Positions 1-64,000 of a DNA stretch of 64,000 bases are shown here, one piece after another; position 1 is the first letter of the stretch; each line of letters begins with the position of its first letter. The DNA comes from Macrostomum lignano (taxonomy: Eukaryota). The stretch spans positions 17,063 through 81,062 of the forward strand of contig NIVC01003714.1 in assembly GCA_002269645.1 (NCBI GenBank), in the 5' to 3' direction. The position numbers and the translations under genes were made by a program. Below the pieces are notes generated by a model. The model saw only the letters and a program-made list of their open reading frames with translations, did no database searches and was not told where the DNA came from.

Positions 1-111
1 AGGGAAGGCTCCAAGGACTGGTACAGGGAAGGCTCCAAGGACTGGTACAGGGAAGGCTCCAAGGACTGGTACAGGGAAGGCTCCAGGACTGGCACAGGGA
101 AGGCTCCAGGA
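1..111. repeat. 24-bp minisatellite (AGGGAAGGCTCCAAGGACTGGTAC)n
   Basis: About 4.5 visible copies in an ARMC8 intron; truncated by the window edge. Confidence 0.9.
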
Positions 112-126
112 ATGGCAGTCGCTCAC

Positions 127-3100
127 CAGGCAGTCGCGCACACGCAGCAGGAGGGCTTCCCGAGGCAGCAGCGCCAGTCGGGCGGCCGCCCCTCCGTCAG
201 CGGCGTTGACCAGAGCGGCCAGGGCGGCGGGCCGCAGAACGGACTCGGCGGGCAGGCAGGGGTCCAGCGAGGACTCCAGCAGCGGCAGCAGCTGCGGCCG
301 CGCCAACAGCAGGCGGTCGGCTCGGTCAGCTCCGCCAGCCAGCAGGTTGCGCAGCGCCTCCAGCGCTTTGCAGCAGGCGGCGGCGTCTGCGGTGGCGTCA
401 CCAGTTGCGATGGTCGCCGAAGGCTCCAGTTGGGTGCGCGGCAGCTGCAGCTCGTCCAGCATGGCGGCCAGGAGCTGCGGCAGTCGGTCGGCCAGCAGCT
501 GCCAAGCGGCGCTGTCGCCGCAGTCGTAGGCGGCGTTGGCCAGCGCCCAGGCCAGGCTCAGGCGGAGACTTCGCTGCCGGGTCGGCGCGGGCAGGCAGCA
601 GTCGGCCAGGAGGTTGAGCAGCAGCGACAGGCAGGACTCGGTGAGCAGGCGGTGGCGGCAGGGCGAGTGCGGCAGCAGCAGATTGCCGGTCAGGGCCACG
701 GCCGTCTCAGCCGATGCCGCAGCTCCGTCCTCGGCGACGGACCCGGCGTACCGTTGAAGGCATTCAAGGGCGAAGTCGGCCAGGCCGGGGTCGGCAAACA
801 GCTGCAGGAGGCTGTCGGCACAGCGGGACAGCGCGTGCAGCAGCAGCAGCAGCGCCGAGCGGAGACTGTCAGGCGGTGGCGGCTGCTGACTCGCCGAATT
901 CGGTAAAGTCGCCGCCGACGCGGTGGCAGTTGAGGAGAGCGCGGAGACCAGCTGCAGCAGCTGGGAGCGGAGCGGCACGCCGGGCTGCCTGGGCCACACG
1001 GGCGACAGCAGGGCGGCCAGGCGGAGCAGGCGGGGCAGCAGCGGCCGGCAAGCGGCCTCCGCCGGCAGCCGCTCCAGAAGGCCGTCAAGCAGCAGGCAGT
1101 CGCAGTGGGCGATGGAGTCCAGCGGGACACAGCCGGTCTGCAGCAGGAGTTGCATTTTGTATGAGCAGGATGAATATGGCGAGTAGAATGAATAGCAGTA
1201 TGACTATTAGTAAGAGCAGAAAGTATGACAAGCAGTGCGAGTAGCAGCACGAGCAGTAGTATGAGAAGTAGTATAAGCCGCTTATAAGAGCATTAGTATG
1301 AGAAGTAGTATAAGCCGCTTATAAGAGCATTAGTATGAGAAGTAGTATAAGCCGCTTATAAGAGCAGTAGTATGAGAAAAAAGTATGAGCATTAGAATGA
1401 GCAGTAGTACGGGTAGTAGTATGAGCAGGCAGTAGTATGAGCAGTAGTATTATGAGCAGCATGCATGTCACGGTTAGGGGATTAGCTCATGAGAATGGGA
1501 TTAGCTCATGAAAATGGGATGAGCTCATGAGAATGGGATTAGTTAATGAGAATGGGATTAGCTCATGAGAACGGGATTAGCTCATGAGAATGGGATTATC
1601 AATAGCAGCATGCATGTCACGGTCAGGGGATTAGCTCGTGAGAATGGGATTATCAATAGCAGCATGCATGTCACGGTCAGGGGATTAGCTCATGAGAATG
1701 GGATTATCAATAGCAGCATGCGTGTTACGGTTAGGGGATTAGCTCATGAGAATGGGATTAGCTCATGAGAATGGGATTATCAATAGCAGCATGCATGTCA
1801 CGGTCAGGGGATTAGCTCATGAGAATGGGATTATCAATAGCAGCATGCGTGTCACGGTCAGGGGATTAGCTCATGAGAATGGGATTATCAATAGCAGCAT
1901 GCATGTCACGGTCAGGGGATTAGCTCATGAGAATGGGATTATCAATAGCAGCATGCATGTCACGGTCAGGGGATTAGCTCATGAGAATGGGATTATCAAT
2001 AGCAGCATGCGTGTCACGGTCAGGGGATTAGCTCATGAGAATGGGATTATCAATAGCAGCATGCATGTCACGGTCAGGGGATTAGCTCATGAGAATGGGA
2101 TTATCAATGGCAGCATGTGTGTCACGGTCAGGGGATTAGCTCATGAGAATGGGATTATCAATAGCAGCATGCAAACCCAGCTGGCTGACTCACCCAGAAG
2201 ACAATGGCCAGGGTGTCCAGGCTGAGGCAGCGCCAGGCCAGCGGCACGGCCTCCGAGCGGCTCTGCACGCGGCGCACCGCGTCCGGCAGCACGCGATGAA
2301 GCAGAGCGTCCTGCAGGCGACTTCCGGCAGCACCGACGGCGGCGCGATGTCCAGCGGCGAGGGCAAGGCACATGCCAGCGAGGCAGCGAATCCCCGTGGA
2401 GCTGCGGAAAGGAGTCGGGGACGTCATAACATTGTGAGTAGTATTGGGCAGTGACGTCACCTGGATTGGAAACAGTACTGAATGGCCTATCATCGGCAGA
2501 ACGTTATGCATAATCAAGATTTCAAATAGATGACGTCATTGCCAATAGTGATTGGATTCCACTGACAAATTTAAAGATAAAAATATTCAATAGACGGCTG
2601 CGGGCACACTGACGCAACGCATTCGGCCACAACCAGCGCTGAGCACGCACAAAGTGCGCCAATACTGTAAACAGGCACGCACACAGTGTGTACAGCAACC
2701 CTGAATTTCTTATTGCTGGGCATGTACGAATCCCCATGGCACGACCCCAGAAGTCAAACGCGTCTACCGCTGAGCTGTTCCGCTCCCAATGCAAATATGA
2801 ATGAAAAGCTGGAGCAGCCAGAAGATCTCTGTGCTCACAATCTGGGCTGCAGCAGCTGGATGACTGTGTCCAGCAGTCTGCAGTCGGCTGTCCCGCCAGT
2901 CTCTTCTTCCAGAAGCCGGCCGGCAGCGTCGGGCACCCGCCAGCACAGCATGGCCAGCAGGCGCAGGCAGCTCAGCAGGTGGCCGCCATCGTCACGCCGT
3001 CGACGGCCGAAGCTCCTCTGCGGACGCGCGGGTCCGGCCAGCAGCAGCGGCGCCAGCGAGTCCACGGCGCCGTGGGCGTACAGGTGGAAGGCGGCGGCCT

Positions 3101-3357
3101 TGTCGGTGGCGACTGCGGCCAGCAGGGACAGCAGGTGATCGTGCGGGCCCGGCAAGGGCAACAGGCTGAGCAGGAAGTTCAGCGAGCTCACCTGCGGGAC
3201 AGGGGGTGGCAGCAATGCAGCTGCTCGTGGGTGACGGTTGGTGTCTTAAAAGCAGACAGACAAACAGACAGACAAACATTAAGACAGAGACAGACAGACA
3301 AACAGACAGACAAACATTAAGACAGAGACAGACAGACAGACAGATCGACAGACAGAC

Positions 3358-3444
<87 letters not shown>

Positions 3445-3462
3445 GGCAGACAGACAGACAGG

Positions 3463-3493
<31 letters not shown>

Positions 3494-3494
3494 G

Positions 3495-3550
<56 letters not shown>

Positions 3551-4731
3551 AAGACAGACAGACAGACAGACAGACAGGCAGACAGACAGTACCTGAGTCA
3601 GGCACTCGGCCCCGGTGTCGGGCAGCTCAGCCAGCGCGGGCTCCCAGTAGGCCAGCTGCGGCTCAGGCGGGCCGGTCAGCAGCTGCTGGGCGCTGACCAG
3701 AGTTCGCAGGGTCCGCAGGGCCGCCTGGCACAGCCGGGGCCGCCGCAGCCTCGGCAGCTTCTGCTGCTGCTGCAGCCGCTGCTCCCACAGCTGAGTCTCG
3801 CGGGCTCCGGCCACGGCGGACTGCAGGGCGACGGCGGCAGCGCCGGCGGCCAGGGCCGCAGCCCGGGCGCGGCAGTCGGCCAGACAGAGGCTGTTCAGCA
3901 GCGCCAGCAGCTGCTCGCACAGCGCGGCAGAGAAATTTTCTGACTCCGCCTTGTTGGCCTCCGCCAGGGATGACAGCAGGCTGGGGGAGGGGAGGCGAAT
4001 ATCGGTCACGTGCCATTCCTGTCTGCCTGTGCCATTCCTGTGTCTCCCCGTGCCATTCCTGTGTCTCCCGTGCCATTCCTGTGTCTCCCCGTGCCATTCC
4101 TGTGTCTCCCGTGCCATTCCTGTGTCTCCCCGTGCCATTCCTGTGTCTCCCGTGCCATTCCTGTGTCTCCCCGTGCCCGGTGTCTCCCCGTGCCATTCCT
4201 GTGTCTCCCGTGCCATTCCTGTGTCTCCCGTGCCATTCCTGTGTCTCCCGTGCCATTCCTGTGTCTCCCGTGCCATTCCTGTGTCTCCCGTGCCATTCCT
4301 GTGTCTCCCCTGCCATTTCTGTGTCTCCCCGTGCCATTCCTGTGTCTCCCGTGCCATTCCTGTGTCTCCCGTGCCATTCCTGTGTCTCCCGTGCCATTCC
4401 TGTGTCTCCCGTGCCATTCCTGTGTCTCCCCTGCCATTCCTGTCTCCCGTGCCATTCTGGGGCTCCCTGTGCCATGCTCGGGCTCCCTGTGCCATTCTGG
4501 GGCTCCCTGTGCCATGCCGGGGCTCCCTGTGACATGCTGGGGGCCCCTGTGCCATCGCGAGAATTTCAGTAAAAAGCTTCCACAGCAACAGCAGCGGCTC
4601 ACTAGTCTAACAGACGAAAGTCATTTCTGGCCAGGGCCTCTCGCTTCCTGTCCTCGTAGCCGATGAGGTAGTTGGACAGCTCCCTGAAAGTGGAGAGGAA
4701 GATAGATAGATAGATAGACACTAAGACAGCC

Positions 4732-4784
<53 letters not shown>

Positions 4785-4821
4785 GGCAGACAGACAGACA
4801 GACAGACAGAGACAGGCAGAC

Positions 4822-4884
<63 letters not shown>

Positions 4885-4989
4885 CACAGACAGACAGACA
4901 GGCAGACAGCAGTCTCACCTGAGCGCCCTCAGGCGGTCCTCAGCAGACAGCTGGGGCCGCTCCAGACGAGCCACAATTGGATCCAGCAT
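127..4989 (-). CDS. ARMC8: Armadillo-repeat protein 8-like (Gid5/Vid28, GID/CTLH complex); multi-exon, 3' end beyond left edge
   Basis: Hand-spliced exons 4919-4989 (ATG), 4603-4683, 3593-3980, 2839-3191, 2194-2401 and 127-1137 all have GT-AG ends and consistent phases; the 1011-nt exon was checked open codon by codon. Peptides ELSNYLIGYEDRKREALARNDFRLL, LSLAWALANAAY and ALEALRNLLAG resemble human ARMC8 [36 protein letters not shown] and LALLRNLLS (from memory). Confidence 0.8.
1190..2172. repeat. Compound minisatellite: AGCAGTAGTATG-type and 37-bp units, then a 54-bp unit array
   Basis: Directly visible periodicity; the 54-bp unit gives the artefactual AHENGIINSSMHVTVRGL repeat ORFs. Confidence 0.9.
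3253..3590. repeat. (GACA)n microsatellite
   Basis: Visible; ends at the ARMC8 donor site. Confidence 0.95.
4010..4555. repeat. 20/21-bp minisatellite (GTGCCATTCCTGTGTCTCCC)n
   Basis: Visible tandem units, degenerating toward the right. Confidence 0.95.
4700..4909. repeat. (GATA)n/(GACA)n microsatellite
   Basis: Visible; fills ARMC8 intron 1. Confidence 0.95.
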
Positions 4990-5385
4990 TTCCAACCGCT
5001 GCCGCCTCCGCTGATGCTTTGGCTACTGAGGCTGATAGCAGGAGGCATGAAGATGAATGTGAGCTTTACCTGGTATCTGACTGGAGTGGATTAAATCAGC
5101 TAGCTAAAATAAACCCTAAATCATTTTTGCTGCATTGCCTTGAACTCTAAGTTCGCAGGCCTATAAACTAAATAATGAAAGACAACAAAAGTTGCAAAAG
5201 CAGCAAAGACCAGAAGACGCGTTCATATAAAAACCGTGGGCACACAAAGCTGCCGCAGAAATTTTACTTGAGACTCGCTCAGCCAAAAAACGACTGAGAT
5301 GACGCCAGTGACTGCACCTGAGATTCAGGATACTAAAAAACCTGAAGAAAAAGTTTGAATTGCTGAGCACAGAAGCAAATTGTGA

Positions 5386-6950
5386 TTAGATTTTCCTGAA
5401 TATGAATCTGCAATGTCTGCAACATCTTTTCTTCCGGCCGCGCGCCAGCAGCAACAGCAGAAGAAGCAGCACGGGCGGCAGCAGCAGCGCCAAAGAAGGA
5501 TGCGCGCCGGAGGCCCGAATCGATGCAGGCGACCGCTGAAGCCGCTCTGCAAGGACGCGCCGACCCTGCAGCGACATCAGCAAGTAGGAGGAGGCGGCGC
5601 TGGCGGCCACCCCGGTGAGATGCAGCTCGCAGACTCCGCCAGCCACGCTGCCGACTACCAGCGGCCTCCGGGACGGCGGCGTTGGAAGCGACTGGCGGCC
5701 GAAGCAGCCGAGGCGCGGGTGCTGAGCCGTCAGAAGGGCCGCCAGCAGACGCGAGTCCAAGACAAAATCCAGGAATCCGATTCTGCCGCAGGCGAACACT
5801 GTGAGTGGGTGAGAGGGAGAGGGTGAGAGGGAGATGGGTGAGAGGGAGAGGGTGAGAGTGGGAGAGGCGGTGAGGGAAAGCGGTGAGAGTGGGAGAGAGA
5901 GACCGGGGGTGAGAATGAGAGGGTGAGAGTAGGGGGTGAGAGGGAGAGAGGTGAGAGTGGGAGAGGGGATAAGAGGGAGATGGGTGAGAGGGAGATGGGT
6001 GAGAGGGAGAGGTGAGTGAGGAGGGGGTGAGAGGGAAAGTGAGAGGGGATGAGAGTGGGAGAGGGGGTGAGAGGGAGAGGTGAGTGGGGAGGTGGTGGGA
6101 GGGAAAGTGAGAGGGGATGAGAGTGGGAGAGGGGGTGAGAGGGAGATGTGAGTGGGGAGGTGGTGGGAGGGAAAGTGAGGGGGTGGGCGAGTGCGAGAGG
6201 GGATGAGAGTGAGAGAGGGGGTAAGAGGGAGTTGAGCACGCCCCCTTACACAAATCCCTCAAGTTCCGCAGCAAGGCGGCAAAACTTTGGACTGGGGCAG
6301 GCGATGCTGAGCTGACAACTCATAGGGGCCGAACATGCGATTCGCGACCAAGAGGGCCTGCAGCCCCCAGGGCACGGAGAGTGCAAGGCGGGCATGCAAG
6401 CAGACGCCGGAGCAACTGCGGCAACTCACTCACCCTGCTCCAGGGCCAGGTCGAACATCAGCGGGCGGCTTCGCCGGCGAACCTTCGAACTTCGGCGACC
6501 GGTAAGTCGACTGGCTCGCCAGGGCGCCAGGAGGTCCAGCAGGAGCTGCCGGTGCTCCAGCAGGGCGCGGCCGCACAGCTGGGCCATCCGGCGACGCAGG
6601 CCGAGTGAAGGCGGAGCGCAGCCGGACTGAGGGGTGCGTGCGGTGTTGCTGTGGGATGCGCACTGAGAGCGCAGGATTCTGCGGCCCACCGCAGGGCTAC
6701 TGGCTAAGTTAATTAACAAGTTCCCAGCGGATTACTCGTTATGTTTATCAGTTGGCTTAGCAGGAAAAACAAGACTGGATTAGACAGACAACACGGGATG
6801 CTTCCCAGAAAATCCGACTGCTCTTTGCTTACAGATAATACCGCTAACGCCTTAACTGGCCTATCAACTGGGATTTCCTTAGACTAAACTACTAATAGTA
6901 GCGTAAAAGAAAATCTGCGTTACCAAAATGATGCTCCTAAATTATGCCCC

Positions 6951-7022
<72 letters not shown>

Positions 7023-7043
7023 CAGATAGATAGATAGATAGAC

Positions 7044-7078
<35 letters not shown>

Positions 7079-7099
7079 CAGATAGATAGATAGATAGAC

Positions 7100-7154
<55 letters not shown>

Positions 7155-9652
7155 CAGATCAAGCAGTTCCCCATCAGTATGAAACAAGGTGCCATAGCAA
7201 CTCTCACGGCTTCAATAAAAGTCGCATAGAGTATCTGGTGCGTGAGGTGGTAGCCCCGAGCTCCATCTCCGTGCAGCATCAGCCTGAGGCAGCTGGAGTC
7301 GAACCGGCACCGGTCTTTGTTCCTGTGCACATCGAGCAGGCACTGGTCGCTGCGGGACTCTGTGAATTCCTCTGCAAATGGCGCACAGGTGGCACAGTGT
7401 ATTGGCATGAGGGATCTGCCAATACTGTACACAGACACGCACTCAGGATGTACACTTTCTGTGCATTGAGGGGTTGGCCGTAAAAGTTTGAATTGTACAA
7501 CACACATTGGAATTCCAGTAGTAACCAGTAGTAAACAATGAAGTTTTTAAACATTTTTAAGTGTAAATAGACATTAAAAATTTACCTTTCAGTTTGGCTT
7601 CATCAACTGCTCCTTCTGAATTCCAGTTTCCAGTGTTATGCTCAGCAGTGAGCAGTTCGTATTGAACTTTTGGCCTCCAACTGCTAGACAGAAGAAATCC
7701 CATGTTAGCAAAGTACACCTCATCCGATTGCTGCACCCTTGGCAAGGACTGATTGACAGTGCGACGTGAGACAAGCTGCAGTTGGAGTAGCACCTGCCGC
7801 ATCTGGTCTGGCAAGGTGGGCTCTGTGGCTAGCAGGTGTTCCAGTGCACCTAAAAGATTGAATTTTTACAAGTAATAGTACTTTGGCAGCAAGACGTTTT
7901 GGCAAAAATTTTGGGGCAAATCAAGTTTTGGTGAAAAGCATACAATATGAATGTATGAATAAAATTGGATTTGACAAACAATTTATATTTGTATATCATT
8001 CATTACAAAAGTAAGATTAACTATAAATAGTGTCACAAAGATACTATATTAGTAAAATGAAAATAAAAGTCAGTTATGCACTTCATTAAAACATTTAAAA
8101 TATCTTATTGATTTTAATTTCAAAAGAAAAAAGTCATTAAAAGAAAATAAAATAAAACAATCAGTCCATTTTAGTAAGTTATTAACTCACTATGAAATTA
8201 TAGATGGACATTTCAGGACATTTAGCCAACTACAGGAGTCAAGTTAGCGGCAAAGCTAACTTGCTTCCTTGATAGTATTGCTTCCACAGCTTCCAGAATT
8301 TGCCTCATCTTTGAAGCTGGTCTTTTTGCTATTTTGTTACTTTGTTAAATTGATGTATTTGGAGATTTACCAAAATAACCTAATATTATTGCTGAGATAT
8401 CACCAAAGTGTCCATTGCCAATGTCTTGTTGGTAAAGTGACTAGTAGCCAATTTTACTTGCTTTTATCAAACAATTATAAGAATACATTAAATCAAGAAT
8501 TAAAAAAGTTATTAAAAGCAAAAGTTAATTCAGATAGTTAATTATAATAAATCAAATCTAAATGATACATCTATTGCAACTTACAAAGGTTGGCAAACTC
8601 TAGCCCATATATCACATGTGGCCTACAAAGCCTCTTTTTGGCCCTGAAGTCCTTTGGAACTTTATAATAGCAATCTGGCCTACTTAGGCTTTGTCTTTTA
8701 TGAGTATCTTTTCTGTTCTCTATTCTCTCTACCCTCTCATTTATTTTCTGTCTTTTCCTTTCCTCTCCTAGCTCTCTTTTCTCTTCTTTTTTCTTTTCTA
8801 ACCTTTCTCCTCTCCTTACTCTTTCCTTCTCATCTTACTTCTCTCTCTATTCCTCTTTTTTCTTCCCACTCTTCTCCCTACTCCTTTCCCTTTTTTTCTA
8901 TATTCCTCTTCCCACTATTCTCCCTATTCATTTTTTCTTTCATATTTTTTATCTTTTCCCTTTTCTTTTATATATATCATTTTTATCTCTGATCTTGTTT
9001 CTTATTTTTATCTTTATTCTCATTACTTTTATCTTTTTCTTTTGTCATTATTCCCTTTCTTTCAAGTTTTACCTAACCTATAATAATGATTGAGATTATT
9101 AATCTGGCCTAGCCGCCTATATGATAAAAAATTTGTGAATATCTAATTTGGCAATAATATAACTATTCTAAAATTAAATTATAACTATAAAGAACTAAAA
9201 GTAAAATATTTTATTAGGCCTAATTAATTAATTTTTAATTTTTTTTAGCTTTTATATATAATCTATAATATAAATTTGGATTTTGGATATTGATAATATT
9301 ATTTTTATTTTTATAATTTATAGGCTATATCCTAAACTTATATCTAAAAATTAAATATTTTAAATCAAGTATAAAGTATCATAACAAGCATAGAGATAAA
9401 TGATTTAATCCTTAGGCCTATATAAGTTTTTGCCAGTTTTAGTACTTGAGGCAACATTTTAATATTTTGATAAAAATGATAAAATAAAATTTCAATAAAG
9501 AAAATTATTAGGCCAAAGTGTAGGTGGTAAAATATAATATTTGGTTTTCTCTTACCTTCAATAGCACAAAGACCAAAAAGCCCATCAATGCTAAGTGGGT
9601 CTTGATTTTTTATGAAAAAATCTAATATTTTTATAATTAAAGGTAGTAAATA
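5386..9652 (-). CDS. C16orf89: UPF0764/C16orf89-like (DUF4735) protein; 5' end unresolved
   Basis: Exons ~9556-9652, 7586-7849, 7208-7371, 6434-6626 and 5386-5798 (TAA) join in phase. Motifs [38 protein letters not shown] and [19 protein letters not shown]...QHPRLGCFG match the C16orf89 pattern (INLDGMVG, FSEERSDVCL, GYCLSHQLLF, DIFMENIMFCGMGGFSDF...QEGCFG). The signal-peptide exon was not located. Confidence 0.8.
5805..6235. repeat. GA/GT-rich purine low-complexity tract
   Basis: GGGAGAGGGTGAGA-type degenerate units. Confidence 0.85.
6952..7158. repeat. (GATA)n microsatellite with GACA interruptions
   Basis: Visible. Confidence 0.95.
8715..9065. repeat. CT-rich pyrimidine low-complexity tract
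   Basis: Visible T/C-rich degenerate run. Confidence 0.75.
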
Positions 9653-12524
9653 CTCAAAAGAAAAATAAAATGCCATTGCTATTCAATTCAGAGTATCATT
9701 TATTGCAGACTACCAGCTGAATAGAGATAAAATAGTTTTTGAAAGTGTTAGAATTAGAGGTTTTAGTCACTGAACAACTTGATTAATGATAGTGTTAAAG
9801 TTAAATAACCTTAAAGTTCTCAGTTAAATAAACAAATTTGATATCGAATGTCAATAACAATAGTGATTATGAACACGAATATCTGCATTGTAAGAAATCA
9901 CTAGCCCTAGCACCTAAGAATGAATCTAATTACTTATGACACTAAGAACTCAATGAAATGAAATGATTGTTGTGAAAAGTATAGTTTTTGCATTTTTCGA
10001 TGTAAATAATATGTATAGAGAATTCATAAACTCAATTGTCATGGTCATGAGATAAGTGTGAATTATTTTACATATTGAGTCTTGAAGCAAGTGACAGTCT
10101 GCCTGCAGCGCCTGCTCGCCTGTGTGGCCCTAGCTGCTAAGTGCTAGACCTGGATTTATACCTGCTTTTTCTTTGAATTTTATAAAAATTAAAATATTCT
10201 AGATAGGAAATATTTGTGCCAATTTAAAAAAGCTTTAACTCAATAAAATAAACAAAAAAATTAACTTTTTTTTGGTGCCTTTTTGTTTTACATAAAATAT
10301 ACATAGAACGACGCATTTGTTATTATTGAAACGAAAATGTCCGTTTATACTGACGTAGATACAGCTAGATATAACAAATCAGAAGGCTTTATAAGCTACA
10401 TGCATACGCCCTCACGAGAAGACGAATATCTATTGGTATGAATTATGCATGCTGCAGTTAAAAGAAAAAATGAGTTCAAAGAAATTTATTAGACTTTCAT
10501 GTGGAACCAAACGGGAGGCCAGTGTGCACTGTCACAATTACAATGTAATAGCGCGCCTGCGAATTTTTGACACTCTCGCACAATCGTGTGTACTTGCGGT
10601 AGCACGTAGAATCTGGAATGGTGAAAGCGCAACAAAAATGGCAAACGTTGGCATACCCTTGAAGCACTAGCTTTGACGTCCGACAAACGTATCCGCCAAC
10701 GATCGAGAACGTCGGTGTAATTAAGTGTAGGTAAAAGTAACACCCATTTCCCGCAATTTTTGAAGACGTCGGAAACATCGTCAACGTCTGAATGCTGCAC
10801 AGTATAAGCGCGCATGCACCGGCTTTGTCAATTTTTGGCACAAGCGTGCAGGTAAATAATTACACCGAAGTCAAAGTTAACAGTGTTTAGTACCAAATAA
10901 AGTAATTCGACCATTCGATTCCCGGCAGGTGAAGCACCTTTTACTGCCGAAGTAGGACACGTCTCTTCGACTATAATTTTAATTCGACCATTTCCGATAG
11001 CCAACAGCTAGAGCTGACCTGCGCCTCTCACGCACTCCGAACAGCTTGCCATAAAACTTGGCAAATTTTGCGTGATTACGCGGCTTGTACTTCAGTTTTC
11101 GTCGCTTTGTACACCACTCATGGGATTTAATGGTTCATTTGATGGCTATTTCATCAAGCCCTGAGTGGTTCTGATCTAAGGTTGACTCTGGATGCTGTGC
11201 TCGAACCAATCTTGCCCTCATTTCCGCCAATGCGCGCTTATGGCAGACTGTTAAGAGTGCGTGCGCTCTTTTGACAGCCCCTCATAACCAAGCCAGTACG
11301 TCTCCATGCGGTGCAATAGTCACTCATTCAAATTAATAAGGGCTTGACTTTCTGTTTCCCTCTTTTGAAGCACGTCTTAAAAAGCAGCGCGCTGCGAGCG
11401 TATAACTGCAGCATACAAACAGAGCTCGATCTTTTCAACTCAATAAATCATCCGTTTTCGGGACCGAGAGAGGTCGCAGAGGAGACAAACCAGCAGCAGA
11501 CTCCCCAGAGGTCTAAAACCTGTCCCTCTCCATCTCTGCGTGCATGCGGGGAGCTTTTCCATGTCCGCTCCACTGTCTGACACCGGCAGGCAGGCTGACA
11601 AACCGTCAACCATTTGAAGCAACGCCCGGCCAGAAATTGGTCGCTGCATGTCGGCTTTATTGCTGGCTGGGGGAGAGGGGAGATGGGGAAGCCTGTGCCG
11701 GGGGATCATTGTTGCCTCACTGTACAACACCGCATCCAAAAAAATTGGCTGATTGGCCATGCTGGACTGGGGGATTTTTCTTCGCGGGAGTGCATGCGGC
11801 CGGTTCAACCCTCTCCGCTTGATGGGGCTGGCTGTACGGCGACTTGGGAGGCTGTGAAGCTGGGCTTGGGGGAGAGCGGGAGACAGGGGAGAGATGGATG
11901 GAAGGGCGAGTATGCGGCGGGGCTCGCCTAGAAAGAGGCGCAGCAGTGTACGCCAGCGGCGACTGCCTCCCGCGATTCTCAAAGCTGCCCGCCAGGCCGT
12001 CTCACCGCGGCCCGTCCTTGCTCTCCAGTGCACTCTGCAGGGCCAGCAGTGCGCGCGGGCAGCAGTCTGCATGCAAGTGCCTGCTCCCCCCCCTAAAGCT
12101 CGGCTGCCACCCCAGTTTCTCTGCCCCGCCCTGCTCGAATGCCAAAACATAGCAGTCGAGAGCGGCACCCAGTCAGACTGAAGCGGAACCAGTCGCAGGC
12201 AGCTGAACTCTGCATCGCTCGCTGATATCGGAGAGGCAACTGGAGAAGGCCGATTTTCTAATAGCATTACAGTAGAAATAAACGGAGTCTATTAACTAGT
12301 AAGTTGATTGTTGTAATCGCTTGTTAGCGATATTTTTATATTCGAGTTGAGGGCTCGAACACCAGTACATAGAGCACGTCAGCTAGATAGTAGGGTCCAT
12401 TGCACTGTTCTGACGTGGCTCAAGACACGAGTCTCAGGATTATAAAATCACTCAGGACAAGCTTCTCTAGGGGCCATAGTAGAGTTCTTTTAAAGGCCTA
12501 AGACACAAATCTAAGGGTGATGGC

Positions 12525-12655
12525 AAGGCTCAATTGACAAGAATCTCAGGGTGCTGACAAGGCTCAACTGACAAGAATCTCAGGGTGCTGACAAGGCTCA
12601 ATTGACCAAGAATCTCAGGGTGCTGACAAGGCTCAACTGACTAAGAATCTCAGAA
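12525..12655. repeat. ~34-bp tandem repeat (GACAAGGCTCAACTGACAAGAATCTCAGGGTGCT)
   Basis: About 4 visible copies. Confidence 0.85.
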
Positions 12656-12702
12656 CTCTCTAAAACATCTCTAAAGAGTAACCTCATGGAGTAGAGTCTC
12701 AG

Positions 12703-24004
<11,302 letters not shown>

Positions 24005-25299
24005 CTTTCTAGGCTTCTTAATCACAACTTTCTTTCGCTTTAGACTACTGAAATTGCTGGACAGTAGCAAGTATGGAAAACTATCGTTAAATTATAGTAG
24101 ACATCAGTAAAAAAAGTACATCATTGTTAGTGATAATGCCAGAGGTATTTGCGCCCCGGATGGGCCAGTTGGTAATTTGATGCTCATGCTACTTTCGATT
24201 GGGCGTCTGCTGGAATTTTTGGTCCAATTAAAATTAAAACTAAATGTTACCATAGACTTCTCTGCTCTTTCCGACGACTTTTATTGGCTCACTTATCGAT
24301 CGCTTCCCCTAGGCCTAGCCCAACCCTCCGACCGCCTCTTCCGCACCCGAAATCTCTTACCCCGAGGCCCCCCTGCCCCATTTTATTTGCCTTCCCCAGC
24401 CATGTACATTTTCAGAGGCGCCGGCTAATAATGTACATTTCAGACTGCACTGATAGCAGGGTTCTTTTACGCTTCAGCTGTTTTCTGTACGTTTTCGTCC
24501 AAACTTAATGTCCTGACGAACAAATTAAGGAAGTCATGCGCACTCTTATGCCCAACAGAAAGTAGACTGGGTGCATTTTGTAAGAAAATTTATCGAGTGG
24601 CTTATGTAAAGGGGTTTCAATATGAAACTGGCTTACTTTTGCTACTGCCTACCCTTCAGTGGTACACAAGGTTCACATATCCTTTTAATGGCATTAGCAT
24701 CATTGCAGCATAAATTAAATATTCGCTGTGATTCCATTGATGAGCCTGCTTGCCCGCTTGCCTATTGTGAAATATTCATGCTTTCCGGCAATCCATGTTT
24801 CACCAGAATTAGTCAAATTTTTAATGCCCTAATCATTGCTTGCGTCTCGCTACAGTTTTTGCTCTGTCTCTGCTTAAGTTTGCTTAATTAGAATTTAAAG
24901 TGCTTACAGAATTGTCTATCTGGCGATGCATTTGAGTGTTGAGCTGGGTTGAAAGCAAAGCTGTTAATTGTTTTTGTTAAAATTAGTAAACAATGCTTCC
25001 ATGCCTAATCCAGCCTCGATAGTTGCTTTTAGCACTCGCATTTTGTTACAATGCCGCACATCTTGATTGCTTATTAATGCAGTGTAAAGCAGAAAAGAAC
25101 TTTCTGTTTCTTGCTGTATTTGTCTGCTTAACGATTGAAGGCAATTTGTTTTGCAAAAAAGCTTTGGTTTATTTATTAGAGCACTGTACATTTAACTCAG
25201 TTGTTGTGTATGCCAATTGTATATCTTTATGCCTCATAAAGCACACGCCCTACTCACTGGAAGTTTACAAACGTAGAAATGCCTCCTAATCTGCCTTGC

Positions 25300-25650
25300 C
25301 CTCTTTCCTTTTTCACCCACTCCCTACGATATACACGCTCAGAAAGTCTCTTCCCCTGGCCTTGCCTTCTATTTTTCTACCCCGCGAAGCGCCCACCTCA
25401 TTCCCAGGATGTACACACTCCCTTCTAATTTCCTACCCCGCGAAGCGCCCATCCCCCTCTCAAGATGTACACACTCAGTGAAAGTCTCTTCCCCTGGGTC
25501 TTGCCTTCTAATTTCCTACCCCGCGAAGCGCCCACCTCACTCCCAGTATGTACACGCTCAGTGAAGGTCTCTTCCCCTGGCCTTGCCTTCTACGAGTACG
25601 AGCGCATTATAATTTCCTATCCCGCGAAGCACCCACCCGATTCCCTAGAT
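25300..25650. repeat. Degenerate direct repeats (TTTCCTACCCCGCGAAGCGCCCA.. / AAGTCTCTTCCCCTGGCCTTGCCTTCTA)
   Basis: 3-5 imperfect copies of each sub-block. Confidence 0.75.
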
Positions 25651-26045
25651 GTGTAAATATAAACTATATAAAAACTGTTGTTCGCTAACATTGGCTCTCG
25701 CTTCCTCTGTCAGTAGTAGTTTTATTAAAAACAAAACTATAATAAGTATATGGCTTTCCCTTGTATTATGCTTTGTCAAAATTTTTCCAAGTTTATTCGA
25801 CTAGCTCTATTATGTACTTGAGATTTCGTTCCTAAATACAAAACACACACCGAAAATGAAGATGTAAATATTAAAACATCGCATCAAAAACGTTGTCACT
25901 ATTGCCCAGTAAGATGTAATTTTCATTGTTTTTGAGTAAAAAATGATTGCGAAATTCTACGAATTGAAACTTTGATAATCAAATATACATTCCAATTGGG
26001 CGTTGAAGAGACTAAGGTTCAGTCTACGCACAGACAGACGCACAC

Positions 26046-27478
26046 TTGGCTTACATAATGGATTGGGGTGGAGCTTGGCGTACATAATGGATTGGGGTGG
26101 AGCTTGGCGTACATAATGGACTGGGGTGGAGCTTGGCGTACATAATGGATTGGGGTGGAGCTTGGCGTACATAATGGATTGGGTGGGGCTTGGCGTACAT
26201 AATGGATTGGGGTGGAGCTTGGCGTACATAATGGATTGGGGTGGAGCTTGGCGTACATAATGGATTGGGGTGGAGCTTGGCGTACATAATGGATTGGGTG
26301 GGGCTTGGCGTACATAATGGATTGGGGTGGAGCTTGGCGTACATAATGGATTGGGGTGGAGCTTGGCGTACATAATGGATTGGGGTGGAGCTTGGCGTAC
26401 ATAATGGATTGGGTGGGGCTTGGCGTACATAATGGATTGGGGTGGAGCTTGGCGTACATAATGGATTGGGGTGGAGCTTGGCGTACATAATGGATTGGGG
26501 TGGAGCTTGGCGTACATAATGGATTGGGGTGGGCTTGGCGTACATAATGGATTGGGGTGGAGCTTGGCGTACATAATGGATTGGGGTGGAGCTTGGCGTA
26601 CATAATGGATTGGGTGGGGCTTGGCGTACATAATGGATTGGGTGGAGCTTGGCGTACATAATGGATTGGGGTGGAGCTTGGCGTACATAATGGATTGGGT
26701 GGGGCTTGGCGTACATAATGGATTGGGGTGGAGCTTGGCGTACATAATGGATTGGGTGGGGCTTGGCGTACATAATGGATTGGGGTGGAGCTTGGCGTAC
26801 ATAATGGATTGGGTGGGGCTTGGCGTACATAATGGATTGGGGTGGAGCTTGGCGTACATAATGGATTGGGGTGGAGCTTGGCGTACATAATGGATTGGGT
26901 GGGGCTTGGCGTACATAATGGATTGGGGTGGAGCTTGGCGTACATAATGGATTGGGGTGGAGCTTGGCGTACATAATGGATTGGGGTGGGGCTTGGCGTA
27001 CATAATGGATTGGGTGGGGCTTGGCGTACATAATGGATTGGGGTGGAGCTTGGCGTACATAATGGATTGGGGTGGAGCTTGGCGTACATAATGGATTGGG
27101 TGGAGCTTGGCGTACATAATGGATTGGGGTGGGGCTTGGTGTACATAATGGATTGGGTGGGGCTTGGCGTACATAATGGATTGGGTGGGGCTTGGCGTAC
27201 ATAATGGATTGGGGTGGAGCTTGGCGTACATAATGGATTGGGTGGGGCTTGGCGTACATAATGGACTGGGGTGGAGCTTGGCGTACATAATGGATTGGGG
27301 TGGAGCTTGGCGTATATAATGGATTGGGTGGGGCTTGGCGTACATAATGGATTGGGTGGGGCTTGGCGTACATAATGGACTGGGGGTGGGGCTTGGCGTA
27401 CATAATGGATTGGGGTGGGGCTTGGTGTACATAATGAATTGGGGTGGGGCTTGGCGTACATAATGGATTAAGGTGGGG
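26046..27478. repeat. 28/29-bp G-rich minisatellite (GGCGTACATAATGGATTGGGGTGGAGCTT)n
   Basis: Visible ~1.4-kb array. Confidence 0.97.
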
Positions 27479-28455
27479 TACACCAATCAATTTTAGAATC
27501 ATTAGAAGATATATACATGTACGAGCTAACAATTAAGTGACGTCGCGTGCCATTATTGTTACGTGGCTTTGAAAATCCCCAGAATAGATTTACAAAAAGG
27601 TAAAGCCTAAGTAAGGAGGCAAGGCTAGAGTAAAATCGGCGGGCATAAATGATGAGGCAGCCAAGACAATAGAATGCCGCAAGCAAGTAGGAGTTCACAG
27701 TGGAATGCAGCAGCGCATGACAAAACTATAGCAGCCAGCATCCGTTTCAGAGAGACATCAAAGGCGAGGCGGCTAACTGGCCCATGCGGTTGACAGGCGG
27801 ACACGGCCCGGCGCGGAGGCCGCTTCAGGGGAGGAACAGCTGGCGCAGCCAAGACCGACCGCCAACCCCGAAGGAGCGTACAGCTTTACTTCTTTGAGTT
27901 AAAGTGAAGAAAAACGCGATGTTTTCCGTTGTAAGCTCTCAAAAATACAGCAGAATCCGCTAGACAACATAAAGGCTATACGCAGTTGATAAAGAGAGCT
28001 TTACAAGTGTAATGTTAAGAATTTCGGCGTGATCATAATTACAATTTTAAAAACACTTGATGGTTGGGATGGCACACTGCAGTGGTACATCCTCCTTGGT
28101 GAGAAATGAAGGGGTGCAAAACAGAGGGAAAGAGAAGCCACAGGAAACAGAAGTACGGCCAGAACTGCGTCTTTCGTTAATTAGCGCGCTCTCAAGGTGC
28201 CCGTTGCTAGGAACGCCAATGCCTCTCCTCTCTGCTCCCCACCTCTCCTTCCCCCTAAGACTGAAGCGGACAATTAGCATCGGAACAAGGACCACTAGTA
28301 TGGACATTTTTGCATCGGAAGCGATGCAGCGAGATGCAAAAATGACTTAAAATAGATGGGCTTTGGACTCTGGCACGGACCAACTGTTGACAGTTGCAAC
28401 AGTGCATGGCAACAAGCAATTTTTAGCATCCAAGCTGCATTCATTCCCGATAAAT

Positions 28456-31112
28456 ATGCACGAAAAAAACAGTAGGACTGCAGAGCACACTTTGTTCTTG
28501 AAAGTGCGAGCCTCAACCCTTCTGCTGGCAGTTCTGTGCTGCCTCGCCCTGCGCCACTCCATGGCTGCCGAATTCGATCCTCTGGGCTGCTTATTCGACT
28601 TCTCGGAAGATGGGAGCCGCGACCTCAATGGCCTGGCGGGCTGGTCCAACGTCGGGTCCTACCCGGTGGGCGATAAGCACGTAGTCGTCGGCGACTTGAC
28701 TCTGAAACTGTGCAGCACAATCTTCGGCTACGGCAACTTCAAGTACTTCGGCGTCCAATTCCACATCGAATGCTATTGCGGCAACTCGTACGGCAGTTTT
28801 GGCGCGGCACCCGACGCCGACTGCTACGCCAAATGCGCTGGCAACCCCGCCCAGATGTGCGGAGGAGCAATGCGGATCTCCGTGTACCGCCAGATCTACC
28901 TGCGCTCCGGTGAGGCAACAGCTTGATTCCAGAATTTGGTGCAGTGCAGCGTTTAGGCCTACCTTGACCGACTATTCAAAAGCATTCGATATTAGTTAAT
29001 AGAATATTAGAAAATATCTCAGCAAGTTTGATGAAAATCGACTTTAGCTGTTTGTCCCTTCAACCAGCAATAAACTTGTGAAACCCTCAGACCAAGACAC
29101 CCTTCAACCAGCAATAAACTTGTGAAACCCTCAGACCAAGACACCCTTCAACCAGCAATAAACTTGTGAAACCCTCAGACCAAGACACCCTTCAACCAGC
29201 AATAAACTTGTGAAACCCTCAGACCAAGACACCCTTCAACCAGCAATAAACTTGTGAAACCCTCAGACCAAGACACCCTTCAACCAGCAATAAACTTGTG
29301 AAACCCTCAGACCAAGACACCCTTCAACCAGCAATAAACTTGTGAAACCCTCAGACCAAGACACCCTTCAACCAGCAATAAACTTGTGAAACCCTCAGAC
29401 CAAGACACCCTTCAACCAGCAATAAACTTGTGAAACCCTCAGACCAAGACACCCTTCAACCAGCAATAAACTTGTGAAACCCTCAGACCAAGACACCCTT
29501 CAACCAGCAATATACTTGTGAAACCCTCAGACCAAGACACCCTTCAACCAGCAATAAACTTGTGAAACCCTCAGACCAAGACACCCTTCAACCAGCAATA
29601 TACTTGTGAAACCCTCAGACCAAGACACCCTTCAACCAGCAATATACTTGTGAAACCCTCAGACCAAGACACCCTTCAACCAGCAATAAACTTGTGAAAC
29701 CCTCAGACCAAGACACCCTTCAATCAGCAATAAACTTGTGAAACCCTCAGACCAAGACACCCTTCAATCAGCAATAAACTTGTGAAACCCTCAGACCAAG
29801 ACACCCTTCAATCAGCAATAAACTTGTGAAACCCTCAGACCAAGACACCCTTCAACCAGCAATAAACTTGTGAAACCCTCAGACCAAGACACCCTTCAAC
29901 CAGCAATAAACTTGTGAAACCCTCAGACCAAGACACCCTTCAACCAGCAATAAACTTGTGAAACCCTCAGACCAAGACACCCTTCAATCAGCAATAAACT
30001 TGTGAAGCCCTCAGACCAAGACACCCTTCAACCAGCAATAAACTTGTGAAACCACCTCAGACCAAGACACCCTTCAACCAGCAATAAACTTGTGAAACCC
30101 TCAGACCAAGACACCCTTCAACCAGCAATAAACTTGTGAAACCCTCAGACCAAGACACCCTTCAACCAGCAATAAACTTGTGAAACCACCTCAGACCAAG
30201 ACACCCTTCAACCAGCAATAAACTTGTGAAACCCTCAGACCAAGACACCCTTCAACCAGCAATAAACTTGTGAAACCCTCAGACCAAGACACCCTTCAAT
30301 CAGCAATAAACTTGTGAAACCACCTCAGACCAAGGCACCCTTCAACCAGCAATAAACTTGTGAAACCCTCAGACCAAGACACCCTTCAACCAGCAATAAA
30401 CTTGTGAAACCCTCAGACCAAGACACCCTTCAACCAGCAATAAACTTGTGAAACCCTCAGACCAAGACACCCTTCAACCAGCAATAAACTTGTGAAACCC
30501 TCAGACCAAGACACCCTTCAACCAGCAATAAACTTGTGAAACCCTCAGACCAAGACACCCTTCAATCAGCAATAAACTTGTGAAACCCTCAGACCAAGAC
30601 ACCCTTCAACCAGCAATAAACTTGTGAAACCACCTCAGACCAAGACACCCTTCAACCAGCAATAAACTTGTGAAACCCCCAGACCAAGACACCCTTCAAC
30701 CAGCAATAAACTTGTGAAACCCTCAGACCAAGACACACGCTCGCTGCGAATAAACCGCTCCATACTTACACCAGATCAATAACACTGTATGCTTTCTCAG
30801 CGACATTGGGCCTGCAATTAGTTTTTATCGTTACTATCAGCGGAACTTCCAAGATCTCAACCGTGCAAATTTCCCTTGTTCCCGTGCAATGTGTTCACTC
30901 GGTCCGAAAAAGTCTACCTGAACGTAACATCCTCTAGTGGGCCCCTCTACCGGACCGTGCAGCCCGTGACGGACCTGACCGACTGCATACTCAGCTGCGG
31001 TGCCGACTGCCAGGCCGTGCTGTTCCACCTGGACGCCTGCTACCTGCTGAGACTGCCCGTTCTGCCGCACGAGCTACAGGACGTACCTGGGGAATTATTC
31101 CTTCGCGTGTGA
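28456..31112 (+). CDS. Small secreted WSC-domain protein with C-terminal PAN/Apple-like module
   Basis: Hydrophobic signal-like stretch (TLLLAVLCCLAL), then a WSC pattern LGC..D...RDL...LT.KLC...YFGVQ..ECYCG.SYG.FG.....C...CAGNP.QMCGG.MRISVY. Donor at 28910, in-phase acceptor at 30840, and a last exon with DC..SC..DCQAV.F....CYL ending TGA 31112. Start codon uncertain. Confidence 0.75.
29056..30737. repeat. 44-bp minisatellite in the WSC-gene intron
   Basis: (CCTTCAACCAGCAATAAACTTGTGAAACCCTCAGACCAAGACAC)n, highly homogeneous. Confidence 0.97.
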
Positions 31113-31277
31113 GAGACTGCGGCTGCCCACTGGCTGCGACAACAGCTGAGTGATTAAAACAAACTCTTGAACGCTTCGCCCCCAATGTCACACCGAGTCT
31201 GCGGTTGAGTCTGGCTTCTGCATTATGAACGGCTGATTTGTAGTAAACTATCCCTAACAAAATAGATCGAAGTTTTT

Positions 31278-31592
31278 AACCAATGTAAGCTCTGACTCAG
31301 CAAGCTCTGTCATTGCTAACTGAGCAAGCCTTTAACCCAATGTAAGCTGTCTCATTGGTGACTCAGCAAGCCTTTAACCCAATGTAAGCTCTGTCCCATT
31401 GCTGACTCAACAAGCCTTTAACCCAATGTAAGCTCTGTCTCATTGGTGACTCAACAAGCCTTTAACCCAATGTAAGCTCTGTCTCATTGGTGACTCAACA
31501 AGCCTTTAACCCAATGTAAGCTCTGTCTCATTGCTGGCTCAGCAAGCCTTTAACCCAATGTAAGCTCTGTCTCATTGCTGGCTCAGCAAGCC
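31278..31592. repeat. ~44-bp tandem repeat (AAGCCTTTAACCCAATGTAAGCTCTGTCTCATTG..)
   Basis: About 7 copies. Confidence 0.9.
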
Positions 31593-32119
31593 TTAATTGC
31601 TGGTCTTGATTCCTGGATCAATTTTAGGATGCAAAGTGATTGCACTGCTGCATCGTCCATGCATCCGCACTGCACAAAGTTATGCACTGCAAAAATCAAT
31701 AACGAAGCAAAAAATCCCGACAATTACAACGCAAAAGTTTATCGAGATTTTTCTTATCACGCGACACAAATCAAAGCTTGAAAAAATCGTTGCTTATATA
31801 AGCGTTGACAAGAGTAGTATATTTTGAATTTTGTTGCGGAAGTCCCCGCCAGTAAAAAAATTTATAAAAGCGGTGCAAGACAATTACAATGAGACCACAT
31901 CTGAGCTTCGTAGAGCCTGCAGGTGACAACTTAGAATGCTGAAGCAGACAAAAAATTGTTTAGACATAATATGAAATATTGCAATCAACAACATAGAATG
32001 GATGCAGAGCCTTAATAAACAGTGCAGGCGGACAGGACTCTGCGGACATCAATACTGCAGCTACACGACCAGCACTGCTACCATGAAAAAGCTGCCCGAA
32101 AACTGCTCGAGTAGTTAAG

Positions 32120-33014
32120 AATCCCTTCATACTACTTACAGTCGGGTAGAATACAATCCCAACATAATACTTACAGTCGAGTAGAATACAATCCCATCAT
32201 ACTACTTACAGTCAGATAGAATACAATCCCATCACACTACTTACACTTGAGTAGTATAAAATCCCATCATACTACTTACAGTCAAGTAGAATACAATCCC
32301 ATCATACTACTTACAGTCAGATAGAATACAATCCCATCATACTACTTACAGTCGGGTAACAATCCCATTATACTACTTACAGTTAGGTAGAATACAATCC
32401 CAACATAATGCTTACAGTCGAGTAGAATACAATCACATCATACTACTTAACATTTAGGTAGAATACAATCCCATCATACTACTTACAGTCGAGTAGAATA
32501 CAATCACATCATACTACTTACAGTCGAGTAGAATACAATCACATCATACTACTTAACATTTAGGTAGAATACAATCCCATCATACTACTTACAGTCGAGT
32601 AGAATACAATCCCATCATACTACTTACAGTCGAGTAGAATACAATCACATCATACTACTTACAGTCGAGTAGAATACAATCCCATCATACTACTTACAGT
32701 CGAGTAGAATACAATCACATCATACTACTTAACATTTAGGTAGAATACAATCCCATCATACTACTTACAGTCGAGTAGAATACAATCCCATCATACTACT
32801 TACAGTCGAGTAGAATACAATCCCATCATACTACTTACAGTCGAGTAGAATACAATCCCATCATACTACTTACAGTCGAGTAGAATACAATCACATCATA
32901 CTACTTAACATTTAGGTAGAATACAATCCCATCATACTACTTACAGTCGAGTAGAATACAATCCCATCATACTACTTACAGTCGAGTAGAATACAATCCC
33001 ATCATACTACTTAC
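32120..33014. repeat. 35-bp minisatellite (AGTAGAATACAATCCCATCATACTACTTACAGTCG)n
   Basis: Visible. Confidence 0.95.
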
Positions 33015-33644
33015 CGCAGCTGTCAGTAGCATAAAGGGCGAGCGGCATCGCAATTAAGGGCGCACAAAGCAAACGCAGAGCGAGAATTGCAGGATTCGGG
33101 AAACGTGGATAAAATATTCGGCAAGCAGCGAGACTGACATAAACAGAAAAAATGGTTTAAATAATTGCGGGACAGAATATCAGCGGGCAGTGCTACAGAT
33201 TCTATTCTAAAGCAAAAAATAAAGATGAAAAATCGAACAGAATGTCAAAGCTTTCCGGTGCCGAACCTCGTGGACCGGCGTGCGTCCAGATCGATCGGCT
33301 GATTGGATAAAGATCAAACAGGTGGCATCAGTCTGACAGGCTATGATAAAATATCAGCTTCGTATTAATAAGCGCAAGTATAGAATAGACAGCAGGCTGA
33401 CAAATGCGAGACCAACAACACATTTCTACTGCGGCTTCGATGCTGAATACAAAAAATACACATTAGCCGGCTGTACAAAATCACAACAGTTACAGAATTA
33501 ATATGGCATAAAACTAAAATTCCTTAAGCCAAAATTGTGTGATGAATTATTTGTTACTCCACATTTCATAAAATCTAGAGTGTTAAATTTCGGTTTCAAA
33601 ATTTTTTTTCTGCTGTCCGCAGTAAAACAGACAGAGTTTAGTAG

Positions 33645-34105
33645 ACTGGCGTGGTCTGGGGTGCGTGTTGAGGTTAGAGTTGGAGGGCTTGGTCTGGGGT
33701 GCGTGTTAAGGTTAGAGTTGGAGGGCTTGGTCTGGGGTGCGTGTTAAGGTTAGAGTTGGAGGGCTTGGTCTGGGGTGCGTGTTAAGGTTAGAGTTGGAGG
33801 GCTGGGTCTGGGGTGCGTGTACATTGGGGTTAGAGTTGGAGGGCTGGGTCTGGGGTGCGTGTACATTGGGGTTAGAGTTGGAGGGCTGGGTCTGGGGTGC
33901 GTGTACATTGGGGTTAGAGTTGGAGGGCTGGGTCTGGGGTGCGTGTACATTGGGGTTAGAGTTGGAGGGCTTGGTCTGGGGTGCGTGTACATTGGGGTTA
34001 GAGTTGGAGGGCTTGGTCTGAGGCGTGTGTTCATTGAGGTTAGAGTTGGAGGGCTTGGGTGCGTGTACATTGGGGTTAGAGTTGGAGGGCTTGGTCTGGG
34101 GTTGG
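33645..34105. repeat. 40/42-bp G-rich minisatellite
   Basis: GGGGTTAGAGTTGGAGGGCTGGGTCTGGGGTGCGTGTACATT units. Confidence 0.93.
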
Positions 34106-34268
34106 AGCGCTGTTAAGGAGGGTTTCTAGTTTATGTAGTTCAAATGGTCGATTTTTAAAAAAGTGATTTTTTTGAGAATACTTGTTTTCGGAAAATTGTT
34201 TGTTGCAAACAATGGGACAAATATTTGGGTTTCGAGTTTTAAAATTTGGAACTGGGCAGGTTCAGCCC

Positions 34269-37200
34269 TCACCAGACGGTGCATTTTTTCACCGGGTTCA
34301 TCCGAGCCCCGGCCGGGCATTTAAAGACGCCACCAAAGTCGTGGTTGTTGCTGATAGGCCCCCACACCCGCATCTTGCCGGGCGGGTGCGGGTCCACCTT
34401 CGCCGACTGGCGCACCGACTCCTTGGTCTCCAGCTCGCACCAGGTCTGCGCGGCGATACAAAGGAGAAGTGAGAGATCGATTTAAACTACTGAGAAAAGT
34501 AGACAAATAAAGATTTGAAACGTAAAATCTTTCACAAAGCCCGATTATTCATCGCCATAAAAGAAACACCTGTGCACACTGAGAGAGGACGGCGTGTGGC
34601 AATGGCTGGCTGATAAAGACTGCTGAGCAAAGTTCGACCCTACTTTGAGTTTGTCACACGAAAAGGCCGCTTTGGGGCTAAGGGATTTTAGAAGTTAGGA
34701 CAATTCACTACAGGAAGTGAGAATCTTTGGGAAGCGGAGATCACGGGAATTCTGGGGAATTCGGAAATTCGGAAAGATTCGGAAATTAGGGACTATACTA
34801 TTTTGGGGATTCGGGAATTGGGGGTTCGGGAATTGGGGGTTCGGGAATTAGGGATTTGGAAATTGGGGATTCAGGAATTGGGGATTCGGGAATTAAAGAT
34901 TCGGGAATTGGAGATTAGGGAATTGGGGATTCGGGAATTGGAGATTAGGGAATTGGGGATTCGGGAATTGGAGATTAGGGAATTGGGGATTCGGGAATTG
35001 GAGATTAGGGAATTGGGGATTCGGGAATTGGAGATTAGGGAATTGGGGATTCGGGAATTGGAGATTAGGGAATTGGGGATTCGGGAATTGGAGATTAGGG
35101 AATTGGGGATTCGGGAATTGGAGATTAGGGAATTGGGGATTCGGGAATTGGAGATTAGGGAATTGGGGATTCGGGAATTGGAGATTAGGGAATTGGGGAT
35201 TCGGGAATTGGAGATTAGGGAATCAGGGATTCGGAAATTGGGGAATCGGGAATTGGAGATTAGGGAATTGGGAATTCGGGAATTGGAGATTAGGGAATTG
35301 GGGATTCGGGAATTGGAGATTAGGGAATCAGGGATTCGGAAATTGGGGAATCGGGAATTGGAGATTAGGGAATTGGGGAGCAGGGAGAAACTGAAAAGCA
35401 CGGCAGCTAAGAGATGTGAAATCTTGGGTGGGATAAAATCAAAGCTGGAGGCGGGACCAGCACAGTTGAACAAGGCAGCCTCATTAGGCTTAGAGCAGCG
35501 GGCCAGGATTCTCACCTGTGAGTAGGCGATGAATAGCAGCTGCTCTTTGGTGAATCGCTCGTTGAGGTTGGGCAGCAGGGGCTCCGGCAGCAGGTTTGCC
35601 CTGTCCTTGTAGGCCTGCGGAGTATCGAGGATGGGCGGAAAACTACTTGGGGATTTCGTTAAATTTCGCAAATTTTTTTTCCTTTCGATTACAAAAGCTG
35701 AAGGTAACCTCCTAAGGAACCGGCGCCAACACCAAAGTGCCCTCAGCAACCAATGCGAAACCGCTCACGCCACTCAGGATGCATATTTGCATAGCAACAG
35801 TCTCCAACCTGCACTTAATATTCTCTAACTTGCCCTAGTAACCGTCTCCGACATCTCCTAGAGCCGTCTCTAACATCCCCCCTAGCAACCGTCTCTAACA
35901 TTGCCATAATCCTAGCAACCGAATTCTCCATGCCCTAGCAACCAGATCATCCATACCCTAGCAACCGTATCTTCCATACCCTAGCAACCGTATCCTCCAT
36001 ACCCAAGCAACCGTATCCGTAATCCCCCAACAACCGTATCCGCAATCGTATAGCAACTTTATTCACAATTCCCTAGCAAACGTATCCACAATTCCCTAGC
36101 AACCGTCTCCAATATCCTCCTAGCAACCGTCTCTAACATTGCCATAACAACCGTTTTTAATAACTCTAGCAACCGTTATCCACTATGCCCTAGCAACCAT
36201 ATCCTAGCAACCATCATCCGCGCGCAGCTCACCCTGTAGGCGCTCTTCAGCCCGCCGTTGTCGGCGATGCTCTCGCCCAGCACGAGCTGCCCGGGCACCC
36301 GCACGTCGCCGTCAACCACGAAGTCCTCGTACTGCTTGGCGATGCAGGCGGCCGCTTCCTTGAAGGACTGGGCGGTGCGGTTGCTCCACCACTGCCGCTG
36401 GTTGCCGTTTCTGTCGAAGTTCTTGCCGTCGTCGTCGAAGCCGTGGGTGACCTCGTGGCCGATGACGGCCCCGATGGCGCCGTAGCTGATGTACGGCGGG
36501 AACTGCGCCTGGTAGAACGGGCGCTGCAGGATGCCGGCGGGGAAGGCGATCACGTTTGAGGAGGGCGAGTAGTAGGCGTTGATGGACTGCGGCGTCATTT
36601 CGAACTCGACCTTCACGGGTTCGGCCAGTTTGGCGATAGACTTCACGTGGCCGAGCCGCTGGATCTTCAGCAGGTTGTTGAAATATTCGCCGGATGCGAA
36701 CCGGAAGCTGCCGAATTCCTCGCGCATTGCCGTCTCGTTGCCGAAGTAGTCCGGGTAGCCGACCAGGTTGCGGATGCCCACCAGCTTCGCCATCGCCAGC
36801 CGCCTGGTGGTCGCGTCCATCCACGCCGCCTCCTGCAGGCTGCGGTTGAAGGCCGCCTTCACGTCGTTGATCATGGAGTTCACCGCCAGCTTCGACTCGT
36901 CGTCGAAGTGCTGATCGACGTACAGCTTGCCGAGCCCGAAGCCGAACATGCCGCTGACGGAGCGGACGCACAGAGCCCACGGGTTAGGCGAGCCGTGCAC
37001 GCCATCCGTGATGTGGTGCAGCTTGCGGGGAATGGCAGCGGCTTCCTTGTTGAGCACAGACAGGAAGATCCACACAGACCGGATGAGCAGGTAGTTGTTC
37101 ACGGTGCTGAGGTGGCGGTGCATGGGGGTTGCTCAGGTGTCGCTCAGACCCTGTGGGAGCTGCTCAGACCCAGTGGGAGCTGCTCAGACCCAGTGGGAGC

Positions 37201-40200
37201 TGCTCAGACCCTGTGGCAGCTGCTCAGACCCTCTGGCAGCTGCTTAGACCGTGTGGGAGCTGCTCAGACCCTGTGGCAGCTGCTCAGACCCAGTGGCAGC
37301 TGCTCAGACCCTCTGGTAGCTGCTTAGACCGTGTGGGAGCTGCTCAGACCCAGTGGCAGCTGCTCAGACCCTCTGGCAGCTGCTTAGACCGTGTGGGAGC
37401 TGCTCAGACCCAGTGGCAGCTGCTCAGACCGTGTGGAAGCTGCTCAGCTTCTTTGAAAGCTGCTCAGACCCAGTGGCAGCTGCTCAGACCCAGTGGGAGC
37501 TGCTCAGACCCTGTGGGAGCTGCTCAGACCCTGTGGGAGCTGCTCAGACCCTGTGGGAGCTGCTCAGACCCTGTGGGAGCTGCTCAGACCCTGTGGAAGC
37601 TGCTCAGACCCTGTGGCAGCTGCTCAGACCCAGTGGCAGCTGCTCAGACTCAGTGGGGATCAGAGTCCCAGTCTCAAGACTCACAGCTTCTTTTGCGGAT
37701 CGGCCGCCAAACGCTGCAGCAGTGGGCAGAGCTGCCGCAGGTAGTTCTCATCCCGGATGTTTACAGGCGTGTCGGGGGTGATGTGGTAGCTCACGTTGCT
37801 GGCATACCTAGCCAGGAAGTCCAACCAATTCACCTAAGTTAAATTAGAATAAGTTAAATCAAACAGCGGCTGCAGAGACGACTTCAGTAGGATGACGGGA
37901 AAATTCATTTCTAAGAAACTACGGAGATTGGAAATTTTGATTGTTTCTGCTAAGCTGGTTGGAAACTCACGCAGCCCACGTTGTCCATGAGGTAGCGAAC
38001 TGTGCTCGTGATGATCTTAGTGGAATCTCGGCGCTCCGACTCGGGCAGCGAAATCTGCAAAGCGGAGTCGCGGGCGCGGTGTCGAATTTCTAAGAAATGC
38101 AGGCCCCAAGGCGAAGTGGCAAAAATTTAGTTTCAAATTTCAATCGCCGTTGGCTTGAGGCGGCATCAGCAGATTCTCGGGGACTGTTTGTTTATCGATT
38201 CCCGAATGAAACCCGAATCCAGCAGCACTGAGCTGCTGCAAGGCTCTGCTTTCTAAGACTAAAAGCGAACTGCTGTTGCTAGCATGGTATATAGTATGTA
38301 GCATGGTTGCTATGGTATACATGTGGTTGCTATAGTATCTATTATGGTTGCTATGGCATGTAGTATGGTTGCTATGGTATGTAGTATGTCATGACGGTTG
38401 CTATGACATGTAGTATGTGCTATAGTATGTATTGTGGTTGCTATGGTAATCTATTATCGTTGCTATGCTATACAGTACGGTTGCTATGGTATATGTTATT
38501 GTTGCTATGGTATGTACTATTGTTGCTATGGTGTAAAGTATGGTTGCTATGGTATACATTAAGGGGGCCGTAGCCCAGCGGTAGCGCAGCTGCTCTGGTG
38601 TGCCAGCGACCCAGGCTCGATTCCAAGTGCAGTCACATTAATTTGGGGCTGAATTGGAAACTCGGCTTGGCTCTGCTCGTGCAATTAACGGCCTTGAGAG
38701 CCAACCCCCCAAGGCGCAGTGAAGTGTACATGCCTAACGATAAAATAAAGTTAGAGCCGCTGTACAATCCTGTGTGAGTGTGTGCCTGCGTACGTATCCG
38801 CGCGCTTGTATGCCTGCTCAGGGGAGTCGGCGGAATGGGCAGTAATGCCTCTCGCCGGTTGTGTGACAATGTCGCTTAAAGTGCGCCAGGGTGCACACAA
38901 CCCCCCTGCCTCTAATAAAAAATAAAAAAATGGTATACATTATGGTTGCTATGGTATATATTATGGTTGCTATGGTATGCATTGTGGTTGCTATGGTGTA
39001 AAGTATGGTTGCTATGGTATACAGTACGGTTGCTATGGTATACAGTACGGTTGCTATGGTATACAGTACGGTTGCTATGGTATATATTATGGTTGCTATG
39101 GTATACAGTACGGTTGCTATGGTATACAGTACGGTTGCTATGGTATATATTATGGTTGCTATGGTATGTATCATGGTTGCCATGGTAACTATTATTTAAT
39201 TGTCTGTTAAATACACCATTGCTATGGTCATCAAGATCGTCGTCAATAGGGCACCCGAAAGCACCGCACAAACGAGCAGCACTGTGAGAACAGACACGCG
39301 TAGCCTCAGTCTCACCTGGGCAATCTGCTTCTCCAAGTCGATCAGGTCCGTGACGTTCGACTGCGTCAGGTTGAAGTTGAACAGCTGCGCCACGCTCAGC
39401 AGCGCCTCGGACAGAGCGGCCAGATTGGTGGCCGAGCCGTTGCCAACGTAATTCTCCCGCACGCCCAGGATGGTCCTGGCCTGGCCGAAGCAGAGCACGT
39501 GCCGGCTGGAGTTCGAGTTGTCCGGCTCCACGTCCACGGTGAAGAACGGCAGGCTCTCGGTGTGCGCGAGCAGGAACTGCACCACCTCCGCGATGCCCTT
39601 CGTCAGGTTCCAGGCGCTGGCATTGAAGGCCGGTCCGCCGGCCGGACGGTGGGCAGCCCAGGGACCCAGCGGGGCGATCATGTTGGTCACGGGCTCGACT
39701 CCGGAGGCCTCCCGGGCCGAGACGTTCATGCAGGAGGCGTACAGGCGGCCCGCGTTGGCGTAGAGCTCCGCCGAGAAGGCCGAACGCAGCGATGGTGAGG
39801 CGTGCGCAGCCGGGGGAGCCGGCGATTCTGGGAGGGGCAGTGAGGGAAAAGCTGGAGGTGATCACAAATCCCATGATCACAAATCCCATGATCCTGAATC
39901 TCATAGTCCCAAATCTCATGATCCCAAATCCCATGATCCCAAATCCCATGATCCCAAATCCCATGATCCCAAATCACACCATCACAAATCCTATGATCAC
40001 AAATCTCATGATCCCAAATCCCATGATCCCAAATCCCATGATCCCAAATCACACCATCACAAATCCTATGATCACAAATCTCATGATCACAAATTAGATG
40101 ATCACAAATTACATGATCCTGAATCTCATGATCCCAAATCCCATAATCCCAAATCACATGATCGCGAATCCAAAGATCCCGAATCCCATGATCTGGAATC

Positions 40201-42801
40201 TCATGATCCCGACCGAATCCAAAGAGTCCGAATCCAAAGATATCGAATACCAAGATCCCGAATCACATGATCCCGAATCCCATGATCCCGAATCCCATGA
40301 TCCCGAATCCCATGACCCAGAATCCCATGATCCCGAATCCAAAGATTCCGAATCCCATGATCCCGAATTACATGATTCCGAATCCCATGATCCCGAATTA
40401 CATGATCCCGAATCCCATGATCCCAAATCCCAAGATCCGAATCCCATGGTCTCAAATCTGCAACAAGCTGAAGAAGACGGGGTCAATCGCAATCCCATGA
40501 CTAAGTCCCATTGACCGAGGTCTGACTGGATCGATGTCAGCCAGAAATTCAGTTGTTAATCCATAAATGATTCACAACTGTCTGACAGGGTTCGGGCTCC
40601 GGCATTGGGGGATTAGCTGTCCTTGGGGAAATTGCCTCGATCTGCCTGCTAATCCTGAATTGATGAAGAGGGCCCGCAGAGCCTCCCATCCAGCAACCAG
40701 GTTTTGCCGCTGTCTGCTTTCCTTCCTCTTGTGCGAGAAGGAATTTCTCTCCGGGTTTTCGGTGCAATGCTTTGCATGCCGGTGTGCAGCGAGAGCACTG
40801 CGGCAGCCCTGTCCATTGAGCTGATTGCTCATCAGAAAACTGTTGAAAGCTTCACTAAGACTTCAAAGCTTCCGATACTGAATCCCCAAATCACACGATT
40901 AAGATGTAAAATCTATGATCTCGAACTATATTTTATAGTCCAAAACCCCATGATCCTAAATGCCTAGATCCCAAATCTTTCGATCCCGAATCCAATGATC
41001 CCGAATCCCATAGTCCCGAAATCAATAATCCCGAATCCAATGATCCCGAATCCCATAGTCCCGAAATCAATAATCCCGAATCCAATGATCCCAAATCCCA
41101 AAATCCCGAATCCAATGATCCCGAATCCCATAGTCCCGAAATCAATAATCCCGAATCCAATGATCCCGAATCCCAAAATCTCGAATCCAATGATCCCGAA
41201 TCCCATAATCCCGAAATCAATAATTCCGAATCTAATAATCCCGAATCCAATGATCCCAAATCCCAAAAACACGAATCCAATGATATCGAATCCCATGATC
41301 CCGAATCCAATGATATCGAATCCCATGATCCCGAATTTCATGATCCCGAGTCCAATGATCCCGAATCCAATGATCCTGAATCCAATGATCTCAAATCCAA
41401 TGATCCCGAATCCAATGATCCCGAATCCAATGATCCCGAATCCAATAATCCCGAATCCCATTATTCCAAATCCAATGATCCCGAATCCGCCTTGCTGTGC
41501 GACGTCATGACTGTCATGGGCTATCTGATGGCCATCCGAACGTCACAGTAAAAATGGGATTTATTCAAAGCCAGCGGCCACCCAACCACCCGCCTACCCA
41601 GGATGCTGCGCAGGAGGATCTCATTGGCCTCGGCCTGCAGGCTGAATGACGTCACCCGCTGCGTGCCCGGCGGAATCGCCACCCGCTTGCGAAACGAGCC
41701 GCAGGCGAATTCGTAGAAATCTTCGCACGGATTGGCGGCCTCGTTCATGTAGGACAGAATCCTGGCGCTCAGGCTGATGCACTCCGGGTCCAGGCACACC
41801 ACTGCGGGACCGGCGGCGTTGCTGACCATCTCACATCCACTCTCACCCCATCCACTCTCACTCCATCATCTACTCTCACATCATCATATACTCTCACCCA
41901 TCCACTCTCACTCCATCATCTACTCTCACCCATCCACTCTCACTTCATCTACTCTCATTCAATCCACTCTCACTCCATCATCTACTCTCACCCATCCACT
42001 CTCACTTCATATACTCTCATTCAATCCACTCTCACTCCATCATCTACTCTCACCCATCCACTCTAACCCTACCCACTCACCCCATTCACTCTCACCCCAT
42101 CCACTCTCACCCCATCCACTCTCACCCAATCCACTCTCACCCTATCCACTTTCACCCCATCCACTCTCACCCCATCCATTCTCACCCTATCCACTCTCAC
42201 TCTATCACTTTCACCCCATCCTCTCTCACTTCATCCACTATCACTCATCCACTCTAACCCCTGGGCCCCCTCAAAGCCCCCTTCAATCTACTCTCACCCC
42301 CATTCACTCACCCATACCTATGCACAATATCCACACGTACATCTATGCATTTCTCGGTCAATCGAACCAAAGTACACAATGCACTTCTCTACTCCCAGTC
42401 GCGCAGGCCTCCCCACGCATTCCCAAAGAGTTCTGGAACTCACTGGACAAGTTTTCGCCCTTCGCTGGTGGCCCGGGCACCACCTCCTTGCGGTACTGCA
42501 CCTCGAAGCTGTGCTGGGGCGCCGGGCAGGTGACGCGATAGAGGAAGGCCGCCAGCAGCAGCACTAAAATGGTCAGGACGCACACAGCAATGAACAAAAA
42601 CTTTTCCAGATAGTTCCGCTGACGAAAATAGTTGCGAAGTCGCTGCAGCCGGCTGGCCCGGGGCCGGGGCACCGTCACTGTTGGGACATTCTGGAACGCC
42701 TCGCCGGCTGTGCCGATGGCGCCAGCTCCGCTGCCAGCAATGCCGCTGCTGCTGCCGCCGATCTCGCTGTCCTCGTCAAGGTTGGAGCGGACGTACTTCA
42801 T
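34269..42801 (-). CDS. Neprilysin/endothelin-converting-enzyme-like M13 metallopeptidase (type II membrane)
   Basis: Exons 42444-42801 (ATG, TM helix FLFIAVCVLTILVLLLAAFL), 41598-41801 (CLDPEC...NPCEDFYEFACG), 39316-39827, 37971-38054, 37685-37833, 36233-37106 (INAYY, HEVTHGFD, GESIADNGG), 35516-35614 and 34269-34445 (DPHPP..RV...CP...MNP.KKC.VW*); all phases are consistent. Confidence 0.93.
34755..35380. repeat. 15/30-bp minisatellite (GGGAATTGGGGATTC GGGAATTGGAGATTA)n
   Basis: Visible two-unit alternation. Confidence 0.95.
35830..36212. repeat. Degenerate CCTAGCAACCG repeat
   Basis: About ten copies of the core with variable linkers. Confidence 0.85.
37135..37660. repeat. 20-bp minisatellite (GCTGCTCAGACCCTGTGGGA)n
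   Basis: Visible. Confidence 0.95.
38275..39190. repeat. 21-bp minisatellite (GGTTGCTATGGTATACAGTAC)n, split by a SINE
   Basis: Arms at 38275-38561 and 38930-39190. Confidence 0.92.
38562..38929 (+). mobile_element. tRNA-derived SINE
   Basis: GGGGCCG head, A-box TAGCCCAGCGG (38571), B-box GGCTCGATTCC (38614), A-rich tail AATAAAAATAAAAAAA, and 13-bp TSD ATGGTATACATTA at 38549-38561 and 38930-38942. Confidence 0.85.
39858..41490. repeat. 15-bp minisatellite (ATGATCCCGAATCCC/A)n in two arms
   Basis: Arms ~39858-40500 and ~40945-41490 flank a unique island. Confidence 0.92.
41828..42320. repeat. CTCACCCCATCCACT-type ~15-bp repeat
   Basis: Visible, degenerate. Confidence 0.88.
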
Positions 42802-44983
42802 GACTAGTCCGCTGCAACAATTGCAAAGATTTTTTATTTTATCTTGTTTTTCTCGTAATATAAAATTTACAAGATGCACAAACTTGAAAAACAGCAATAA
42901 CCTTAAAACATCAATCAAATGAATTAAAAATAAAATTTTACTAACATAAAAACATGACATACAGCTCAATCAAACTAAATAGGCGGAAATTCGGTGATAA
43001 AAATTACTAGAAACGAGACTCAATAAGTTTTTAATATTACGCATTGTGCAGCAAAAAAGTTTTCTGTGGAAAGGTTAAAAGTTCTATCAAAAAGAAGAAA
43101 GATTTAACCATTGATATAACCAATTATAACCATTGTCATTGATATAAAATATTACGAATATTTAACTATTGATCTGTTAAAATTTCTCTAGATGGCCTCT
43201 ACCTTCACTTATATTGTATACTTTAATAAGGCTAGAAAATTCCTGATTTGAAAATTAAGTCAAAACAAAAGCGAAAGTGGATTTAATCACTTTGCTTTAT
43301 GAACTAAGAATAAGAACTACAAACTTTAAAACAAGCATTGTAAAATTTGATTTAGAAGCCAAGAAAAAGCTAGACCTCCCATTTTCTGCAAAGTTTACGG
43401 TAGCCAAACCAGCAAGATTTTAAAACGGTACAATTTCAGTAAATTTTGAGGCTTCAGAGCCAACCTCGCTGTTAAAAGAACGTATTTTCCACTGTCGAAT
43501 TTCGGACATACTCAAGTAAAACTTAAACAAATATATATATATATATAGAAAGACAGTAGCTAAAGTAAGAAATTAAGCTATTTTTATTACAAGGTAATTT
43601 TCTAAGCTTGTAAATTCAAGGGATTTTCTGTTTAAAACTAGTTTAGAAAAGCATCGTATCGAATTTAAAGTAAAACATATGACAAGCATATATGATCAAA
43701 ATGATGTCAATGCACCTTACAGTAGTGCACCCTTGAAAAATTTGCGCTTCTAAAGGTTATCTTATCTGATCCATGCAGTAATCAGTGCGGAAGCCGAGAA
43801 ATTCCCAAGAAATTTATGTTGTCGAGTTTCCCAACTCAGCTTAATCCATGTTTTTATAATTTTATTTTAGCACAAATCACAATCAAGTCACAATCACTAA
43901 TCACTAATGCAGGAAGAATCAGAATGACTTATTTCGATTTTATTGTTACTTACTGCTCCTGAGTTTATCTTAATCACGTTTAATTACTTTTAATTTAGGT
44001 AATTTTTAAATCATATCAACTTAAACCTATTTTATAGCTTAGTTAGGCCTATCTAATCTTTTTAGAATAGCAAGGCTACTTAAGTTTAGTAACACTTTTT
44101 TTAATTAACAATATTTGGCACCATAAGTGTCAAAATGGGGGTAGGACCAGGGGGCCATCAATGGTTCCTGCCCCTCCCCTATTTTTAGCAACTTTTAATA
44201 TATACTTTTTAAAATAGAATAGGCCTACTAAAATTATTATAAATTTTTAATCCATATAAGTATTTGCTACTTTTATTTCTTTTTTTAAAAGACAGAGACT
44301 AAAATACATTTTAGATTGTTTCAGATTTAGGATCCAATATCTATTAGATCAGTAATTAGTTGATTATCACAAATGAGTAATAATCAATGATCAAGTACAT
44401 ATATTATCTATACTTTGAATCATGTTAAATATATGTCAGAATTCATATTAGAACCAAATGCACATTAGAATATTCTAGTATTAATAATATCTTCTGTAGT
44501 GTATGTAATATATAATATGCTATTTCTTATACTTAAAGTTAAGGTAGCTAGGTTTAATGCATATATCTTCCTAGACAGCTGGCAACTTGAATTTAGGACT
44601 TCTATATATCAATACAGAATTTTCCTAATGAAACAGATAGGCTATTTTATTGTTGAAAATTTGAAAATTACATTTGTTAAAAAACAGAAAACACATCTAT
44701 TAAAACTTTTTAGCTACCTTTTCTACAACTATTTTAAATTGAAAATTTGCACCAATTTTGAGTGACAGTGCCAGTGCAACATTTTCCTATCTTGGCAGTG
44801 CATTCTGTCTATGGAGGGATGATGGCATGCTTTGAAAAAAGTACAGAAAGGAAATAGCTATCAATTTCTAGTTGCCACTGTGTATTGAAGGCGAATGAAG
44901 GGGTACCATAGGTGACCCGTGTCATCTGACTAAGCACTGGTAGTCATGGTTGCAGTTACTGCAAGCTACAGCACTATAAGAAT

Positions 44984-45616
44984 ATGCATTGGAAACCATC
45001 ATTTGCTGGCATGAAGCGCGCATCAGCAGCCGCTGCCACAGCTGCCAGGTCATGGCGGGACTCCGCCTCGCTGATCCTCGTCACCGAGGGTCTCCGCGTG
45101 CTGCTGCTCAAGCGCGCCGCCAAGAGCTCCTTCTTCGCTAACGCGCGCGTTTTTCCCGGCGGCGCGTTTGACCCCGGCGTAGACGCGAGCGCCGATTGGC
45201 TGCCGCTGTTCCGCGCCAACGGCGGGCGCAGCTTCGCCGCCTGGCACCCCGGCGCCGACGGCTTGGCGGCTCAGGCGGCGCAGTTTGCCTCGGCGCGGAG
45301 GGCGCCAATTTTCGAGTCAGGCGCCGCCGCGTCCGTGGCGCCGCTGGCACTGCTGCCCGAGGTGGCGCTGAGGATCTGCGCCCTGCGCGAGACTTTCGAA
45401 GAGTGCGGCCTCCTGCTGGCTGCGGACGGCGACGGCAACCGGGTGCCGCACGACACGTGGGCGAGCGGGCCGGAGCTGCGGCTGGCCGAGTGGCAGGTGA
45501 GGGCGGCAGCCAGCGAGCCTCCGGGCTTCTGCTGCAACTGATCTCTGGGAGACTTTTCATTCGCATTGGGGACCCTTAGAGACACACAGACAGACAGCAC
45601 ACACACACAGGCACCA

Positions 45617-45657
<41 letters not shown>

Positions 45658-45707
45658 GCACACACACAGGCACCAAGACAGAGAGGCAGACAGACAGACA
45701 CTAAGAC

Positions 45708-45780
<73 letters not shown>

Positions 45781-48205
45781 CTAAGACAGATAGACAGACA
45801 CTAAGACAGACAGACAGACACTAAGACACTAAGACAGACAGATACTCAGACACTAAGACACTAAGACAGACAGACAAACACTAAGACAGACAGACAAACA
45901 CTAAGACAGACACTAAGACACTAAGACAGACAGACAGACACTCAGACACTAAGACAGACAGACAGATACTCAGACACTAAGACAGACAGACAGATACTCA
46001 GACACTAAGACAGACAGACAGATACTCAGACACTAAGACAGACAGACAGATACTCAGACACTAAGACAGACAGACACTCAGACACTAAGACAGACAGACA
46101 GATACTCAGACACTAAGACAGACAGACAGATACTCAGACACTAAGACAGACAGACAGATACTCAGACACTAAGACAGACAGACACATACTCAGACACTAA
46201 GACAGACAGACAGATACTCAGACACTAAGACAGACAGACACTCAGACACTAAGACAGACAGACACTCAGACACTAAGACAGACAGACACTCAGACACTAA
46301 GACAGACAGACACTAAGATACTAAGACACTAAGACAGACAGACACTCAGACACTAAGACAGACAGACACTCAGACACTAAGACAGACAGACACTCAGACA
46401 CTAAGACAGACAGACACTCAGACACTAAGACAGACAGACACTCAGACACTAAGACAGACAGACACTCAGACACTAAGACAGACAGACACTAAGACGCTAA
46501 GACAGACAGACACTAAGACGCTAAGACAGACAGACAGAGACAGGCTCTCCCGCAGTCCGCAGTGAAGCAAGACGGTCGCGAGTTCCTCCGCCTGTTTAGC
46601 AGCCTGGGCCTGTGCCCGGACCTGCACAGCCTGTACGAGTGGTCGAACTGGCTGACGCCCTCCACCCTGTCCTCGCCCCGCCGGTTCGACACGGCCTTCT
46701 TCCTCTGCTGCCTGCCGGCCGCCTTCCAAGTGCGGCTGGACCTGGCGGAGATGTCCGGCGAGCACGACTGGCTGCCGCCCGTGGAGGCCATCGACAGGTG
46801 CGCGCTGTGAAGGTCTGCGTTTCCGGCGGTATCTGGGATCAAGTGGGTCAGGATCATGTATCTAATGGGTCAGGATCATGTATCTAATGTGTCAGATAAT
46901 GTATCTAATGGTTCAGGATCATGTACCTAATGGTTCAGGATCATGTATCTAATGATTCAGAATCATGTATCTAATGGGTCAGGATCTTGTATCTAATAGG
47001 TTAGGATCATGTTTCTAATAGGTCAGGATCATGTATCTAATGGGTCAGGATCATGTATCTAATGTGTCAGGATCATGTATCTAATGGTTCAGGATCATGT
47101 ATCTAATAGGTCAGGATTATGTATCTAATGGGTCAGGATCCTGTATCTAATGGTTCAGTATCATGTATCTAATGGGTCAGGATCATGTATCTAATGGTTC
47201 AGTATCATGTATCTAATGGGTCAGGATCATGTATCTAATGGGTCAGGATCATGTATCTAATGGGTCAGGATCCTGTATCTAATGGTTCAGTATCATGTAT
47301 CTAATGGGTCAGGATCATGTATCTAATGGGTCAGGATCCTGTATCTAATGGTTCAGTATCATGTATCTAATGGGTCAGGATCATGTATCTAATGGGTCAG
47401 GATCCTGTATCTAATGGTTCAGTATCATGTATCTAATGGGTCAGGATCATCATGTATCTAATGTGTCAGGATCATGTATCTAATGGGTCAGGATCATCAT
47501 GTATCTAATGTGTCAGGATCATGTATCTAATGGGTCAGGATCATGTATCTAATGGGTCAGGATCATGTATCTAATGGTTCAGTATCATGTATCTAGTGGG
47601 TCAGGATCATGTATCTAATGGGTCAGGATAATGTATGAAATGGGTCAGGATCATCATGTATCTAATGGGTCAGGATCATGTATCTAATGGGTCAGGATCA
47701 TGTATTTAATGGGTCAGAATTTATTAATTTAAAAATCCGCCCTGCCAGGTTCCACTCCGAGCCGGCCTTCAGCCTTTCGCCACCCACCCTGTACGAGCTG
47801 GCCAAGCTGGCCGGCCAGGCCGACTCCCTGCAGTCGCTGGAGGCCTTCGCCAAGCACCGCGGCCGCCTGGGCACGGAGCTGTACTTCCCCGTGCTGGGCG
47901 TCGGCCAGCGCCTGGCCTTCACAATGCACCCCGGCGACTGCCGCTACCCAGCCAGCCCCGACTTCAACTCCGGCCGGCACGTCGACCTCGGCGGCATCGG
48001 CGACGATCAGCTGATGCGGGACCGGCCTGCCAACCGGATTGTGCATGCGGTGAACCCGGACGCCGAGCGTCACGTGACTCCCGAGGGAGCCGTCAGGCCG
48101 GCGCTGAAATCGGGGCCGAGCGCCAAGTTTAGGCTGGACTGCCGCGGCCTGCGGCCCCTGTGCGGCTTCCGGCCGCCCCTTGTGCCTCCGTGTGCCAGGC
48201 TGTAG
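44984..48205 (+). CDS. NUDT19: Nudix hydrolase 19-like peroxisomal acyl-CoA diphosphatase
   Basis: Exons 44984-45496, 46556-46797 and 47749-48205 in phase. Motifs WRDSASLIL, LLLKRA.KSSFF.NA.VFPGG, ALRICALRETFEECGLLL, WSNWLTP...RRFDTAFF, LSPPTLYEL; C-terminal ARL* is a PTS1. Confidence 0.9.
45580..46542. repeat. (GACA)n with regular CACTAA/CTCAGA interruptions
   Basis: Visible; fills NUDT19 intron 1. Confidence 0.95.
46845..47717. repeat. 22-bp minisatellite (GGGTCAGGATCATGTATCTAAT)n
   Basis: Visible; fills NUDT19 intron 2. Confidence 0.95.
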
Positions 48206-48210
48206 GAGTC

Positions 48211-50534
48211 TGTTTACAGACTGTCTGTAATGTGTGGCCCGGTTATGTTTACAGACTGTCTGTAATGTGTGGCCCGGTTATGTTTACAGACTGTCTGTAA
48301 TGTGTGGCCCGGTTATGTTTACAGACTGTCTGTAATGTGTGGCCCGGTTATGTTTACAGACTGTCTGTAATGTGTAGCCCGGTTATGTTTACAGACTGTC
48401 TGTAATGTGTGGCCCGGTTATGTTTACAGACTGTCTGTAATGTGCGGCCCGGTTATGTTTACAGACTGTCTGTAATGTGTGGCCCGGTTATGTTTACAGA
48501 CTGTCTGTAATGTGTGGCCCGGTTATGTTTACAGACTGTCTGTAATGTGTGGCCCGGTTATGTTTACAGACTGTCTGTAATGTGTGGCCCGGTTATGTTT
48601 ACAGACTGTCTGTAATGTGTAGCCCGGTTATGTTTACAGACTGTCTGTAATGTGTGGCCCGGTTATGTTTACAGACTGTCTGTAATGTGTAGCCCGGTTA
48701 TGTTTACAGACTGTCTGTAATGTGTGGCCCGGTTATGTTTACAGACTGTCTGTAATGTGTAGCCCGGTTATGTTTACAGACTGTCTGTAATGTGTGGCCC
48801 GGTTATGTTTACAGACTGTCTGTAATGTGTGGCCCGGTTATGTTTACAGACTGTCTGTAATGTGTGGCCCGGTTATGTTTACAGACTGTCTGTAATGTGT
48901 GGCCCGGTTATGTTTACAGACTGTCTGTAATGTGTGGCCCGGTTATGTTTACAGACTGTCTGTAATGTGTAGCCCGGTTATGTTTACAGACTGTCTGTAA
49001 TGTGTGGCCCGGTTATGTTTACAGACTGTCTGTAATGTGTAGCCCGGTTATGTTTACAGACTGTCTGTAATGTGTAGCCCGGTTATGTTTACAGACTGTC
49101 TGTAATGTGTGGCCCGGTTATGTTTACAGACTGTCTGTAATGTGTAGCCCGGTTATGTTTACAGACTGTCTGTAATGTGTGGCCCGGTTATGTTTACAGA
49201 CTGTCTGTAATGTGTGGCCCGGTTATGTTTACAGACTGTCTGTAATGTGTAGCCCGGTTATGTTTACAGACTGTCTGTAATGTGTGGCCCGGTTATGTTT
49301 ACAGACTGTCTGTAATGTGTGGCCCGGTTATGTTTACAGACTGTCTGTAATGTGTGGCCCGGTTATGTTTACAGACTGTCTGTAATGTGTGGCCCGGTTA
49401 TGTTTACAGACTGTCTGTAATGTGTGGCCCGGTTATGTTTACAGACTGTCTGTAATGTGTAGCCCGGTTATGTTTACAGACTGTCTGTAATGTGTGGCCC
49501 GGTTATGTTTACAGACTGTCTGTAATGTGTAGCCCGGTTATGTTTACAGACTGTCTGTAATGTGTAGCCCGGTTATGTTTACAGACTGTCTGTAATGTGT
49601 AGCCCGGTTATGTTTACAGACTGTCTGTAATGTGCGGCCTGGTTATGTTTACAGACTGTCTGTAATGTGTAGCCCGGTTATGTTTACAGACTGTCTGTAA
49701 TGTGCGGCCCGGTTATGTTTACAGACTGTCTGTAATGTGTGGCCCGGTTATGTTTACAGACTGTCTGTAATGTGTGGCCCGGTTATGTTTACAGACTGTC
49801 TGTAATGTGTAGTCCGGTTATGTTTACAGACTGTCTGTAATGTGTAGCCCGGTTATGTTTACAGACTGTCTGTAATGTGTGGCCCGGTTATGTTTACAGA
49901 CTGTCTGTAATGTGTAGCCCGGTTATGTTTACAGACTGTCTGTAATGTGTGGCCCGGTTATGTTTACAGACTGTCTGTAATGTGTAGCCCGGTTATGTTT
50001 ACAGACTGTCTGTAATGTGTGGCCCGGTTATGTTTACAGACTGTCTGTAATGTGTGGCCCGGTTATGTTTACAGACTGTCTGTAATGTGTGGCCCGGTTA
50101 TGTTTACAGACTGTCTGTAATGTGCGGCCTGGTTATGTTTACAGACTGTCTGTAATGTGTGGCCCGGTTATGTTTACAGACTGTCTGTAATGTGCGGCCT
50201 GGTTATGTTTACAGACTGTCTGTAATGTGCGGCCTGGTTATGTTTACAGACTGTCTGTAATGTGCGGCCTGGTTATGTTTACAGACTGTCTGTTATGTGC
50301 GGCCTGGTATGTTTACAGACTGTCTGTAATGTGTGGCTCGGTTATGTTTACAGACTGTCTGTAATGTGTAGCCCAATTATGTTTACAGACTGTCTGTAAT
50401 GTGCGGCCTGGTTATGTTTACAGACTGTCTGTAATGTGCGGCCTGGTTATGTTTACAGACTGTCTGTAATGTGTGGCCTGGTTATGTTTACAGACTGTCT
50501 GTAATGTGCGGCCTGGTTATGTTTACAGACTGTA
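48211..50534. repeat. 35-bp minisatellite with palindromic core, ~2.3 kb
   Basis: (TGTTTACAGACTGTCTGTAATGTGTGGCCCGGTTA)n starting a few bases after the NUDT19 stop. Confidence 0.97.
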
Positions 50535-51091
50535 AAGGACTGTAGTTTTAACTTTTTGATTTATAAAGAGCTGATTCTTTGTCGGAAAATCTAAAACTGT
50601 TGTTTGATGTTCATTAAGCATTTTCTGTTGCTGTCTGTAAGGCTGTAAGGCTGACTGACGGTATCTGTAATGCTAGCCCATCTTAATTACGTGCAGTTGT
50701 AGGCATTCGCGCATGTCTACTTGCAATGGCAGTGTTCGCATCTGATTCAGTTGTCAAATAGACTAATGCGATTCTCCATTGATTTAGAGAAATCATTGAA
50801 ATACTGTAGCTTTTGAACTGCTAATACTTTCAAATATTCGACTTGCACCTCAGTTGGTCCTGACTCGATTATTTTGCACTTAAAAATTCACATCGGCTGG
50901 GTATTTTTAGCGCAATGTCGGCCTTTAAAATCAAGTAAGACTCATTCGAGGAAAATCTTGTTTCTTAGAAAAACATTTTAAGGGCTGCATAGCAAAAACA
51001 GATTTTGGGGAGCAGATCGAATGCCCATATTTCAGCATGCAAAGCGCCAATCTCCATGTTGTATTTTGCGCAAAGCCATGCTGCCCAAAAT

Positions 51092-51655
51092 GTTTTCTAA
51101 GAAACAGTTTCCCATCCTACTCAGGTCGGCCTTGTCAGATATCTTTCTAAGAAACAGTTTCCCGTCATACTCAGGTCGGCCTTGTCAGATATCTTTCTAA
51201 GAAACAGTTTCCCGTCATACTCAGGTCGGCCTTGTCAGATATCTTTCTAAGAAACAGTTTCCCGTCCTACTCAGGTCGGCCTTGTCAGATATCTTTCTAA
51301 GAAACAGTTTCCCGTCCTGCTCAGGCTGGCCTTGTCGGATATCTTTCTAAGAAATAGTTTCCCGTCCTACTCAGGCCGGCCTTGTCAGATATCTTTCTAA
51401 GAAACAGTTTACCGTCCTGCTCAGGCTGGCCTTGTCAGATATCTTTCTAAGAAACAGTTTCCCGTCCTACTCAGGCCGGCCTTGTCAGATATCTTTCTAA
51501 GAAACAGTTTCCCGTCCTACTCAGGTCGTCTTGTCAGATATCTTTCTAAGAAACAGTTTCCCGTCCTACTCAGGCCGGCCTTGTCAGATATCTTTCTAAG
51601 AAACAGTTTCCCGTCATACTCAGGTCGTCCTTGTCAGATATCTTTCTAAGAAACG
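51092..51655. repeat. 50-bp minisatellite
   Basis: (TCAGGTCGGCCTTGTCAGATATCTTTCTAAGAAACAGTTTCCCGTCATAC)n, about 11 copies. Confidence 0.95.
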
Positions 51656-52018
51656 GAGTGTCCCATCTTCCTACGACGCACGTAAGTCCATCCTACATGT
51701 AGCTGGGAGGCTGGGACTGGGAGATCAGAGGGTGAGGCAGTGTTGGCTCTGCAAGCAGCCAGGCAGGGTGATGAGTTGCAATTTTGACAACTCATTAATA
51801 ATTCATCAACTCCGTATAGGGGCGCGATAATACTGATGAGCTGGGCGGTGCCTGTCTCTCGTGGGTCAGAGCTCAGTCTGAAAGTATATAACCTGTGAGG
51901 CTGCTTGACTCCATCTGCTAGGACTGACTCATCAGCTTCTTAAGTTACTTGAGCAGTCGGTGCTCACATTAAGCTTTGCATTCTTACCTTGCCACAGGGC
52001 ACTATTTCTGCTTCCACC

Positions 52019-56143
<4,125 letters not shown>

Positions 56144-57297
56144 CCTGCACGCTTGCTCACCCGATTGTATCAGAATTGAGTTTTTCTGCTTTTCCTATTA
56201 GCATGTCAATTTTGGCATGTCAGCCTAAGCTTCTTTTACTTTTTAAGCGTTTTTTAATTTAGTGTACATGCAATTATTTCAGGGTGTTATGAATTCTTTC
56301 TTAATTGTTCGCTTCTGTAGCCTATCCGTTAGTTTGGTTCTATTCATATTGTTTACATGTACATGCGAAAGCGGGTGGGATACTCATATGATGCAATAAT
56401 TCAATGAAATATACGTAGCTGGTTCTAACAATAATCATTGTGAGCACGAGATTCTATCAATAAAGAAATTTACTGAATGCATGTAAGAACCCTTTGTCCT
56501 ACAGATAATTGGCCGCATACATCAGAGTAAAACATTAAATCTTCAAGCAAAATATTTTATTGGCTGTAAAAGATGTTGTTCGATACTTTTTGTGCTAAAT
56601 TTACTATGAAGAATATTATAGAAATTAGATAGAGCTATCAGTTTATGTACATAAATGTACATCGACATGAACGAGCGTACATGTACATGTACGGAAGTAC
56701 AATCTATGGGATCCAACCGTGAATCAAGAGCCTGGCTTGTCAATTTGGCAGTGAATTTAACTGTAGAACTACCAGGATTCCGCCTGAACATTTTTCACTG
56801 CGCTTCTTGCCAGCCCTCTGGACCCCAGGGTAGTCCGAAGACACAGTGGAGAGGCGAGCGCCACCCATTCCGCTAGCCCTCTAGTCCCGTTGAGGTATTA
56901 AAAAATTCTGCCAGAAGGTCGGATTTTTCTCATACTCGTATATAAGCGCTATATATAGATCATCTACTCAATCCCAAGCAACAGGTACGCGCGTTTTACG
57001 CGCATTTTTTGGTAATTCTGTACGCGCGTAAGCGAACGCACAAAATACGCGCCTTTTGTAACAGAAAATACGCTGTAATAACGCAATGCTAACTGCAGAC
57101 TGGTACAGGAACAGGACTAACCATACATGTACATATATGTAGGTTCCGCGGATTCGTTTATTCATGCAAGCATACTTAATTGTCATAAGGCTTTAATTAC
57201 ATCGAATAACCCAGAAGGAACGTTAGCTGAGCCCATCTAAGGCTGAAGTGGCTTTTAGTAAATAAAGTATAGTGTCACGTTATTTGATGTTGGCCGT

Positions 57298-57313
57298 GAC
57301 CCTTAAAAGGGCC
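57298..57313 (-). other. Histone-mRNA-type 3' stem-loop (no histone CDS upstream)
   Basis: Minus strand AAAAC-GGCCCT-TTTA-AGGGTC-AC: 6-bp stem, 4-nt loop and flanks typical of replication-dependent histone 3' ends. Confidence 0.5.
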
Positions 57314-58026
57314 GTTTTAGTCCCAAAATAAGTTGAAGTCAACTTAGGCGAAGTGGTTGGTGTAGCGGAGCACTTGGCAATAAGGGCAGGAAACTGCCGT
57401 AGTCGTTTTTATTGTTTAAATCAATATAAATAGTAAGTTTGGTTGTTACTGGCAAATAACAAACTATGGCTTTCTGGGCACTGGCGGCTGCAACAATAGT
57501 TTCTTTTAAGATAAATTGGATGTGAGTTCAAGCGACAGACGAGTGATGTAATGTCGACGTAACGTGATGATCAATGGCAATGAGTACAGTGAAGGCAGTG
57601 AGGCGTAGTAGGCAGGCGGATGAGCAGTGGCGAAGTTGGCGTCAGTCGTGGCGTGAGGTAAGGAGGCTCGAGGCAGCCAGACAGAGAGAAGGAAAACAAG
57701 GCCGCAAAAACACACAAGGCCAAGGACAGACGGAGAGAGAGAGCGAGAGAGAGAGAGGAGAGAGAAAAGTGGAGTGCCCGCCGCCAGGCGGGGGGTTTAA
57801 TAAAGGAGCGCAGAGGGGGGTAGCGCGAAGCACGAGTGGTTTTCATTGGCTGGCGAGAGAACTTAAAATTATCGATCGTGCCAATTTTATACGGTCGCGA
57901 GAGAGGATAGCAAAATATACAGTGAATTAGAAATTGCCACAAAATCGTTGGGCACTACTACAAGTAAACGTCGCAATAAACGAATGGAAAAGTTTAGTTA
58001 AAACTATAGAGAAACAGCAGTCCAAC

Positions 58027-58042
58027 GGCCCTTTTCGGGACC
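58027..58042 (+). other. Histone-mRNA-type 3' stem-loop (no histone CDS upstream)
   Basis: CCAAC-GGCCCT-TTTC-GGGACC-ACC; one C.A mismatch and one U-G pair in the stem; consensus-like flanks. Confidence 0.45.
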
Positions 58043-60794
58043 ACCTTAAACTGGCAACGTCACACAACGTCACAACGGCAACATCACAGGCAAAATCAAT
58101 ACAAATATTGGTCAGTTTATGCATCAAAATGCTAGCTCGTAGGAACGTTGTCGAAAATGGAGTTCTGATAAATGAACTGCAATTTTTATTTATAAAAAAT
58201 AATTTAAGAACAAAGAGATACATAAGAGTGTAATGAAAGAGCAACTTAAATTAACGAGTGATTAAGCATAAAAGAAAAAGCCGCAAAAGCACACGAAAGT
58301 ATACCTGTTTACAATTCTGACCGAGTTGAAAAAAGTGAAAAGTAAAAGGATTTGGATTACCATTATTTTCAAACAAAAAGCAACTAAATCTAGTTAAATA
58401 AGTGCAGAATATAAATGTAAAACGGAAACAACAATAAAGCAATCCTTTTGTTTTTCAAAAGCTTTTGAGGCCATTTAAGCTTGAAATATATAAAATCCAA
58501 AGTGTATAATATATTTTAAAGTTATGAAAGCAACCAAATTAATGCATGATAAAGTGTATCATTAGCTATATCTTAAAATATCTCTATCTAGCTATAATCA
58601 ACTATCTAAATATAAGTCGTATAAAGCAAAGTAATCCATAAAACAAGTGTTGCATGCTCCAGATTACATGCAGTTTAATTGGCTTAAGTCTAACTAATGT
58701 TGACACGAAACACATGCTGAGTATGCTTTAAAAATAACTATTGAAAAGAATGGTTCTACTGTAACGGTAGGAAACAGAGAATAAAATAAAATACTAACAT
58801 ATTAACAAAAGCATGCGAACGCCTGTTGCTTGGGTATGGACTGCACTCCAGCTGTTGTAGTGATTTTTATACTTTCGCTGATCAAGCCTCGAGTTAAGTA
58901 CCACTAGGAACACTTCCTTATAGTCTAGTAGTACTGTCTAGTCTAGCTGTAGTCCTTGCCTCTAGTACAGTTGGGCGAAACCTCAACTGATGGAATCCTC
59001 AACTACAGCTGTACACTTAGTCTATAGCTCTCATGGTCATCACCTCGAAGCTGCCAATTCCTTCTAATATCAGCACAATTTACGAATAGTGTACTTGCTA
59101 TAAAATTATAGCAAGTATAAAGCAAAACTATAAAGCGAAAACACGTTTATATCGTTATAATGAACTCTCTGAACACTGCTTCATAGTTGCGCGCGATAAA
59201 TAAATAGAAGCTCGTCAATGTTTTGCAAAATTCTCAAAATTTTAGATCAAATTAAACTGAGTAACTTAAAGTATATCACACATGCGCCAAAACGTATAAA
59301 TTTGCTACAGCTGATAATTAAAAAACTCGTTTTGTTAAAATGAGTTAATGATGCTTCGTGTCTTGCATTTGAGTTAGGCAAATAACAGTGCCAAAACTCT
59401 GGCAGGTTCTATCAATCAATCAACTTTTTGTAGTTCTTTTGAGTCTTTGTTTTCTTCGTCAAGTTCATTGTGGGTTAGTCGGAGACTTCTCTCTTTCACC
59501 AAAAATTTATATTGAGCATCCATGGTAGCATTTTGACTTTCGTGAATATAATGTACTTTATATACTGCTTTAATGTTTCATCCTTCCTTCTAGCCAAAAT
59601 AGACAACAAGTTGCATAAAATCGTGTTGGAGTAAAGAACTTAAATTTATTTGAATAAAAAATGAAACATATGAAAGATTAAAAAATTCTATTATTCATTA
59701 ATTGACTTTTCCATTTTTATAAAAAAACAGCAGACAAAAATTTGTATTGAGTCTAGCTCGCAAAAATAATGTAATGAAATAGAAAATATGAAAATGAAAA
59801 AATATTGAAACATTATATATCAAAAAATATATCCTTCTTGATTTTTTCGATGAATTTCAAATCATACTTAGTTCACAAATATGGTTATATTTTTGGATTG
59901 TAAAGGATCTCAAATGCAGAATACCATTTTTATTGATCTTAAGGATGGTTACTGGTTAGTTTTTACATTAAATAGAAATTTTTTGTGCTAAATCGTAGGC
60001 TACAGGATATGATATTCATATTAATAATTATTACTTATTAATGTCACTCATGTGAATTTTCCATCCGAAATAGAGGGAAAAAGGACACTTCTCAAATATT
60101 AACAACGTAATAAAATTTTCATACTTTACTAATTCCATTTATTAAAATCTGCAATTGAATATAAAAATCATTGACGGTGATGATATGTTTTGTCAATTTT
60201 TAACTTTGCTAACTTTAGTCATTTAACATTAAGAATCTTATCTTATTAGTGACGATAAGAAAATAGTAGGTATAGTTTAGCTTTTCAAATATAAAAATGA
60301 ATAGTTCTGTTTTTTATAATCAAAAGACAGAAACTTTAACTAAAGTAAACTAAATTTAATTAAAAAAACTAAATAAACTAAAACTAGGCAAACAAATAAA
60401 CAAACACTAAAACTAAATGTTTTTATTTCATTTGAATATCCTTATATTTTTTGTATTTGAGTATGGCGCGAATTAAATGGGTGTGATGTCAATGCTTTTG
60501 GCACTTTTTAATAATCATAAAAGGCTAGTTAAAAGGCTAGTTAAAAGCATATATGGTGTCCAAAAGCATAGCTGAGTGTGAGTCCATGTTTCTGCTATTA
60601 TCTAGGCTTTATCAAGGTTTATGATTTCAAATTTTGATTTTACAAGGGGCTGGTAGTGGAGGATGTTGGCTGTTAATTCGATTGAGAAACGAACACTTGT
60701 TTAATGTTTATGGCTAAAAATAAGAATGAGAAACCCTGATTCACTATTAAGGCGTTAAATGATTAAAGATCGGGAAGATCACAGAGTGGGAGAT

Positions 60795-61432
60795 AACAGG
60801 GACGGGGAGATCACAGGGACGGGGAGATCACAGGGACGGGGAGATCACAGGGACGGGGAGATCACAGGGACGGGGAGATCACAGGGACGGGGAGATCACA
60901 GGGACGGGGAGATCACAGGGACGGGGAGATCACAGGGACGGGGAGATCACAGGGACGGGGAGATCACAGGGACGGGGAGATCACAGGGACGGGGAGATCA
61001 CAGGGACGGGGAGATCACAGGGACGGGGAGATCACAGGGACGGGGAGATCACAGGGACGGGGAGATCACAGGGACGGGGAGATCACAGGGACGGGGAGAT
61101 CACAGGGACGGGGAGATCACAGGGACGGGGAGATCACAGGGACGGGGAGATCACAGGGACGGGGAGATCACAGGGACGGGGAGATCACAGGGACGGGGAG
61201 ATCACAGGGACGGGGAGATCACAGGGACGGGGAGATCACAGGGACGGGGAGATCACAGGGACGGGGAGATCACAGGGACGGGGAGATCACAGGGACGGGG
61301 AGATCACAGGGACGGGGAGATCACAGGGACGGGGAGATCACAGGGACGGGGAGATCACAGGGACGGGGAGATCACAGGGACGGGGAGATCACAGGGACGG
61401 GGAGATCACAGGGACGGGGAGATCACAGGGAC
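60795..61432. repeat. 17-bp G-rich minisatellite (ACAGGGACGGGGAGATC)n
   Basis: Nearly perfect array. Confidence 0.97.
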
Positions 61433-62187
61433 GAGGATCTCGAGAAGTTCTCCGTGATCTCGGGAGATCACGAGAAGTTCGGGGAGCCAGAACAGGGAGA
61501 CCACAGTAAGATCGCAGGATCCAACAATGTTAAAAGCTGCTTATAACTTTTACTTTAACATTGGCCCAGTCTGCACGGCTCCCTGCTCGAAGTCAGCCAG
61601 AGGTGAACAAAGGAGACCAGCTGGGAGAGCTGCAGCCCAGATTCGGGCTGTCGTGCTCAAGCGCATTATGAAGCTGAAGTTTTTCAACTGATTCACCTGA
61701 GCGAATCTAATTGGAACTCAACTTGACAGTGAAGAATGCTCTGGGGTATCCAGAGTTGCAGTTTTTTTCATTCTTCACTTTTTTAAGCGAAGGAAAATCC
61801 GTCCTTGAAATGCATCGCCAACTTTTTCAACGGCCGGGTCTGGCTGTCAAATTCGCCACTTTCGAACCGCTTCTTCATGTCAATCCCGGATCACGCGACA
61901 CGATCGGAGACTCGGTTCCGCCTGGTTCTGGGCTAATTACCCTGTGATGGGGCTGGATGCCCTCAGCTTTACCGCCCCATCAGCAGCTCCCCCATTGGCT
62001 GGCGCACCCAGCATCTTCACTAGCTTCATCTGCCGCCGCTACCACCGCATTGGCCTCTACCGTTCGTGCTTCGTTTTTTTCTTTTGCAAGACAGAAGGCG
62101 CTGGGCCGGGTACATAAGGCGGCGGAGGCCCGCACCGGCTCGTCAGACACCTCCAGTCAGGCTGAACTCTGTCTGAATGTTTCACAG

Positions 62188-63687
62188 ATCCGACATGCTG
62201 CCGCCTCCTTCTTTGTTTCCGTTGATGTCGGAGTCTGCGGCCGCTGCCGCTTTTCTGTCTTCCCAGCGGCAGCGGCAGCAGAGGTTCCTGCCGCACTGCC
62301 ATCCCGTCAGGCAGCTGCTGGCCGCCGGTCTCCATGGCTGCCCGCCCGCCGGCCTCCCGCCGTTCTTGAGTCCATCGGCGGCCGCGGCCGCTGCGGCGAA
62401 TCTGCTGTCCTCAGCGTCGCCGCTGGCCCGGCTGCAGGGCCACTGCTTCCTGGCTGCCGTGAGTTCGCTGAAGGGCCGGCCTCTCCCCACAGATCGGAGG
62501 GAAGAGGCGAAGAGATGGAGATTAGAGAGAGAGAGATGGTTTCTCACGGACGAGGAAGCACGAATACTACTTGTAGTACGAGTAGATCGCAACTTGCATA
62601 GCAGATTATTTACGAGCCGTAGCATGCAAGTTTAAGTACATCATAGGAACAGGTCCATGCAGATAAGAGTCCGGTAGATCACAGAGTCAGGCAGATCACA
62701 GAGTCAGGCAGATCACAGAGTCAGGTAGATCACAGAGTCAGGCAGATCACAGAGTAGGTAAATCACAGAGTAGGTAGATCACAGAGTCGGGCAGATCACA
62801 GAGTCAGGCAGATCACAGAGTCGGGTAGATCACAGAGTCGGGTAGGTCACAAAGTCAGGCAGATCACAGAGTCAGGCAGATCACAGAGTCAGGCAGATCA
62901 CAGAGTCAGGCAGATCACAGAGTCAGGTAGATCACAGAGTCAGGCAGATCACAGGATTCAGGCAGATCACAGAGTCAGGCAGATCACAGAGTCGGGTAGA
63001 TCACAGAGTCGGGTAGGTCACAAAGTCAGGCAGATCACAGAGTCAGGCAGATCACAGAGTCAGGCAGATCACAGAGTCAGGCAGATCACAGAGTCGGGCA
63101 GATCACAGAGTCAGGCAGATCACAGAGTCAGGCAGATCACAGAGTCAGGCAGATCACAGAGTCGGGCAGATCACAGAGTCAGGCAGATCACAGAGTCAGG
63201 CAGATCACAGAGTCAGGCAGATCACAGAGTCAGGCAGATCACAGAGTCGGTTAGATCACAGGATAAATCAAAGAGTCTTTGAGATCGCAGGTTTAAATAA
63301 CGAATGAGTGATGGAGATGTGATAAAATTACAGAATTAAATCAAATTTGATTGTTAAATTTTCAATTCTGTTCATCTTCAATCGAATTCGGAATTGGACG
63401 CGGTGATGCGGTAAAAAACCGCCCTGTTCTGACATTGTGACAGCAGTTCCTTTCACTTTTCAGATGGGAGCCCAGTCTCCTCAACCGCTGGACTCCGTGG
63501 CCTACGGCGGCGCTCAGCATCATCAAGCGGCTGCTGCGGCCTCGTCTTCGGGGTCGGCCGGCGGCTCCCAGCAGCAGCAGCAGAGCCTGGCTTCCCAGCA
63601 GCGCGGCAGCCGACAGTCGCGCACGTTCGGCGAGAACATCGTCATCCTGCTGTGCATGAACCGCGTGCGCCGCATGGGCGGCCGCTG
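62188..63687 (+). CDS. Unidentified protein, Ala/Gln/Ser/Pro low-complexity exons followed by a conserved-looking block
   Basis: Candidate exons 62188-62458 (TTCACAG acceptor, GTGAGT donor) and 63464-63687 (TTTTCAG acceptor; GTACGG donor or read-through to TGA 63784) are in phase. GC3 is very high in RTFGENIVILLCMNRVRRMGGRW. Family not recognised. Confidence 0.5.
62675..63262. repeat. 17-bp minisatellite (AGATCACAGAGTCAGGC)n
   Basis: Visible. Confidence 0.95.
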
Positions 63688-63837
63688 GTACGGGCGGTGT
63701 CTGCACATCCGCACAGCAAGAAGAAGAGGAAAGAAGCGAATCTTTAAGCCGCGTCAGACTATCCAGGCTCAGGGAGGCCTCTGATGCCGCCATGTTGAGG
63801 GCTTGCCTTTGTTTTAGCTAATTCGGTTCCTTGAAGG

Positions 63838-64000
63838 TCAGATGACCCCTCCATGCTTAAATATTCGGAGATGACCCCTCTCATCTTAAATATTCGGAGA
63901 TGACCCCTCCATGCTTAAATATTCGGAGATGACCCCCTCCATGCTTAAATATTCGGAGATGACCCCTCCATGCTTAAATATTCGCGAGATGACCCCTCCA
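63838..64000. repeat. ~29-bp tandem repeat (GAGATGACCCCTCCATGCTTAAATATTCG)n
   Basis: Visible; runs off the right edge. Confidence 0.9.

What the first reader, a model, noticed from the sequence alone, without database searches (positions are those of the whole stretch)
57290..58090. Hollow divergent histone-like unit: two outward-facing histone 3' stem-loops with no histone ORFs
Seen: a - strand AAAAC GGCCCT TTTA AGGGTC AC (57298-57313) and a + strand CCAAC GGCCCT TTTC GGGACC ACC (58027-58042) point away from a central region with CCAAT (57845, 57880) and TATA-like (57796, 57885) motifs. Each follows a stop codon by ~25-35 nt and is followed by a shared ACGGC(C)AACATCA motif. No H1/H2A/H2B/H3/H4 peptide is found in any frame, and the - strand segment from 57780 to the loop has essentially no ATG. 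Established: this 16-nt stem-loop is otherwise specific to replication-dependent histone mRNAs (SLBP/U7 processing), and H2A/H2B pairs are often divergent. Inference: either a transposon-captured histone pair with its CDSs lost/replaced, or non-histone, non-polyadenylated RNAs that use the SLBP pathway for S-phase-coupled expression inside a mobile element.
Basis: partly seen in the sequence, partly recalled or inferred. Interest (0 to 1): 0.7.

Follow-up and report, generated by a model that had tools for sequence, protein, structure and literature searches.

The report
Decayed inverted pair of histone-type hairpins
Two outward-facing hairpins that resemble the special 3' end of histone messenger RNAs really are there and are not a chance match, but both are damaged copies with no gene behind them, so the locus is most likely a dead relic rather than a working unit.

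Summary
A - strand hairpin lies at 57298-57313 and a + strand hairpin at 58027-58042, pointing outward, with no histone coding sequence anywhere in the window. They are not a chance pair: they are the only two such sites in 64 kb. They also share a 45-52 nt inverted repeat covering the hairpin plus about 25-30 nt on its 3' side.

Neither is a good histone stem-loop. RF00032 scores are 23.5 and 17.7 bits against a gathering score of 34. Genuine sites that I fetched from metagenome contigs score 32-43 bits. Of 147 sites with the same 5' arm, 145 have a perfect stem; the window's two 3' arms occur 0 and 1 times. SL2 does not fold into the 6-bp/4-nt shape, and neither hairpin has a purine-rich downstream element.

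I found no conserved ORF, no transposase remnant, no target-site duplication and no second copy. The mariner remnant lies 2.5 kb away.

Best reading: decayed remains of two histone-type 3'-end signals whose genes are gone, now inactive.

By-product: in environmental eukaryote DNA, intact canonical histone stem-loops follow transposase genes of four DNA-transposon superfamilies.

The parts
57298..57313 (-). SL1: histone-type hairpin GGCCCT-TTTA-AGGGTC, with 5' flank AAAAC and 3' flank AC. It has five Watson-Crick pairs plus a G.U at stem pair 2.
   Evidence: sequence. RF00032 23.5 bits over 57273-57318, gathering score 34; folds as 6 bp/4 nt in isolation at -8.8 kcal/mol, against -11.5 for the perfect version, but not in its 76-nt context; the 3' arm AAGGGTC occurs in 0 of 147 natural sites.
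57273..57295 (-). Block directly 3' of SL1 (GGCCAACATCAAATAACGTGACA), shared with the block after SL2. It is not purine-rich. Its GUGACAC can pair with the 3' arm of SL1.
   Evidence: gapped inverted-repeat alignment scores 30.5 against a null of 17.4 +/- 2.3, with a maximum of 28 in 300 shuffles; 6 of 8 purines and no AAAGA-type core; competing structure.
58027..58042 (+). SL2: degenerate histone-type hairpin GGCCCT-TTTC-GGGACC, with 5' flank CCAAC and 3' flank ACC. It has a C.A mismatch at pair 3 and a U.G at pair 6.
   Evidence: RF00032 17.7 bits over 58022-58067; folds with a bulge and a 5-nt loop at -6.7 kcal/mol; in context the z-score is +0.84; the 3' arm CGGGACC occurs in 1 of 147 sites, and that one is on a 452-kb contig without a histone gene.
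58053..58074 (+). Block 3' of SL2 (GGCAACGTCACACAACGTCACA). It is homologous to the SL1 block (18 of 22 identical), displaced by an 8-nt insert, and contains a tandem CAACGTCACA duplication.
   Evidence: The two downstream flanks score 24 against each other, against 13.7 +/- 3.0 for SL2's flank versus 140+ real flanks.
57314..57780 (-). C+T-rich segment with no ATG between the central motifs and SL1. An AATAAA lies on the - strand about 135 nt beyond SL1, near 57160.
   Evidence: 0 ATG against 4.6 expected, and 15% G. (sequence).
57797..57892 (.). Central promoter-like cluster: TTTATTAAA on the - strand (57797-57805), CCAAT on the - strand (57845-57849), TATCGATC (57869-57876), CCAAT on the + strand (57881-57885) and TTTTATAC (57885-57892). 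These are short motifs and none is significant on its own.
   Evidence: direct reading. No statistical support beyond co-location.
57574..57930 (+). 118-aa ATG ORF across the purine-rich centre. It is not a conserved protein and is most likely an artefact of the T-poor strand and the GA repeat.
   Evidence: no Pfam match; 0 relatives at E <= 0.001 among 1.84 billion representatives; not on record in any assembly.

Best explanation
The locus holds two decayed copies of a histone-type 3'-end processing signal: a stem-loop plus about 25-30 nt of its downstream flank. They sit in inverted, outward-facing orientation around 0.7 kb of non-coding DNA.

They descend from genuine signals of this kind. 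The source was either the 3' ends of a divergent histone pair, or the 3' ends of other genes that use this signal, such as the transposon genes I found in environmental DNA. A short inverted duplication of one such end is also possible.

The gene bodies are gone. Each hairpin has since picked up transitions in its 3' arm that genuine sites do not tolerate. Today the unit most probably does nothing through SLBP or U7. At most, the hairpins are weak structures in whatever transcripts the central CCAAT/TATA-like region may drive, and those transcripts would more plausibly end at the AATAAA beyond SL1.

Shown: the identity, orientation, degeneracy and relatedness of the hairpins, and the absence of any CDS. 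Inferred: descent from functional signals and present inactivity.
For: Non-chance and of histone type:
- These are the only two pattern or RF00032 hits in 64 kb.
- SL1 is one substitution from AACGGCCCTTTTAAGGGCCAC and SL2 two substitutions from AACGGCCCTTTTCAGGGCCAC. Both 21-mers are used by real genes, at 50 and 95 of 147 sites.

Decay:
- RF00032 gives 23.5 and 17.7 bits against a gathering score of 34. Genuine sites give 33.8-42.9 bits next to histone genes and 32.3-41.8 bits next to transposase genes.
- 145 of 147 natural sites with this 5' arm have a perfect stem.
- SL2 misfolds, and SL1 is out-competed in context.
- There is no purine-rich HDE-like run: 6 of 8 and 5 of 8 purines and no core motif. 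Among genuine sites 62% have a run of at least 7 of 8 purines and 60% have a core motif. The HDE is defined as purine-rich and about 15 nt past the cleavage site (PMC5435866).

Common origin limited to the signal:
- The inverted repeat starts 3 nt 5' of the stem and runs about 25-30 nt 3' of it. That is the footprint shared by different histone genes of one organism, for example the four genes of L021 and L028.

No gene:
- No histone CDS, no conserved ORF and no transposase remnant.
- The hairpins are 708 nt apart, against 997-1411 nt in real divergent pairs.
Against: - Point decay of about 10-20% in the hairpins should have left recognisable histone or transposase coding remnants, and none is seen. 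The gene bodies must therefore have gone by deletion, or were never there, and I cannot show which.
- All four differences between the hairpins fall in the loop and 3' arm, while the 12-mer AACGGCCCTTTT is identical in both. That hints at some constraint, or at a shared motif other than the hairpin.
- The ATG-free 467-nt - strand segment and the promoter-like centre would also fit a transcribed non-coding unit.
- HDEs vary between lineages. One environmental organism (sample Ga0080064) has a pyrimidine-rich conserved downstream element, so the lack of a purine run is weak evidence without this species' U7.
- I had no transcript data and no other genome of this lineage.
Confidence: 0.5

Rival explanations
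1. It is a non-autonomous deletion derivative, or other remnant, of a DNA transposon whose gene or genes end in histone-type stem-loops. Internal deletion removed the coding part and kept both outward-facing 3' ends. Alternatively, the hairpin-bearing 45-52 nt inverted repeat is itself the terminal inverted repeat.
For: - Canonical stem-loops with HDE-like runs follow transposase ORFs by 14-33 nt. This is seen for Tc1/mariner-type (DDE_3), PIF/Harbinger (DDE_Tnp_4, plus a MADF protein from the same assembly), piggyBac and IS1595-like elements in metagenome contigs.
- In one Tc1/mariner-like family, the stem-loop is present in 5 of 8 lineages that I fetched by protein homology alone. It is perfectly kept there while the surrounding UTR has diverged.
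- A two-gene element with outward 3' ends would give a hollow divergent pair once its interior was deleted.
- The window's pair is an inverted repeat.
Against: - No target-site duplication at any tested boundary.
- No inverted repeat beyond about 30 nt outside the hairpins. In the complete environmental elements the stem-loop lies 50-120 nt inside TIRs of 130-210 nt.
- No second copy in the window.
- No transposase similarity in 55-60.5 kb.
- No DNA similarity to any of the 120 loci beyond the hairpin.
- The window's own mariner remnant has no stem-loop and lies 2.5 kb away.
Confidence: 0.2
2. It is a working bidirectional unit. The central CCAAT/TATA region drives two short non-coding RNAs whose 3' ends are made by SLBP/U7 at the two hairpins.
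For: - The geometry matches that of real divergent histone pairs.
- CCAAT and TATA-like motifs face both ways.
- The - strand unit would be about 460 nt, the size of a histone mRNA, and is ATG-free.
- The G at stem position 2, the only base read specifically by SLBP (PMC10388802), is kept in both hairpins.
- A 22-nt block is shared downstream of both.
Against: - Both scores are far below threshold and below every yardstick site.
- The stem defects are absent from 145 of 147 natural sites.
- SL2 does not form the required shape, and SL1 is out-competed in context.
- No purine-rich HDE is present, and the shared block sits at different distances from the two stems (0 and 8 nt). That is hard to reconcile with distance-dependent U7 cleavage.
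- The + strand unit would be only about 100 nt long.
Confidence: 0.08
3. There is no histone ancestry at all. The pair is an ordinary short inverted repeat, for example a palindromic protein-binding site flanking a promoter or an old TIR, that resembles the histone hairpin by coincidence.
For: - If the two copies arose by one inverted duplication, only one coincidence is needed.
- My loose grammar gives 0.21 sites per window by chance, so a large scan will meet look-alikes.
- The best-kept part is the 12-mer AACGGCCCTTTT rather than the pairing.
- The whole-window E-value of SL1 across all Rfam families is only 0.039.
Against: SL1 matches a naturally used 21-mer at 20 of 21 positions, flanks and loop included. 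From base frequencies alone (my arithmetic, not a tool result) that is expected about 3e-11 per position, well under one per gigabase. Genuine copies are abundant in genomes and are a far likelier source.
Confidence: 0.12

Closest known systems
3'-end processing signal of replication-dependent histone pre-mRNA (Rfam RF00032 stem-loop plus histone downstream element; SLBP and U7 snRNP)
   Same: - 16-nt GGCCCU-UUUN-... hairpin with an A/C-rich 5' flank and an AC 3' flank.
- G at stem position 2.
- Loops UUUA and UUUC are natural variants.
   Different: - Stems are imperfect.
- Scores are 23.5 and 17.7 bits against a gathering score of 34.
- No purine-rich HDE.
- No histone CDS upstream.
- SL2 does not fold correctly.
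Divergent histone gene pairs (H2A-H2B, H3-H4) sharing one promoter region
   Same: - Two outward-facing stem-loops.
- CCAAT and TATA-like motifs in the middle.
- Similarity between the two ends is limited to the processing signal.
   Different: - 708 nt between the hairpins, against 997-1411 nt in real pairs (L107, L026, L094).
- No coding sequence at all.
Histone orphons and pseudogenes (dispersed, decaying copies of histone repeat units; from general knowledge)
   Same: An isolated location away from any histone cluster, with degenerate signals.
   Different: Orphons and pseudogenes keep recognisable coding sequence. Here only the two 3' signals are left.
Transposase genes with canonical histone stem-loops (seen here in metagenome contigs L023, L069, L080, L084, L049, L096, L056, L128-L136; no description found in the paper library)
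   Same: A histone-type signal outside a histone gene. This is a possible source of orphan hairpins.
   Different: Those sites are intact (32-42 bits), follow a full transposase ORF by 14-33 nt, mostly have an HDE-like run, and sit inside elements with long TIRs. None of this holds for the window locus.
HDE-like motifs in human LTR12 elements and lincRNAs acted on by U7 snRNA (PMC11417402)
   Same: A piece of the histone 3'-end machinery's recognition sequence found in repeats or non-coding units near CCAAT boxes.
   Different: There the motif is the U7-complementary HDE and acts on transcription through NF-Y. Here the motif is the stem-loop, and no HDE-like sequence is present.

Membership tests
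Histone 3' stem-loop (RF00032) | Covariance-model score at or above the curated gathering score (34 bits) | tested here: not met
   The window hairpins score 23.5 and 17.7 bits. Genuine sites scored the same way give 32.3-42.9 bits.
Histone 3' stem-loop (RF00032) | Six uninterrupted base pairs closed by a 4-nt U-rich loop | tested here: not met
   SL1 has five Watson-Crick pairs plus a G.U and folds correctly only in isolation. SL2 has a C.A mismatch plus a U.G and folds with a bulge and a 5-nt loop. Of 147 natural sites with this 5' arm, 145 are perfect.
Histone 3' stem-loop (RF00032) | Guanine at the second stem position (G7), the base read by SLBP Arg181 (PMC10388802) | tested here: met
   Both hairpins start with GG. 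In SL1 this G pairs with U instead of C.
Histone pre-mRNA processing signal | Purine-rich histone downstream element about 15 nt past the cleavage site, complementary to the U7 5' end (PMC5435866) | tested here: inconclusive
   There is no purine run or AAAGA-type core within 35 nt of either hairpin. 62% and 60% of genuine sites have them. This species' U7 is unknown, and one environmental lineage uses a non-purine element.
Histone pre-mRNA processing signal | Lies about 20-60 nt after the stop codon of a histone CDS | tested here: not met
   No histone similarity anywhere in the window (best E = 1.6). In the control loci the CDS ends 19-60 nt upstream of the hairpin.
Histone pre-mRNA processing signal | Non-polyadenylated transcripts ending 4-5 nt after the stem, coupled to S phase | not testable with these tools
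   No expression data are available.
Divergent histone gene pair | Two histone genes transcribed outward from a shared promoter, about 1.0-1.4 kb between the stem-loops | tested here: not met
   708 nt between the hairpins and no CDS. Real pairs are 997, 1021 and 1411 nt apart.
TIR DNA transposon or MITE | Terminal inverted repeats at the element ends | tested here: inconclusive
   A 45-52 nt imperfect inverted repeat exists (57273-57317 against 58024-58075). Nothing shows that it is terminal.
TIR DNA transposon or MITE | Target-site duplication flanking the TIRs | tested here: not met
   The scan of all boundaries from 57200-57300 by 58040-58200 gave only a 5-bp GTCAC repeat that lies inside a local tandem motif.
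TIR DNA transposon or MITE | Multiple dispersed copies, with related autonomous copies carrying a transposase | tested here: inconclusive
   No second copy in the window, no transposase remnant nearby and no match in metagenome or viral contigs beyond the hairpin. The source genome itself could not be searched.
Stem-loop-terminated transposase gene (environmental elements seen here) | Full or decayed transposase ORF ending 14-33 nt before a canonical stem-loop | tested here: not met
   tblastn with 111 ORFs taken from upstream of stem-loops hits only the mariner remnant at 54233-54674.

The most novel reading that the evidence does not exclude
The hollow pair is the stripped-down remnant of a mobile element, or of another non-histone unit, that used histone-type SLBP/U7-dependent 3' ends. 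It would then be a genomic fossil of a wider and apparently undescribed habit: DNA transposons coupling transposase expression to S phase by ending their mRNA in the histone stem-loop. I saw that habit in intact form in environmental Tc1/mariner-like, Harbinger, piggyBac and IS1595-like elements. A still bolder version is that the unit is alive and makes two SLBP-bound non-coding RNAs.
Probability: 0.2. Interest if true: 0.7.

Novelty: new member of a known kind. Interest (0 to 1): 0.3.

Why it matters
By itself the locus matters little. It is most likely an orphan, decayed pair of histone-type 3' signals in a repeat-rich intergenic stretch.

It is useful as a caution. A sub-threshold RF00032 look-alike in a suggestive geometry is not evidence for SLBP-dependent RNAs.

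The control set built to judge it matters more. [quoted passage not shown] Yet about half of the assessable intact canonical stem-loops in metagenome contigs follow non-histone ORFs, and at least 13 of 46 distinct ORFs are transposon proteins from four DNA-transposon superfamilies.

In one Tc1/mariner-like family the hairpin is kept perfectly while the neighbouring UTR diverges. If those mRNAs are really processed by SLBP/U7, cut-and-paste transposons would be tying transposase supply to DNA replication. That timing favours copy-number gain. The idea is directly testable.

Tried and rejected
- Histone remnants: tblastn with five histones at E up to 100 found nothing.
- A protein gene ending at SL2: the 118-aa ORF at 57574-57930 has no Pfam hit and no relative among 1.84 billion representatives.
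- Source taxon and orthologous loci: the BTB exon gave no hit. The M13 peptidase exon gave only 40%-identical proteins from molluscs, a coral and a crab. Exact-ORF look-ups found nothing. No cross-species comparison of the locus was therefore possible.
- Other copies: self-blastn of the window, the metagenome scan and the viral scan found no homologue beyond the 21-nt hairpin.
- TIR or TSD boundaries: none were convincing. A perfect 13-nt inverted repeat at 56973-56985 and 58822-58834 is about what chance gives in 3.5 kb and is not centred on the pair.
- Similarity of the downstream blocks to real histone 3' flanks: none stands out.
- Other RNA families and tRNAs: none.
- From memory only, and not tested: the 31-bp terminal repeat of the Drosophila P element contains TAAGGTGGTCCCG, the reverse complement of window 58037-58049. 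The rest of that repeat does not align and the left arm has the wrong polarity, so I treat it as coincidence.
- Literature: five searches found no paper linking transposases or non-histone genes with the histone stem-loop.
- The first whole-window repeat finder was swamped by microsatellites and was useless.


Full report
WHAT IS THERE. On the - strand, AAAAC-GGCCCT-TTTA-AGGGTC-AC has its 16-nt stem-loop at 57298-57313. On the + strand, CCAAC-GGCCCT-TTTC-GGGACC-ACC has its stem-loop at 58027-58042. The two point away from each other and lie 708-714 nt apart. Between them are a CCAAT on each strand (57845-57849 on -, 57881-57885 on +), two TATA-like runs (57797-57805, 57885-57892) and a TATCGATC. 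A C+T-rich - strand stretch from 57780 to 57314 has no ATG at all, where 4.6 are expected; 1.3% of shuffles also have none, and the strand is only 15% G.

IS IT MORE THAN CHANCE. Yes.
- A degenerate histone stem-loop pattern finds only these two sites in 64 kb, against 0.26 expected.
- A looser grammar of my own finds the same two, against 0.21 expected.
- They are the only two RF00032 matches in the window at any E-value up to 10.
- SL1 differs at one position from AACGGCCCTTTTAAGGGCCAC and SL2 at two from AACGGCCCTTTTCAGGGCCAC. Real genes use both 21-mers.
- The two sites are also related to each other. A gapped alignment of the left flank against the reverse complement of the right flank gives an inverted repeat of 45-52 nt. 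It scores 30.5 against a null of 17.4 +/- 2.3, with a maximum of 28 in 300 shuffles.
- That repeat begins 3 nt 5' of the stem and runs about 25-30 nt 3' of it. It includes a 22-nt block (GGCCAACATCAAATAACGTGACA against GGC-AACGTCACACAACGTCACA) that starts 0 nt after the CAC of SL1 and 8 nt after the CAC of SL2.

ARE THEY GOOD HISTONE STEM-LOOPS. No.
- RF00032 gives 23.5 and 17.7 bits; the gathering score is 34.
- As a yardstick I scanned public metagenome contigs for AACGGCCCTTTTMRGGRYCAC. This pattern leaves the two stem positions that are changed in the window free to vary. Of 147 sites, 95 have the 3' arm CAGGGCC and 50 have AAGGGCC, all perfect stems. The window's AAGGGTC occurs 0 times. 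CGGGACC occurs once, on a 452-kb contig with no histone gene.
- Genuine sites score 33.8-42.9 bits behind histone genes and 32.3-41.8 bits behind transposase genes.
- SL1 folds into the 6-bp/4-nt shape only in isolation, at -8.8 kcal/mol against -11.5 for the perfect version. In its 76-nt context its 3' arm pairs with the downstream GUGACAC instead.
- SL2 folds with a bulge and a 5-nt loop, and in context is no more stable than shuffled sequence.
- The histone downstream element is defined as a purine-rich sequence about 15 nt past the cleavage site that pairs with U7 (PMC5435866). Within 35 nt, 62% of genuine sites have a run of at least 7 of 8 purines and 60% have an AAAGA-type core. The background figures are 34% and 15%. 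The window sites have 6 of 8 and 5 of 8 purines and no core.
- The one base that SLBP reads specifically, the second G of the stem (PMC10388802), is kept in both.

WHAT LIES BEHIND THEM. Nothing recognisable.
- tblastn with H1, H2A, H2B, H3 and H4 finds nothing better than E = 1.6 in the whole window.
- Real divergent pairs in the control loci have their stem-loops 997-1411 nt apart, with the CDS ending 19-60 nt before the hairpin. Here 708 nt could not hold two histone genes.
- The 118-aa ATG ORF on the purine-rich + strand (57574-57930) has no Pfam match and no relative among 1.84 billion representatives.
- The locus is not inside a detectable mobile element. The only TIR-bounded element is an internally deleted mariner at 53981-54756, with 37-bp TIRs and HTH_48 and Transposase_1 fragments. 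It lies 2.5 kb to the left.
- I found no target-site duplication, no longer inverted repeat, no second copy and no transposase remnant near the pair.
- The neighbourhood is an intergenic stretch between a BTB/BACK gene (exons 52708-53934) and tandem arrays. The window as a whole is packed with minisatellites.

A BY-PRODUCT THAT CHANGES THE PRIORS. 106 intact canonical stem-loops in the control set had at least 700 nt of upstream sequence. Only 53 of them follow a histone CDS.
- The rest follow other ORFs. Among 46 distinct ORFs, Pfam finds DDE_3 (Tc1/mariner type) in 8, DDE_Tnp_4 (PIF/Harbinger) in 2, piggyBac DDE_Tnp_1_7 in 1, IS1595-like in 1 and MADF in 1. It also finds GDSL, P2RX7_C, C2H2, RING and Tpt1 domains.
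- The transposase stop codon lies 14-33 nt before the hairpin, and most have an HDE-like purine run.
- Several contigs are complete elements with TIRs of 130-210 nt, with the stem-loop between the gene and the right TIR.
- To remove the ascertainment bias of the pattern search, I fetched relatives of one transposase (L023; 894 relatives at E <= 1e-20, all on unnamed contigs of 1.3-2.3 kb) by protein identity alone. Five of eight lineages, 61-72% identical in protein, carry a canonical stem-loop after the stop at 32.3-41.8 bits. The flanking UTR has diverged beyond alignment. Three lineages have none.
- At the DNA level, then, the histone stem-loop is not specific to histone genes, and some DNA transposons appear to keep it under selection. 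I found no paper describing this. The hosts are unknown.

EXPLANATION. The best-supported reading (confidence 0.5) is that the two hairpins are decayed descendants of genuine histone-type 3'-end signals. They came from a divergent histone pair, from other genes that use the signal, or from a short inverted duplication of one such end. The gene bodies are gone and the hairpins are now inactive.
- For this reading: the near-identity to naturally used 21-mers, the similarity footprint confined to the processing signal, the stem defects that natural sites do not show, the missing HDE and the missing genes.
- The weak point: point decay of this size should have left coding remnants, so the bodies must have been deleted or were never there.
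- A transposon-remnant version (0.2) gains plausibility from the by-product but lacks a TSD, longer TIRs, other copies and a transposase trace.
- A live SLBP/U7-processed pair of non-coding RNAs (0.08) fits the geometry, the ATG-free leader and the kept G7. It conflicts with the scores, the folds, the absent HDE and the unequal spacing of the shared block.
- Pure coincidence (0.12) needs a 20-of-21 match to a natural signal.

COMPARISON AND NOVELTY. The locus works like nothing in particular. It resembles the 3' ends of a divergent histone pair with the genes removed. It fails the membership tests for a functional RF00032 site (score, stem, CDS position), for a histone pair (CDS, spacing) and for a transposon (TSD, copies). 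I file it as another orphan, decayed instance of a known signal. Interest is low to moderate for the locus itself. The transposase-linked stem-loops in environmental DNA are the more interesting lead and are listed under things noticed in passing.

LIMITS. I had no transcript data, no access to the source genome or close relatives, and no taxon assignment beyond an invertebrate-like metazoan. The best protein match for the M13 peptidase exon is 40% identical. This species' U7 and real histone 3' ends are therefore unknown.

Noticed in passing
Loci L023, L069, L072, L080, L084, L105, L003, L066, L083 (DDE_3); L049, L119 (DDE_Tnp_4); L112 (MADF); L096 (piggyBac); L056, L070 (IS1595-like): Intact canonical histone stem-loops (RF00032 about 34-41 bits), mostly with an HDE-like purine run, lie 14-121 nt after the stop codons of transposase genes. 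The genes come from four DNA-transposon superfamilies in soil and marine metagenome contigs. Several contigs are complete elements with TIRs of 130-210 nt. I found no description in the paper library.
   Followed up: partly
Loci L128, L129, L131, L133-L136 (stem-loop present) against L121, L122-L127, L137 (absent): These relatives of the L023 transposase were fetched by protein identity alone. Five of eight lineages keep a perfect or near-perfect stem-loop 20-33 nt after the stop, while the rest of the 3' UTR has diverged. This suggests selection on the hairpin in part of the family. The hosts are unknown and all contigs are unnamed.
   Followed up: partly
Loci L018, L022, L031, L039-L041, L054, L059, L078, L085, L087, L104 (all from sample Ga0080064) and L044: In one sample, many cysteine-rich, Pfam-less ORFs end in a canonical stem-loop. 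It is followed by a conserved, non-purine element (consensus about ACWTCTTTACTACATT). This may be a lineage with a different U7 target and wide non-histone use of the signal.
   Followed up: no
L096 about 1214-1375 (- strand); also L071, L092, L105: There are tandem arrays of two to four histone stem-loops behind one gene. In L096 the gene is a piggyBac transposase.
   Followed up: no
window 53981-54756: An internally deleted mariner-like element with 37-bp TIRs that are 89% complementary (53981-54015 and 54720-54756). It retains HTH_48 and Transposase_1 fragments and sits just after the BTB/BACK gene. It has no stem-loop.
   Followed up: yes
window 1-64000 (for example 14176-15500, 26045-27476, 29056-30736, 48211-50533): The window is unusually dense in distinct minisatellite and microsatellite arrays: 68 TRF rows at score >= 150, including (AGAC)n x331, a 29-mer x50, a 44-mer x38 and a 35-mer x66. 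Many of the long 'ORFs' and the GC swings are products of these arrays.
   Followed up: partly
window 60788-61437 and 62666-63261: Two arrays with a 17-nt period (38 and 35 copies). blastn aligns 60761-61242 to 62777-63262 at about 77% identity. The first reads through as a 232-aa repeat 'protein' that is almost certainly not a gene.
   Followed up: no
window 36176-37120 (-) and 52708-53934 (+): Real coding exons: an M13 (neprilysin/ECE-type) peptidase exon of 314 aa, and BTB plus BACK domain exons with a poly-Q/His tract. The peptidase's best database relatives are only 40% identical (gastropods, a coral, a crab). The source lineage is therefore poorly represented in the databases.
   Followed up: partly
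window 57314-57780 (- strand), and AATAAA near 57160: A 467-nt C+T-rich stretch without a single ATG lies downstream of CCAAT/TATA-like motifs, and a polyadenylation hexamer lies about 135 nt beyond SL1. This would fit a 5' leader or a polyadenylated non-coding transcript unrelated to the hairpins.
   Followed up: partly
window 18041-18145: The best Rfam E-value in the window (mir-6132, 36.6 bits against a gathering score of 112) falls on a CAG/CTG-rich tandem repeat and is not a credible microRNA.
   Followed up: no
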